57,329 nucleotides of DNA, from assembly GCA_037441385.1 (NCBI GenBank), contig JBBISH010000028.1:1-57329 (forward strand), written 5' to 3'. The notes under the pieces are model-generated. The model was not told the DNA's origin and did not search any database. It worked only from the letters and a program-made list of their open reading frames with translations. The position numbers were made by a program, and so were the translations under genes. The DNA comes from Myxococcales bacterium. GTDB lineage: Bacteria; Myxococcota_A; UBA9042. Below, one piece after another: positions 1 to 57,329 of this stretch. Position 1 is the first letter of the stretch. Each line of letters opens with the position of its first letter.

Positions 1-234
1 CAGCCTGCCGCGCCCGCGCCGCCCGCGCCAGAAGCGGGTCGCGCCACCGATGGCCGCGGACGGCCGCCGCCGCCCGAAGGGGATCGGCCGCAAGGCAACG
101 CCGGGCGCAACGAGGGTGACAACCGCGAGCCCCAGGAAAATGCCCAGGAAAAGCCCGAGGGTGAGGAGCGTCCGCCGCGCGACGATCGGGGGGGCGAGGC
201 TCCGCCCGAGGGTGGTGGCGAAAATCCGCAGTAG
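1..234 (+). CDS. 3' end of an upstream protein (Pro/Glu/Gly-rich disordered tail), partial
   Basis: Frame 1 is open from base 1 to TAG at 232-234 (QPAAPAPPAPE...GGGENPQ*). Confidence 0.55.
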   Translation, partial: QPAAPAPPAPEAGRATDGRGRPPPPEGDRPQGNAGRNEGDNREPQENAQEKPEGEERPPRDDRGGEAPPEGGGENPQ

Positions 235-300
235 TGGCAAGCTTGGCGACCGGCGGCGTCGGGCGCGCAGCGGCGTGCGGCCGGGTCGCAAGGGGGAGAA

Positions 301-972
301 ATGGTCGAAAAGCTGCCGTTTGCGGCGATCGAGTTTGCCGCCAATCCCGAACCGCGCTGTCCGTGCGTGCTGTTGCTCGACACTTCGGCGTCGATGGCAG
401 GGGCGCGCATCACGGAATTGCAGCGGGGGCTGGCGCAGTTTCGCGACGAATTGCAGGCCGATCCGCTGGCGCGCAAGCGCGTAGAGGTGGCGATCGTCAC
501 CTTTGGCGGATCGGTGCGGCTGGCCAACGACTTTACCGCCATCGAGCACTTTGACCCGCCGCGCCTAGTCGCCGACGGCCTGACGCCCATGGGCGGCGCG
601 GTGCAGACCGGCCTGGAACTTTTGCGCGGCCGCAAGCAGGTCTACCGCGACAACGGCCTGGCCTACTACCGGCCCTGGATGTTCCTGCTGACCGACGGCG
701 AGCCCAACGACGACTGGCGCGAGGGCGCAGCGGCGGTCAAGCAGGCCGAAGCCGCGCGACAGGTTGCGTTTTTTGCAGTGGGCGTGGGCGAGGCCAACTT
801 TGACGTCTTGGGCCAGCTGGCCACGCGCCAACCGCTGCAGCTGCGCGGGCTGATGTTCCGCGAGATGTTCCAGTGGCTGTCCAACTCACTGCGGTCGGTG
901 TCGCAGTCCGGGATCACGGACGAGGTGGCGCTGAGCAACCCGGCCAGCCCGGATGGCTGGGCCAAGGTTTGA
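301..972 (+). CDS. terY: TerY/YegL-like vWA domain protein
   Basis: NPEPRCPCVLLLDTSASM (MIDAS DxSxS), TPMG, YYRPWMFLLTDGEPND and C-terminal FQWLSNSLRSVSQS; GGAG upstream of the ATG. Confidence 0.92.
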   Translation: MVEKLPFAAIEFAANPEPRCPCVLLLDTSASMAGARITELQRGLAQFRDELQADPLARKRVEVAIVTFGGSVRLANDFTAIEHFDPPRLVADGLTPMGGAVQTGLELLRGRKQVYRDNGLAYYRPWMFLLTDGEPNDDWREGAAAVKQAEAARQVAFFAVGVGEANFDVLGQLATRQPLQLRGLMFREMFQWLSNSLRSVSQSGITDEVALSNPASPDGWAKV

Positions 973-1781
973 TGGTCCGGGCTGGGTCGCGTCCTTCTTT
1001 GGCCGCCGCCACTCCGGCGCGCGACGCATGGCGGGTGCTGTCTGGCGTGGCTGCGGCACCGCGCAAGCGCCCGGGGCCGGGCGACGACGCGGTTGGCCAT
1101 CGAACCCTTTCGACCGACACGGGGTTTTGGCTGCTGGCGGCGTGTGCCGATGGCGCCGGCTCGGCCGCCTTGGGTCGCTGCGGCGCCGAAGTCGCGGTGC
1201 GGCAGGCCCTGGCCTGGCTGGCGCGGCGGCTCAAGCGCAATCCCCGCAGCCAGCTGACCGCAGCGAGCCTGCAGCACGCGGTGGACCGGGCGCTGGCGGC
1301 CGAAGCGCGGCGCCGCAGCGTGGACGTTCGCGACCTGGCCACGACCCTGGTGGTGGCTGCGGCGGGGCCGGAGTCGACCTGGCTGGCGCAGGTGGGCGAC
1401 GGGGCCGCCGTCGTCCAGCACCCCGCAAGCCCGCGCTGGCACTTGCCGATTTGGCCGGACCGGGGGGAGCACGTCAACGAGACGCAGTTCGCCGGCCACC
1501 CCCGCTCGCAGTGGCGCGCCGTCGAGCTGCCGCGCGCACAGGCCCTGGCGCTGCTCAGCGACGGCCTGCTGCCGGTGGCCGTCGATCTGGCGACGCGCCA
1601 GGCATTTCAGCCCTTTTTCTCCGGGTTTGCGGGGGAGCTGGTGCAACGGGAGCCCAGTGAGCTGCAGCCGGCGTTGGAGTCGTTCTTGACGTCGCCGCGG
1701 CTGGCCGAGCGCACCGACGACGACGTGAGCTTGGTGGTCGCTGTGCGCTGCGAGCCAGCAGGTGCCGATGTATCTGCATGA
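972..1781 (+). CDS. PP2C-like Ser/Thr phosphatase (YegK/TerY-P type)
   Basis: ADGAGSA, VGDG, SDGL and DDDVSL metal-binding motifs; ATG at 972 overlaps the terY TGA (TGATG). Confidence 0.85.
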   Translation: MVRAGSRPSLAAATPARDAWRVLSGVAAAPRKRPGPGDDAVGHRTLSTDTGFWLLAACADGAGSAALGRCGAEVAVRQALAWLARRLKRNPRSQLTAASLQHAVDRALAAEARRRSVDVRDLATTLVVAAAGPESTWLAQVGDGAAVVQHPASPRWHLPIWPDRGEHVNETQFAGHPRSQWRAVELPRAQALALLSDGLLPVAVDLATRQAFQPFFSGFAGELVQREPSELQPALESFLTSPRLAERTDDDVSLVVAVRCEPAGADVSA

Positions 1782-3720
1782 CGGCCGGCAGCCGATCCAG
1801 ATCGCCGACGAGCTGGGTCGCGGCGGCGAGGGCGTGGTCTATGCGGTCCACGGCCAGCCAGACCGCGTGGCCAAGCTGTACAACGCCGCGCCAGACAGCG
1901 AGGCATCCGAAAAGCTGAGCTATCTGGTGGCACTGGGCGATCAAGCGCCCGAACTGGCCGACGTGAGTTCGTGGCCGCTGGCCCTGCTGCGCGATGGCGA
2001 TGGCGCGGTGCGCGGCTTCTTGATGCAGCGCCTGGACGGGCCGCAACCGCTTCACCACCTGTACAGCCCAGAGCAGCGCAAGGTGCTGTTCCCCAAGGCG
2101 ACGTGGCGCACGCTGGTGGAGGTGGCGGCCGACTGTGCGCGGCTGTTCAGTACCCTGCACACCCGCGGCGTGGTGGTGGGCGACGTCAACGAACGCAACG
2201 TGCTGGTCAATCCGGCCGGGCAGTTGGTGCTCGTCGACGCGGACTCGTTTCAGGTACAGCAGGGCGAGCGCGTGTTCGTGACCGGCGTGGGCGTGGTGGA
2301 CTACACACCGCCCGAGCTGCAAGGCACGGACTTCCGGACGGTGGTGCGCACGCCCGAGCACGATCGTTTTGGCTTGGCGGTCCTGCTGTTCAAGCTGCTG
2401 TTCATGGGGCGCCATCCGTTTTCGGGCGGCACAGACGGCGATTTGGCGGCGGCGATCGCGGCCAAACAGTACGACTACGGAGAGGTTGCGGACCGACTGA
2501 AGCACTTGATTCCGCTGACGTTGTTGCCCAAGTCGCTGCAAGACTTGTTCGCTGCAGCGCTGACCGGTGAGGCGCGGCCGACGCCTCAGCAGTGGCAGAC
2601 CCAACTGCGGGCCTTTGCCGCCAGCCTGCAGCCATGTCCCGACGACCCGCTGCACATGCTGCCCCCCGGCGTGGCGCGCTGCCCGTGGTGTGCGATCGAG
2701 TCGCTGCTGCACTATGCCTATTTCGCCAGGCCGGACGGCGGCGCCTACGCGTCGCTGTGGACGCCGCGCGAAGACCAACTGCAGGACCTGCGGTTGGCGC
2801 TGGCCGAGACCTGGGCTCCGCCGGATCCCACGGTGTTCCTGGTCCCGGCCGACCAGCCGGCCGCCGTGGCTGTGGCCCGTCGGGCGATGCTCATCCATGT
2901 GCCCGTCGACACGCGCAGCTGGTACCTGAGCGTCTTGGGCGGGTTGACGGTTTTGGCCGGCGTGGCGCGCATGGCGGCTGCCGGCGCTTTGGACCGGGTG
3001 GCAGAGGGGACCGTTTGCGGCGGTGTGCTGGTGTGGTCGTTGGGCCGCTGGCTGCGCTGGCGCTTCAAGCAGCCGTGGTTCCGCGACTTGGCAACGCTGC
3101 GGACGTTGCTGAACCAAGTGGAGCACGCGGGCGACGCCTGGCGCGTGGAGGCGTATCAATTCCGTAGTCGCGACAGGCAGTTGTTGCAGCGCTTCGGCCA
3201 GTTGGCGGCGCAGCACGAAGGCGTGGTGGCGTTCCGCACGGCTGAGCTCGAGCGGCTCACCCTAGACGCCGTGGACGAGAACATGCGCGCCGCCCTGGAG
3301 AAGATCCGTATCGAGGATGCCGAGTTGCCCCCAATGGTGGGCGAAGCGCGCCGGCAAGCGCTGCGCATCCGCGGGCTGCTGACGGCCGCCGACGTGGACG
3401 AGCGGCAACTGGTTGGATTGCCTGGTTTCACCCCGCAGGTGATCCAGGCGCTGATCGAGTGGCGGCAGGCGCTGGAGGTGCGGCTGGGCGGGCGCAAACG
3501 GCCGGCGCTGCGCCCCGAGCATCGCGCGGCGATCGACAACAACTGCCAGATCATGCAAGAGGAAATCGAGGCCCAGCTGGCCGAAGTCCTGAGGCAGCGC
3601 GCCTTGGCCAGCGAAGAAGCGCGCGACCAGCTAGAGGCGACCTACCGCCAGACCGAGCATGTGGTGGCGGTACTGAAGCTGCACGCCGAGCGTTTGCTGC
3701 TGCGGCTGCGCGAGGGGTAG
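1768..3720 (+). CDS. YegI-like Ser/Thr kinase with Cys cluster, TM segment and helical/HhH C-terminus
   Basis: GRGGEGVVY, VAKLY, GDVNERNVLV, DADSFQ, YTPPELQG, DRFGLAVLLF..LFMGRHPFSG and CPWC; hydrophobic hairpin after the kinase domain. Confidence 0.9.
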   Translation: MYLHDGRQPIQIADELGRGGEGVVYAVHGQPDRVAKLYNAAPDSEASEKLSYLVALGDQAPELADVSSWPLALLRDGDGAVRGFLMQRLDGPQPLHHLYSPEQRKVLFPKATWRTLVEVAADCARLFSTLHTRGVVVGDVNERNVLVNPAGQLVLVDADSFQVQQGERVFVTGVGVVDYTPPELQGTDFRTVVRTPEHDRFGLAVLLFKLLFMGRHPFSGGTDGDLAAAIAAKQYDYGEVADRLKHLIPLTLLPKSLQDLFAAALTGEARPTPQQWQTQLRAFAASLQPCPDDPLHMLPPGVARCPWCAIESLLHYAYFARPDGGAYASLWTPREDQLQDLRLALAETWAPPDPTVFLVPADQPAAVAVARRAMLIHVPVDTRSWYLSVLGGLTVLAGVARMAAAGALDRVAEGTVCGGVLVWSLGRWLRWRFKQPWFRDLATLRTLLNQVEHAGDAWRVEAYQFRSRDRQLLQRFGQLAAQHEGVVAFRTAELERLTLDAVDENMRAALEKIRIEDAELPPMVGEARRQALRIRGLLTAADVDERQLVGLPGFTPQVIQALIEWRQALEVRLGGRKRPALRPEHRAAIDNNCQIMQEEIEAQLAEVLRQRALASEEARDQLEATYRQTEHVVAVLKLHAERLLLRLREG

Positions 3721-3732
3721 CCCCAGGTAGCT

Positions 3733-5052
3733 CTACGCCACTCCACCGCCGCTGGGCAGCACGATGCGCGTCAGGTTGTCGGCGCTGCGGGCGCCGATGT
3801 GCAGATCGTCCTCGATGCGCACGCCGCCAAACGGGGCCAACGCCTCGACCAATCGCCAGTCCACCAGATGTCCGTGCAGTCCCTGACGCAACGGTTCGAG
3901 CAGGCCCGGGATGAAATACACGCCCGGCTCGATGGTGAACACCTGACCCGACTCAATGGTGCGGGTGTTGCGCAGCCAGGGGTTGTCGGCGCGCGGGGCG
4001 ATGCGGGCACAGCCCACGTCGTGGGTCTGCAGGCCCAGCGAGTGGCCCAAACCGTGCGGATAGAAAGCAAAGGTCACGTCTTTGGCCACTGCTTCTTCGG
4101 CGCCGCTGCGCACCACCCCCAGCTCGCGCAGCAGCTGACCGATGCGCAGGTGCGACTCGTCGTGCAGGTCTTGGTAGGGCCGGCCGACTACCGCGCCGTC
4201 GCACAGCTGCTGCTGGAGGCGCTCGACCCCGTTCACCAAAGCCAGGAACAGGTCTTTGCCAGCGCCATGCCCGCGCACCCAGGTGCGGGTGATGTCGGCG
4301 TGGTAGCCCATGCAAGTCGCGCCGGCGTCGAGCAAAAGCGAGGTGGCGTCGGGTTGATGGGCACTGCGGCCGTAGGCGACGTGATGGAGCACCGCGGCGT
4401 GTTCGCCCAGGGCCACGATGTTCTTGTACGGCGTCTCGGGGTCGTCTTGCGACGTGGCCAGCAGGTACCGCAGGTGCAGCTCCAACTCTATGCTGCCCCC
4501 CGCGGCAAAAGCCCGTCGCAGCTCGTCGTGGCCGGCAGCGGCGCGCGCATTCGCTTCGGCGATGCAAGCGACCTCGTAGGCGGTCTTGTGCACGCGCAAT
4601 TCGTCCAGGTCGCGCTCCAGCTCGGCGTGGCGCTGCAAGCGCTCGTCGGGCGGCGGGTCGCGCTGGTCGGCCACCCAGGCCAGCCTGCCGGCCGGCAGCA
4701 GCGGCGTCAGGTCGGCCAGGCCGCGAATCACTTGAATATCGAAGTGTTTCTCGAACAACCGGTGCTCGGGCGCTGGCGGACCCTCCCAGAAACTGCCCGG
4801 CTGGCACCAATACAGGCGCGGCCGCTGGCCCGGACTCAGTTGCAGCACGCAATCGGCCGCCTGCAAAGGCAGCCAGTGGCCAAAATGCGGCGTGATCCGC
4901 AGGCTCCAGCTTTGGTCGTCGTGGCTGCTGCGCGAGCGCGCCGTGCCGCTGTGGACCAGCACCGCGTCGCACGGGTGGCGCTGTAGCACGGCGGCGTAGT
5001 GACTCTGCAAGTGCTCGATATGGCTCTGATACAGCTGGTCCAATTGCGTCAT
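3733..5052 (-). CDS. pepQ: Xaa-Pro dipeptidase (prolidase, M24B)
   Basis: LLDAGA, ADITRT, PHGLGHSLGLQTHDVG, TIEPGVYFI and GGVRIEDD; start trimmed to MTQLDQLY. Confidence 0.92.
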   Translation of the reverse strand: MTQLDQLYQSHIEHLQSHYAAVLQRHPCDAVLVHSGTARSRSSHDDQSWSLRITPHFGHWLPLQAADCVLQLSPGQRPRLYWCQPGSFWEGPPAPEHRLFEKHFDIQVIRGLADLTPLLPAGRLAWVADQRDPPPDERLQRHAELERDLDELRVHKTAYEVACIAEANARAAAGHDELRRAFAAGGSIELELHLRYLLATSQDDPETPYKNIVALGEHAAVLHHVAYGRSAHQPDATSLLLDAGATCMGYHADITRTWVRGHGAGKDLFLALVNGVERLQQQLCDGAVVGRPYQDLHDESHLRIGQLLRELGVVRSGAEEAVAKDVTFAFYPHGLGHSLGLQTHDVGCARIAPRADNPWLRNTRTIESGQVFTIEPGVYFIPGLLEPLRQGLHGHLVDWRLVEALAPFGGVRIEDDLHIGARSADNLTRIVLPSGGGVA

Positions 5053-5157
5053 GGGCGGCTCGCGGGCCAGCGCGGCCCGTGCCCGGCAGTGTCGCACCGC
5101 ATCCCACTCTTGCCAACGGCCGCGGCGACGGCCCACACTCGCCGGCAGGAGGTGGCG

Positions 5158-5757
5158 ATGCAGCCCGAAATCCTGCCCGATCACCGCGCGCTGGTGGCCG
5201 ACGTCTTGGCGCGGAGCAACCGCGAGCTATGGAAAAACCTGTGCAACGGTGCGGATTTTGACCTTGCCGACTTGGCCGGCTGGCAGTACCAAGGACTGGC
5301 CTTGGGGCTGCCGCGCTGGGTTGAGCGGCTGAGCTGGAAGGTGTTCGTCAAGGCCTTTGCCCGCGACGCTGCCGGTGTCCACGGCTGGAACGTACGGATG
5401 CAGCAGGGCGGCCCGCAATTGTGCCTGCCGGGTGCGGAGATGCGGCCGCAACGCCGCGGCGCCGATCCGCGCACCTTTGGCCACTATCGGGTGGTGCCGA
5501 TGGCGCAATGGCCGCGCAAGCTGCCGTCTGGGCTGGCCAAAACCGGCGTCATGCTGGACTACGGCAGCGGCGCCAATCCGGCGCTGGATCCGATGCGGCC
5601 GATGCGCGACCCGCTGGTGGCGCTGCAATCTGGGGATCCTACGTGTCTTTTGGGCTGGTCCTACGTCGAGCTGGGGCCGCTGCGGGTGCCGACGCCGAGC
5701 TATTTCTTGTTGGTGCGCTGGCGTCCCGTCGATTTCGTCCCCCGGCATGTGGCTTGA
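5158..5757 (+). CDS. hypothetical protein
   Basis: GGAGG RBS before ATG 5158; globular composition; no recognised motif. Confidence 0.7.
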   Translation: MQPEILPDHRALVADVLARSNRELWKNLCNGADFDLADLAGWQYQGLALGLPRWVERLSWKVFVKAFARDAAGVHGWNVRMQQGGPQLCLPGAEMRPQRRGADPRTFGHYRVVPMAQWPRKLPSGLAKTGVMLDYGSGANPALDPMRPMRDPLVALQSGDPTCLLGWSYVELGPLRVPTPSYFLLVRWRPVDFVPRHVA

Positions 5758-5808
5758 CGGCGGCGCCGTGGTACGCTGGCGCGCGGGACCACGCAGTGAG
5801 GTAGATTG

Positions 5809-7077
5809 ATGCGCTTCAATCCGTTTACCCCCGAGGCGACGCGGCTGGTGCTGGTGCTGGTGGGCCTGCCGGCGCGCGGCAAGACGTTCATCGGGCGCAA
5901 GCTGGCCAGGTACTTGAACTGGCTGGGGTTTTCGGCGCGAGTCTTCAATATCGGCGACTACCGCCGCCAGCGTCTGGGCACCCACCACCGTCACGACTTC
6001 TTTGATCCCAGCAACCCAGAGGGCAACCGCCTGCGCAACGAGCTGGCCGGGCAAGCGTTGGATGACCTGATGAAGTGGATGCAGGCCGGCGGGCAGGTCG
6101 GCATCTACGACGCCACCAACACCAACCACCAGCGGCGGCGGCAAGTTCACGAGCGCTGCACGGAGGCGGGGCTCGACGTGGTGTTTGTAGAGTCGGTCTG
6201 CGAGGACCCGGCCATCGTCGAGGCCAACATCCGCGAGACCAAGCTGACCTCGCCGGACTACGAGGGCGCGGACCCAGACGAGGCCGTCCGCGACTTCCGC
6301 GCCCGCATCGACCACTACGCCCGCGCCTACGAGCCGATGAGCGAGGACGACTACTCGTACATCAAGCTCATCGACGTGGGGCGCGTCATCGTGATGCACG
6401 CCATCCATGGCTACGTGCCCGGCAAGCTCGTCAACTTCTTGATGAATCTGCACCTGGTGCGCCGGCCGATCTGGCTGACCCGCCACGGCGAGTCGCAGTT
6501 CAACGTGCACGAGCGCATCGGCGGCGACTCGCCCTTGACCACTCAAGGCAAGGCGTATTCGGCGGCGCTGGCGCACTTTGTCCGCGAGCACGCGATTCGG
6601 CCGCCCATCGTGTGGACCAGTACGCTGCGCCGCACCATCGAGACCGCCAAACCGCTGCAAGTGCCGTCGCTGACCTGGCGCGCCCTGGACGAGATCGACG
6701 CAGGCACCTGCGACGGGCTGACCTACGCCGAAATTGCCGAGAAATATCCAGAAGAATACAACGCCCGCCGCAAGGACAAACTGAACTACCGCTACCCGCG
6801 TGGCGAGAGCTATACCGACGTCATCCAGCGCCTGGAGCCGGTCATCCTGGAGCTGGAGCGCGAGCGCGAGCCCGTGCTGGTCATCGGCCACCAGGCGGTT
6901 TTGCGCATGTTGTACGCCTACTTCATGGATCGCCGCCCCGAAGACGTGGTGAACATGGAGATCCCCATCCATACGGTCATCGAGCTCACGCCCGGTCCCT
7001 ACGCGTTCGAGGAGCGCCGCTACTGCCTGGACATCGGCGCGGATCCGTCGACCTGGGGCGCTGCCATGAACGAGTAG
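5809..7077 (+). CDS. bifunctional 6-phosphofructo-2-kinase/fructose-2,6-bisphosphatase (PFKFB type)
   Basis: Kinase half: VGLPARGKT, YLNWLG, VFNIGDYRR, DATNT, FVESVC, SPDY, SYIKLIDVG. Histidine-phosphatase half: RHGES, DEIDAG, YRYPRGESY, HQAVLR. Confidence 0.95.
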   Translation: MRFNPFTPEATRLVLVLVGLPARGKTFIGRKLARYLNWLGFSARVFNIGDYRRQRLGTHHRHDFFDPSNPEGNRLRNELAGQALDDLMKWMQAGGQVGIYDATNTNHQRRRQVHERCTEAGLDVVFVESVCEDPAIVEANIRETKLTSPDYEGADPDEAVRDFRARIDHYARAYEPMSEDDYSYIKLIDVGRVIVMHAIHGYVPGKLVNFLMNLHLVRRPIWLTRHGESQFNVHERIGGDSPLTTQGKAYSAALAHFVREHAIRPPIVWTSTLRRTIETAKPLQVPSLTWRALDEIDAGTCDGLTYAEIAEKYPEEYNARRKDKLNYRYPRGESYTDVIQRLEPVILELEREREPVLVIGHQAVLRMLYAYFMDRRPEDVVNMEIPIHTVIELTPGPYAFEERRYCLDIGADPSTWGAAMNE

Positions 7078-7101
7078 CCGTGGCTTGGGCGGCCAGTTCG
7101 C

Positions 7102-7119
7102 GTGACGCGACGATGACGC
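7102..7119. promoter_or_regulatory. Pho-box-like 11-bp-period direct repeat upstream of pit
   Basis: GTGACGC-gacg-ATGACGC; the reverse complement GCGTCAT-N4-GCGTCAC resembles CTGTCAT-N4-CTGTCAC. Confidence 0.3.
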
Positions 7120-7282
7120 AGGCGCTCGCCTCTGGGCCGGTTGCGAGGCCATTGGACCTGAATTTCAAAGAAGATATCGGGAATTTCGCGAATTTGCCTG
7201 GGTTGGCCAAATACCCCATCTTCACCAAGACGGCTGCGCGGCCGCCGCTCCTGCCCTGCGCAAGATTCTCCCCCGGTGGTCC

Positions 7283-8272
7283 ATGCTTGTGTCGCTCGTT
7301 GTCCTTATTGCCGCGGCACTCGTCTTCGACTTCCTGAACGGTTTTCACGACGCATCGAACATCGTCGCCACCATGATTTCGTCGCGGGCGGTGTCGCCGC
7401 GCAAGGCCTTGGCCCTGGTCACCATTGGCGAGGTGAGCGGCCCCTTCCTGTTCGGCGTGGCGGTGGCGACCACCATCGGCTCCGGGGTGGTCGAGAAGGG
7501 CGCCGTGACGATGCCCGTGCTGATCGCCGCGTTGTGCGGCGCCATCGCCTGGAACGTGATCACCTGGTTCTTTGGCATTCCGTCCAGCTCGTCGCACGCG
7601 CTGGTGGGCGGCATCATCGGCGCGGTGGTGGTCGAGCACGGGTTCTCGGCGCTCATGTGGAGCGGCATCAGCAAGATCCTGCTGGCGCTCTTCATTTCGC
7701 CGCCCTTGGGCCTGCTCGGCGGCTTCATCATCCAGCGCGCCATCGTGATCAGCCTGAAGGCGACCCATGCGCGGCCGGGCGCCAACTGGATCTTCCGCAA
7801 CGGCCAGCTGTTCACCAGCGCGTGGCTGGCGCTCTCGCACGGCAGCAACGACGCTCAGAAGACCATGGGCATCATCACCATGGGCCTGCTCGCTACCGGG
7901 CAGATCCACGAGTTCGCCGTGCCCAAGTGGGTGATCGCCATGTCGGCCGCCGCCATCGGCCTGGGCACCGCCACCGGCGGCTGGCGGCTGATCAAGACCT
8001 TGGGCTACGGCTTCTACAAAGTGTGGCCCATTCATGCCTTTACCACGCAGCTGTCGTCGGCAGTCGTCATCTTGTCGGCGGCCTTGCTGGGCGGCCCGGT
8101 CAGCACGACGCAGGTGGTGTCCAGCGCGATCGTCGGCGTCGGCGCCTCGGAGCGGGTACAAAAGGTGCGCTGGACGGTGGCCGGGCAAATCGTGATCGCC
8201 TGGGTTCTGACGATTCCCTCGGCCAGCCTAGTGGCCGCCGGGGTGTACCTACTGGTGCGGAGGTTTTCATGA
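7283..8272 (+). CDS. pit: inorganic phosphate transporter, PiT family
   Basis: NGFHDASN and HGSNDAQK signatures, GIPSSSSHAL, PVSTTQ; multiple TM helices. Confidence 0.95.
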   Translation: MLVSLVVLIAAALVFDFLNGFHDASNIVATMISSRAVSPRKALALVTIGEVSGPFLFGVAVATTIGSGVVEKGAVTMPVLIAALCGAIAWNVITWFFGIPSSSSHALVGGIIGAVVVEHGFSALMWSGISKILLALFISPPLGLLGGFIIQRAIVISLKATHARPGANWIFRNGQLFTSAWLALSHGSNDAQKTMGIITMGLLATGQIHEFAVPKWVIAMSAAAIGLGTATGGWRLIKTLGYGFYKVWPIHAFTTQLSSAVVILSAALLGGPVSTTQVVSSAIVGVGASERVQKVRWTVAGQIVIAWVLTIPSASLVAAGVYLLVRRFS

Positions 8273-8901
8273 GCTGGCTGAGCAACCCGCTGAAGCCGAC
8301 CAAGGACCGCTTCATGGAGCGGCTGATCCGCCAAGCGCAGGCTTGCGAGGACGGCTTGGCCGGCTTGCTCGAGTACGTCAAGAACCCCGATCCGGCGGTG
8401 GCGAACCTGGTGCACCAGGCCGAGCAGCGCGGCGACGAGGAGCGGCGGCTGCTGATCGACGAACTGAACCACACGTTTGTGACCCCGATCGACCGCGAAG
8501 ATCTGTTCGCCCTGTCGCGGGCGGTGGACGACGTGCTGGACTATGCCCTGTCGACCGTAGAGGAAATGGCGCTGTTTGGCGTACAGTCCAACCCGTACCT
8601 GGTCGACATGGCCCAGGCGATGCACCAGGCTGGCCGCGAGCTGCACGCCTCGCTGGAGCTGCTGGTCGACCACCCGGCCGTCGCCAACGAGCACGCCATT
8701 GCTGCAAAACGGCTAGAGAATCAGGTCGAAGCGGTGTACCGCCAGGCGCTGGCGGCGCTGTTCAACCAAAAGGTCGAGAATTTTGAGCTGATGCTCGACA
8801 TCTTGAAGGCGCGCGAGGTCTACCGGCACTTGTCCAACGCCGCCGACCGCGCCGACACGGCTGGCAATATCATTACCGACATCATCATGAAGATCATGTA
8901 G
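8269..8901 (+). CDS. DUF47 (PhoU-like) phosphate transport regulator
   Basis: TFVTPIDREDL..L...DDVLD motif; ATGA overlap with pit. Confidence 0.92.
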   Translation: MSWLSNPLKPTKDRFMERLIRQAQACEDGLAGLLEYVKNPDPAVANLVHQAEQRGDEERRLLIDELNHTFVTPIDREDLFALSRAVDDVLDYALSTVEEMALFGVQSNPYLVDMAQAMHQAGRELHASLELLVDHPAVANEHAIAAKRLENQVEAVYRQALAALFNQKVENFELMLDILKAREVYRHLSNAADRADTAGNIITDIIMKIM

Positions 8902-9332
8902 TTTAGCTTTGCTCGCGAGGCGCCAGCGCCCACCTAAATCCGGGGCGCCGCTGCCTTGAAGCGAACTCAGCATCGAGGCGATGGCTGGACGCGTATCTGT
9001 AGGGCGACGCAGGGAACCGGTCTTGAATCCGCCAGCCTTGCGCGGGTTGCCTTACGGCACTCTGGGTGGCTGGCGCTAGCCTCGGTGGAACTGGTTGATC
9101 CCTGGAACGTCAAATACATCGGCGATATTGAAGGTGAAACATCATCGTTGGCTCGCGTTGACGCGCACGGGCCGGGCGCGTACCCTCGGTGTTGGCTCGC
9201 CTGAACCGTGATCCCGTCGGGCGGTCGAGCGGCAGACCATGGCCACCCCCCGCGTGCTCCGGTAGCCGCCGCAAGCTCCACTTGCGATTGCACGATTGCG
9301 CCACAAAGTTACCCAAGCGAGGCCACAACGCC

Positions 9333-12071
9333 ATGCCTGCTCGCCCGCCTACCGGTCAACACGACACCGCGACCAAGCCGCTCCCCGGCCATGCCGCGCC
9401 GCCGGCGGCCGTGGGCGAATTGGCGCAGGGCACTGCGGTCGGCCGCTTTATCGTCCTCAACCAAATCGGCAAGGGTGGCATGGGCGTGGTCTACGCGGCC
9501 TGGGATCCCCGGCTGGGCCGCCGCGTCGCCCTCAAAGTTCTGCGGCGCGACGCCGACGCCAGCGAGCGGGGCCGGATCTTGCGCGAGGCCAGGGCGCTTG
9601 CGCAGCTCGCCCACCCCAATGTTGTCGGCATCTACGAGCTGGGCGAGATCGACGAAGCACCCTTCATCGCCATGGAGTTGATCGACGGGCAATCTCTGGG
9701 CGATCTGGTCAAAGGCGCACTCAAGCAAGATCAAGTCTTCGAGCTGTTCGATCAGGTGGGTCGGGGGCTCGCCGCCGTCCACGGCCTTGGCATCGTGCAC
9801 CGTGATTTCAAGCCGGGCAACGTCTTTGTTGGTCGCGATGGCCGAGTATGTATTGGTGATTTTGGCCTGGCGATCGCCAGTGACGGCGACACCAGCCAGG
9901 TGGGCGGCCAACGTGGCGAGCGCCTGCCCGCCGCCAGCATTTTGGAGGGCGAGATTACGGTGGCGGGCGCCACCCCAGGTACCCCGGCCTACATGCCACC
10001 CGAGCAAATCCTGGGCGAGCCATTGGACGCACGCTGCGATCAGTACGCCTTTGCGATCGCTTTGTGGCTGGCGGTGTACGGCGAGCGGCCTTTTACAAAG
10101 CAGGATCTTGGGTTGACCTACAAGCCGCCGCCGCCCCGGCCCACCAAACCGACCTGGGCTGGGCGTGCTGTGGAACCCGTGTTGCGCCGGGCCTTGTCGC
10201 ACCGCCGCGAGGACCGCTACCCCGACATGCTTGCGCTCCTTGCCGCGCTCAACCACCGCCGCCGTCTGCCGCGGCGCTTGCTGGGCGCGGTGCTGAGCCT
10301 CTTTGTGTTGGCGGCGTTGGCAGGGTTGCTCGCACCCCGCGTGCTGGCCAGCGACCCGTGCGGCGTCGAGAAGCGGGCGCTGGCCGCTGTTCCGCCCGAG
10401 CTGCGCCGGCTGCTGCAAGCCAATTCCACCAATCCTCTTGCAGATGTGCCCGCACACCTCGACGCCTATGTGGCCCAGTGGCGCAACGCGGCCGACTCGG
10501 TTTGCCGCCGGCGCGATCTGCCCGACCGGCCGGTCGTCCAGGCCTGCTTGGATCAGCGGCTTGGCGACCTACAGGCGCTGGCGGCGGTGCTCGCCGCTCA
10601 TCCCGAGGCGGCGGCCAATGCCCTGCCTGCGGTGTTGGCGCTGCCTACCCCGATCAGCTGTATCCGCAACGAACGCAAAGGCCCCGACGACGCGCCGACC
10701 AAGCAGCGGCAGGGCTTAGAGGCGCAGTTGGCGCGCGCGCGCGCGGCGTGGCTGGCCGGGCGCCAGGCCGAAGCGGTAGACAAAGCCAGCTCGGCCCTGG
10801 CCGAGGCCCAACGGGTCGGCGACGAGCGAGCGGTGGCCGAAGCCTGGTTCTTGCAGGGCGTAGGTCAAGTCGACCAGGGCAACTTGGCCGCGGCCGAGCA
10901 GGCCCTGCGGCAATCGCTGGCCGGAGCCATCGCGCAGCACGCGGAACAGCTCGAAGCGCAGGCGTGGGTCGAGCTGGTGAATGTCATTGGGGACCGCAGT
11001 CGCCGCTACGAGGAAGCCCTGGCCTGGCTGCCGATGGAGCGCGCCGCGGTTGAGCGCGACGGGACCAGCTTGGATGTGCGCGCCCGCGCCCGCTTTGTCG
11101 AGGCCACCCTGCTCAATGATCACGGCGATCAGGCGCAGGCGTTGCCGCTGGCGGCCGAGGCGATCGCTTTGGCCGAGCAGCGCGTACCCCGCGACGCCAA
11201 GATGATCAGTCAGGCCCACAGCAACTATGGCAACACGCTGGCGGCGTCGGGTCAGATTGACCAGGGCATCGCTCAGCTGCAGTTGGCCAAGCAGGCCTTG
11301 CAGGGCGCACTGGCGCCCCATCACGTCGCGTTTGCACCGGTGTTGAACAATATCGGCGTGTTGTACGCCATGAAGGGCGACCGAGTGGCCGCGCGTCGGG
11401 AGTTTGCCGAGGCGGCGGCCGTGCTAGAGGGGACGGGCAACCCGATGCTGGGCGTGGCGTTCGAAAACATGGCCGAAATCGAGAGGATGGCCGGCCATAT
11501 CGACCAGGCGCGCCCCCTCTACCAACGCGCCCTGCAGATCGCGGTAGAGCACTTTGGTGAGAGCCATCTCAGGGCAATGACCGTGCAATTGGGCTTGGCG
11601 CTGCTGCTGCAAGACGAGGGCCACTTTGCCGAGGCGGTCGCCCCGATCGAGAAGGTCGCCCACACCCTGCGTGCGCAAAATCCCCATGCGCGCACCACCT
11701 TAGACGCGTTGCTCGCGCGCGCTGAGCTGGCGTTGGAGGCCCAGTCCCCCAGCGGCGAACTGGAGGCGGCTGTTGCCGAGGTGCAGGCCGCGCTCACTGG
11801 CAACGACGATGCTAGGGGCGTGCGCGCCGAGCTTGCGCTCACTTCGGCCGTGGTGCACTTGCTGGCTGGTCACGCAAGCAGCGCAGGGCCGGCCCTGCAA
11901 CAAGCCAAAGCCGACGCTGGTCGCGTTGATTGGCCCGAATTCGGTGCGGTCTTGGCGGGCTGGCAGGCGGTGGCCGACGGGCGCACGCCCGATTGTGCGG
12001 GTCTACCCAGTTGCCGGCCCTTGGCGCGTCTGTTGCTGCGGCATTGCGCGAGCAAACCTCCCGCGCCCTAG
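9333..12071 (+). CDS. membrane Ser/Thr protein kinase with extracytoplasmic TPR repeats
   Basis: GKGGMGVVY, VALK, HRDFKPGN, DFG and GTPAYMPPEQ; TM helix; TPR-like repeats (LNNIGVLY, ARPLYQRALQI). Confidence 0.92.
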   Translation: MPARPPTGQHDTATKPLPGHAAPPAAVGELAQGTAVGRFIVLNQIGKGGMGVVYAAWDPRLGRRVALKVLRRDADASERGRILREARALAQLAHPNVVGIYELGEIDEAPFIAMELIDGQSLGDLVKGALKQDQVFELFDQVGRGLAAVHGLGIVHRDFKPGNVFVGRDGRVCIGDFGLAIASDGDTSQVGGQRGERLPAASILEGEITVAGATPGTPAYMPPEQILGEPLDARCDQYAFAIALWLAVYGERPFTKQDLGLTYKPPPPRPTKPTWAGRAVEPVLRRALSHRREDRYPDMLALLAALNHRRRLPRRLLGAVLSLFVLAALAGLLAPRVLASDPCGVEKRALAAVPPELRRLLQANSTNPLADVPAHLDAYVAQWRNAADSVCRRRDLPDRPVVQACLDQRLGDLQALAAVLAAHPEAAANALPAVLALPTPISCIRNERKGPDDAPTKQRQGLEAQLARARAAWLAGRQAEAVDKASSALAEAQRVGDERAVAEAWFLQGVGQVDQGNLAAAEQALRQSLAGAIAQHAEQLEAQAWVELVNVIGDRSRRYEEALAWLPMERAAVERDGTSLDVRARARFVEATLLNDHGDQAQALPLAAEAIALAEQRVPRDAKMISQAHSNYGNTLAASGQIDQGIAQLQLAKQALQGALAPHHVAFAPVLNNIGVLYAMKGDRVAARREFAEAAAVLEGTGNPMLGVAFENMAEIERMAGHIDQARPLYQRALQIAVEHFGESHLRAMTVQLGLALLLQDEGHFAEAVAPIEKVAHTLRAQNPHARTTLDALLARAELALEAQSPSGELEAAVAEVQAALTGNDDARGVRAELALTSAVVHLLAGHASSAGPALQQAKADAGRVDWPEFGAVLAGWQAVADGRTPDCAGLPSCRPLARLLLRHCASKPPAP

Positions 12072-12208
12072 TGACCTGACCAATTACTGCACACTCGTTC
12101 AGTTCTTGGATGTTCTGGTTAGGTCTCTCGCTGCCAGGTGGGTCGCAAGCTCGCCCCGTTGGGGACTCGCCGCTCCAATTGCGGCGGGTGCGACGCGGCG
12201 AAGAACTC

Positions 12209-12242
12209 AAATTGATCCGCGCCCTAGAGAGCGGATCAATTT
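12209..12242. repeat. 34-bp palindrome centred on CTAG
   Basis: AAATTGATCCGC-gcc-CTAG-aga-GCGGATCAATTT, between convergent genes. Confidence 0.75.
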
Positions 12243-12332
12243 AGGATTTCTCCGGACACCCAAGGCCTCGACACCAAGAATAGCGGCTTCGGTGGCCTGA
12301 CCTGCGATCTAGTGGCGGCCAGGACCAGCTCG

Positions 12333-13736
12333 CTATCGGCCGCCGCGCATGGCCAACCATGCCAGCGCCGCCGCGGCCGCCAGCCCAACGATCACCGCAA
12401 CGGCCCCCATCGACCCCTTGGAGCCCGCAGCTTGTTTGGGCGGGTTCACGGCGTCTTGACTCGGATCCACCATGCCCGCGGCCGGGTTTGTCTCCACTTG
12501 CGGCGGCTGCGGGGGTGGCGCCAACTGCTCCGCGCCGCCGACCGGGGCTGTGCGCGACCGAGCCAGCTTGGCACCTGCCACAACGGGAGTGTATTCCGTC
12601 GTCTCGTCGTCACCCTCGTCGTCGTCGCCGCCACCGGCTCGCGGCGGTCCGGCGGCCTCGAACGGATCGCGCGCCCCCTCTGGGCTGGCTTGGGCGGAAG
12701 CTGCCGCGGCCGTGGGTGTGGGCCGTGGCTCGGGGTCGGTAGCTGGCGCAGGCTCGCTAGCGGTCGTGGCGGCGGTTGCGGCCATCCCGGGCGGCGGCAA
12801 GTTTTGCACCGGAGCTTTGGCGACCCGTTCGGACTTGCCACTCGTACTCGGCTGGCCCTTGCCCTTGCTCGCCAGGGGATCAAACTCTTGCACCATCCGC
12901 ATCGAGCGGGTGATGGAATCGAAGGGGTCGCCCTCGAAGCCGTCGCCGCTGAATTCCGCGACGATGGCGGTCAGGTTGTCGCGACCGCCCCGGCTGTTGG
13001 CCAGCTCGATCAGGCGACTAGCGGCCGCAGCGGGGGGCAAACTCGTCATCACCTCGCGCAGTTCGTCGTCGCGCAACTCGTTGGAGACGCCGTCCGAGCA
13101 GAGGAGCAACCGGTCTTCGGCCTTGAGCTCCAGTCGGCAGATCGCCGCGTGGACGTCGTCCGCTAGGCCCATCGCCTGGAGAATCATGTTCTTGTTCGAT
13201 GAATTGCGGGCGTCGTCGGCGGTCATCACGCCCTTGTCGACCAGCATTTGGACCATGCTCTGATCCCGCGTCACCTGACGCAGGCGGCCGGCGCGAAGCA
13301 GATAGCCCCGCGAATCGCCGACCTCGACCACGTAGGCCGCGGCTCCGCTGACGAATGCCGCCGTGAGGGTGGCGCCCATGCCGGCGCGGCTCTCGTGGTG
13401 CGCAGCCGTGTGCACGTTCGAATTGGCGCGTCGCACTGCCGCTTCGATCGCCTGCTCGAACTCCCCTTCGCGCAGGGCCCCAGCAAAGGCCGAGCCCAAC
13501 GACTCCACGACCATGCGGCTGGCGACTTCGCCGGCCTCGTGGCCACCCATTCCGTCAGAAACCGCAAGCAAGACCGGCCGACTGCTCACTTCGCCCGCCC
13601 AGTCGCCCGTGCCGGCCAGGATCAGGGAACCGCTAGTCAGGTCGGCAATCGCGCACGAGTCTTCGTTGATTTGGCGCTGCCGGCCTGTGTCACTGCGAGC
13701 GGCGGCGGTGAGGTGCACAGCTTGGCCAGTGGACAT
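12333..13736 (-). CDS. PP2C/Stp1-family phosphatase with Pro/Ala-rich linker and C-terminal TM anchor
   Basis: SDTGRQRQINED, VSDGMGGHEAGEVAS, VGDSRGY, CSDGVS and GGRDNLT; terminal hydrophobic helix. Start could extend to 13799. Confidence 0.92.
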   Translation of the reverse strand: MSTGQAVHLTAAARSDTGRQRQINEDSCAIADLTSGSLILAGTGDWAGEVSSRPVLLAVSDGMGGHEAGEVASRMVVESLGSAFAGALREGEFEQAIEAAVRRANSNVHTAAHHESRAGMGATLTAAFVSGAAAYVVEVGDSRGYLLRAGRLRQVTRDQSMVQMLVDKGVMTADDARNSSNKNMILQAMGLADDVHAAICRLELKAEDRLLLCSDGVSNELRDDELREVMTSLPPAAAASRLIELANSRGGRDNLTAIVAEFSGDGFEGDPFDSITRSMRMVQEFDPLASKGKGQPSTSGKSERVAKAPVQNLPPPGMAATAATTASEPAPATDPEPRPTPTAAAASAQASPEGARDPFEAAGPPRAGGGDDDEGDDETTEYTPVVAGAKLARSRTAPVGGAEQLAPPPQPPQVETNPAAGMVDPSQDAVNPPKQAAGSKGSMGAVAVIVGLAAAAALAWLAMRGGR

Positions 13737-13828
13737 TCGCTCGTTCAAGAGGGCCTCCTGCGGGGGCCACAGACTATCGGTCAGGGGTAATCGAGTCAAC
13801 CAACCAGATTGTTCGTAATCGTAGTGGG

Positions 13829-14887
13829 TTAGCTGTTGCTGCTGGTCGACGTCCTCGACCCCTGCACGCCTTCGGCCAGGGACTGCAGCGTCTCAGCGCG
13901 GGCCATCACCACCACCCGGTCGGCTTGCTGCAGCAATTCGCGGCTTTGCGGCGGAAACACCAGCGCGCCGTCGGCCTTGCGCACGGCCAGCACCAGGATG
14001 CCGGGGTTGCCCCACAGCGGCGTTTTGGCGAGCTCGCTGCCCACGGCGCCGATGCGCTCGGGCGCCACTTCTTCGATGCCCAGCTCGACTTCGCCTTTGC
14101 GGCTTGCGAGTTCGATGAGGTCGGTGATCGCCGGCCGCACGATCTGCAGCGCAATCCGGTGGCCCAGCACGCGCGACGGCGAAAACGCGTGGGTGGCACC
14201 GGCGCGCTCCAATTTCTGAAGCGTCGCGGGGTCTTCGGCCTTGCCGTGGATGACCAGCCCCGGGTTGGTATCGCGGGTGAGCACGCGGGCGGTGAGCGTC
14301 AAGAACACGTTGTGCGCGTCGTCGTTCAGCGCCGCCACCAGGGTCTGGGCGCGCTGGACGCCGGCCTGCAGCAGCACCGCGTCGTCGTTGGCGTCGCCCT
14401 GGATGAACGGTACGTCGTGCTGCAGGTGCAGCTTGTCAAAGGCGTTGCGGTCGCGATCCACCACGACAAACGGCATGTTCTTGGCGTGCAGCTCCAGCGC
14501 GACTGACGAGCCGAGCCGACCGCAGCCGCAGATGACCGTGTGATTGCGCAGGCTTTGCAGCATCTTCTCCATCCGATCGCGGTGGCGATAGGCGCGTAGG
14601 CCGCCGCCGGCAAAAAAGGCCGTCATCTCGGCCAGGGCATAGCCCAAGTTGCCCACGCCCACCAGGATGAGGCCGATGGTGAACAGCCGGCCGGCGTCGC
14701 TGAGGGCGTGGGTCTCGCCGTAGCCGATGGTGGCCAGGGTGATGACGGTCATGTACGCGGAATCGAGCCAATTCCAGCCTTCGATCCAGCGGTAGCCCAA
14801 GGTGCCCGACGCGAGCACGATACTCATCATCCCCAGGGTCTGGGCGACCACTTTGCGGATGCGGCGGTTGTCGTCCGAGACGTGCAT
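13829..14887 (-). CDS. potassium channel with RCK (TrkA-N/TrkA-C) domains
   Basis: Two TM helices with a TIGYGE selectivity filter; ICGCGRLG Rossmann motif; GDA. Confidence 0.93.
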   Translation of the reverse strand: MHVSDDNRRIRKVVAQTLGMMSIVLASGTLGYRWIEGWNWLDSAYMTVITLATIGYGETHALSDAGRLFTIGLILVGVGNLGYALAEMTAFFAGGGLRAYRHRDRMEKMLQSLRNHTVICGCGRLGSSVALELHAKNMPFVVVDRDRNAFDKLHLQHDVPFIQGDANDDAVLLQAGVQRAQTLVAALNDDAHNVFLTLTARVLTRDTNPGLVIHGKAEDPATLQKLERAGATHAFSPSRVLGHRIALQIVRPAITDLIELASRKGEVELGIEEVAPERIGAVGSELAKTPLWGNPGILVLAVRKADGALVFPPQSRELLQQADRVVVMARAETLQSLAEGVQGSRTSTSSNS

Positions 14888-14917
14888 GGGTCGGCTACCA
14901 GGGCAACACGGGAAGAA

Positions 14918-15748
14918 CTAGAACTGCCCCATGATGCCCCAGGACGGCGCGATGGTCACGCCGCCCAGGTCGCGCTCCAGGCCAAACGCCCGCAGCGAAC
15001 CGCTGGCGCGGAGCACGGTCAGTTCGCCCACCGCAAACACGTGGCGGAAGCCCAAGGCAAGGCCAATGTTGCCGCCCCAGTACCAAATATGATCACGAAT
15101 TTCCTCGATTTTTACGCCAAGGTCCGGGGCGCCAACCTGCACGGCGTAGCCGCTGTACATGCCCTTGGCCCCGAACCACAGCCGGCCCCACTCGCCGAAT
15201 TCGCGGCCGAGTTGGGCAAAAAGCTGGCCGTCGAAGCGCTTGGTCGAGACCAAGTCCACGTAGCCGTTGGCGTCGTCTAGGTACGAGATGACCGATTGCC
15301 CCGAGTTGTAGCCGGCGCGCACGCCCAATGCGGCGGCCCACGGGCCAAAATCGAAGCCTTTGCGCAGGCTTGCGGCGTAGATGCCGTTGCCAACGCGCAG
15401 CGACGTGTCCCAGCGGTAGCCCAGGCCTACGCCGATGTCGAAGTGCGTGGCGTAGCCGGGGCCGGCCAGGGCGATGGCGGTGGCGCGGCTGGCGTAGTCG
15501 CGGGCCTGGTCGCTCGACGGCTTTTCCTGCGCTTTCAGCGAGGAATACAGCGACTTGGTGCTGGTGATGCTGTCGCCGATGGCCGAGGTGGGGATCACCA
15601 CGTTGTTGACTTGGGCCACCTGCACTTCGCCGCCGCGGAGGACCCGCGCCGGTTTGGCCTCGCTGAAGTTGACGGCGCAGCCCGCACAGAGAAGACCTGC
15701 GAAGGTCGCGAGTAGAGAGCAGAATCGGGGAAAGACGCGAGGTGCCAT
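14918..15748 (-). CDS. putative outer-membrane beta-barrel lipoprotein
   Basis: Lipobox-like LCAGC, alternating Gly/aromatic strands and C-terminal Phe; TGATG coupling with the upstream gene. Confidence 0.7.
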   Translation of the reverse strand: MAPRVFPRFCSLLATFAGLLCAGCAVNFSEAKPARVLRGGEVQVAQVNNVVIPTSAIGDSITSTKSLYSSLKAQEKPSSDQARDYASRATAIALAGPGYATHFDIGVGLGYRWDTSLRVGNGIYAASLRKGFDFGPWAAALGVRAGYNSGQSVISYLDDANGYVDLVSTKRFDGQLFAQLGREFGEWGRLWFGAKGMYSGYAVQVGAPDLGVKIEEIRDHIWYWGGNIGLALGFRHVFAVGELTVLRASGSLRAFGLERDLGGVTIAPSWGIMGQF

Positions 15749-16293
15749 CAGATGTCCTCGCCCAGCGGCGCCTCGGGCGGGGCGCGCAGCAGCACGGGCG
15801 GCAGCTCCACCGGCTGCCCGTCGACTTGCAGATCCGACAGGCGCACCTGCAGCACGCCAACACGGCGCAGGTCGCGCTGACCCTGGGTCAAGCTGATCTC
15901 GAGCGCCGCCGTTTCGCCCGCGGCGATAGTCAGTGTTCCTGGGCGCTTGCCGATGCCCACCGCCGCCAGGCCGCGCTGCCAGTCGCTGTGCAGACCGCCC
16001 ACCGAGGTGGTGAACGTCTGGCCATCGGGCAGCGTGACTGCCGCGTTTTCGCACTGGACCGCGATCGGCTGGGCACCCGGGTTGCGCAAACGCAGTTGCA
16101 GGCCCAGGTGACGCTGGCTGACGTCGGCGCTCTGGACCTCGACCTGCAGCGCCGGGGCGCTGGCGCTCTGCCCTTGGAACTGCCAAGTGCGGCGCATGGC
16201 GGCACACGAGGTCAAGGCCACCAGAGCCATAGCGAGGGCCAAGGCGGTGGCAGTAAAACGCTGTAATTTTGGCCAGTAGAAAATGGGTGCCAT
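15748..16293 (-). CDS. putative lipoprotein, beta-sandwich-like
   Basis: Hydrophobic signal ending in LTSC; beta-rich sequence. Confidence 0.65.
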   Translation of the reverse strand: MAPIFYWPKLQRFTATALALAMALVALTSCAAMRRTWQFQGQSASAPALQVEVQSADVSQRHLGLQLRLRNPGAQPIAVQCENAAVTLPDGQTFTTSVGGLHSDWQRGLAAVGIGKRPGTLTIAAGETAALEISLTQGQRDLRRVGVLQVRLSDLQVDGQPVELPPVLLRAPPEAPLGEDI

Positions 16294-16408
16294 GTTCTTG
16301 CCGGGCAGTGAACAGAGCCCAGCATGCGCCGGTCGCGCGCGGAGGTCAAAGGTGGGGCGGCCATGGAAAAACCGCGGCTTCTGGCTGCAAGAACCGGCGA
16401 TAGTTGGG

Positions 16409-16741
16409 CTACTGCGTCGACGCGCGCCACGGGTGGTTGGGGTCGGCCGTGTTGAACGGATCGCGGAACGGCGGCACCCCCGCGGGCACCTGGAACAGGC
16501 CCGAGACGAGGCGCAGCACCTGCAGCAGCCACGGCGCCAGCTCGGGGGCGCGGACGTCGACGCCAGGCGGACCGTTTGCCGGCATGACGGGGCGATTCTT
16601 GGCCGCGCGCGTGCCCGCGGGTGGCGGCGCCTGCAGCACCGATTGGGCCTGAGCGTCGCGCACCGCCAGCGCCTGGTCTGGAGTCAGCATCGCCAGTTCA
16701 AGTGCAAGCACCGCCGCGAAAGCCAGTCGTTTGTGCCGCAT
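16409..16741 (-). CDS. small secreted Pro-rich hypothetical protein
   Basis: MRHKRLAFAAVLALELAML signal-like N-terminus. Confidence 0.5.
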   Translation of the reverse strand: MRHKRLAFAAVLALELAMLTPDQALAVRDAQAQSVLQAPPPAGTRAAKNRPVMPANGPPGVDVRAPELAPWLLQVLRLVSGLFQVPAGVPPFRDPFNTADPNHPWRASTQ

Positions 16742-17036
16742 GGGCCACCTCGCTGGCGCGACGAGCCCGATTCGCGCCGTCCACCCTGCACGAAAGGCGG
16801 CGACGGGGCGGCAGTCAACCAAGGCGACCGAGTCACGCGCGCTGGATTGTCGCAGGGTTGTCACGCAACATGCGAAAAAGAATGGTGAAAGCTGAGCGCA
16901 GTGTTGGTAATTGCGAAATTATTTCGCGAGGCGGCAGCTTTTTTCGATCGGATGCCGTGCAAGCCATTGGAGCCTAAGCATGAACGTGCTGTTGCTTGGC
17001 TTGTAACTGCAAAAAATGATCTCGCGACGCAGGTCG

Positions 17037-17957
17037 TCAGCGGACCGACTCTGCCGCCAGCAAATCGCCCAGGACCGCCGCCACCGCTGCTGCGACGGCC
17101 GGGCGGGTGTAGCTGGGGCGCGTCACCAGCGCGATGGTGCGGGTGGGCGGCGGCTGCAGGCGGTGGATCTGCAGGCCGGCCGCCTCGATGAGCCCCGTGC
17201 CCAGGGCCAGCGCCGGCAGCAGTGCATCGCCCAGACTCGCGGCCACCATCTGCACCAAAGTCAGCAGGCTAGAGGCCTCGAGTTCACCGCTCTGGGCGCC
17301 CGCTCCGCAGGCCACCAGCGTGTGCTCGCGCAGGCAGTGGCCCTCGGTCAGCAGCACCAGCCGTGCCGGATCCAGGCGGCCGCTGGTGGGCGCACGCTGG
17401 CCGGGCGCTAGCGCCAGCACCAGTTCGTCCTTGCCGATGGGCTGCACGGCCAGTTCGCCGGTGTCGAAGGGCAGGGCCAGGATCGCCACGTCGACACGGC
17501 CTTCGCGCAGCCGGGCCAGCAACTGCGCCGAGGTCTCTTCGCGGACCGCCAGCCGCAGCCGCGGATGGGCCGCCGTCAGGTCCCGCACCAACCGCGGAAA
17601 CACGAACGGCGCCAGGGTGGGAATGGCTCCCAAACGCAAGGTCGTACTGAGCGGACCCGACTCGGCCTGAGCGCGGTCGCACAGATCGCTGGTCGCCGCC
17701 AGGATGTGCCGCGCGCGCACGGCCAGCTCCTCGCCCAGCGGCGTGGGCCACACGCCTGACCGGCCGCGCTCCAGCAGGGGCACACCCAACAGCCCCTCCA
17801 ACTCGGCGATGCCGGCGCTCAGTGTCGGCTGGGTCACGAAACAGGCGGCGGCAGCGCGGGTAAAGTGGCGCAATTCCACGACTGCCACCAGATACTCCAG
17901 CTGCCGCAAGCTGGGCAAGTTGGGCGCGGCAAAGCGGGGCACGGTCGGCGTGGGCAT
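17037..17957 (-). CDS. LysR-family regulator, OxyR-like
   Basis: SLRQLEYLVAV..HFTRAAAACFVTQPTLSAGI HTH; LGAIPTLAPF; LTEGHCLREHTLVAC (Cys pair spaced as in OxyR); ASSLLTLVQMV. Confidence 0.9.
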   Translation of the reverse strand: MPTPTVPRFAAPNLPSLRQLEYLVAVVELRHFTRAAAACFVTQPTLSAGIAELEGLLGVPLLERGRSGVWPTPLGEELAVRARHILAATSDLCDRAQAESGPLSTTLRLGAIPTLAPFVFPRLVRDLTAAHPRLRLAVREETSAQLLARLREGRVDVAILALPFDTGELAVQPIGKDELVLALAPGQRAPTSGRLDPARLVLLTEGHCLREHTLVACGAGAQSGELEASSLLTLVQMVAASLGDALLPALALGTGLIEAAGLQIHRLQPPPTRTIALVTRPSYTRPAVAAAVAAVLGDLLAAESVR

Positions 17958-18041
17958 GGCAAGGCTCGCAACGGCGGCCCCACTATCAAGGCCGTCGATG
18001 ACTTCAGCACCTACCAGTGACCGGGTCAATCGCTGCGGACT

Positions 18042-19874
18042 TCAGGTCAAAACCGCCGTCGGCGACAGGCTGAAATGGCTGATGGCCCGTTCGCGGTCGA
18101 TGATGGCCTGGACCTCGGGCGCTGTAGTGGCGTGGAGCACGTCGATCATCTCTTCGGACTCCCAGCTGTAGAAAAGCGGGGCCATGGCGCCGTGGGCGAT
18201 GCTGACGTCGCCGCGGGCGATGGCGCGCGAGGCTGGGCCCAGGGCAAAGCCGCCCGTCTCGTGCTGCAGGCGCGGTTCGGCCTGCAGATCGCGGACCAGC
18301 GCTTCAAAGCGGCCTTGCACCTCGGGCTGGCGAAAGCGGTAGCGGTAGCGCGCCGAATAGGCCACATGGAACCACGCCGGCCGCAGCACCACCCCGGCGA
18401 GCCCCAGGCGCTCGGCAGTCCGGGCGAGCAGCACGCCGGCCTCGCGCGCCAAACCGAGCCCCGGCACCGTCTGCCCCGGCAGCGGCGGGCGCCCCGCCGA
18501 CCACGAGCCCTTGGGGTGGCGCAGCTCTAGCCAGTGGACGAACAGCACCTCGCCATCCGCCTCGCGGCGCCGCTCCAGGGCCAAGTCGACCAGCACGTGT
18601 ACCGCGGAGTCGCCCTGGAATTTGCCGACGACGCGCATGTGGTCGGCGGGCTGCGCCTCGCGGATCTCGATGTGCAGACCGCGGTAGCCCAAGCGCTGCA
18701 AGTGCTGCAGGATGCCGAGTTTGTAGTAGATGTACTCGATCGACTCGGCGGTGTAGTGGCCCAAAAGGCGCGGCGGTGCGTGGCTGCGCATGCCCAGCTC
18801 GGCCTCGACGTCGCTCATGTCGAGCTGCCACTCGCCGGGCTTTTCCAGCTCCAGACCGCGCGCGACGAGGGCAAAGTGGCGGCTCAGCGGATCGGCGCGC
18901 GACGGCACCTGCAGCGGCACCCCCAGCAGCGCCAGCGCCGCGTTCGCCACCAGCTGCCAGCAGTGGTCTTGATAGCCTCCGCCCGGCAGCCACACACTCG
19001 GCGCCTTTCCCAGCGCCTGCACCACCTTGCGATCGCGACGCTGCACGCCCGCCACGCTGAGCGCCAGGCGGCCGAGCGGATCGCCTTGCAGGACGTCGCC
19101 GCCCGCCAGCACCAGCCACAGCTGGCACTCTGGCCGCCGCGCCAACAACGCGTCCAAGGTGCGCAGGTAGCCCTCGTCGCCGGTGCCCGCCGGCAGCACG
19201 GTCTCGTCCACGCCAGGCAATGGCCCCCAATCCGAGCCGGAGATCGAACCAATCCAGGCCGTGTCGTTTGCCGCCGGGCCCACGCGTTCGCCCAGATGCA
19301 ACAGGACCGCCCGCGTCCCGTCCGGCGGATGAGCGTCGAGATCCAGAATACCGACGCGGCCTTGAAAGCCGTCGGCCCGCAGTTGCGCGACCGCCAAACC
19401 CAGGTCCGACACCACGCACAGCCCGCCGCCTTTGTCGGGAAAAGCGTGGTGGAAACCGCCGGCCAGGTTGAGCACGGGCACGCGCTCGTTCAGGGCCACC
19501 CGCGCCGCGAGCACCGTGCCGCCGCAAATCCGCCGCAGCGACGCCATCACCGAGTCGACGTCGATGTCCCATGCCTCCACGCTCAGCGCGCGTGCCAACG
19601 GCTCGGGGCGGCCCAAGTCTTCGAGCCACTGGGCGGTATGGACCACCTCTAGCTCTTGGTAGCTGATCCGCGGCGGCTTCAGCACGTCTTCTTCGCGCAG
19701 CCAGTCGCCATCGCGCAGGTACCACAGCGCCAGGTCGGGCCGGCGCGGATCAAAGCCCGTGGTGCGCTGCAGGCTGGTCAGCGGCAGGCGGTAGGCTTCG
19801 TCGTACACCAGCCGCAGCGGGTTGCGGGGTGCCATCCGGGCCAGTTTGCGCAGCAGTCGCCGGGTCCAGGCCAT
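18042..19874 (-). CDS. histone deacetylase/AcuC-family amidohydrolase with an additional C-terminal domain
   Basis: GGFHHA, GLC, DLDAH..DG, GGDVLQGDPLG and GGGY motifs, followed by a >200-aa extension. Confidence 0.9.
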   Translation of the reverse strand: MAWTRRLLRKLARMAPRNPLRLVYDEAYRLPLTSLQRTTGFDPRRPDLALWYLRDGDWLREEDVLKPPRISYQELEVVHTAQWLEDLGRPEPLARALSVEAWDIDVDSVMASLRRICGGTVLAARVALNERVPVLNLAGGFHHAFPDKGGGLCVVSDLGLAVAQLRADGFQGRVGILDLDAHPPDGTRAVLLHLGERVGPAANDTAWIGSISGSDWGPLPGVDETVLPAGTGDEGYLRTLDALLARRPECQLWLVLAGGDVLQGDPLGRLALSVAGVQRRDRKVVQALGKAPSVWLPGGGYQDHCWQLVANAALALLGVPLQVPSRADPLSRHFALVARGLELEKPGEWQLDMSDVEAELGMRSHAPPRLLGHYTAESIEYIYYKLGILQHLQRLGYRGLHIEIREAQPADHMRVVGKFQGDSAVHVLVDLALERRREADGEVLFVHWLELRHPKGSWSAGRPPLPGQTVPGLGLAREAGVLLARTAERLGLAGVVLRPAWFHVAYSARYRYRFRQPEVQGRFEALVRDLQAEPRLQHETGGFALGPASRAIARGDVSIAHGAMAPLFYSWESEEMIDVLHATTAPEVQAIIDRERAISHFSLSPTAVLT

Positions 19875-20104
19875 AGGCGGTCACCGCGCCCGCGGTGGGC
19901 GCTGCGGGGGCCAATTTAGCACAGGTTGCGGTGGCGTAGGGGGCGTGGGACGGGGGGAAACTCGTCCAACCTCTTTGGCCACAGCCCAGGTGCCAACGCT
20001 GTTCGAGCTTTCCCGGAACAAGCCCCGCAACTTCAGCTCGCCGGGCCGGGACGCCCAAAATACCTTGGAGAATCAGCAGTAGAAGATGCCCGGCAATCCG
20101 GCTG

Positions 20105-20452
20105 CTAGCCGCGCGCGGCCCGTTCCAAGCGCTCGACCTGCGCCCATTCCACGGCAAACTCGGCCGACGCCAGCAGTCGGAACAGCTGCTGCTCCAGGCC
20201 GGCGTCGCGGCCGTCGCGGCGCTGCTTGAGTGCGCAATACCGGCACAACCAGAAGAAGCGGTTGTAGAAAGCCTGCTCGGCGCCCACCGGCACCAGTTCG
20301 GGCCAGTGTTCGAAGAGCAAAACCCAGGCCAGCGCCTCGCCCAAGTCGTCCTGCGCCAACGCGTCGGCAAGGGCGCCGCTGGCCAGCCGAGTCCGCAACT
20401 CGGGTCGTACAAGCGCCAGCCGGGCCAACGGGACGAGCGGGTCATCGGTCAT
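20105..20452 (-). CDS. hypothetical protein
   Basis: Helical ORF starting MTDDPLVPL, preceded by a promoter-like region and the dispersed motif. Confidence 0.6.
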   Translation of the reverse strand: MTDDPLVPLARLALVRPELRTRLASGALADALAQDDLGEALAWVLLFEHWPELVPVGAEQAFYNRFFWLCRYCALKQRRDGRDAGLEQQLFRLLASAEFAVEWAQVERLERAARG

Positions 20453-20499
20453 GGACGGAATCCTAGCCGATCCTGGCCAGGGCCGGTCAAGCGGAGCCG

Positions 20500-20518
20500 A
20501 TGGGGGGCATTTTCTACC
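20500..20518 (-). repeat. dispersed intergenic motif copy (GGTAGAAAATGCCCCCCAT)
   Basis: Reverse complement matches the copies at 52346 and 55251. Confidence 0.8.
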
Positions 20519-20713
20519 AATGGATCTTGTTGGACTTTGCCAACGGCAACCGAGCCCGCGCCCCCAAAAAGATGTCATACGCACCCCACCTGATTCGCGC
20601 CTGTACGGCTTTTCTGACCCGTTCTGCAACTGGCGAGAATCAGGCGGGGACCCCGGTTCGGGCCCGAAGAATTGCCCGAGTTTTCGATCCGATTCGGACG
20701 GAATTGGTATCGC

Positions 20714-21655
20714 TCACTCCAGCTCGGCCGTCAAAAAGGCTTGCACCTCGCGGTTGAAGCGCAAGGGCTCTTCTTCCATAGGGCAATGGCCGCTGCAATC
20801 GTACAATTCCAGGCGGGCGTCGCCCAGCCGCCGTGCCAGCCGCTGTACGCTGCTGAGCGGGACGATGCGGTCGCCGCGGCCCCACAGCAGTAGCGCCGGC
20901 GCGCGAACTTCGCCAAGCCGATCATCCACTTGTCTTAGGTCCTGATTGAAGTAACGCGCCACCTGCAGCGCGGCCCGCTTGGCCCCCGGCGTCTGCAGCG
21001 GCTGCCAAAAGCTCCCCACCAGCGCGCGATCCACGGGCAGGTTGGCATAGGCGGCGTGGCGCAACCCCAAAGTCAACGCCAGCTTTCCGCCCGGAGCGTA
21101 CATCAGGGGTTCCAGCCACTCGTGTTGCAGCATCGCCGCCAGCGCCATCGGGTAGCGGCCATGGCTGGCGGGATTGACCAAGACCAGCCGCGCCACGCGC
21201 TGCGGTGCCGTCAGCGCGATCTGCAAGGCCAGGGCCCCGCCAAGGGAATTGCCCACCAGATGCGCCCGCTCTATGCCCAACTGGTCCAGCGCCGCCAGCA
21301 CCCGCCCGGCCTGTTCGGCCAGCCGGTACTGCAAATGCCGCGGCTTGTCCGACCAGCCAAACCCCGGCAAGCACACCGCGTGCACGGCAAAATGGCGGGC
21401 CAGCGGCGCCAGGTTGTGGCGCCACGCCCACGACGACTGCAGGTAACCATGCAAAAAGACGATGGACTCAGCCTGCGTCTCGCCCAACGCCCCTGGCAGT
21501 GGCGGCCCCTGCCTGGGCAAGCTGACCACATGCAGCTGGGGCAAGTCGCCCGCGGCGACGAATTGCCCGCACGGGTGCCAGCTCTGGCCCGGCTGCGGCA
21601 CCGGAAAATCAGTTTCCGCGTTGAGACCAGAAAAGAGTCTTTGAATCAGGGACAT
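20714..21655 (-). CDS. alpha/beta-fold hydrolase
   Basis: FLHGY, LPGFGWSD, GNSLGG nucleophile elbow, WGRGD and GHCPMEE. Confidence 0.92.
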   Translation of the reverse strand: MSLIQRLFSGLNAETDFPVPQPGQSWHPCGQFVAAGDLPQLHVVSLPRQGPPLPGALGETQAESIVFLHGYLQSSWAWRHNLAPLARHFAVHAVCLPGFGWSDKPRHLQYRLAEQAGRVLAALDQLGIERAHLVGNSLGGALALQIALTAPQRVARLVLVNPASHGRYPMALAAMLQHEWLEPLMYAPGGKLALTLGLRHAAYANLPVDRALVGSFWQPLQTPGAKRAALQVARYFNQDLRQVDDRLGEVRAPALLLWGRGDRIVPLSSVQRLARRLGDARLELYDCSGHCPMEEEPLRFNREVQAFLTAELE

Positions 21656-22419
21656 GGCGCGGGCGGCAGGCACACGTCGGCGTTGATGCCCGGCAAGGTG
21701 AAGTCAAAGGAACCTTGGACATCCACCCAGATATCGGGCTGCTTGCAGGTCTGGGCGGTGTGTTCTGGGTTGCAGTCGTCCAGGTACGAGCTGTTGTAGT
21801 TGTAGGCGTAGGCGCGACCTTTGAAGGTGCCGGAAAAGCGGCCGTCTTTTTCCGCGGCCCATTGGGTGACCACGATGTCGCCGCTGCCGGCGGACAAGGG
21901 GCACGAGCTGCGGTACATCTGCGTGGCCAAAACTACTTGGATCATCGGTGGTTTGCAGCCCAAGGGGTAGGTGCCGGCAGCGCCCGTATTGACCGGGAAG
22001 CCAGGGCCGGGCACCAAGATGCCAAAGCGCAGCTGCAGGGCCAGCTTGGTCGGCTTCCACTTGCCGTCGGCGCCCTTGACCACTTGATCGGCCTGATCCT
22101 CGATGGCAAACGCCACCGCCGGATAGGTCAGGTGCGAGTTGCCAAAGCTCAGCACGCCCGAGGTCTGGGTCAAATCGCGCTCGACCTGAAAAGTCTGGCC
22201 GGCGAACGTGCCGCCGTGGAACGTGTAACTGGCGGCGTAGTATTGGCTTTTCAGGCTCGTGTCGCTGGTGCTGTCGCTGGCTGTTTTGGCATCGCTGGCC
22301 GGTGTCCCGCCGCTGCTGTCTGGGCTGCTGCAGCCGGCGAGGGCGACCGCGATGAGGGCGGCCACGCGGGCGGGCAGGCTGGGGCGAATGCTTTTGAATC
22401 CCATGCTTTTACTCGCCAT
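21646..22419 (-). CDS. putative lipoprotein
   Basis: VALAGC lipobox, Ser/Asp-rich linker and Cys-containing beta domain. Confidence 0.7.
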   Translation of the reverse strand: MASKSMGFKSIRPSLPARVAALIAVALAGCSSPDSSGGTPASDAKTASDSTSDTSLKSQYYAASYTFHGGTFAGQTFQVERDLTQTSGVLSFGNSHLTYPAVAFAIEDQADQVVKGADGKWKPTKLALQLRFGILVPGPGFPVNTGAAGTYPLGCKPPMIQVVLATQMYRSSCPLSAGSGDIVVTQWAAEKDGRFSGTFKGRAYAYNYNSSYLDDCNPEHTAQTCKQPDIWVDVQGSFDFTLPGINADVCLPPAPCP

Positions 22420-22537
22420 CCGTCGCGACTTCCGCTCTGACCAGTGTGCGCTGTCGCTCCGGCCATTGCAACGGCGCGGCGAAGGTGCGATATGGCAACA
22501 GGGGCTGCTCCATGCCAGCGGCCGACAAGGATCGCAC

Positions 22538-23857
22538 GTGAAGAATTTCGTCTTGGACACCAACGTGCTGTTGCACGACAGCGATTGCCTGCGCTCGTTT
22601 TCAGACAACATGGTCAACGTGCCGATCTACGTGATCGAAGAGCTCGACACCTTCAAGCGTGATCAGAGCGAGTTGGGTCGCAATGCCCGCCGGATTGCGC
22701 GCGAGCTGGATACCTACCGCGATCAAGGCAACCTGCGCGAAGGCGTGCCGATGCCCAACGGCGGCGTGCTGCGGGTGGTGATGGAACGGGCCAATCTGCC
22801 TGGGCATTTCAGCGTGTCGCACACCATGGACGACGCCATCTTGTCGGTGGCGTTGTTTTTGAACAGCGAAGAGCCGCATCGGCCGGTGGTGTTCGTCACC
22901 AAGGACACCAACCTGCGCATCCGCGCCGACGCGCTGGGCCTCCATGCAGAGGATTATGATCGCGAAAACAAAGAGATCGAAGAGCTGTACAACGGCACGG
23001 CCGAGTTGCAGGTCGACTCGTCGGTGATCGACGGCCTGTATGCCGACGGCGGTGTGGACTTGGGCCAACTAGGCGACGCCAGCAAGTCGCTGGTTCCCAA
23101 TCAGTACCTGATGTTGCGGGCCGAGGGGTTGCAGGGCAAGTCGGCCTACGCGCGCGTGGCGGGCGGCCGGGTCGAGCACCTGCGCGCCGGCAAACAAACG
23201 GTGTGGGGCGTGCAACCTCGCAACCGCGAACAGCTTTTTGCCATGGACATGCTGCTGCGCGACGATATCCAGCTGTGCACCCTGGTGGGCAAGGCCGGTA
23301 CGGGCAAGACGCTGTTGGCGTTGGCGGCCGGGCTGCAAGCGGTCGCCGAGCGCGACGCCTATCGCAAGTTGTTGGTTTCGAGACCAATTTTCCCATTTGG
23401 TCGCGACATCGGCTTCTTGCCCGGCGACGTCGAGGCCAAGCTGAGCCCGTGGATGCAGCCGATCCACGACAACATCGACTTCTTGACCACCGGCAACACC
23501 CCCGGCAAGAACGGCAAGGTCTGGAGTTTTGACGAGCTGTCGTCCAGCGGCGTGCTCGAGGTCGAACCGCTGACCTACATCCGCGGCCGCAGCTTGCCCA
23601 GCGTGTACATGATCGTCGACGAAGCGCAGAACCTGACGCCGCTCGAGGTCAAGACCGTGCTGACCCGCGTGGGCCACGGTACCAAGATCATCTTGACCGG
23701 CGACCCGTACCAGATCGACCAGCCGTACCTGGACAGTTTGAACAACGGCCTGACCTATGTGGTCGAGCGGTTCAAGGATCAGGCCATTGCCGCGCACATG
23801 ACCCTGACCAAGGGCGAGCGTTCGCCGCTGGCCGAGCTGGCCGCCAACCTTCTGTAA
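22538..23857 (+). CDS. PIN-domain/PhoH-family ATPase (PhoH2/YlaK type)
   Basis: FVLDTNVLLHD PIN motif, TKDTNLRIRA, GKAGTGKT, YIRGRSL, DEAQN, GDPYQID and ERSPLAELA. Confidence 0.95.
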   Translation: MKNFVLDTNVLLHDSDCLRSFSDNMVNVPIYVIEELDTFKRDQSELGRNARRIARELDTYRDQGNLREGVPMPNGGVLRVVMERANLPGHFSVSHTMDDAILSVALFLNSEEPHRPVVFVTKDTNLRIRADALGLHAEDYDRENKEIEELYNGTAELQVDSSVIDGLYADGGVDLGQLGDASKSLVPNQYLMLRAEGLQGKSAYARVAGGRVEHLRAGKQTVWGVQPRNREQLFAMDMLLRDDIQLCTLVGKAGTGKTLLALAAGLQAVAERDAYRKLLVSRPIFPFGRDIGFLPGDVEAKLSPWMQPIHDNIDFLTTGNTPGKNGKVWSFDELSSSGVLEVEPLTYIRGRSLPSVYMIVDEAQNLTPLEVKTVLTRVGHGTKIILTGDPYQIDQPYLDSLNNGLTYVVERFKDQAIAAHMTLTKGERSPLAELAANLL

Positions 23858-23903
23858 GATCCCCCCAGACCTTCTCTGCACAACCCACGCGAGGCTGATC
23901 CCC

Positions 23904-24617
23904 ATGCGCCGACTTGGTTGGTATTGCTTTGTTCTTGGCTCGACCTTCTTGCTGCAAGCCGCGCCGGTGTTCGCCGGCAAAGGCGGCGGCGCCGTTCACC
24001 CCGTGGCCAAACTGATGGCCGAGGCGGAGTCTGCGCAAGTTCGTGATATCACGGTGCTTGCCGTGGCCGAGCCGTTGGGACGCGAGCATGCGCCCGGCTC
24101 GGCAGCGCTGGTCCGCATCGACGATGGCCGCGACGGCGGGCTGCCCAACTGCTTCTTGCTCGAGTTGGCCGGCAAGCCCGCGGGTCCTGTCAAGATCGAC
24201 GCCAAGTTCCGCCTGTCGGTGTGCCCCTCGGGCCCCGCCAAGGGCGTGCAGTTGGCGCGCCAGGCGATCTCGAATCACCAAGAGGCGTGGCTGGTCCGCT
24301 TGGAACATCTGCGCTACGACAGCAAAGGCCACGGCTCCGAGTCGTCGATCCTGTGGGGGCTGTACGGCCGGCCGCTGGGCGAAAGCGAGCCGCGCGCGGT
24401 GTGGGAGCGCACGTCGACCACCTTCAAGTCGCGCGACGATCCCGGCAACAACGTGGCCGAAGTGTGCGCCAGCCCCGAGATTGCCGCCGGCGGTCAAGAG
24501 CCCAGCACCATCACCATCACCTGCGACACCGAGGTGATGTTGGGCAAGCTGCCCAAGCGCGCCAAGCAGACCTTCACCTCGGTCTGGTCGAGCGATCGCT
24601 ATGTGGCTAAAGATTAG
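23904..24617 (+). CDS. secreted hypothetical protein
   Basis: Signal peptide MRRLGWYCFVLG...VFA; four Cys in the mature part. Confidence 0.7.
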   Translation: MRRLGWYCFVLGSTFLLQAAPVFAGKGGGAVHPVAKLMAEAESAQVRDITVLAVAEPLGREHAPGSAALVRIDDGRDGGLPNCFLLELAGKPAGPVKIDAKFRLSVCPSGPAKGVQLARQAISNHQEAWLVRLEHLRYDSKGHGSESSILWGLYGRPLGESEPRAVWERTSTTFKSRDDPGNNVAEVCASPEIAAGGQEPSTITITCDTEVMLGKLPKRAKQTFTSVWSSDRYVAKD

Positions 24618-24628
24618 AGTTTATTGAT

Positions 24629-25318
24629 CTATCCGGTAAAGGACATGATGCCCGATGGACGGCCGCCCAGCACCAGGTGCGGCAGGCGTTCGATCTCGTC
24701 CAGCACGTAGTCAGCCCCCATACCGTGCACGCCGCGGCTGTGGTCGTTGTTGACCAGCGCGACCCGCACCCCGGCATTGCGCGCCGTCTCCAGGTCGATC
24801 CGCGAGCTGCCGACCATCAGCGTATGCTCCAGGTTGCCGCCGCAGCTCTCCATCAGTTCCAGCAGGCCCGTGGGGTCCGGTTTGCGCGGCAGATCCCCGT
24901 CGCCGGCCAGTATGTAGGCAAAGAACTTGGACATTTCCATCTGCTGCAGCAAACGCAGCGACGGCACCAGCGGCTTGTTGGTCAGCAGGGCCAAGTGGAC
25001 GCCACAGCTGTGCAAACGGCCGAGCGCCTCGGTCGTCCCCGGGTACACGGTGGCGCGCGCGCCCAAGCGGTCTTGGTAGCGGTCGCGGAATTCGTGCAGC
25101 AGTTGGTTGATCTCTAGGTCGGTCGGCACGCTCCCGGTCACCGCCAGCGCGCCCTTGAGGATCGCCCGCAGGTTTTCACCTGGCCACTGGCGCACTTGGT
25201 CTGCGGTCAACGTCGGCCGACCCATCGACCACAGTTGCTCGTTGAGCGCGTCGGCCAGGTCGCCCAAGGTGTCGACCAAGGTGCCGTTCAGATCGAAGAT
25301 GACGACCGAGAAGCGCAT
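24629..25318 (-). CDS. HAD-family hydrolase (phosphoglycolate phosphatase-like) with atypical motifs
   Basis: IFDLNGTLVDT, LTNKP, RKPDP and MVGSSRIDLETARNAG. Confidence 0.85.
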   Translation of the reverse strand: MRFSVVIFDLNGTLVDTLGDLADALNEQLWSMGRPTLTADQVRQWPGENLRAILKGALAVTGSVPTDLEINQLLHEFRDRYQDRLGARATVYPGTTEALGRLHSCGVHLALLTNKPLVPSLRLLQQMEMSKFFAYILAGDGDLPRKPDPTGLLELMESCGGNLEHTLMVGSSRIDLETARNAGVRVALVNNDHSRGVHGMGADYVLDEIERLPHLVLGGRPSGIMSFTG

Positions 25319-25460
25319 CGCGAAGTTGCCGCGGCAGGGAGCCGAACCGGCGGCCAGCCGGCCCACCGCGCGGGCGAGTGTCGCCCATCGCGGGGCGATT
25401 GCCAAGAACTTCCGCAAGCGGTAGCTTCCCCTTGCAGCCCGCCACGCTGCAGGTCCGGCG

Positions 25461-26330
25461 ATGAACCCAGCGGCGCTCCACAACCCGGTAGCCTGGCTCG
25501 TTTGTCTGTTCGCGACTCTGGCGGCTGCGCTCGCCCATGCCGACGCGCCCACCCCGCTCGACGTCAGCGATGACGGCAAGACCATTACGATTCCTGGTGA
25601 GCCGGCTCCGGCCGCCAAGACCCTGCTGCCTCGCCCCACGCTCCACAAAGTGGGGGCCGACAAGCCGGTGGTCGCGCCGGTGGCCAAGTCGGTGGACGAG
25701 CCCGTCGAGCCGGCCAAACCGCTGCCGCCGGCCCGCGCCGCCGTGGAGTTGTCGGTGGGGCAGACTTGGTTGCCCACGGGGCTGATGGCGGCTGTACAAA
25801 CCCTTGTGTCGCCTGCGCAAAGGCGCCGCGATCAGCACCCCGATCTGCAAGCGGTGGCGCTGGACGCCGGCTATCGAATGTCGCTGGGCAGTAGCGCCTG
25901 GGCGGTGTTCCGCGCGGGACTGACGTTGCCCAACGTGCCCGATCAGAACTGGTGGTCCAGCTCGGGCTCGCCGCGGCCGCTGTATACCTCGGTCAGCGTG
26001 GTGGGCATCGACCTGGGCGCCGACTACCTGAAAAAGGTCGACGTGACTTCGTGGCTGGCGTGGACCATCCGCGGTGGCCTGGGCATCGCCTTTGTCGCCG
26101 GCAGTGTCCACCAGATCGAGACCTTGCCGATCTGCACCCAGGCCCAGGCCGCGACCTGCCCGCACTGGCGCACGGTCGGTGGCTCAGACGCGAGCGTGCC
26201 GCCGGTGCTGCCCATGGTGCGGGCCCTCACCGGCTTGCAGTTGCAGATCAGTCGTGATCTGGCGCTGCAGGTCGAAGGCGGCCTCCGCACCGCCCCCTAC
26301 GTGGGCGCCGGGCTGAACTGGTCCCTGTAG
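25461..26330 (+). CDS. secreted/outer-membrane hypothetical protein
   Basis: Signal peptide, Pro-rich linker and beta-strand-like C-terminus. Confidence 0.65.
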   Translation: MNPAALHNPVAWLVCLFATLAAALAHADAPTPLDVSDDGKTITIPGEPAPAAKTLLPRPTLHKVGADKPVVAPVAKSVDEPVEPAKPLPPARAAVELSVGQTWLPTGLMAAVQTLVSPAQRRRDQHPDLQAVALDAGYRMSLGSSAWAVFRAGLTLPNVPDQNWWSSSGSPRPLYTSVSVVGIDLGADYLKKVDVTSWLAWTIRGGLGIAFVAGSVHQIETLPICTQAQAATCPHWRTVGGSDASVPPVLPMVRALTGLQLQISRDLALQVEGGLRTAPYVGAGLNWSL

Positions 26331-26445
26331 GCGCACCACGGCGTGCCGCGGGCGGCAATTGCTTCGAATCGGGGTTGGCCAAAGCCGCGGTTTCGCAGAC
26401 AATGCACAGTGGCGGGGCGCAGGCCGCCGCCGCGCAAGCGAGACG

Positions 26446-28425
26446 ATGCAGCTACTTGCCAAAATCCTGATGAGTTTTGTGCTGATCGGTGCACTCGGCC
26501 TGGCCGCTTGCAGCGACAGCGACGCTCACGGCAGCGATGCCGCCGCGGGCACGGAAGAAGATGGCGAGGGTGGCGATCTGGGGGCCCTGGACGCAGGCGC
26601 CGATGCGACCGGCGACACCCAGGGCGACGGCAGCGGAGACGCGCTGGCCGGGGATGCGAGCGACGGCGCCGGCAAACCCGATGCAAACAGCGATGCAGAC
26701 TCGAACTTGGGCAAGGGCTGCACCACCGACGACGAGTGTGCGCCGCTGGTCAGCGCGCTGTGCCAGGTGGGCAAGTGCCAGCTCAGCACCGGGCTGTGCC
26801 AAGCGGCCGATCTGCCGAACGGCGCCACCTGCAACGACTTGGGCGCCAGCCAGTGCTGGGTCAACCCCACCTGTCAGGCGGGCAAGTGCCAGTATTCGTT
26901 CCGCAGTTGCGACGACAGCAAGGCCTGCACCGAAGATCAGTGCAACCCAGCCAGCGGCTGCAGCAACGTCGGCCTCAAAGCCGGCAACAAGTGCAACGAC
27001 GGCAACGCCTGCACCCTGGTCGCCATCTGCGAAGGCGGCGCCTGCGCCGCCAAATCCAGCCTGGACTGCGACGACAAGAACGCCTGCACCCAAGATCTCT
27101 GCGACGAGAAGCTGGGTTGCGTGCACAAACCGCTGGAGGACGGTGCGGCCTGCAGCGACGGCCTGAAATGCACCGACAACGACGCCTGCCAGAAGGGCGC
27201 CTGCGTGGGCAAGCCCAAGGTCTGCCCCGACGATGGCAACCCCTGCACACTGGTCCAATGCGTCGAAAAGACTGGCGGCACCTGCGAAATCGCGATCGTG
27301 CCGGGCCTGATGTGCGACGACGGCAACCCGTGCACCAAGCCCGACACCTGCAACGCCGTTGGCGTTTGCCAGGGCAGCGTCAACTGCGACGACGGCAATC
27401 CGTGCACCGATGACGGCTGCCCAGAGCCCGCCCAGGGCTGCAAACACGTCAACAACACCATCCCGTGCGGCCCCTTGGACGCGTGCAACGGCGAGGGACA
27501 GTGCAAGAGCGGCTCTTGCGATGCGCCCGCCAAGAACTGCGACGACGGCAACCTGTGCACCGACGACACCTGCGACAAGGCGTCGGGCTGCAAGTCCACG
27601 CCCAATCAAAGCGGCTGCTACGACGGCTCGGTTTGCACCCAGGGCGACACCTGCAGCGGCGGCAGCTGCAAACCCAGCAAGACCTTGAGCTGCGACGACG
27701 GCGACCCCTGCACGGTGGACCAGTGCGACCCGATCCAGGGTTGCGGCAACCCCGTCGCGCCCAGCGGTACGGTGTGCGGGTCGAACAAGACCTGCCTGGT
27801 GGGCTTGTGCCTCGCCGGCAACTGCGGCGATGGCGTCTGCTCGGCCAAAGAAGACTCGTCGACCTGCCCGGCCGACTGCAACCAGCAAGGTGGCGCGTGC
27901 GCGCCTAGCGACACCGCCTGCGTCGCCCAGTGCAAAGGCGCAATGTGTGCAGCACCCCTCAAGAAGTGCAACGACAGCGCCGAGTGCCAGAACCTGACCA
28001 ATTGCCTGGCCTCGGCCAGCGCTGACGACCAGAAGCAGCTGGACTGCCTGACCGGCGGCACCCCGCAGGCGTTGTTTGCCTACCTGGGCTACGACGCGTG
28101 CATGCAGGCGCTGTGTTTGCAGAACTTCTGGTCCGGCAAGGGCTGTACCGGCGGCGGCCAGCAGTACGTGTCGTGCATCGGCGTGTGCGAAAGCAGCATG
28201 TGCAAGCTGCTGACGCTAGGCTGCAAAGTCAGCACCGGCTGCACCGCCATACGCAACTGCATGCAGGCGTGTCCGCAGGACGACAAATTGACGCAGTGCG
28301 TCATTGACTGCAAGAAGAAGGGCAGCGACAACGACGCGCTGCTGAACGCCGAGCTGGACACCTGCAGCGCAGCCTACTGCCAGTGCAGCCCAACGTCGCT
28401 GACCTTCCCCACGTGCGGCTTGTAG
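26446..28425 (+). CDS. Cys-rich repeat lipoprotein (CDDGNPCTxDxC repeats)
   Basis: LAAC lipobox, Asp/Gly/Ala linker, about 11 CxDGNxCT..C units and a Cys-rich helical C-terminus. Confidence 0.88.
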   Translation: MQLLAKILMSFVLIGALGLAACSDSDAHGSDAAAGTEEDGEGGDLGALDAGADATGDTQGDGSGDALAGDASDGAGKPDANSDADSNLGKGCTTDDECAPLVSALCQVGKCQLSTGLCQAADLPNGATCNDLGASQCWVNPTCQAGKCQYSFRSCDDSKACTEDQCNPASGCSNVGLKAGNKCNDGNACTLVAICEGGACAAKSSLDCDDKNACTQDLCDEKLGCVHKPLEDGAACSDGLKCTDNDACQKGACVGKPKVCPDDGNPCTLVQCVEKTGGTCEIAIVPGLMCDDGNPCTKPDTCNAVGVCQGSVNCDDGNPCTDDGCPEPAQGCKHVNNTIPCGPLDACNGEGQCKSGSCDAPAKNCDDGNLCTDDTCDKASGCKSTPNQSGCYDGSVCTQGDTCSGGSCKPSKTLSCDDGDPCTVDQCDPIQGCGNPVAPSGTVCGSNKTCLVGLCLAGNCGDGVCSAKEDSSTCPADCNQQGGACAPSDTACVAQCKGAMCAAPLKKCNDSAECQNLTNCLASASADDQKQLDCLTGGTPQALFAYLGYDACMQALCLQNFWSGKGCTGGGQQYVSCIGVCESSMCKLLTLGCKVSTGCTAIRNCMQACPQDDKLTQCVIDCKKKGSDNDALLNAELDTCSAAYCQCSPTSLTFPTCGL

Positions 28426-28454
28426 CGACCGCCGCGCCCTCTCAAGGTGAGATC

Positions 28455-29579
28455 GTGTCTGTTCATCGCTTGAAAATTCGGGCTATTGTCGGGTTGGTGG
28501 TGCCGCTCGCGCTGGCCTGCAACAAGCCCGAGCGACCGCTGCCGGCGGGCCCCGGCCTGACCCCCGAGCATGCGGCCGCCAAGGTCGAGCACGTGCCCAA
28601 GGTCAGCGAGGCCCAGCGCACCTCGGCCTTGACCAGCGAACAAAAGCAGATGGTGGTCGCGCGCATCGGCGACAAAGTCATCACCTTGGGCGACATGGAA
28701 GCGCGTCTGGACGGCGAGCCGGCGGTGGTCAAGAGCCAGTTCACCTCGCCGCAAAAGCGCAAGGACTACCTGGCCAAGCTGGTGCAGTTCGAAGTGCTGG
28801 CCGCCGAAGCGCAGCGCCAGGGGTTGGACAAAGACCCCGAGGTGCTCGAAGCCATGCGCCAGGCGATGGTGCGCAAGTTCTTGCAGGACAACGGCAAAGA
28901 AGAGGTGGAGCTGAAGTCGGTCAGCGAGGCCGACATCGCCGCGTATTATCAAGCCAATCCCGGCGTTTTTCATCGACCCGAGCAGGTCGAGGTCAGCCAC
29001 ATCCTGGTCGCCGACAAGGCCATGGCCGAGAAACTCCGCACCGAGATCGACAAAGCCAGCGAGGGCAACTCGGCCAAGCTGGTGTCCACCTGGAACGACT
29101 ACGTGGGCCGCCACTCGCTGGACAAGGCCACGGTGCAGGTCTTGGGCGCGCTCGGCCGCGTCAGTCTAGAGCCGGTGCCCGGCGCCACGGCCGAAGAGAT
29201 CGCGCACCTGCAGTCGATTCCGCGGTCCGTCGTGGAAGCGGCGCTCAAGACCGACACGTTCAGCCTGGGGCCGGTGGTGCAGTCGCCAGCCGGCTGGCAT
29301 GTGCTGCTGGTCACCTCCAAGCTGCCGGCGATCGACAAGTCGCTCGATCAGGCCCGCGAGTCGATCCGCTCGCGCATCGTCAAGCGCCAGCGCGACTTGC
29401 GCCGCGAGCAGCTGCTGGCCGAGATCAAGGCCCGCAACCCCGTGCAAATCAACGACGATGCCCTGAAACTGCTGCCCAGCCCCAAGCCGCCCAGCGGTGG
29501 CACGATCAGCGGAAAGGGCCTGCCTCCGGCCGAGGCCAGTACCGCCACCGCTGCACCCGCCAGCAAGGTTACTCCATGA
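28455..29579 (+). CDS. PpiC/parvulin-type peptidyl-prolyl isomerase lipoprotein
   Basis: LALAC lipobox, VVARIGDKVIT, VSHILV and VQSPAGWHVL; start approximate. Confidence 0.85.
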   Translation: MSVHRLKIRAIVGLVVPLALACNKPERPLPAGPGLTPEHAAAKVEHVPKVSEAQRTSALTSEQKQMVVARIGDKVITLGDMEARLDGEPAVVKSQFTSPQKRKDYLAKLVQFEVLAAEAQRQGLDKDPEVLEAMRQAMVRKFLQDNGKEEVELKSVSEADIAAYYQANPGVFHRPEQVEVSHILVADKAMAEKLRTEIDKASEGNSAKLVSTWNDYVGRHSLDKATVQVLGALGRVSLEPVPGATAEEIAHLQSIPRSVVEAALKTDTFSLGPVVQSPAGWHVLLVTSKLPAIDKSLDQARESIRSRIVKRQRDLRREQLLAEIKARNPVQINDDALKLLPSPKPPSGGTISGKGLPPAEASTATAAPASKVTP

Positions 29580-30601
29580 TTCGTGTACGTTTTGTCTCCC
29601 TGCGCGCCATTGCCGCCGGGCTGCTGTTCGCCAGTGCCGCCACCGCCATTCCGGTTCAGGCGGCGCCGCGGGTGGCGCGGCTGCCCGCGGAATTTGAAGA
29701 GGTCGAGGGCATCGCCGCCATCGTGGGGACAACCCTGATTACGTTTGGCGAATTGCGGCGGGCCATGGGCAGTCAGCAGGCCACCCAAGAGGTGGTGCCG
29801 ACCGACATCGCCCGGCCGCGCTCGCTGGGCGAGCTCCGGCTGCAGGTGCTGCAGAGCCTGATCGACAACGCGCTGGTGCTGCGCGCCGCCTCGGAGCTGG
29901 GCGTGACCGTCGAGGACCGCGACGTCGACCAGCAAATTGCCGAGGTCAAGAAGCGCAACACGTGGGACGACGACGAGCTGGCGACCGCGGTGCGCAAGCT
30001 GGGTTTTGCCACTGTCGTGGCCTACCGCCAGCACGTGCGCCAAGAGCTGACGCGTGTGCGGATGTTGCAGATCAAGCTGGGCAGCCGGCTGCGCGTGGCC
30101 GACGACGAAGTCAAGAAGATGCTGGAGCTGGAACACTGCGGCGGCACGTGCGAAGAAGAAGTGCACGCGCGCCACATCATGGTGGGCGTCCGCGGCGACG
30201 ACACCCCGGCGGCGGTGAACAAGAAGCGCGATAAAGCATGGCAAATTCACGATTTGTTGGTCGACGGCAAGGCGAGCTTCGAGGACCTGGCCGACAAGTT
30301 CAACGACGACCGCGGCGCGCCGGACGGCGACCTGGGCTGGCAGCGGCGCTGGACCATCGAGCCCGGTTTGGCCGCCAAGCTCTGGTCGCTCAAGAAGAAC
30401 GAGTACTCGGCGGTGGTACAGACGCCCTACGGCTTCCACGTCCTGCAACTGCTAGACCGGCGGCGGACCGAGGCCAAGGACAAGGAACTGCTGGAAGAAT
30501 TCGTCCGGCGGCGCCTGCAAGAAGACCAACTGGCGCGCCTGTACAAGGCCTGGATCGAAGAGCTGCGGCGGACAACCCACATCGAGACGCGGGTGCAGTA
30601 G
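29576..30601 (+). CDS. surA: SurA-like chaperone/PPIase
   Basis: IAAIVG..LIT N-domain, VHARHIMV, SFEDLA, GDLGW and TPYGFHVL; ATGA overlap. Confidence 0.85.
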   Translation: MIRVRFVSLRAIAAGLLFASAATAIPVQAAPRVARLPAEFEEVEGIAAIVGTTLITFGELRRAMGSQQATQEVVPTDIARPRSLGELRLQVLQSLIDNALVLRAASELGVTVEDRDVDQQIAEVKKRNTWDDDELATAVRKLGFATVVAYRQHVRQELTRVRMLQIKLGSRLRVADDEVKKMLELEHCGGTCEEEVHARHIMVGVRGDDTPAAVNKKRDKAWQIHDLLVDGKASFEDLADKFNDDRGAPDGDLGWQRRWTIEPGLAAKLWSLKKNEYSAVVQTPYGFHVLQLLDRRRTEAKDKELLEEFVRRRLQEDQLARLYKAWIEELRRTTHIETRVQ

Positions 30602-30640
30602 CCCTGTAGATTTTTGGATTTTGGTAGTCTGGGTTGGCGC

Positions 30641-31792
30641 TCAGAGCGCGGCGTATTCCAGCTTCAGCGACACCGGCGTTGGCGCGTCGACCTTTGGGAA
30701 GTCGGTGCGATTGCTCCACTTGCGGGTCAAACAGCGGGCGATGACCGGCCCGTTGGCATGGTCCACGTTCGTCACCGCCGCCGTGCCATCGGGGCGCAGC
30801 TCGAACTGCACGTTCATCCCGCCCAGCAAGTCGTCGGGCGCCACCGCCAAGTGTCGGTCGTAGCAGCCCTGCAAGTCGTCAAACAGACCCGACTGTTTTA
30901 GCTGGGCCTGCAGCGCCTCGGGCACGGGGCTCAGCCACTGGTCGGCGCGCTGCCGCGACAGCGGGTACTGCTTGGGCAGGTACTTGTTCAGGTCGCGGCG
31001 GCACTCCAGTTTCCACGGCGAGTCCAGGTTGCGGCGCCCCAACTCGGACCAGGCGGCCTCCAGCAAGCGCAGCGCTTGTGCATCAAAGTCGCGCGACTGC
31101 TCGTCGACGATCTGGCGGAACTGCGCTTTGTCTTCCGCCGCCTGGTCGGCCGGCAACGGGATGTCGTGGATGGCCTCGGCCACGTGGGCGAGCAAGCGCG
31201 ACTGCGCGATGGCGGCAGCGATCGTCCACTCGTAGGCGCGGTAGCTCGACACCAGCGCGGTGTAGTCGCCGCAGAGGCCACCTTTGCGATCGGCGATGCC
31301 CCCCGCTTCGGTGGGCACTTCCTCGCCGGCAATTTCGGTCCGCATTTTGCGGATTTGCCCGGCCAGCTGGTCGGCGGCCTTGCCGCCCTTGCCAAAGGCT
31401 GGCTTGGACTGCATGGCGGTCAGGAAACGCGGCTCCAGCAGGTAGAACTGGGCCTCAGCGGCAAACGCAGCCTCGGGACCGCCCGTCTTGGCCAGGCCTG
31501 CCTTGGTAAAGCCGTCCACGATCTTCTTGAACAGCTCGTCGGCCTTCTTGCGCCACTGCGCCTGCAGGTACAGCCGAGCCAGGCGCCCGCGCAGCCCGAT
31601 CAGTTCCGCCGGATCGGCGCCCTTGGTCTTTTCCAGCGCGCGCAAATCGTTTTCGGCCGTGCGGACTTCGTCGCGCAACTCCTGCGTCATCTCAGCGGCT
31701 TGCAGCGCCGACTGCGGCAGGGTGGCCGCCAGTGTCAAGGCCAGCAGCCAGCGCGGCGCCAGCCGGTGCGCGTTGCCAAGGGTCGTAGTCAT
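30641..31792 (-). CDS. secreted helical/TPR-like protein with an AgmX/PglI-like (TonB-C-like) C-terminal domain
   Basis: Signal peptide; helical core ending W...C...L....P.QYP; C-terminal CY...L...P....G...V.F....DG...C......FP pattern. Confidence 0.7.
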   Translation of the reverse strand: MTTTLGNAHRLAPRWLLALTLAATLPQSALQAAEMTQELRDEVRTAENDLRALEKTKGADPAELIGLRGRLARLYLQAQWRKKADELFKKIVDGFTKAGLAKTGGPEAAFAAEAQFYLLEPRFLTAMQSKPAFGKGGKAADQLAGQIRKMRTEIAGEEVPTEAGGIADRKGGLCGDYTALVSSYRAYEWTIAAAIAQSRLLAHVAEAIHDIPLPADQAAEDKAQFRQIVDEQSRDFDAQALRLLEAAWSELGRRNLDSPWKLECRRDLNKYLPKQYPLSRQRADQWLSPVPEALQAQLKQSGLFDDLQGCYDRHLAVAPDDLLGGMNVQFELRPDGTAAVTNVDHANGPVIARCLTRKWSNRTDFPKVDAPTPVSLKLEYAAL

Positions 31793-31910
31793 GCATCCTC
31801 CGTCGCAAGCGAGCGCGGTCACCTGCAAGAACGCGGGGCACCACACAAAGCTTCAACTTGCAACGTTTTCAGCAACTGTCAAGAATTCGGCCAGGACACT
31901 GACATCGCGA

Positions 31911-32480
31911 TCAGCGGACCAGTAGGTGCCCGTAGCCCTGCTCGATGACGGCGAGTTCGCGCTCGAGCAGTTCGAGCAAGAACCGATCCTCTTGGATCAT
32001 CGGCAGAACTTTGGCCGGCGTTTCGATCAGGTATTTGGTCGCCAAGCGCGGTCGCGGCCACTTGGCGCACGAGCGCAGGTTGTCGATGCGATCGGCGGCC
32101 TTGATTTGCCGCACCGGCAGCGGCGACTTGGCCAGCACCGCCCAGTACTGATCGTCGGTCTTCTTGGCCGCTGGGTTGGTCCGCAATTCCTTGGACAAAG
32201 CCCGCACGGCCGCCGACACCTGTTCGCCAAACCGAGTGCTCAGTTCGCGATGGTCCACGTCGCAGTCTTCCAGGACATCGTGCAGCAAGGCGGCGGCCAG
32301 AATCCACGGCTCGCGCAGCGCCGAATCGGGGTGTTCGACCTCTAGGATCTGGCGCACGGCGCGCGGGTGGACGATGTACGGCACCTCGGGCGCGGTGTTG
32401 TCGCCGGTGTTGCGCTTTTGGCCGCGATGGGCCCAGGCGGCAAACTCGTCGACCAGCAGCAAGTCAATCGCCATGCTCAT
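31911..32480 (-). CDS. HD-domain small alarmone hydrolase-like protein (Mesh1/SpoT hydrolase type)
   Basis: AHRGQKR, PYIVHP, ALLHDVLED, FG..V...V and KAADRIDNLR. Confidence 0.88.
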   Translation of the reverse strand: MSMAIDLLLVDEFAAWAHRGQKRNTGDNTAPEVPYIVHPRAVRQILEVEHPDSALREPWILAAALLHDVLEDCDVDHRELSTRFGEQVSAAVRALSKELRTNPAAKKTDDQYWAVLAKSPLPVRQIKAADRIDNLRSCAKWPRPRLATKYLIETPAKVLPMIQEDRFLLELLERELAVIEQGYGHLLVR

Positions 32481-33991
32481 GGTTCGTCCGGCTCCTCTTC
32501 CATGCCCGCGCCGCCGTCGTCGTCTTGGGTGGCTGGGGTCGGCAGGACCGTGGGTGCGGGGCGTTGGGCCGGCGCCAAGCCTTTTTGGGCAGTCTGCTCC
32601 GGCAGTCCGCCCGGGTCCAGCAGTTCTAGCGCAAAGCCGGCCGCCGAGGCCGCCAGCTTGTCGCGCAAGGCCTTGGCCGAGCCCACCACCGTCGCCACCA
32701 AGTTGTCGTGCTGCAGGCGCTCGCGGACCACGCGCTGGATGGTCTTGTAGTCGACCGCTTCGATGCGCTTCTCAAAGGTGTCCACGTCGTCGTCGGCCAG
32801 GCCCAGCTCGGTGGCGCGCAGGCGCTCGGCCAGCTCGCGGTCGGCGGTCTCTAGCCCCAATCGGTGCGCGCCGATCAAGTAGTCCTTGGCAAAGCGCAGC
32901 TCGGCGGGCGAGATGCCATCGCGGCGCAACTCCTCGACAATCTGCACCGCCAGCTCGATCGCGGGCACCGCGTCGCGGGCGTTGGGCGCAAATCCCAGCG
33001 CCCAGGTCGACAGGCCCGGCGCCCCCGCCAGAGTGGACCAGGCCCCATACGACCAGCCGCGCAGTTCGCGGATCTCGCGATTCAAACGCGACGTGAACGG
33101 TCCACCCAGCACCGCGTTGACCAGCAGCAGCGGCAGGGCGTCGCGGTGGTTGGCGGGCACGGTCTGCAGCGCCAGCACCACCTGGGCTTGCGCACGGCGC
33201 GGCTTGTCGAGGAGCAGCAGGCGGCGGCCCGAATCGTCCGCCTTGCTAGCTGGCGGCTTGAACGCGGGCCCGGCTGGGAAGTCGCCGAGCATCTTGCGGA
33301 CCAACGCCTCGGCTTGGGGCCGCTCGATCGCCCCGGCCAGGCCGATGTGCACGTTGCTGGCCGCGATTTGCTTGGTGTGCCACGTGGCCAGGCTGGCCGG
33401 CGTAATGGCCTGCAGGCTCGCCTTGGTCCCGCCACTTGGCCGGCCCAGCGGGGTGCCGCGGTACAGGTAGCGGCCGATGGCGTCGGTGGCGAGCGAGGCG
33501 TCGTCGTCCTGCAAGTGCTCGATATCGGCGAGCATCTCGTCGCGCACGGCCTCGACTTGGGCGGGCTCAAAGGTTGGCTGCAGCAGGACATCGGCCAGGA
33601 GTTCCAGGCACTTCTCCAGGTTTTCTACCGCCACGTCGGCCTGCAGCGTGGTGCCCAGCTTGTCGATGCCCACGCCGGGCTGAACCCCCAGGGCGTCAAA
33701 AGCTGCGGCCAGATCCTGCCGATTGCGGCCGCCCGCGCCCCGCAACGCCGCCGACCAGCCCAGCGCCGTCAGCCCTTCCAGCCCCGGCGGATCGGCCAGA
33801 GCGCCGCCGCCGATCAGCACCCGCACCGAGATCAGCTTGGGCCAAGGACGTGAAACTACAACAAGGTTCGGCACGTTGCCTCGCTTCGGCTTGGCGGCCC
33901 AGCTGGGCGCCGCGACCACGGTCAGAGACGTGGCGACCAGGGCCAGCAGCAGCGCGACCGCCCACGGCCGCACGCGCGCGTTGCGCTTCAT
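32477..33991 (-). CDS. M16 peptidase-family non-catalytic subunit
   Basis: M16 fold motifs (DPPGLEGL, LGGPFTSRLNREIRELRGWSYG) but no HxxEH; signal peptide. Confidence 0.88.
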   Translation of the reverse strand: MKRNARVRPWAVALLLALVATSLTVVAAPSWAAKPKRGNVPNLVVVSRPWPKLISVRVLIGGGALADPPGLEGLTALGWSAALRGAGGRNRQDLAAAFDALGVQPGVGIDKLGTTLQADVAVENLEKCLELLADVLLQPTFEPAQVEAVRDEMLADIEHLQDDDASLATDAIGRYLYRGTPLGRPSGGTKASLQAITPASLATWHTKQIAASNVHIGLAGAIERPQAEALVRKMLGDFPAGPAFKPPASKADDSGRRLLLLDKPRRAQAQVVLALQTVPANHRDALPLLLVNAVLGGPFTSRLNREIRELRGWSYGAWSTLAGAPGLSTWALGFAPNARDAVPAIELAVQIVEELRRDGISPAELRFAKDYLIGAHRLGLETADRELAERLRATELGLADDDVDTFEKRIEAVDYKTIQRVVRERLQHDNLVATVVGSAKALRDKLAASAAGFALELLDPGGLPEQTAQKGLAPAQRPAPTVLPTPATQDDDGGAGMEEEPDEP

Positions 33992-35502
33992 CCGGCGCGA
34001 CCCGCGTGGCCGCGCGACGGGGTGGTGCGGCCTCGTGCCCGACTGGTGCGGACGGGTGGGTCAGCGCGGAGCACGGTGCGCAGGTCGCTTTTGAGCCATT
34101 TGCTCGCTGCGTTCTGCACTTCTGCGGGGGTCGCCTTGTCGATGGCCTGCCACCAGCGCTGGTGCACGCCCAGGTCCAAGCCGTTGGCCCAGGTACGCCC
34201 CAGCACGTCGGCGCGGCCGTCGGCGCTGGCGAGTTCGCGAAGGTGTTGGGTCTTCAAGCGGTTGCGCGCCGCATCCAGCTCGGTCTGGCTCACCGGGTTG
34301 GCGCCCAGCAGGTCGGCGAGCACGGGCAGCAGCAGCGCCTCGGCCTCGGCCGCGGTCTTGCCGGGCCGCAGCGTCGCGTAGATTTCCAGCAGACCGCCCA
34401 GACGCAAGTCGGTCTGACTGGCCGAAATGCTCGAAGCGACGCGGCTTTGCTCGACCATCTGCCGATACAGGCGCGACGAGTCCGAGCCGGCCAGCACCTC
34501 GGCCAGCAGCGCCAGCGCCGGGTGATCGGCGTGGGCCATGGGCACCGTTCGCCAGGCCACCGCCAGCCGACCGCTGCTGGCATCCACCACAAGGCTGGAT
34601 GAATTCGTGGGTTTCTCCGACGCCGGTTTGTCGCTGCGCTTGGGCGCTGGCCGCGCCGCCAGGCCGCCGTACCACTTGGCCGCATCAGTCAGGACCTGCG
34701 CCGGATCAAAGCCACCTGTCACAACTACAGCCGTATTTTCAGGCACATAGCGCGCACGATAGAAGTCAACCACGTCGCCCACCTGCAGCCCGGCCAGGTC
34801 CGCGCTGGTGCCGATGACGGGATGGCCGTAGGCCTCTTTGCCAAAAGCGGCGCTCCACAGCGCCTCGACCACCAGCGCGTCGGGGTCGTCGTCCACCTCT
34901 TCGCGGCGCTCGTTGCGGACCACCTCCAGCTCGCTGCGCACCGCATGGGCGCTCAAGTCGAGGTGAGCCAAGCGATCGGCCTCTAGCTCGAACACCAACG
35001 CCACTTGGCTGGGCGGCACCACCTCGTGGTACATCGTCCAATCGAACCAAGTGGCGGCGTTGGCGCTGGCGCCGTGCTGCTCCAAAGCGCGATCGAACGT
35101 GCCGGCTGGGCGGGTGGCGGTCGATTTGAACATCGCGTGTTCCAGCAGGTGCGCCAGCCCGGTCTTGCCTGCCACCTCGTCGGCCGAGCCGACCTTGACC
35201 CAGGTGTGCACCGCCACAACGGGCGACATAGGATCGGGCGCCAGCAGCAGTTGCAGGCCGTTGGCGAGCCGCCAGCGTTCGACGCCGGCAGGGCCGAACG
35301 GGCTCGCGTCCAGGAACTCGACGCCCGTCACCCCGCGTTCTTTCAAGAGCTTGGCTCGCTCTTGTCCTTGCTGCACGACGGCCATGGTCGGCTCCTCTGC
35401 GGGCGCCCCCGCTGCGCGGATCAGGGCGGCGCACACGAACAAGCCGGCCGCGGGCCAGCGGTACCTTTGCCCACAGCCTGCCGCCGCCGGCGCCCAGGTC
35501 AT
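33988..35502 (-). CDS. M16 zinc peptidase, catalytic subunit
   Basis: GSADE..GKTGLAHLLEHAMFK (HxxEH), NAATWFD.T.Y, E..VV..ERR and Y.P.N; ATGA overlaps on both sides. Confidence 0.92.
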   Translation of the reverse strand: MTWAPAAAGCGQRYRWPAAGLFVCAALIRAAGAPAEEPTMAVVQQGQERAKLLKERGVTGVEFLDASPFGPAGVERWRLANGLQLLLAPDPMSPVVAVHTWVKVGSADEVAGKTGLAHLLEHAMFKSTATRPAGTFDRALEQHGASANAATWFDWTMYHEVVPPSQVALVFELEADRLAHLDLSAHAVRSELEVVRNERREEVDDDPDALVVEALWSAAFGKEAYGHPVIGTSADLAGLQVGDVVDFYRARYVPENTAVVVTGGFDPAQVLTDAAKWYGGLAARPAPKRSDKPASEKPTNSSSLVVDASSGRLAVAWRTVPMAHADHPALALLAEVLAGSDSSRLYRQMVEQSRVASSISASQTDLRLGGLLEIYATLRPGKTAAEAEALLLPVLADLLGANPVSQTELDAARNRLKTQHLRELASADGRADVLGRTWANGLDLGVHQRWWQAIDKATPAEVQNAASKWLKSDLRTVLRADPPVRTSRARGRTTPSRGHAGRAG

Positions 35503-36485
35503 GCCGACACTCCAATGCTGCGCGGGTCGGCCTGCCGCAAGTCCGCCGACTCCATGCCTGCCTTGGCGTATTCGCTCAAGACTTCCAGCTGGGCACGGCC
35601 GATGGGCTCCAGTAGGTGCGGCAGCTCGACGATCGGCATCGCCGCTTGCCGGCGCAACCGCTGCAGCTGGGCCTGCTGGGCTTCCCACCATTGCTCATAA
35701 GTATCAATGGCTTGTAGGGCGTCGTGGGCCACACCTTGGCTGCGCTGCAGGGCTCCGTGCAGATGCCGCTGCTGGCTCTCGCCCAGGATGCGCGGCAGCA
35801 CTTGGTTGACGAAAAGGTAGCCCGTGGGCGTCCCCAGCACTGTGCGTGCTTGCTGGCACAGCTCTAGGGCCTCGCTCACCGGCAATTCCTGGGGCAGCGT
35901 CACCACATGCAGGGCCGTCCGCTGCGGGTCTTCCAGCAGGGCCCGCATGGCCCGCGCATCGTCGGCCATCGGCCCAAACGGCACCGCCTCCAAGATGACT
36001 TGCGGCAGCCGCAGCAGCGACATGCCGTGGCCCGTCGCGGGGGCGTCGATGATCAGCAGGTCCCAAGCGCGCGAGCCGTCGGCGGCCGTGTCCATGGCCT
36101 CCATGTGCCAGGCCTTGCCCAGCATCAGCATCTCGTTCATGCCCGGGATCATCCGCGTCAGACGGCGCATGATGTCGTTCTCGAACACCAGATTGTGCAG
36201 GGCGCGGAAGCGCAGCTTCATCTGGCCGTATTCGCGCAGCGCGTCGGCCGGCGTCAGGTTGGCGGCGTACAGAGGCAGCGCCGGGTCCAAGCGCACCGGC
36301 ACATAGCTGGGATTGGCGGAGCCAAACGATCGCCCGACCCAGTCGCGGGCCGCCAGTTGCACGATGCAGGTGCGCAACCCGTAGCGGGCCGACGCAAGGC
36401 CCAGCGCCATGGCCATGGTCGAACGGCCCACGCCGCCCTTGCCCGACACGATCGCAAATCGGCGTTCGAACAGGCTACTGCGCAA
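35499..36485 (-). CDS. ArsA/Get3-like (SIMIBI) ATPase, single domain
   Basis: SGKGGVGRST, PGMNEMLMLGK, IIDAPATGH, VTLPQELPVSE and VNQV; start uncertain (36485-36641). Confidence 0.85.
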   Translation of the reverse strand: MRSSLFERRFAIVSGKGGVGRSTMAMALGLASARYGLRTCIVQLAARDWVGRSFGSANPSYVPVRLDPALPLYAANLTPADALREYGQMKLRFRALHNLVFENDIMRRLTRMIPGMNEMLMLGKAWHMEAMDTAADGSRAWDLLIIDAPATGHGMSLLRLPQVILEAVPFGPMADDARAMRALLEDPQRTALHVVTLPQELPVSEALELCQQARTVLGTPTGYLFVNQVLPRILGESQQRHLHGALQRSQGVAHDALQAIDTYEQWWEAQQAQLQRLRRQAAMPIVELPHLLEPIGRAQLEVLSEYAKAGMESADLRQADPRSIGVSA

Positions 36486-36606
36486 CGGAACTCTCGCACC
36501 GCGCCCGCGCGGCAGCACTACATCGTCGGGCAGAGCCGCGTGAATGTCCAGATGCGCGCGCGCGTTGAAGCCTTTGGCGGGCGCCACGCCGCGCCGGAGC
36601 AGGTCC

Positions 36607-38058
36607 ATGATATCGTTGAAAAGACTTGCTTTTGTTGCCACGGTCGCCGCCGCTTCGCTTGCCTTGCTGGCCGCGAATTGGCCGTCCTTTGCTGGGGCTG
36701 CGCCACCCGCGCCTTCCCCAGAATTGCCTTGGCGGCCCAGCGACTCCTACGCTCAGCACCCGCTGGTCGCGGCGGCGCGGCAGGGGCCGGGTCTGCCCGC
36801 GGCGGTGTGCGACGCCCTGTTTGCCGAGCGACTGTCGGCCGACCGCGCCCTGGCCGCAGTGGACGCCCCGTCGGCCGATGGCCTGAAAGCGCACGACGCC
36901 GCAAAGGTTTTGCTGGCCGCCCTGGCCAAGCAGGCTGGCACGGCGCAAGGCCCGGTCGACCTGCCCGAGCAACTGGCCGTGGCGGCCCTGACGCCCAAGC
37001 AGGCGCTGCTTTTGGGCTGGTTGCGTTTGCGTTTGGACGCCGCTCGTCCCGAAGTGTTGGCACGGCGCAGCGATCAAGTCGGCGATGCCGGCGCGCTGCA
37101 ACTGCTGGAGCAGGCCGCGACCCAAGAGCCGGGCTGGCAAGTGGCCAACGTCGCCCTGCAGGTGGCCCGCTGGGTGGGCAATCCGCAACAACGCAACTGC
37201 GGACAACTCAAGAAGATCGCTGCCTCTGCCCGCGAGCCTGGGCAGTTGCCGCTGGCGCTCGCCGCCGCGCAAGCCGCCATCGATCTGGCGCTTCGCTTGG
37301 ACAAGGCCACGCCGCTGTGCCCGCCAGAGGTGCGCGAAGACTGGGCGCGGCCTCTGCAATTGCCGCCGCCGGCGCCCGAGGACTATCGCCCGCCGGGGGT
37401 GCGCCCGCCGCCGCCGACTACGCCGCGCGGCCACCCCGAGCTGGACGCGCTGCTGCTCGCGGCGCCCGTGTTCCGCGGTTGGCTGGCGCAGCCGCTGGTC
37501 AAGGCGATGGTGCTGCGGACACCGCTGCTGCCCGCGCCCCTGGCGGCGAGCCTGGACGCCGATCCCACCGGCGACACGGCCCTGGCTGCGGTCAATGCCT
37601 CGCTGTACAACGATCGGACGCCGATTTCGGACCACGTGGTGGTGGCGTGGGAGGCGCTGTTGCTGCGGCGCGGGCTGGCCGATGCCGATCGCGACCAGCA
37701 GGATCGGATCGCCGTCCGCGACCTTGCGCCCATCGAGGCGGCGTTGTTGGGCTACACGCGGGCTTTGGCGGGGCCGATCAGCGGTTCGGCCGATCCTGGG
37801 CAACCCGCGCGCCTGGCGCCGGCCGAGGCTCTATTCGAGCGCGCCCGCGGCGGGCTGCCCGTGCAGGCGCAATTGGGTCCGCTGTGGGCCCTGGCGCTGC
37901 CGATCGAGCCGCTGCGCACGCGCGATGCCTGCGGGGCTGCCCGGCGGGCCGAGGCGTTGCGGGTGGTGGTGCAAAAGTCCGCGTTGCCGGTCGAAGCCCA
38001 GCAAGCCATGATTTCGGCTCTGCAAGTCGTTGAGCGCGCCTGTTCTGCGCCGCCGTAG
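36607..38058 (+). CDS. secreted helical hypothetical protein
   Basis: Signal peptide MISLKRLAFVATV...; long Ala/Leu-rich ORF. Confidence 0.65.
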   Translation: MISLKRLAFVATVAAASLALLAANWPSFAGAAPPAPSPELPWRPSDSYAQHPLVAAARQGPGLPAAVCDALFAERLSADRALAAVDAPSADGLKAHDAAKVLLAALAKQAGTAQGPVDLPEQLAVAALTPKQALLLGWLRLRLDAARPEVLARRSDQVGDAGALQLLEQAATQEPGWQVANVALQVARWVGNPQQRNCGQLKKIAASAREPGQLPLALAAAQAAIDLALRLDKATPLCPPEVREDWARPLQLPPPAPEDYRPPGVRPPPPTTPRGHPELDALLLAAPVFRGWLAQPLVKAMVLRTPLLPAPLAASLDADPTGDTALAAVNASLYNDRTPISDHVVVAWEALLLRRGLADADRDQQDRIAVRDLAPIEAALLGYTRALAGPISGSADPGQPARLAPAEALFERARGGLPVQAQLGPLWALALPIEPLRTRDACGAARRAEALRVVVQKSALPVEAQQAMISALQVVERACSAPP

Positions 38059-38193
38059 CTGCCGCTGTGGCTTGGTGACAGTCCTGCAACGTTCGCCGCG
38101 CCGCAGCGGACGGTCCGCCGTGGGCGCTTCCCGACCCGGCCTGCTCGTCCTATCCTACTGGCCCCAAGGGCACCGCGCCCTCCAGAGGAACCG

Positions 38194-38835
38194 ATGGGCC
38201 TGCAAGACATCGTTCGGTGGTTCATTCCACAAGAGATGCAATTCTATGACTTTTTGGAGAAGCAGGCCCGTCTGGCCGCAGCCGGTGCCAAGGCGCTGGC
38301 CGAACTGCTGAACCAGCAGGCCGACCCCGAACGGGTGCGCGACGCCGTGCAAGACGTGGAACACCAAGGCGACGCCGTGGTCCACGCCATGGAAGAAGAG
38401 CTGGCGCGCACCTTTGTCACGCCGATCGACCGCGAAGACCTGCAGATGCTGTCGGCGCGCCTGGACGACGTGCTGGACCTGACCAACGGCGCCGCCCGCG
38501 CGTATGTGCTGATGGGCATGGAAAATCCGTCGCCCGCGATGATCCAGCTGATGGAAAAACTGGTCGAGATCACCGCCGTGCTGGCCGATACCGTGCCGCA
38601 CCTGCGCCGCCACGCCTACTCCGACCTGGTGGTTGAATGCCGCAAGCTGCGCAAGATCGAGAAGGACAGCGACACCATCTACCGCGAGGCCATGCGCGAC
38701 TTGTTCCATGACCCAGCGATCGACGCCAAGACGCTGGTGCGCAATCGGCAGATTCTGGACGACCTGGAGCGCGCCATCGACTTTGCCGAGCTGGCGGGCG
38801 ACACCTTGATGCAGCTCTCGATCAAACACGGGTAG
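38194..38835 (+). CDS. DUF47 (PhoU-like) phosphate transport regulator, second copy
   Basis: EHQGD and TFVTPIDREDL..L...LDDVLD. Confidence 0.92.
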   Translation: MGLQDIVRWFIPQEMQFYDFLEKQARLAAAGAKALAELLNQQADPERVRDAVQDVEHQGDAVVHAMEEELARTFVTPIDREDLQMLSARLDDVLDLTNGAARAYVLMGMENPSPAMIQLMEKLVEITAVLADTVPHLRRHAYSDLVVECRKLRKIEKDSDTIYREAMRDLFHDPAIDAKTLVRNRQILDDLERAIDFAELAGDTLMQLSIKHG

Positions 38836-38841
38836 GCGGCG

Positions 38842-39861
38842 ATGCTCACGCTCCTTATCGTCGTCATCGTCGCGGCGCTGATCTTCGACTTCGTCAACGG
38901 TTTTCACGACGCCGCCAATGCCATCGCGACCGTGGTCTCGACCGGCGTGCTGCACGTGCGGACCGCGGTGATCGTCGCCGGTGCGTTCAATTTTGTGGGC
39001 GCCATGATGGGTACCGCGGTGGCCAAGACCATCGCCAACGACTTTACCACCCCGGGCCTCATGACCCTGACGGTGGTGCTGGCGACCCTGGTGGGCGCCG
39101 TGGCGTGGAACCTGCTGACGTGGTGGTTCGGCATCCCGTCGTCCAGCTCGCACGCGCTCATCGGCGCTCTGTGCGGGGCGGTGGTGGTCAAGGCCGGTGT
39201 GGGCGCGTTCAAGTGGAGCGCGCTCGTGCAAAAAGTGGTGGTGCCGCTGGTGATCTCGCCGCTGTTTGGCTTTGTCCTGGCGTTTGTGGTGATGGTGGGG
39301 CTGCTGTGGGCGCTGCGGCGCATGCGGCCGGCCACCGTGCACGTCCAGTCGCGGCGGATGCAGCTGCTGTCGGCGTGCTTCATGGCGCTGTCGCACGGCA
39401 GCAACGACGCGCAAAAGTCGATGGGTATCATTACGTTGGCGCTGACCATCTACCTAGCCAAGGGCGGCAGTCTGCCGGCTTGGATCCTACCGGCGCAGCC
39501 CGGTACGGTGCCGACCTGGGTGGTGGTCGCCTGCGCGCTGGCCATCGGCTTTGGCACCATGGGCGGCGGCAAGAAGATCATCCACACCATGGGCAGCAAG
39601 ATCATTCGCATCAACCCCTTGCAGGGCTTCGCGGCCGAGACCAGCGGCGCCGCCACCATCCTCATCGCCAGCCACATGGGCATCCCCCTGTCGACCACCC
39701 ACTGCATCAACGCCTGCATCATGGGCGTGGGCGCCAGCAAGCGCGTGTCGGCGGTGCGCTGGGGCGTGGCGGGCAACATCGTCACGGCGTGGGTGCTGAC
39801 CATCCCAGCCACGGCGCTTTTGGCCGGCCTGGCGCAGTACGTGTTTGACTTGTTTGGCTGA
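38842..39861 (+). CDS. pit: inorganic phosphate transporter, PiT family, second copy
   Basis: NGFHDAAN, GIPSSSSHAL, HGSNDAQK and PLSTTH. Confidence 0.95.
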   Translation: MLTLLIVVIVAALIFDFVNGFHDAANAIATVVSTGVLHVRTAVIVAGAFNFVGAMMGTAVAKTIANDFTTPGLMTLTVVLATLVGAVAWNLLTWWFGIPSSSSHALIGALCGAVVVKAGVGAFKWSALVQKVVVPLVISPLFGFVLAFVVMVGLLWALRRMRPATVHVQSRRMQLLSACFMALSHGSNDAQKSMGIITLALTIYLAKGGSLPAWILPAQPGTVPTWVVVACALAIGFGTMGGGKKIIHTMGSKIIRINPLQGFAAETSGAATILIASHMGIPLSTTHCINACIMGVGASKRVSAVRWGVAGNIVTAWVLTIPATALLAGLAQYVFDLFG

Positions 39862-39888
39862 TCTCAGGGATCGCCGCAGAGGCAGCAA

Positions 39889-40554
39889 ATGGAAAATCAG
39901 AAGAAAGTCGCCGTGATCTTGTGCGGCAGTGGCTACAAGGACGGCAGCGAAATTCGCGAGTCGGTGGCGGTACTTTGGGCCCTGTCGCAGCACCCGGTGC
40001 AGGTGCAGTGCTTCGCCCCCGACGCGGACCAGACTGACGTGGTCAACTGCTTGACCGGCAAAGTAGAAAAGAAGCAGAAGCGCAACATGCTGGTCGAGTC
40101 GGCGCGCATCGCCCGCGGCCAGGTCGTGGCGCTTACCGAGCTGGACCCGGCCCAGTTCGACGCCATCATCCTGCCCGGTGGCTTTGGTGCGGCCAAGAAC
40201 CTGTGCGATTTTGCTGTGAATGGGGCCAAGGGCACGGTGCGGCCCGAGCTGCAGAGCGCCCTGCACGCGTTCCATAGCGCAGGCAAGCCGATCGGCGCGG
40301 TGTGCATCGCCCCGGCGATCGTGGCGCTGGCGTTTGCCGGCCAAGGCTTTGACCTGACCCTGGGCGCGGCGGGTGGCGCGGCCGATGCGGCGGTCGAGCT
40401 GGGGCATAACCACGTGGTGACGCTGCCCAATCAGTGCCTGATCGACCGCGACCACAAGATCGTGACGAGCCCGGCGTACATGTACGACGACGCGCCGCTG
40501 CACGAAGTCTTTGAAGGGATTCGCAAGCTGGTGGCGGCGGTCGTGGGGTTGTAG
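39889..40554 (+). CDS. elbB: ElbB/ES1-like glyoxalase (DJ-1/PfpI superfamily)
   Basis: KKVAVIL.GSG..DGSEI.E, RNMLVESARIARG, PGGFGAAKNL, CIAP and TSPAYM. Confidence 0.92.
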   Translation: MENQKKVAVILCGSGYKDGSEIRESVAVLWALSQHPVQVQCFAPDADQTDVVNCLTGKVEKKQKRNMLVESARIARGQVVALTELDPAQFDAIILPGGFGAAKNLCDFAVNGAKGTVRPELQSALHAFHSAGKPIGAVCIAPAIVALAFAGQGFDLTLGAAGGAADAAVELGHNHVVTLPNQCLIDRDHKIVTSPAYMYDDAPLHEVFEGIRKLVAAVVGL

Positions 40555-40573
40555 TCTCGCGCCGGAATTTGGC

Positions 40574-41581
40574 CTACTTGCCCACGATGATCGTCGTAAT
40601 CGCGATCCCCATGGCCTTGGCCTTGCCCAGGGCGTTGGCGCGGTTGTAGTCTGCGTACTTCTCGTGCGGCGGGGCATCGCCAATGACCACCAGCAGTTTG
40701 ATGGCCTCGGGCCGCCAGGATAGACCGGCCGCCGCCTTGTAGATGCCGGCGTAGACGTGCTCGGGTTCGTCGCCGCCGCAGCCGATGTTGGCGCGGGCGA
40801 AGGCACCGGCCACGGCGCCCTTTTCTTCGGTGAACGGCGACTCGATGCGTGTGACCCAGGGGCATTCGCCGCCCTGGTCCTTGTAGTACACCACGGCCAC
40901 GCGGGTTTTGCCCGGTCGGTTGAAGGCCTGGGCCAGCATCGAGCTCGCCGCGCCGCGCAGGGCGGCCAGATCGTCCGCCATCGAGCCGGTGGCGTCGATC
41001 AGCAGCGCCATGTCCAGGTCGGGCACGTCTTTGTAGCTGGTGAGCAAGCGCGTGATCGCGCCCGGCAGAGCCCCGGCCGTGGCCGCGGCAAATACGCCGC
41101 CGCCGGTGGCCACGGCGATCTCGCGGAAGACCGTCGCGGTGGTGGCGTCGAAGTTGCCAGGGGGCAGGCTGCCGATGCGCGGCGGGCGCGGCGCTTCGGG
41201 TTTGACGCCGCCCGTGGCGGTGCCGGTTCCGGGCGTCCCGCTGGGGACGGTCACCGGTTTGGGTGGTTCGGGCTTGGGCGGTTCGGGCTTGGGTGGCTCG
41301 GGCTTTGGCGGCTCCGGTTTAGGCGGCTCGGGCTTGGCCGGTTCGGCCGCTTTGGGTGCAACCTTGGGTTTGGGCTTGGCACCCGGCGTGGGCGCCTGGA
41401 ACACCAAATTGGCCTCGTTGGGTCCCGGATCCAGCGCCTCTTGGGTGGCGCTGGCCAAGGCCACGTCGCTGGACAAGTTGGCCGGCGGCGGTTTCTCGCA
41501 GCCGCCAAGGGCCAGCGCGGTCAAGGCTGCCAGCAGGCTGGCTGGGGTCCTACCCACACGAATCGGGTTCGATGCCTCCAC
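40574..41581 (-). CDS. vWA-domain lipoprotein with Pro-rich repeat linker
   Basis: LGGC lipobox, (PKPEP)n linker, DATGSM MIDAS, GGDEPE, WRP and IGDAPPH. Confidence 0.85.
   Translation of the reverse strand: MEASNPIRVGRTPASLLAALTALALGGCEKPPPANLSSDVALASATQEALDPGPNEANLVFQAPTPGAKPKPKVAPKAAEPAKPEPPKPEPPKPEPPKPEPPKPEPPKPVTVPSGTPGTGTATGGVKPEAPRPPRIGSLPPGNFDATTATVFREIAVATGGGVFAAATAGALPGAITRLLTSYKDVPDLDMALLIDATGSMADDLAALRGAASSMLAQAFNRPGKTRVAVVYYKDQGGECPWVTRIESPFTEEKGAVAGAFARANIGCGGDEPEHVYAGIYKAAAGLSWRPEAIKLLVVIGDAPPHEKYADYNRANALGKAKAMGIAITTIIVGK
41255..41345 (-). repeat. coding 15-bp tandem repeat (PKPEP, about 5 units)
   Basis: Degenerate GGTTCGGGCTTGGGC-like units with synonymous variation. Confidence 0.8.
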
Positions 41582-41634
41582 CCCTCACCTTCCTGCGCAC
41601 ATCCCGCGCTGCGCCAGCGTAGCAGAAATCCAGG

Positions 41635-42906
41635 CTACTTGCGCCCCGCTGGCTTGGTCTTGGCCGGCGCAGCGTCCTTGGCCTCTACCTTTGGACGCTT
41701 GGGAGCGGGTTTGTCGCTGAGCGGCTCGCACAATTCCGCGGTCGCCTGCGCCGGTTGGGCCCGTTGCGGTTCGCGTTTGTTGGCCGCCAGGGCTTCGCGC
41801 ACCAGACTGTGGGCCGCGCCTACAGCCTCGCCACAGACCACGTCGACTCGAAGCGCCAAGTCCATCGTTCCGTCCAGGTCGCCCTTGGCCAGCGCCGCCT
41901 TGGCATCGCGCAGCCAGATCGATTGCGGGTCCGCGTCATTTTGCGCATCGCCGCCCGCTCCGCCGGCCAAACGCTTCTTGCGGGTGGCCAGCCGCGCCAC
42001 CGCCTGCTCGTCGTGTACTGCCGCTTGCTTCTCGACTTGCTCGCACGCCGTCTGGACGGTGCCGGCCGCGCGATCCGCCGGGCTGGCGTCGGCGCGGCCC
42101 TCGCACAGAGCACGCAAGTGCTCGAAATCTGTGACCGTGAACCGCCGCTCCAGCAGCGGCTGCCAAGACCAACTGCTGGCTGCGGGCTTGAGGAGCCACG
42201 ACGCGCGGGCAAAGTGCACTTCCTCCCCCAGCGCGCCGTCGTAGAACCGCCCGCTGATCACCGCCAAGAAGGGCTGTCGGTCGTCGCCCGTGGCGATCAG
42301 GTTGGCCCAACCGCTCGCGTCGTGGCCGGCCTTTTGCCGCTCGGCGGGCAGTTTGCTCGCGGGTCGGACAAGCGCCGCCACTTCTTGCGTGATCTTCTTG
42401 TCATCGGGCCCCACCGCCACCAACAAGTACTTGCGCCCGGTGTTGCCGATGCGGTCGGTCCGCTCGCCGTCAAGGCTATGCAGAATGCAGCCTTGCAGGG
42501 TCTGCTCGGGCTGGCCGGCCGCTACGGGCAGGGCCACTTCGATGCGCTTGACCAGGCTGTAGCCGCTAGGGGCGGCGTCGGAGCAGTCGCGTGTGCTGGG
42601 CTCGGGCGCGCCGCCGTTCGAGAAGCCGAGGCGTGGCGCAGCCTTGGGTAGCGGTGGCAGCAGATCGCCCAACGTTTGCCCGGCGGGCAGGTCCATGGGC
42701 TCGGCGCCAATGCCTGCTGCGGCTGGGGCGACGGGCGCCGGCGCGGGAGCGGCTGCAGTGGGTCCAGGTGCGGGAGCCGGTGCTGGCGGCGGAGCTCCGT
42801 GCTTTTTGCCACACCCGCCAAGGGCAGCGACCAGGCTCAGGGCCGCCGCGACAGAGGAGCTTCGGCAGCCAAAGGTGCGCAATTCGGCAGGAAAAAAGCG
42901 ATGCAT
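41635..42906 (-). CDS. putative lipoprotein
   Basis: LGGC lipobox and Pro/Ala linker; several Cys. Confidence 0.65.
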   Translation of the reverse strand: MHRFFPAELRTFGCRSSSVAAALSLVAALGGCGKKHGAPPPAPAPAPGPTAAAPAPAPVAPAAAGIGAEPMDLPAGQTLGDLLPPLPKAAPRLGFSNGGAPEPSTRDCSDAAPSGYSLVKRIEVALPVAAGQPEQTLQGCILHSLDGERTDRIGNTGRKYLLVAVGPDDKKITQEVAALVRPASKLPAERQKAGHDASGWANLIATGDDRQPFLAVISGRFYDGALGEEVHFARASWLLKPAASSWSWQPLLERRFTVTDFEHLRALCEGRADASPADRAAGTVQTACEQVEKQAAVHDEQAVARLATRKKRLAGGAGGDAQNDADPQSIWLRDAKAALAKGDLDGTMDLALRVDVVCGEAVGAAHSLVREALAANKREPQRAQPAQATAELCEPLSDKPAPKRPKVEAKDAAPAKTKPAGRK

Positions 42907-42927
42907 GGGCGGCAACTCCCGGCGGGA

Positions 42928-44394
42928 TCAACGTCGCGCGGTGGCCAGCGGCTCGCTGCGCAGCTCGGCAAGGGCCTGCGCGTCGTCTTCGGCCGAAGGC
43001 GAAGCCAGCCGCAAGTGGTGGTGGGCATCGTGGCCGGGCAGGGTTTGCACCACCTGCCGCCACAGAACCGTATCGCGCTCGCCGCTTGGCAATTTGCGCT
43101 TGAGCCACGCGCGCACCCGCGGCCCCACCCAGATGCGCTCGACCGGCGTGCCGTAGCTCGCCGCGGTCTCGGCCAGCAACTGGAACCAGCGCATGCTCAG
43201 CTTGGCGTCGATCTTCTTGAGGCGCACGTGCGACAGCCCTTGGTTGGTCCGCGACGCGTACGAGATATCCACATCCCGGCCGGCCAGGTGCGTGACGTGG
43301 CCCGCTTCGCCCAGCATCCGCCAGCGATCCCAGCCCAGCAGTTGCGCCGCCTCGTCGCGGATGGGTCGCCAGCGGGTCTCGCCGGCAAAACTTTCGGGCT
43401 TGCCGGGGCGCCAACGGGCGATGCGCAATTCGACCACCTTGTCCAGCTCTAGACCGTTCACCATCGGCCGCGTCGTGATGGCCAGCACTTGCATGCCTTT
43501 CTTGCGATCGACGCGATGCTGCAGGTAAGCGGTGCGATCCTGGCCGTGTTCGGCGTCCCACGTGTGGCTTGCGCTTTGACGCACCACCTCGCCTTGGGTC
43601 AGCACACGGCGCGCGTCGCGCAGCATGGTGGCCAACAAACGCTTTTGCGCGCGCGGCTTGTTCGGCAGCGGCTCTTGGACAAAGCGGCGCACGGCCAGGC
43701 GCACCAGCTTGTCGTCGCCGTTGCCCTGGGCCACGCCCACCACGCGCTGCTCGACCAATAGCCGCGTGTCCCCCCGGAAGCGGTCCGCCTCCAAAGGAAA
43801 CTCGGACGAATCGACCTGATCGACGATCATCGGCTCGCCCAAAACCCGCCGCGCCCGCGCCAGCAGCCGTTGCGCCGCCGGATCGCCGCGCCGATCGGTC
43901 ACTTGCCGCACTAGGGTCCCGTAGGCCAGCTGCCCGCAGCCGGGTTGGGCAATGTCGCCCAGAGTTAGCTGGACATCGGGATATTCGCTGGCAAATTTCT
44001 CGGCCGCCCGCAGCAGCACCCGCGCCAAGGACGGGCGCACCCACGACCGACCGCGGAACTGGTCGCGAAACACCAGCGTCGAGCCGGCCCGCGCCGCCAC
44101 CTCGCGAAAATCGATGAGATCGCGGCACACCATCTGATCGACGCCACCGCGGTGGATCGCCATCGCTTGCGAGGCCGGCGATGTCATGGACTTCAGGCGC
44201 ATCCACGCGCTCTCGGCCTGCTCGGCGTCGGTCCAAACCAACTTGGGCAGCTCTAGATCCGGGTCGCGCGCCTCGCCTCCGGTCGCCGTCAGCGCCTGGG
44301 CAAGCTGGACACTTTCGCGCGTAAAATCAGCGGGCTGTTCCACCGGCGCCAGCGCGGTCAAGAGGAGCAGCAGCATGGTAGCGAGCGAGCCCAT
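42928..44394 (-). CDS. MepA-like (LAS-type) murein endopeptidase with a large insertion
   Basis: Signal peptide; GDIAQPGCG; H.TH..GRDVDI (Hx6D); GHDAHHHLR (HxH). Confidence 0.72.
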   Translation of the reverse strand: MGSLATMLLLLLTALAPVEQPADFTRESVQLAQALTATGGEARDPDLELPKLVWTDAEQAESAWMRLKSMTSPASQAMAIHRGGVDQMVCRDLIDFREVAARAGSTLVFRDQFRGRSWVRPSLARVLLRAAEKFASEYPDVQLTLGDIAQPGCGQLAYGTLVRQVTDRRGDPAAQRLLARARRVLGEPMIVDQVDSSEFPLEADRFRGDTRLLVEQRVVGVAQGNGDDKLVRLAVRRFVQEPLPNKPRAQKRLLATMLRDARRVLTQGEVVRQSASHTWDAEHGQDRTAYLQHRVDRKKGMQVLAITTRPMVNGLELDKVVELRIARWRPGKPESFAGETRWRPIRDEAAQLLGWDRWRMLGEAGHVTHLAGRDVDISYASRTNQGLSHVRLKKIDAKLSMRWFQLLAETAASYGTPVERIWVGPRVRAWLKRKLPSGERDTVLWRQVVQTLPGHDAHHHLRLASPSAEDDAQALAELRSEPLATARR

Positions 44395-44495
44395 GCCCCG
44401 AATGTACCTGAGCGAGATTATCTGTCCAGTTCGGTCGAATTATTGTTCGCCGTATTCGCGGGTCAGAACAAAACTCGGGTATTTTGCTTAGTTTT

Positions 44496-47400
44496 CTACA
44501 GTCGCCGCAGGGCGGTCTCCACCTCGGCCTGCAGCTCGGGCTGGCTGGTCAACACGTATGCCTGGGTCCACAGCCGCTCGGCTTCTTCGTCCGCGCCAAC
44601 GGTCTGAGCCGCCTTCGCCAGTCGGGCATACAGGACCGCCGCCTCTTCCGGCTGGCCGCCCATCTTCAAGTGGTGGGTCAGGCGCAGCGACTCTTCGAGA
44701 TCGGTGCGGCCTTGCTTTAGGGTCCAGGCCGCGATTTGCCGGTGCAGGGCCCGCCGCCGCGCCAAGGGCACGATGTTGTAGGCCACGCGCAAGCGCAGCA
44801 CCGACGCCAGGCGATACTCGCGGTCGCGCGGGTAGCGCGAGCTGGCCTCGCGGACGATGAAACCGATTTGAAGAAGCATTTCAAGCGCTTCGTCGGCGTT
44901 CTCCACACCCAGATCGCGCAGCGCACCGGCCCAGAACTCGCTGCCCATCACCACGGCGGTGGCCAGCGCCTCGCGCGCATGGGCGGGCAGGGTGTCGATG
45001 AGCAGCTTGATCGCGCCCTGCAGGTCGCCCGGCCGCACCCCCACCGGGACCTTGCTGGCCAAGAGGCGCCACTCGCCTTGATCCAGGACCATCGCCTCGC
45101 TGCGCGCCAGCAGGTGCACCAGTTCGCCGGCCATAAAGGGGTTGCCCAAGGCGTGATCTTGCACCCAACTGACCAGGCCGTGATCGGCGGGCGCGGCCAA
45201 CATCTCGCGCACCAGGCAGTGGATCGCGGCGTCGGCAACGGGCTCTAGGATCAACTGCTCGTCAAAGTGCAGAGGCAACTGCTGCGGCAGGGTCTGGCGC
45301 ACGCCCACCGAGGCGGCTTCCAAGTCGTCGGTCTCGGTCGAGCTGGCCGCCGTTAGAATCGGCGAACCGTCAAGCTGTTCAAAGACTTCGCGCAGCAGGT
45401 TGCGGCTGGCCGGGTCCATGTTCTGCGCGTTGCGGATCAGCAGCAGCACCGGCGTGGTCACCGCCACCGCCCGGAAGTAGGTCGCGAGCGCGTTGGCCAG
45501 CTTGCGTCGCCCCGAACCGGCCATCTCTTCGCGCGCGCCCATCCGTTGCGAGTCCTCGATGTCGAAGGCAGGCAATGTGGCAATGGTATCGGCGACTTGA
45601 TCGGCCTCGGCTTCGCGCGCCGGCGTCAGGGTCCGCCGACCCAGCCGGGCAAAAGCGTAGCGGACCATCCGGCGTAGCTTGGCGCGGGCCGCCTCTGCGG
45701 TATCGGCATCGAGGACCCCGGCGCGCAGCCGCACCAGGTCGACGATCGCTGCGTAGGGCAGATCGCGCCGCAGTGCCGTGCACGTCACTTCCATCAAGAT
45801 GTACAGCTTGGTGGGGTGCCGCTCGACTTGGCCGCGGAACGCATCGAGCAGGCTGTTCTTGCCCATGCCCAGCTTGCCCGAGACCAGCGCCGCCATCGGC
45901 TGGCTGCTCATCTCGGCGTCTTCCAGCATCAGCCACAGCCGCCGCAGTTCCACTTCGCGGCCCGTGCGCGGCAAGTCGCTGGACCAGCCGTGGCATAGCA
46001 TCAGCAGGTCGCGGTTGTACTCGCGCACGAACACAGTCGACATGGCGTCGCGGTGGCCGTCCAAGCGCGCCAGAAACAGGTACGGCCCGATGGGCAGCTC
46101 GGCGCCCACGATCGGGGCATGCCCAAGCTCGTAGTGATCGGGCGGTTTTTCGATCTGGCCGCGCACGTCGTCGAACGGGATGGCGTAGATGAGCGCGCCC
46201 TGCGGCTGGCTGCGGATGTGGACCACGCCCTTCTTGGCCGCGCCGCCTTCCAGCTCGTGCGCGCGGCGGGCAAACACCAGCTTGGTGGCGTGATCGCCCT
46301 CGGCATTGGCCTCGTCGTGGCGGAGCCAGTACAGCTCGATCAGCTTTTCGCGCGCGGCGGGGTGGCCCTCGCCCTGATCGATGGCCTGCTGCAGATGCTC
46401 GACGGCCTGCGAAAACGTTTGGCTGAACAAGACTTCGAGGAGGTCGGCCTGCTGGCGCACCGCCTGCAGGTGCTGCTTGTAGCTGTGGGCGTGCCACGGC
46501 CGCACTTCGCGGGTCAGCGCGTCCACCTCTTGCAGGATGAACTCGCGCTCGGTGCGCAGCGCTTCGGCCTCGGCCAAAACTTCCAGGGCCTTTTGGTACG
46601 ACGCCTCGGCGCGCTCGCGCAGGCGCTGCCGCTCCAAGTCGCCGGCCAGAAATGCCTCTAGCGCGGCATAGACTTCGCGCATGCTCTGGGGCCGCCGCTC
46701 GCGGCGCTTGTCCAGCATGCGCATGCACAGCTGCTCCAGGTCGGGCGGCACGGCGCGATCGCGGGCCACGGCCGAGGGCGGCAGCGGCACCACGTTCTGG
46801 CACGCTTCCAGCTGCTGCTTGCTGGATTCGCCGCCGTAGGGACGCCGCAACGCTAGGACTTCGTACAGGATCACGCCCAGCGAGTAGATGTCGGCGCGGG
46901 CGTCCACCTCGCGGTCGCGGCCGCCGGCCTGCTCGGGGCTCATGTAGGCGGGTGTGCCAATCACGATGCCGTCGCTGGCGGTCTCGTGGTCCAGGCGCTT
47001 GGCGATGCCCCAGTCGCTGATCTGCACCTCGCCCAGTTCGCCCAGCAGCACGTTGTCGGGTTTGAGGTCGCGGTGGACGATGCCGCGGTCGTGGGCGTGG
47101 GCCAGGCCCTGGGCGATTTGAATAAAGACCTGCACCAGCCGCCGCAGCGGCCACTGCACGGTCGCGGCCGGATCGCCCACCTGCAGCAGGCGCACCACGT
47201 CGCCCATGGCGTGCCCCGTAACCCGGCGCATCGTATAGTAGGTGTGGCCGCTCGGTCTTAGGCCCAGCTCGTAGATCGGCAGGATCGAGGGGTGCTCCAA
47301 ACTGCCCAGGATGCGTGCCTCGCGGCGCAACGCACCCACGAACTCTGGCCGAGTGCTCAGGTCCTCTTGCAGGACCTTCATCGCCACGTCGCGCTCGAGC

Positions 47401-47792
47401 CCGCGGTCGTGCACCGCCAAGACGAGCCCCATCCCGCCGCGGCCCAGTTCGCTGATCTCGCCATAGCGGCCTGGGTGCTCGCGCGCCAAGCCTGCCTCGT
47501 CGCCCACGTCTAGCTGCAGCAGCGGCGCCGAGGTCACGGCCAAGTCCGCCTCTACGTTGGTGATCGGTGCGATCGGCAGGTCCTGCGACGTGGGCTCGCG
47601 CAGTTGGGCCTGCAGTTCGGCGCGCTCGGCGTCGCTGATCTGACCAGTTTGCCGGAAGCGCTCGATCTTGGTGATGATGGGGCTATCGCTGCCGTCGCCC
47701 GAGCCGGAGGCACGAAACGGCTGGATCACCGTGGCGAGTTTGCCGTCGCGGTGGCCCTCAGCCGGCGTGGGGGTTGGCTTGGAATCGGGCAA
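44496..47792 (-). CDS. Ser/Thr kinase fused to a PEGA-like domain and a degenerate STAND/AAA ATPase
   Basis: GRGGMG, VAMK, HRDLKPDN, DWG and GTPAYMSPEQ; IRSQPQGA PEGA-like segment; GREVEL, GKLGMGKN and GNPF. Confidence 0.9.
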   Translation of the reverse strand: MPDSKPTPTPAEGHRDGKLATVIQPFRASGSGDGSDSPIITKIERFRQTGQISDAERAELQAQLREPTSQDLPIAPITNVEADLAVTSAPLLQLDVGDEAGLAREHPGRYGEISELGRGGMGLVLAVHDRGLERDVAMKVLQEDLSTRPEFVGALRREARILGSLEHPSILPIYELGLRPSGHTYYTMRRVTGHAMGDVVRLLQVGDPAATVQWPLRRLVQVFIQIAQGLAHAHDRGIVHRDLKPDNVLLGELGEVQISDWGIAKRLDHETASDGIVIGTPAYMSPEQAGGRDREVDARADIYSLGVILYEVLALRRPYGGESSKQQLEACQNVVPLPPSAVARDRAVPPDLEQLCMRMLDKRRERRPQSMREVYAALEAFLAGDLERQRLRERAEASYQKALEVLAEAEALRTEREFILQEVDALTREVRPWHAHSYKQHLQAVRQQADLLEVLFSQTFSQAVEHLQQAIDQGEGHPAAREKLIELYWLRHDEANAEGDHATKLVFARRAHELEGGAAKKGVVHIRSQPQGALIYAIPFDDVRGQIEKPPDHYELGHAPIVGAELPIGPYLFLARLDGHRDAMSTVFVREYNRDLLMLCHGWSSDLPRTGREVELRRLWLMLEDAEMSSQPMAALVSGKLGMGKNSLLDAFRGQVERHPTKLYILMEVTCTALRRDLPYAAIVDLVRLRAGVLDADTAEAARAKLRRMVRYAFARLGRRTLTPAREAEADQVADTIATLPAFDIEDSQRMGAREEMAGSGRRKLANALATYFRAVAVTTPVLLLIRNAQNMDPASRNLLREVFEQLDGSPILTAASSTETDDLEAASVGVRQTLPQQLPLHFDEQLILEPVADAAIHCLVREMLAAPADHGLVSWVQDHALGNPFMAGELVHLLARSEAMVLDQGEWRLLASKVPVGVRPGDLQGAIKLLIDTLPAHAREALATAVVMGSEFWAGALRDLGVENADEALEMLLQIGFIVREASSRYPRDREYRLASVLRLRVAYNIVPLARRRALHRQIAAWTLKQGRTDLEESLRLTHHLKMGGQPEEAAVLYARLAKAAQTVGADEEAERLWTQAYVLTSQPELQAEVETALRRL

Positions 47793-47847
47793 GAGCGGCT
47801 CCTTGGCCGGCGAATACCGCTAGAATGCCACGGCCGGCGATCCCGCG

Positions 47848-49347
47848 CTACCGCAGTGCACTGGAGGGCTGTGGTTCGGTCCAGCCCCACCCAGGCAGCG
47901 GTCCGCTGGTCAGCGCCTGCAAGGCGGCGGCCAGGCTGGCGGTGTCGGGCGCCACCACCACCAACGTGCGCGCACCGCCGGCCCGCGGCGCCGAGCAGAC
48001 GGCCGCCCGCTTGCTTCCCGCCAGCTTGCCACATTCGCCGCTGAACTTGGCCCGGTCCTTGGCGCCCAAGCCCTGCCATTCGGCGGTGGTCGCCATGGCC
48101 ACCACGGTCGTCCCTTGGTAGCGGTCGTTCCAACTGGCGGCCTCGGCCAGGTCGGCCCGCCAAACCGAGCGCGGCGGCACCTGCTGCCACCACGCTGCCT
48201 GGAGCCACGGCGCGTCGCGGTGATTCGAGATGAGCACGTAACGTTGCAAGATGTCTGCAAGTTTCTTGGGGGGCGGCGTGGCCGCGGCGGCGCGGTTCAG
48301 TTCGCCCGCCAAGTCGCGCACGGTGCCCTCGCCGTCGAGGGCCGCGGTCAGGCTGGGGTACAGCGCTTTGGCGAAGGGGTCGATGTTGGCGTCGACATAC
48401 CAACCGGCGGTGCGCGACCGCGATTCCGCGAATTCCTTTGGCGATGCCTTGGCTTGCCACACTCCCTGGCCGATCGCGGTGGCGGTCCCTTCGCTCAGCA
48501 GCTCCCAGGCCCGCGCGGCCGTGTCGCCTGGTTGGGCAAAGAGCGCCGCGATGAGCGCAGGGTCGTCGTCGAGCCCGGCCCGCTCTTGCAGCCAATGCAC
48601 CGCCTCGTGCACCACCACGTCGCTGCGGCGCGCCGGGGTATCACCCTGCCGCACCTCGACGACCAAGTCCTGGCCCAACCGGCGTCCGTGCGAAACCGTG
48701 GCGGGCGGCGCCGGCACAAAGTGCAGCCGAACCTGTCCGCCCGGCGCGGCCCCCAACCAACGCCCCACCCTCTGCAAGAAGGCGTTCATCTGGCTGGTGC
48801 GGGTGAACTCCGCGAAGTCGCTGTTGAACTTGACCAGCCAGCCGTTCTTGTCCAGCAGCGTTTGCAGCCGTGGCGCGTAGGCCGCCGTCACCGTGCGCAG
48901 CGCGGCCTGATCGGCTTCGGCCAACAGGACTTCCGCGCGCCGGTCCAGGTCGGCCAAGTCGTGCGCGCCCAAGAACAGGGCGGCAAAGCGGACGTCTAGC
49001 CGAGTGCCGGGCGGCGGTGGCACTGGTACCCAGGGGTTTTCGCGCGCCTTGGCGTCGATCATCCGGCCGCGGTAGGTGGACCTCAGGCGGGCGAACTCGG
49101 CCAAAAGCGCTGCGTCGCCGGGCTGTTCCATGCCTTCGCTTTTCCACCAGGCCAGCCAGGCCTTGCCCTCGATGAACGGGTCGCCGGTCAGGGCCGACAG
49201 CAGCCAAAACAGCGTGGCGGTCAGGTCGCTGCTGGGCTCGACCCGAAGCTCGACCGTCGGCTGGGTCGTGGGGGGCGCAGCCCAGCCCGGAGCGGCCAAC
49301 AGCAAAGGAGCAGCGACAGCGATCCGCAAGGCCAGGTTGCGTACCAT
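47848..49347 (-). CDS. secreted putative gluzincin-like metalloprotease
   Basis: Signal peptide; VVHEAVH followed by EGTATA. Confidence 0.65.
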   Translation of the reverse strand: MVRNLALRIAVAAPLLLAAPGWAAPPTTQPTVELRVEPSSDLTATLFWLLSALTGDPFIEGKAWLAWWKSEGMEQPGDAALLAEFARLRSTYRGRMIDAKARENPWVPVPPPPGTRLDVRFAALFLGAHDLADLDRRAEVLLAEADQAALRTVTAAYAPRLQTLLDKNGWLVKFNSDFAEFTRTSQMNAFLQRVGRWLGAAPGGQVRLHFVPAPPATVSHGRRLGQDLVVEVRQGDTPARRSDVVVHEAVHWLQERAGLDDDPALIAALFAQPGDTAARAWELLSEGTATAIGQGVWQAKASPKEFAESRSRTAGWYVDANIDPFAKALYPSLTAALDGEGTVRDLAGELNRAAAATPPPKKLADILQRYVLISNHRDAPWLQAAWWQQVPPRSVWRADLAEAASWNDRYQGTTVVAMATTAEWQGLGAKDRAKFSGECGKLAGSKRAAVCSAPRAGGARTLVVVAPDTASLAAALQALTSGPLPGWGWTEPQPSSALR

Positions 49348-49349
49348 GC

Positions 49350-50219
49350 TTACCAACTGCTCAAGTCGAGTTGCAGCTCGCTGCAAGTCCAGGCAAACAG
49401 ACGCTCTTGCTCGTCTTTGCTCTGCGCCTGCGGCGAAGGCTCGGCCGGCGTACCCCGCACAAAGTAGCGGCCGGTGACCCCCGCAACATCGGGTGCTTGC
49501 GCCAGTTTGACCGACGTGGCGGCGCCGTCGGCGAGCGAGTCCGGGCCGTCCATGGCAAAGCCCGTTTTCAGCAGTTTGGTCGACACCACCCCGGGATGCA
49601 GGCTATTGACGGTCACCGCCGCGGGATCAAGCCGCCGCGCCAGCGCCGCCGCGAACAGCACGTTGGCCAGCTTGCTTTGCGCGTAGGCCGGGTAGCCGTC
49701 GGCAAAGTGCTCGCGCAGGCCCAGGTCGGCCCAATTGATGCGCCCGCGGTGGTGCGCCACGCTGGACACGAACACCAGCCGCGCCGGTCGCTGCGCGGTG
49801 CCCACCTGCCGCAGCAGGGGCAACAGGTGCCAGGTCAGCAGGGCCGGCCCCAAGTGGTTGACCGATAGACTCTTCTCGATGCCATGGTGGTCGTGCTGGC
49901 GGTGCTTGCAGAACACGCCGGCGTTGTGGACCACCGTGTCCAGGTCGCCAAAGCGCTCGCGCAGCTCGGCGGCACCGCTGGCAATTGCGGCCCGATCGCC
50001 CAAATCGAACGTCACAAAGCCGTGCGCGTGGACGTGGGTAGCGGTCTGCTGGCAGCGCAGCGGGTCGCGGCCGTGGACGATGACGCGGTGGCCCAACTTG
50101 GCCAATTCCAGCGCGGTCTCGCGGCCGATCCCGTCGGTCGAGCCGGTGACCAGGATGCTGCGACTGGCGGCCGTGGCGGCGATGCCAGGCCCGGGGCCGG
50201 TAGGGGAGTAGTCTTGCAT
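49350..50219 (-). CDS. short-chain dehydrogenase/reductase (retinol dehydrogenase-like)
   Basis: TGSTDGIG, HNAG, VNHLG, VSSVAH, YAQSK and HPGVVST. Confidence 0.93.
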   Translation of the reverse strand: MQDYSPTGPGPGIAATAASRSILVTGSTDGIGRETALELAKLGHRVIVHGRDPLRCQQTATHVHAHGFVTFDLGDRAAIASGAAELRERFGDLDTVVHNAGVFCKHRQHDHHGIEKSLSVNHLGPALLTWHLLPLLRQVGTAQRPARLVFVSSVAHHRGRINWADLGLREHFADGYPAYAQSKLANVLFAAALARRLDPAAVTVNSLHPGVVSTKLLKTGFAMDGPDSLADGAATSVKLAQAPDVAGVTGRYFVRGTPAEPSPQAQSKDEQERLFAWTCSELQLDLSSW

Positions 50220-50468
50220 GGGCGGTGCCTGAAGGTGCCGTACGGGCAGCCGGTGGCGGGCGGCTTGCCCGGCGGCATGGGCTACACACTACCCGAGTCG
50301 CCGGCGACTGCAACGGCCTGGGCAACGGGAGACGATAGTTGTCTTGGAACGTCATGTAAGTCAAATGGAAAGACAGGGGTGCCCTTTGGGGCGGGCGCTC
50401 TATTGCTCCGCCGCGTAGGCGCGAGTACGCTGGCCCGGCAAAGACCCTGTCGGCCCGCCCGGAGTCCG

Positions 50469-51779
50469 ATGCGCGAGTTGCTGATCATCTTGGCGCTGGT
50501 TTTGGCGAACGGTGTTTTTGCCGGCGCTGAGATTGCCGTGCTGTCGGTGCGCAAGACCCGCCTGCGCGAGTTGGCCGAGGCGGGCAGCAAGCGGGCACGG
50601 GCCTTGCTGTGGCTGCGGGCCCATCCCGAGCGTTTCCTGGCCACGGTGCAGGTCGCCATCACCGTCATCGGCGCGACGGCGGCGGCGTTTGGCGGTTCTA
50701 CGGTGGCCGCCCTGGTGGCGCCGTGGATCGCGAAGCTCCCCGGCCTCGCCCACGTGGCCCACGACATTGCGATGGTGCTGGTGGTGGCGCTGGTCTCGTA
50801 CATGTCGCTGGTGCTTGGGGAATTGGTGCCCAAGTCGCTGGCACTGCGGGCGAGCGAGGGCTACGCAATGACCTTGAGCCAGCCGCTGCGGCTGTTTACG
50901 TCGCTGGCGCGGCCCCTGGCGTGGCTGTTGACTGAGAGTTCGAACATCGTCCTCAAACCCTTTGGCGATCGGACCAACTTTACCGAGGCGCGGGTCTCGG
51001 TGGAGGAGTTGCGGCAGCTGGTCGACGAGGCGACGCGGGCCGGCACACTGGACAGTCGGTCTGGCGAGATCGCCGCGCGGGCGCTCGAGTTCGGCGACCT
51101 GGCCGCCAGTGCGGTGATGGTGCCGCGCAACCGCATGACGGCCCTGCCGCTAGAGGCCAGCCTGGACGATCTGCGCCAGCTGGTCACCGAAACCGCGATC
51201 GTGCGCCTGCCGGTGTATCACGGATCGCTCGATACCATCGTGGGTTACGTGACGGCTCGCGACTTGGCCCACGGGCTGTTGTTGGGCCACCTGACCAGCG
51301 TGGGCGATGTGCTGCGCCCCACGCACTTTGTGCCGCGCAGCGCCAAGGCGATCCACGTGCTCAAAGAGCTGCAGTGCCGGCAAATGCAGCTGGCGGTGGT
51401 GGTCGACGAGCACGGCGGCGTGTCGGGAATGCTGACGTTGGAGGACTTGATCGAGGAACTGGTGGGCGAGGTGCTGGCCGAGGACGAGCAGCCCGAGCAG
51501 CGCATCCATGTGGAGTCCGAGCGGGTCGTGCTCGTGGCGGGCGCCACGCCGATTCGCGACGTCAATCGCCAACTGGACCTGGATCTGCCCGAGGACGGCG
51601 AAGGCACCACCATCGCGGGCCTGTGCATCGAGTTGGCCGGCGACTTGCCCGCCAAGGGCGCGCGCATCACCGACGAGGCGGGGATCACGTTCGAAATCGT
51701 CTCCGCCACCTCACGTTCGGTCAGTCAGGTGCGGATGGAGCTGCCGGACCGCCCGCCCAAGGCCGACTTGGACGAGTAG
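50469..51779 (+). CDS. hemolysin/CNNM-family protein (DUF21 + CBS + CorC)
   Basis: NGVFAGAEIA, GELVPKSLAL, VMVPR, RLPVY, VVDEHGG..G.LTLED.IEELVGE and TIAG. Confidence 0.93.
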   Translation: MRELLIILALVLANGVFAGAEIAVLSVRKTRLRELAEAGSKRARALLWLRAHPERFLATVQVAITVIGATAAAFGGSTVAALVAPWIAKLPGLAHVAHDIAMVLVVALVSYMSLVLGELVPKSLALRASEGYAMTLSQPLRLFTSLARPLAWLLTESSNIVLKPFGDRTNFTEARVSVEELRQLVDEATRAGTLDSRSGEIAARALEFGDLAASAVMVPRNRMTALPLEASLDDLRQLVTETAIVRLPVYHGSLDTIVGYVTARDLAHGLLLGHLTSVGDVLRPTHFVPRSAKAIHVLKELQCRQMQLAVVVDEHGGVSGMLTLEDLIEELVGEVLAEDEQPEQRIHVESERVVLVAGATPIRDVNRQLDLDLPEDGEGTTIAGLCIELAGDLPAKGARITDEAGITFEIVSATSRSVSQVRMELPDRPPKADLDE

Positions 51780-51791
51780 GCGAGCCCGCCG

Positions 51792-51835
51792 AAAAACGCC
51801 AAGGCCCTGCGCGAACCAGAGCTCGGGCAGGGCCT
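51792..51835 (-). terminator. putative intrinsic terminator
   Basis: AGGCCCTGC/GCAGGGCCT stem (51802-51835), with a T-run shortly after it on the minus strand; lies between convergent genes. Confidence 0.5.
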
Positions 51836-51891
51836 GCAGGCGGACACCCAACAATTTCAGCGACTAGAAAGTGGGGGGCTCTTTATGCAGG

Positions 51892-52239
51892 CTACTTGTG
51901 GGCCAGCGCCTCCTGCGCTTCCACGGCGACCTTGTGCTCGCTCATGCGACGGAGGATGCCCGCGAAGGGCAGGCCCAGCAGCGTGCCGGCGACCGCGCCC
52001 GCGACCAGGAAGAAGAACAGCGTCGCCGCCAGGCCCAGGCCCATGCCGCCGCCGACCACCATGCGGGCCAGCCAGCTGTTGTCGCCCGCGGCGCCGAACA
52101 GGACGTTGTACATCGTCATGCCCATATAGCCGCCGTAGAGCACGCCCGGCACCGCGCCGATGAACAAGAAGGCGACGAAAGTCACGGCCGCGCCGATGTA
52201 AGTGGGGAGCAGAACGAGGTGATTGCGAGTGGTAGCCAT
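51892..52239 (-). CDS. small Gly-rich membrane protein
   Basis: Strong AAGGAGGA RBS; 115 aa, mostly hydrophobic helices. Confidence 0.85.
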   Translation of the reverse strand: MATTRNHLVLLPTYIGAAVTFVAFLFIGAVPGVLYGGYMGMTMYNVLFGAAGDNSWLARMVVGGGMGLGLAATLFFFLVAGAVAGTLLGLPFAGILRRMSEHKVAVEAQEALAHK

Positions 52240-52304
52240 GGTGTCCTCCTTGGGGTTTTGGTCTCTCGGGCGGTGTGTTTCCGTCCGTCCTGCCTGTACC
52301 TATT

Positions 52305-52321
52305 TGCATAGGCCGTGCCAA
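52305..52321 (-). promoter_or_regulatory. sigma54 (-24/-12) promoter
   Basis: Minus strand reads TTGGCAC-GGCCT-ATGCA, against the consensus TGGCAC-N5-TTGC(A/T); about 65 bp upstream of the ATG at 52239. Confidence 0.75.
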
Positions 52322-52345
52322 CTTGAGAGTCCTGTAATTTCAATA

Positions 52346-52365
52346 GGTAGAAAATGCCCCCCATT
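52346..52365 (+). repeat. dispersed intergenic motif copy
   Basis: GGTAGAAAATGCCCCCCATT. Confidence 0.8.
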
Positions 52366-52387
52366 GCTCTTTGTCGGCCGGGGCGGC

Positions 52388-52490
52388 TGTCGGAAAGTGG
52401 CGACAACGGAAGATTCGAGGATAGATGAATAAATTCATGACGATGTGGCGTCGTCCGGGTTTTTGGACAGCCTGTCGGAATTTCCGGACA
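52388..52490. promoter_or_regulatory. three 18-bp palindromic boxes, putative enhancer (UAS) for a sigma54 activator
   Basis: TGTCGGAAAGTGGCGACA (52388-52405), CGTCCGGGTTTTTGGACA (52452-52469) and TGTCGGAATTTCCGGACA (52473-52490). Confidence 0.6.
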
Positions 52491-52524
52491 ACCCATCCGG
52501 CAGCAAAACCTAGTATTCTTCAAG

Positions 52525-52543
52525 GGTAGAAGATGCCCCCCTT
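52525..52543 (+). repeat. dispersed intergenic motif copy (one substitution in the core)
   Basis: GGTAGAAGATGCCCCCCTT. Confidence 0.75.
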
Positions 52544-52579
52544 CCTGCGCTATCCTCCGCGCCCCGCCCGAGGTCGCCC

Positions 52580-55219
52580 ATGTCTGCCGAATCGCCTGCC
52601 GCCCACCCGCCCCTGCTCGCGCCGCCCGACGGTCTGGACGACGACACCGCGCTGCTCGCGCTCATCGAGTGGCTGGCCGGCCGCGGCATGGAGCTGTATC
52701 CGCACCAGGACGAGGCGCTGCTGGAGCTGTACTCGGGCAAGCACGTGATCCTGGCCACGCCGACCGGTTCAGGTAAGTCCTTGGTCGCGTTGGGGATGCA
52801 CTGGCGCGCGCTGTGCCGGGGCGAAAAGACCATCTACACCAGCCCGATCAAGGCGCTGGTCAACGAGAAATTCTTCGACCTTTGCCGGGCTTTTGGCGCC
52901 GATCAGGTGGGTCTGCTGACCGGCGACGCCACCGTGCACCGCGACGCGCCGATCCTGTGTTGCACGGCCGAGATCCTGGCCTTCATGGCCCTGGACGACG
53001 CGGCGCGCACCCAGACCTGGCACGTGGTGATGGACGAGTTCCACTACTACGGCGACCGCGATCGCGGCATGGCCTGGCAGATCCCGCTGCTGCAGCTGGA
53101 AAATACGGCGTTTTTGCTGATGAGCGCCACGCTGGGCGACACCACCCGCATCGAAGAGGACCTGCAGAAACGCACCGGGCGGCCGGTGGCCAAGGTGCAG
53201 GCGGTGACGCGGCCGGTGCCGCTGGAGTACGCCTACCACGAGATTCCGCTTCAGGAAGTGGTGGGGCAGCTGGTCGCCGAGAAGAAGGCGCCGTGCTACC
53301 TGGTGCACTTTTCGCACCGCGAGGCGAGCGAGACCGCCGGCGCGCTGATGAGCATCGAGCTGTGCAGCAAAGACGAAAAGCGCTTGATCGCCGAGCAGTT
53401 GAAGAACGAGCGCTGGCCCAGCCCCTACGGCAAAAACCTGCAGCGCCTGATTCGCCACGGCATTGGCCTGCACCACGCCGGGCTGCTGCCGCGTTACCGG
53501 CGGCTGGTGGAAAAGCTGGCGCAGGGCGGCTACTTGAAGGTCATCTGCGGCACCGACACCCTGGGCGTGGGCATCAACGTGCCGCTGCGGACGGTGGTGC
53601 TGACCAAGCTGTGCAAGTTCGACGGCGAGAAGGCCCGCTTGGTGCAAGTGCGTGAGTTTCAACAGATCGCTGGTCGGGCTGGCCGCAAGGGCTACGACGA
53701 TCGCGGATGGGTGGTGGCGCTGGCGCCCGAGCACGTCATCGCCAACAAACGCCTGGAAGCCAAGGTGGGGCGCGACGGCAAACCGGTGAAGTTCACGCGG
53801 CAAAAGCCGCCCGAGCGCGGATATGTGCCGTGGAACGAAGACACCTTCCAGCGGTTGGTGGCCGGGCAGGCTGAGCGCCTGGATCCGATTTTCCGCGTGG
53901 ATCCCGGTCTGGTCTGCCAGGTGCTGCGCGGCGACCCCGAGCACGCCGGGCGCGGTCTGCGCAAAGTGGCCGAGCTGATTGGGCGATCGCACCTGTCGCC
54001 CGGCAGCCAGCTGGTGCAGCGCCGCGAGTTGGCGCGGATTGCGCGGTCGCTGCGCAAGTCCGGGATCTTGCAGGTGGGACCCGGGCCCGTGGCGCGCTTT
54101 GATCCGGACCTGCAAGAGGACTTCAGCCTGCACCACACGCTGTCGCTGTTCTTGGTCGAGGCGCTGCAGCGCTTGGACCTGGACCACCTGGAGCAGAACT
54201 CGGGCCTGGACGAGGGCGAGACGGACCTGCGCTGGGCCGAGGACGTGCTGACCCTGGTCGAGGCCATCTGCGAGCAGCCGATGCCGGTGCTGATCGCTCA
54301 GCAGAACGCCGAAAAGACCAAGCTGGTCAATGCCATGAAGGCCGACGGTGTGCCCTACGAAGAGCGCATGGAGAAGCTGGAGGGTGTCACCTGGCCCAAG
54401 CCGCTGGCCGACTGGCTCTATGCCGAGGCCGACCGCTACGCCGAGCGCCACCCGCTGATGAGCCACGACGACGTGCGGCCCAAGCGGATCGCGCGGTCGA
54501 TGTTCGAGGACTGGCGGACGTTTTCGGAGTTCGTCCAAGAGCTGGACATCGAGCCGGCCGAGGGCGTGCTGCTGCGCTATCTGTCGCAAGTCTACAAAAC
54601 CTTGCTGCAAAACGTGCCGGAGCGCTGGCGGAGCGAGGCGGTGTGGTCGGCGATTGGCTACCTGCGGGCGGTGCTGGCGCAGACCGACGCGAGCCTGGTG
54701 GAAGAGTGGGAGGCGATGCGCGGAGGGCTGGGCCCGGAGCGCCACCCAGGGGTGCGCGGCGTAAAACGGGCCGAGCGCGACGGCGGCCTGCCCGAGGACC
54801 CGCACCACAAGCGCCCGCACCTGCTGGCAGATTTGGCGAAGGATACCAAAGCGTTCACGGCCCGGCTGCGGGCGGAGGCGGTACAGCTCTATCGGCTGCT
54901 GTGCCTGGGCGACTTCGAGCAGGCGGCGGCGAGCATCGCCCAGGGCAGCGGGGACAGCGAGTGGACCGCCGAGCGGCTGCGCGACAAGTGGTTGAGTCTG
55001 GACGGGGAGCTGGCGAGCGCGCCGGTGTGGGACAGCCGGGTCCGCCTGAGCGACGCCTGCGTGGTGCGGCCGGTGTCCAGCGTGCTGTGGAGCGTGGAGC
55101 TGACGATTTTTGATGAGGAAGGTGCCAGCGACCTGCGACTGGTGCTGGAGGCGGACCTGCGCGGCGAGCTGGCCGACGACCAGGAGCCGCAGCTGCTTTG
55201 GCTGGTGGAGGTGGCGTAG
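52580..55219 (+). CDS. Ski2/HelY-like DExH-box helicase (DUF3516 type)
   Basis: LYPHQ, TPTGSGKS, PIKALVNEK, DEFH, MSAT, HHAGLLP, TDTLGVGINVP and QIAGRAGRKG. Confidence 0.93.
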   Translation: MSAESPAAHPPLLAPPDGLDDDTALLALIEWLAGRGMELYPHQDEALLELYSGKHVILATPTGSGKSLVALGMHWRALCRGEKTIYTSPIKALVNEKFFDLCRAFGADQVGLLTGDATVHRDAPILCCTAEILAFMALDDAARTQTWHVVMDEFHYYGDRDRGMAWQIPLLQLENTAFLLMSATLGDTTRIEEDLQKRTGRPVAKVQAVTRPVPLEYAYHEIPLQEVVGQLVAEKKAPCYLVHFSHREASETAGALMSIELCSKDEKRLIAEQLKNERWPSPYGKNLQRLIRHGIGLHHAGLLPRYRRLVEKLAQGGYLKVICGTDTLGVGINVPLRTVVLTKLCKFDGEKARLVQVREFQQIAGRAGRKGYDDRGWVVALAPEHVIANKRLEAKVGRDGKPVKFTRQKPPERGYVPWNEDTFQRLVAGQAERLDPIFRVDPGLVCQVLRGDPEHAGRGLRKVAELIGRSHLSPGSQLVQRRELARIARSLRKSGILQVGPGPVARFDPDLQEDFSLHHTLSLFLVEALQRLDLDHLEQNSGLDEGETDLRWAEDVLTLVEAICEQPMPVLIAQQNAEKTKLVNAMKADGVPYEERMEKLEGVTWPKPLADWLYAEADRYAERHPLMSHDDVRPKRIARSMFEDWRTFSEFVQELDIEPAEGVLLRYLSQVYKTLLQNVPERWRSEAVWSAIGYLRAVLAQTDASLVEEWEAMRGGLGPERHPGVRGVKRAERDGGLPEDPHHKRPHLLADLAKDTKAFTARLRAEAVQLYRLLCLGDFEQAAASIAQGSGDSEWTAERLRDKWLSLDGELASAPVWDSRVRLSDACVVRPVSSVLWSVELTIFDEEGASDLRLVLEADLRGELADDQEPQLLWLVEVA

Positions 55220-55250
55220 CGGGGGAGTTTAATGTGCTGTGATCTCGCGG

Positions 55251-55270
55251 GGTAGAAAATGCCCCCCATT
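55251..55270 (+). repeat. dispersed intergenic motif copy
   Basis: GGTAGAAAATGCCCCCCATT, identical to 52346-52365. Confidence 0.8.
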
Positions 55271-55274
55271 CTGC

Positions 55275-55327
55275 TTGACCCCCACCGGGTATTCGCTATT
55301 CTGTCGATACTGGCTAACTTAGCCAGT
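55275..55327 (+). promoter_or_regulatory. sigma70-like promoter and palindromic operator of the TA operon
   Basis: TTGACC-N16-TATTCT, then the perfect inverted repeat ACTGGCTAA-C-TTAGCCAGT (55309-55327). Confidence 0.65.
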
Positions 55328-55345
55328 TTCTCGACGGGGCTCCCC

Positions 55346-55621
55346 ATGGTGCAAGTCACATCGGTTGACGCGCAGAATCGCTTTGGCGAGCTGCTCGAGC
55401 GGGCGCAGCGCGAGCCGGTGGCGGTGACGCGTCACGGTCGGACGGTGGCCTACGTGGTGGGGGCGCATGAGTTGGCCGGCGTCGATTTGGCCGAGCGTCG
55501 CGCCCAGGCCGCGCGGTGGTATGCGGCGTACTGCGCCGAGGTGCGGACGCCGCCCGGGCCCAGCACAGGGGCCGAGCTGAGCGACGACGACGTAGTGCAG
55601 TTGGTTCATGCACTTCGCTGA
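55346..55621 (+). CDS. Phd/YefM-family antitoxin
   Basis: VTSVDAQNRFGELLERAQREPVAVTRHGRTVAYVV. Confidence 0.9.
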   Translation: MVQVTSVDAQNRFGELLERAQREPVAVTRHGRTVAYVVGAHELAGVDLAERRAQAARWYAAYCAEVRTPPGPSTGAELSDDDVVQLVHALR

Positions 55622-56030
55622 GCGACGGCCGGTGGTGCTGGACACGGGCGTGCTGGTGAGCGCGGCCCTGCGCCCAGGTTCGGTGCCGGCGCTGGCGTTG
55701 CACAAGGCGCTCCTGCACTTCGACGTGTGCTTGTCCGCGGCGACCTGGGCCGAGCTCGAGGTGGTGCTAAGTCGCTCCAAGTTCGACGCTTACCTGTCGC
55801 CAGCTGCCCGCGCGGCGTTTGTGGTTGGTCTGCGGCCGCACGTCCAGTTTGTCGAGGTGGTGGAAGAGGTTGCGGACTGCGTGGACCCGGGCGACAACAA
55901 GTTCCTCGCGCTGGCCTTGGCGGCGGGGGCCGAGTGCCTGGTGTCGAGCGACGCGCACCTGACGAGCCTGCATCCCTGGCGCGGCATCCCGGTGGTGGTG
56001 CCGGCGGGGTTTCTAGTAGCGATCCTGTAG
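55608..56030 (+). CDS. PIN-domain (VapC-like) toxin
   Basis: VVLDTGVLVSA, EL..VLSR.KF, DPGDNKFL..A and LVSSD.HL; overlaps the antitoxin. Confidence 0.9.
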   Translation: MHFAERRPVVLDTGVLVSAALRPGSVPALALHKALLHFDVCLSAATWAELEVVLSRSKFDAYLSPAARAAFVVGLRPHVQFVEVVEEVADCVDPGDNKFLALALAAGAECLVSSDAHLTSLHPWRGIPVVVPAGFLVAIL

Positions 56031-56065
56031 ACTTGTCGCGGGTGGGCTGGCGACTTCGGGGATCG

Positions 56066-56240
56066 TTTGGGCGTTCCCCGCCGCGAAAGAAGGACCCTGC
56101 GCAATCCGAACTTCCCCCGCGGCGGGTCGGGCTGGCGCCGCGGCGCGAGCGGAGCAGCCTGCAGAACCGGCACGCCCTGCGCGCCGCGGTGGCGACGCCT
56201 GGTCGGCGCCGCCACCCATGCGGGCGGCCATCCCTAACGC
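56066..56240 (+). repeat. direct repeat copy 1 (58-bp core, 105-bp insert, 12-bp tail)
   Basis: 56066-56123 matches 57057-57114 with 6 mismatches; tail CATCCCTAACGC matches CATCCCCAACGC. Confidence 0.8.
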
Positions 56241-56260
56241 AAGGTCCTGTGTTTTCGCGG

Positions 56261-56280
56261 GGTAGAAAATGCCCCCCTTT
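56261..56280 (+). repeat. dispersed intergenic motif copy
   Basis: GGTAGAAAATGCCCCCCTTT, preceded by TCGCGG as at 55245. Confidence 0.8.
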
Positions 56281-56331
56281 CTTCCATGCCGTCCCGTGGC
56301 GCGCGGTGGCCCGGTAGGCTATCCTGCAGAC

Positions 56332-56547
56332 ATGGCCCGACCGCCCGTCGCCAAACCCGCTGTCCCGCCCGCCGACGCCTATCGCGACCGGCTGGCGGCG
56401 CTCTTTGCCGAAGTCGCGCCGCAACTTCCCGACATCGACCCTGCGGTAGTGCTGCAGGTGCTTGACGCGTGGCTGCGACCCGTGGGGAGCGGCGGCGGTC
56501 GGCGGTTCTTGTTGCGCGAGGGGCCCGATGGCCGGCGCGGACCGTAG
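56332..56547 (+). CDS. small hypothetical protein, putative partner of the downstream nucleotidyltransferase
   Basis: 71-aa ORF overlapping the next gene; TATCCT -10-like box just upstream. Confidence 0.55.
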   Translation: MARPPVAKPAVPPADAYRDRLAALFAEVAPQLPDIDPAVVLQVLDAWLRPVGSGGGRRFLLREGPDGRRGP

Positions 56548-57025
56548 CCCTTCACCCGACGAGCGGTGGCTGGTCGAACTCGCTGCGGCGTGCCAGGCGG
56601 TGGGCCTTGACGCGGTGGTGGTGGGGGCGACGGCTGCGGTGCTGCAGGGGGCGCCGCTCATGACCCAGGATGTGGACTTGCTGGTTCGCTCCACGGTGCG
56701 CAACCAGGCCAAGCTGCAGGCGCTGGCGCGCGCGCTGGGTGGGAGCTGGATGCGTCTGTCCGAGCTGTCGAGCGTGCAGACCCTGGTGGGGTGTCCGCTG
56801 CAGGTCGACATTCTGTTCGATGCCTTGCCTGGCGGGCTGCGGTTCGAGTTGGTAAAGTCGCGCGCGCTGCGGCTCGACGTGGGCGGTCACCCGCTGGCGG
56901 TGGCGACCCTGGCCGACGTCATCGCTTCCAAGCGCGCGGCCAACCGCCCAAAGGACCGGGTTCAGTTGCCGCTGCTGGAGGAAACGGCGCGGATCGTGGC
57001 GGTCGTGGAGCGACGCGAGGGGTAG
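56528..57025 (+). CDS. Pol-beta superfamily nucleotidyltransferase (AbiEii/DUF6036-like)
   Basis: VVGATAAVLQG...TQDVDL (G-A, DxD), VDIL and SKRAANRPKD. Confidence 0.82.
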   Translation: MAGADRSPSPDERWLVELAAACQAVGLDAVVVGATAAVLQGAPLMTQDVDLLVRSTVRNQAKLQALARALGGSWMRLSELSSVQTLVGCPLQVDILFDALPGGLRFELVKSRALRLDVGGHPLAVATLADVIASKRAANRPKDRVQLPLLEETARIVAVVERREG

Positions 57026-57056
57026 GCTGCGGGCGGTCTGGCACCTCTACGGTTGA

Positions 57057-57126
57057 TTTGGGCGTTCCCCACCGCGAGAGAAAGACTCTGCACAATCCGG
57101 ACTTCCCCCGCGGCCATCCCCAACGC
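57057..57126 (+). repeat. direct repeat copy 2
   Basis: Core and tail are contiguous, without the insert seen in copy 1. Confidence 0.8.
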
Positions 57127-57139
57127 GCCTTACTATTTA

Positions 57140-57329
57140 GAGGGTGTGTACATATTATTCAGCCCCGAGCCGTGCCGTGATGAGGCGAATCATGGCGAGC
57201 GTCATCCAGGCCTTGCTGCTTGCGATCGTCTCTTCGTAGTCCTTTGACAGCCGACGGTTGCGCGACATCCACGCTAGCGTGCGTTCGACGATCCAGCGCC
57301 AGCGCACGACGACGAAGCCGGTCGGCTGC
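57140..57329 (-). mobile_element. IS5-family (IS1031-like) insertion sequence, right end, truncated by the window
   Basis: Putative terminal IR GAGGGTGTGTACATA (57140-57154) next to TTA and abutting the transposase stop codon. Confidence 0.8.
57155..57329 (-). CDS. IS5-family DDE transposase, C-terminal part
   Basis: Minus-strand translation [54 protein letters not shown]. Confidence 0.9.

Follow-up and report, generated by a model that had tools for sequence, protein, structure and literature searches.

Can a bacterium make and break down fructose-2,6-bisphosphate (Fru-2,6-P2) with a single enzyme of the animal and plant type, and on what would the metabolite act? Fru-2,6-P2 control of glycolysis is still described as eukaryote-specific in the discussion of PMC12873801, and the introduction of PMC9721465 describes it likewise, allowing one bacterial exception. 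The question is raised by a gene for an apparent 6-phosphofructo-2-kinase/fructose-2,6-bisphosphatase (PFK-2/FBPase-2) in the window, the 57,329-nucleotide stretch of a Myxococcales bacterium genome that was analyzed here. Features of the locus are compiled in Table 1.

Table 1. Features at the PFK-2/FBPase-2 locus (positions are those of the window).
Feature	Position	Strand	Basis or remark
Upstream ORF, 199 aa, no family match	5158..5757	+	Ends 51 bp before the PFK-2/FBPase-2 gene
GAGG, Shine-Dalgarno-like	5798..5801	+	Read from the sequence; 7 nt before the ATG
PFK-2/FBPase-2 gene	5809..7077	+	422 aa plus stop; ORF list, translation, Pfam, full-length match to PFKFB1-4 structures
6-Phosphofructo-2-kinase domain, aa 10-216	5836..6456	+	Pfam PF01591 6PF2K, E 3.5e-77; scan of the genome, 5833-6456
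Fructose-2,6-bisphosphatase (histidine phosphatase) domain, aa 221-403	6469..7017	+	Pfam PF00300 His_Phos_1, E 1.9e-41

The open reading frame has an alternative TTG start at 5806 (5806/5809..7077, plus strand). The ATG at 5809 was taken as the start because the resulting length equals that of a 93%-identical public homologue (P0002) and because GAGG lies upstream of it. The Pfam scores were 259 bits for 6PF2K (cut-off 27) and 142 bits for His_Phos_1 (cut-off 21.7), with the kinase domain N-terminal and the phosphatase domain C-terminal in one chain, which is the eukaryotic order. Human PFKFB3 aligned end to end with the window protein (E 2.7e-124, aa 8-401 of 422), the PFKFB1/2/4 structures matched it over aa 8-410 (E about 1e-119 to 1e-116), and the isolated rat FBPase-2 domain (1c7z/1fbt) matched its phosphatase domain (E 1.7e-62). 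As judged from these sequence matches, the similarity to the PFKFB family is far above chance. A preliminary description of the locus, made from the letters alone, had proposed a full two-domain, eukaryote-type enzyme without long regulatory tails; the Pfam order and the span of the PFKFB3 alignment bear out both proposals. A scan of the genome found the gene in single copy.

Animal PFKFB1-4 (PFKFB3, 2axn/6ic0; rat testis PFKFB4, 1bif; human liver PFKFB1, 1k6m; heart PFKFB2, 5htk) share with the window protein the domain order, alignment over the full length and the same Walker A, Fru-6-P-site and His/Glu/His phosphatase columns. In contrast to them, the window protein is core-only, with some 7-12 residues before the core and about 20 after it. 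The N-terminal autoregulatory segment, an element described for PFKFB3 in PMC6937325, and the C-terminal phosphorylation tail are absent, and the protein therefore does not share the animal isoform trait of terminal regulatory tails with protein-kinase sites. The hosts differ as well, since the one studied here is a bacterium without the eukaryote-type duplicated PFK-1. Plant and oomycete F2KP-type proteins are longer (572-1024 aa vs. 422 aa), having long extensions at the N terminus or modules that bind carbohydrate (CBM20, AMPK1_CBM). The same architecture as that of the window protein was found in three proteins of Sorangium (P0099, P0102, and P0112), which fall in the same clade, and in the previously noted homologue of Desulfovibrio desulfuricans. 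Unlike the Sorangium proteins, the window protein belongs to a lineage of another family, uncultured and from freshwater or the subsurface.

All of the motifs named in the preliminary description were located in the translation: GLPARGKT (aa 19-26, Walker A), DATN (101-104), RHGE (225-228), EIDAG (295-299), YPRGESY (within 327-335), and HQAV (361-364). Column conservation was assessed in an alignment of 79 rows (28 Myxococcota, 48 eukaryote and three marine). No Myxococcota row (0 of 28) departs from K25, R52, R53, D101, T103, N104, K145, R166, and Y170, and 36-48 of the 48 eukaryote rows have them as well; the phosphatase-site residues R225, H226, N232, R275, E295, R320, K324, and H361, which comprise the RHG histidine, the catalytic Glu, the second His, and phosphate-binding Arg and Lys, were kept in 28/28 Myxococcota and 43-47/48 eukaryote rows. 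Kinase-site positions G19, P21, G24, K25, T26, R52, R53, R76, D101, T103, N104, R109, K145, R166, and Y170 were near-invariant over the 79 rows, and among them R52, R53, R76, T103, R109, R166, and Y170 are the sugar-phosphate-site columns. In the PFKFB family, Fru-6-P is held by basic, Thr, and Tyr residues of this kind. Position 275 is Arg in the window protein and in 46 of the 48 eukaryote rows; PFKFB3 has Ser302 there, a position of known significance. The loop that binds ATP (Pro43-Thr48) and Glu322 of PFKFB3, both named in PMC6937325, correspond to P21-T26 and E295 of the window protein, and PMC9721465 describes the RHG histidine as important. Every catalytic and substrate-site column checked was intact in the window protein, which is apparently a complete and functional PFK-2/FBPase-2.

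The genome is a MAG in 221 contigs and the window protein has about 50% identity with its eukaryotic counterparts, as might be expected if the gene were an artefact, whether eukaryotic contamination, a mis-assembled chimera or a very recent, non-functional acquisition. Positions 4848-8059 of the window are, however, collinear with an independent MAG contig (L036; 86% DNA identity) across both gene junctions, and a second independent MAG contig (L037) is also collinear over both junctions, in three pieces. A 12,078-bp contig from a second assembler covers 4500-8500 with 0 differences, although it probably derives from the same sample and hence is not independent. The GC content of the gene (0.65-0.66) lies within the range of its flanks (0.64-0.73), its GC3 is 0.89 compared with 0.91 for the neighboring Pit gene, the reading frame is intact, and a Shine-Dalgarno-like motif precedes the start. 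In the window's own family, the gene was found in 27 of 28 genomes, and these copies formed one clade (support 99/98 in the careful tree). Collinearity of the two MAG contigs over both junctions, together with the presence of the gene throughout the family, excludes contamination and chimerism; the gene is encoded by the bacterium itself. What had been called unlikely from the base composition and gene context is thus refuted, and we consider the probability of an artefact to be negligible.

Of 401 genomes sampled from the phylum, which the nearest public records name as Myxococcota, 81 contained the kinase domain, distributed over 13 families. Cultured Sorangium carries copies as well, under the NCBI name 6-phosphofructo-2-kinase/fructose-2,6-bisphosphatase; the three Sorangium proteins share 59-60% identity with the window protein across 95-96% of its residues. 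Identity within the bacterial clade ranged from 51 to 93%. In Myxococcota it is a genuine and widely distributed gene, and the bacterial clade has retained it over the long term. The earlier view that only sporadic deltaproteobacterial homologues exist does not survive these counts and the annotated Sorangium proteins. Bacterial homologues as such are already known, from the annotated Sorangium entries and from Desulfovibrio desulfuricans, where one was noted about 20 years ago (Rider et al., 2004, according to PMC9721465). A literature search found no assay or metabolite data for any bacterial PFK-2/FBPase-2 and nothing on PFKFB or 6-phosphofructo-2-kinase in Myxococcota. A query for 6-bisphosphatase in myxobacteria gave nothing on PFK-2/FBPase-2 (one study concerned fructose-1,6-bisphosphatase, GlpX, and the others were judged by title), and among the matches listed for 6-phosphofructo-2-kinase and Desulfovibrio only PMC9721465 was relevant. 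A contig search with the window protein alone returned six close relatives and four unrelated histidine phosphatases and offers no view of other phyla. With a predicted catalytically intact enzyme in about one fifth of the sampled Myxococcota, the eukaryote-only statement becomes directly testable because some of the carriers are culturable Sorangium.

The neighborhood of the gene was not conserved. The upstream ORF, which may be co-transcribed with the PFK-2/FBPase-2 gene, had 86% amino acid identity in L036 and 76% in L037 and no match in L038-L041, so that it is conserved in the closest relatives only; its 252-aa version matched no Pfam or NCBIfam family. When the neighbors were compared by tblastn with 19 further loci, the Pit/PhoU-like/kinase side was shared by none of them and the PepQ side only by the locus from the same genus, which rules out a conserved operon around the gene. 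Pfam analysis of 77 flanking ORFs revealed no recurrent sugar-metabolism partner, a negative that is imperfect because the GC3-based ORF picker missed a PFK gene adjoining the gene in L029. Scans of positions 5000-9300 gave 0 promoter-like sites and two terminator-like sites (2.9 expected), nothing that could be used. The gene divergently adjoins a PPi-PFK-type gene in seven of the 81 carriers (six of nine in family f42 and one of two in f36), with aligned coding starts 76-314 bp apart. This is the enzyme type that, in plants, is activated by the F2KP product (PMC12203962). In G263, the PPi-PFK-type neighbor was the sole PFK-family gene found, and neither a class I nor a GlpX FBPase was found.

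The genome of the window contains two candidate targets, both on contigs other than that of the PFK-2/FBPase-2 gene. One is a class I FBPase (NF006778, 425 bits vs. 368; best PDB match the 2gq1-group FBPase, E 2e-88), and the other a PPi-PFK on contig C37 (NF041103, 635 vs. 550) with GGDDT and PKTIDND motifs; GlpX was not found in this genome, which is 90.9% complete. Three PFK-family genes were present (about 375, at most 542, and 426 aa), belonging to the bacterial ATP-PFK subfamily, the PRK06830-type ATP-PFKs and the PPi-PFKs. In PFK-1 of yeast and animals, it is the duplicated C-terminal half that provides the Fru-2,6-P2 effector site (PMC12203962). Each of the three genes had one Pfam PFK match, and these single-domain enzymes therefore lack the duplicated half; a eukaryote-type duplicated PFK-1 was absent among them. 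Class I FBPase was detected in 73 of 81 carriers and 138 of 320 non-carriers, a comparison made by manual intersection among related genomes that are not independent. The eight carriers lacking it include all three genomes of genus g5 (94-95% complete), in which neither class I nor GlpX FBPase was found. The PPi-PFK-type gene was not commoner in carriers (19/81) than in non-carriers (98/320), and a general association with PPi-PFK was rejected on these counts. No candidate target is universal among carriers.

On this evidence, the gene probably encodes a genuine bifunctional, core-only PFK-2/FBPase-2, whose product would most likely act on the Fru-6-P/Fru-1,6-P2 step; we infer that the protein has both activities, that the cell contains Fru-2,6-P2 and which enzymes this would act on. 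The N-terminal P-loop kinase would phosphorylate fructose-6-phosphate at C2 with ATP, and the C-terminal histidine phosphatase would hydrolyze the product back through a phospho-His226 intermediate. Since one protein would both make and hydrolyze Fru-2,6-P2, the ratio of the two activities would set its level. Substrates and metabolites, or the level of expression, would most likely exert control, because the phosphorylation tails of the animal enzymes are absent. Two routes of action can be proposed. Class I FBPases are inhibited by Fru-2,6-P2, which competes at their active site (PMC5639204), and inhibition of the bacterial enzyme in this manner would need no specially evolved allosteric site. 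In lineages with a PPi-dependent PFK, Fru-2,6-P2 may instead modulate that enzyme, as in plants, whose PPi-PFKs are activated by it; according to PMC12203962, which is also the source for the plant enzymes, no bacterial PPi-PFK characterized to date is allosteric. If the metabolite is both made and sensed, a new layer of bacterial central-carbon regulation would be added, and with it either such a switch on FBPase or an allosteric PPi-PFK, which would be the first in bacteria.

The enzyme might be active on Fru-2,6-P2 and yet serve a target other than FBPase or PFP, which could be pyruvate kinase, some transcription factor or a novel effector site in bacteria. In trypanosomatids, Fru-2,6-P2 acts on pyruvate kinase, and the incomplete occurrence of class I FBPase and of the PPi-PFK-type gene among carriers would fit such a target, as would the retention of the gene in genus g5. 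We nevertheless regard this as unlikely, given that class I FBPase is enriched in carriers, that its inhibition needs just the conserved active site (PMC5639204), and that the only recurrent functional neighbor is a PFK-family gene, in seven genomes; our analysis identified no alternative target. It is distinctly improbable that the protein has drifted to a single activity or to another substrate, being phosphatase-only like yeast FBP26, kinase-only, or specific for a different sugar-bisphosphate, with no Fru-2,6-P2 signaling. The kinase and phosphatase columns that were checked, among them T103, Y170, and the arginines of the Fru-6-P site, are intact in the window protein and in all 28 Myxococcota rows, and position 275 is Arg as in most eukaryote rows. 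Monofunctional members of the family do occur in fungi and trypanosomatids, clusters named as fungal fructose-2,6-bisphosphate 2-phosphatase are among the representatives (P0136, P0229), and the literature search yielded no assay of a bacterial member that would speak against drift.

The preliminary description had also suggested that the gene may inform the origin of PFKFB, and a phylogeny against the eukaryotic enzymes addressed this. In a tree of Myxococcota, marine prokaryote-like and eukaryotic rows, the bacterial copies formed essentially one clade; it lay among all eukaryotic supergroups on a backbone whose deep branches were unresolved, and the tree therefore gives no direction of transfer and none for the origin of PFKFB. 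Twenty-six of the 28 Myxococcota rows formed a supported clade (96/93), which two f39 rows and one eukaryote pair joined weakly (80/68), and a branch separating all 28 from the remaining rows appeared in 28% of the bootstrap trees. A marine prokaryote-like clade grouped with Holozoa-like rows (98/98) in the free tree, but holding all 31 prokaryote rows together was not rejected by the AU test (delta lnL 13.7, p 0.31), and for this reason a separate origin of the marine clade, implying two transfers, is not claimed. F2KP-type sequences of Phytophthora (P0180), Rhodelphis (P0127), and Volvox (P0144) were among the nearest eukaryotic neighbors in both trees, with weak support. A bolder proposal, which we put forward as doubtful, is that Fru-2,6-P2 signaling is not a eukaryotic invention: an old, vertically inherited enzyme of Myxococcota and other former 'Deltaproteobacteria' would regulate a reversible PPi-PFK and/or class I FBPase, and eukaryotic PFKFB would derive from a bacterial enzyme of this core type, taken up at about the time of eukaryogenesis, and not the other way round. 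An ancient bacterial clade would bear on the source of the eukaryotic regulator. The minimal core of the bacterial proteins and the pairing with a PFP-type gene in seven genomes are compatible with a bacterial origin, as is the divergence within the bacterial clade (to about 50% identity), which is as deep as that between bacteria and eukaryotes.

The reading frame under study, translated from the ATG at 5809 with a GAGG 7 nt before it, encodes 422 aa, the length also of its nearest public homologue (P0002, 93% identical). The preliminary description of a complete two-domain PFK-2/FBPase-2 lacking long regulatory tails was borne out by the order of the Pfam domains and by a PDB sequence alignment with human PFKFB3 over aa 8-401 (E 2.7e-124), and the motifs named there were all recovered in the translation and a 79-row alignment. 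Similar alignments were obtained with the isoforms from rat testis, human heart and human liver (E 8e-119 to 1.3e-116); for the rat bisphosphatase domain in isolation E was 1.7e-62. Animal PFKFB proteins have an N-terminal autoregulatory segment and a C-terminal tail, whereas the translation and PDB alignment show neither in the window protein. NCBIfam holds no dedicated PFK-2/FBPase-2 model; the protein matched other histidine phosphatases in that collection, all sub-threshold. It is almost certainly an intact member of the PFK-2/FBPase-2 family.

Features of the PFK-2/FBPase-2 locus, its protein, the candidate target enzymes of the genome and the divergent gene pairs of other carriers
Feature	Location	Strand	Details
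PFK-2/FBPase-2 open frame	5806/5809..7077	+	ORF listing of the window
6PF2K domain	aa 10-216		Pfam E 3.5e-77
His_Phos_1 domain	aa 221-403		after 6PF2K; Pfam E 1.9e-41
Kinase columns kept	G19, P21, G24, K25, T26, R52, R53, R76, D101, T103, N104, R109, R110, K145, D150, R166, Y170
Phosphatase columns kept	R225, H226, G227, N232, R275, E295, Y306, R320, K324, H361, Q362
ORF of 199 aa without known family	5158-5757	+	ends 51 bp upstream of the PFK-2/FBPase-2 gene
PepQ-type peptidase	upstream of the 199-aa ORF	opposite
PHO4/Pit phosphate transporter	starts 205 bp downstream of the PFK-2/FBPase-2 gene
PhoU_div protein, then the Ser/Thr kinase of the next row	downstream of the Pit gene
Ser/Thr protein kinase, 960 aa	9189-12071	+	C-terminal TPR repeats; two genes downstream
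ATP-PFK, bacterial subfamily			NF002872, 349 bits vs 253; GGDGS
ATP-PFK, PRK06830-type			606 bits vs 400; GGDGT
PPi-PFK			NF041103, 635 bits vs 550; GGDDT, PKTIDND
Class I FBPase			NF006778, 425 bits vs 368; best PDB match 2gq1-group, E 2e-88
Divergent-pair genomes			G118, G170 (family f42, genus g96); G140, G187, G209, G241 (f42, g113); G263 (f36, g88)
Divergent-pair loci	L029:6111-8598, L046:1595-4096, L047:995-3549, L048:1627-4336, L049:1563-4267, L050:2338-4862, L051:613-3186

Homologues had been described as sporadic, which proved too weak a term for the phylum. A word-indexed protein search gave 5,993 matches at E <= 1e-3 among 7,999 scored candidates; the best 120 were all 392-445 aa long and 58-93% identical, and came from metagenome-assembled genomes (MAGs) named Deltaproteobacteria, Myxococcales, Myxococcota and Polyangiaceae and from cultured Sorangium cellulosum and Sorangium sp. 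In whole-genome scans for the kinase domain (E <= 1e-10), 27 of 28 further genomes from the window's family were carriers and no carrier was detected in the other sampled families of its class. Carriers made up 81 of the 401 genomes in the phylum sample, the window's genome included, and spanned 13 families; the same scan of 14 control genomes detected none. The fructose-2,6-bisphosphate system is treated as eukaryote-specific in the available text of PMC12873801 (citing Michels & Rigden 2006), and that of PMC9721465 admits Desulfovibrio desulfuricans as a single bacterial exception, with reference to Rider et al. 2004. The gene is a known kind of bacterial gene, the Sorangium proteins being already labelled 6-phosphofructo-2-kinase/fructose-2,6-bisphosphatase by NCBI. 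Literature searches covering the Myxococcota clade and assays of bacterial members returned nothing relevant. Four points are new here: how large this clade is, that one uncultured family retains the gene almost universally, that class I FBPase co-occurs with it, and that some carriers have it divergently paired with a PFK-type gene.

When 1.84 billion cluster representatives were searched exhaustively with HMMER, 14,149 matched at E <= 1e-3, of which 1,311 reached E <= 1e-30; the top 150 of the 14,149 showed 39-61% identity, with lengths mostly of 450-1,000 aa. Source was checked for 30 of these 150. Twelve carried eukaryotic names (Acytostelium, Flabellula and Dermamoeba of the Amoebozoa, Volvox, Rhodelphis, Phytophthora, Syssomonas, Sodiomyces, Brettanomyces, Pygsuia, Reticulomyxa and an insect-labelled member), two were unnamed transcriptome ORFs from eukaryote collections (P0122, MMETSP; P0129, eukprot), one was a Myxococcota MAG cluster (P0135), two (P0223 and P0235) belonged to a marine prokaryote-like cluster of ~408-aa proteins on contigs of up to 64 kb, and 13 lacked an organism name. 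In the top-scoring representative, P0122 (1069 aa), a complete PFK-2/FBPase-2 unit is repeated in tandem, at aa 71-486 and again at 603-1036.

A FastTree phylogeny of 133 rows united all 37 known bacterial rows with representatives P0135 and P0206 (SH-like support 96). In a more careful IQ-TREE analysis (79 rows, 417 columns, LG+C20 PMSF), 26 of the 28 Myxococcota rows formed a supported clade (96/93), to which two rows of family f39 and a eukaryote pair (P0126/P0151), with features like those of oomycete and plant-type enzymes, attached weakly (80/68). The window's family formed one clade (99/98), the marine cluster grouped with Holozoa-like rows (98/98) and the backbone lacked resolution. 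Since a tree uniting all 31 prokaryote rows was not rejected (AU test, p 0.31), these supports show one old bacterial clade amid eukaryotic lineages and do not indicate donor or recipient. Phylogeny, to which the preliminary description had looked for the origin of the eukaryotic enzyme, thus supplied the clade and not the direction of transfer. The marine cluster (P0223, P0235 and P0296-P0309) is unusual in amino-acid composition and includes one member labelled Methylobacterium sp.

We propose that the protein would act as a functional minimal PFK-2/FBPase-2 that sets the Fru-2,6-P2 level, and that Fru-2,6-P2 would likely act on class I FBPase, plus PPi-PFK where present; this whole statement, synthesis in vivo included, is probably correct. 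That the gene is instead an artefact is a negligible prospect. Its contig belongs to a 6.63-Mb, 221-contig genome (90.9% complete, 1.2% contamination) with one copy of the gene, whose GC content (0.65-0.66) and GC3 (0.89) resemble those of the surroundings (0.64-0.73) and the adjoining Pit gene (0.91). Window positions 4848-8059, comprising the gene and both flanks, were collinear with an independent MAG contig (L036) at 86% DNA identity and, in three pieces, with another (L037) at 74-82%. A 12,078-bp contig from sequencing run X1, made with a different assembler, had 0 differences over 4500-8500, X1 being possibly the source sample and hence not independent. Contamination, already thought unlikely in the preliminary description, and a chimera at the flanks were set aside. 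A monofunctional or re-purposed enzyme is a less remote alternative, though still improbable. Every column checked is kept in the window protein (79-row alignment), and 16 key columns are retained in all 28 Myxococcota rows. Position 275 is Arg, as against Ser302 in PFKFB3, a residue that we take to be linked to the weak phosphatase activity of that isoform; because of this replacement, the bacterial phosphatase should be competent and liver/testis-like. Residue roles other than the PFKFB3 anchors and the RHG histidine are presumed from the PFKFB literature. The PFKFB3 mapping was anchored on two elements named in the available text of PMC6937325, and the RHG histidine is described as required in that of PMC9721465.

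For the targets, the case for class I FBPase and PPi-PFK is about evenly balanced, and another target of Fru-2,6-P2 is unlikely, if somewhat less so than a monofunctional or re-purposed enzyme. The window's genome encodes three PFK-family proteins and a class I FBPase; GlpX was not found in this 90.9% complete genome. The top PDB match of its PPi-PFK was 9dqm, a pyrophosphate-dependent enzyme (E 6.9e-105). According to the available text of PMC12203962, yeast and animal PFK-1 form their F26BP site from a duplicated half, whereas the three PFKs of this genome lack such a half because all are single-domain. The same text describes the characterised bacterial PPi-PFKs as all non-allosteric and plant PFPs as activated by F26BP. 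In class I FBPases F26BP is a competitive inhibitor at the conserved active site (available text of PMC5639204), and because that site is the target, inhibition would need no special adaptation. Class I FBPase was detected in 211 of the 401 genomes, 73 of 81 carriers vs 138 of 320 non-carriers, counts obtained by manual intersection of two 401-genome scans in which related genomes are not independent. Among the eight carriers without it are all three of the genus g5 genomes (G014, G024, G029; 94-95% complete), where GlpX was also not found; the gluconeogenic FBPase of these genomes, should there be one, either belongs to another type or escaped detection. PPi-PFK-type genes (E <= 1e-130) were present in 117 of the 401 genomes, 19 of 81 carriers vs 98 of 320 non-carriers, and so show no general link between PFK-2/FBPase-2 and PPi-PFK.

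The PPi-PFK scan revealed seven carriers in which PFK-2/FBPase-2 and a PPi-PFK-type gene are arranged head to head, with 76-314 bp between the aligned coding starts; these comprise six of the nine carriers in family f42 and one of the two in f36. The PFK-type neighbours have GGDDT in three pairs and GGDGT in four, a position that we take to be the phosphoryl-donor motif, with GGDDT as the PPi type. G263 yielded no PFK-family gene besides the paired neighbour, and a search for class I and GlpX FBPases found neither; the reversible PFK-type neighbour is the obvious candidate target there. This pairing, in genomes other than the window's, is the strongest contextual hint tying the bacterial enzyme to the Fru-6-P/Fru-1,6-P2 step.

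The window's own flanking genes are not conserved past its closest relatives among the loci compared, and 77 flanking ORFs from 20 loci showed only genus-level synteny. The placement of the 960-aa Ser/Thr kinase downstream is likewise not kept at other loci. The two closest MAGs keep the 199-aa ORF (86% and 76% aa identity), which was not found in more distant loci of the same genus. Ahead of the Pit gene, an AT-richer spacer (7160-7215) holds three close GAATTTC/GAATTTG copies, which may serve as a regulatory site. Genus g9 has a TMEM260-like protein O-mannosyltransferase homologue and a PTPS gene immediately before the PFK-2/FBPase-2 gene (L018:6942-8912, L019:4409-6397, L020:4195-6183), again a genus-level arrangement. 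Two genomes of the window's family encode, close to the gene, large proteins with Dictyostelium-type CTDC repeats (L016:8325-10268 and L020:7450-9852; Pfam Dicty_CTDC E 6e-45 and 4e-17, respectively).
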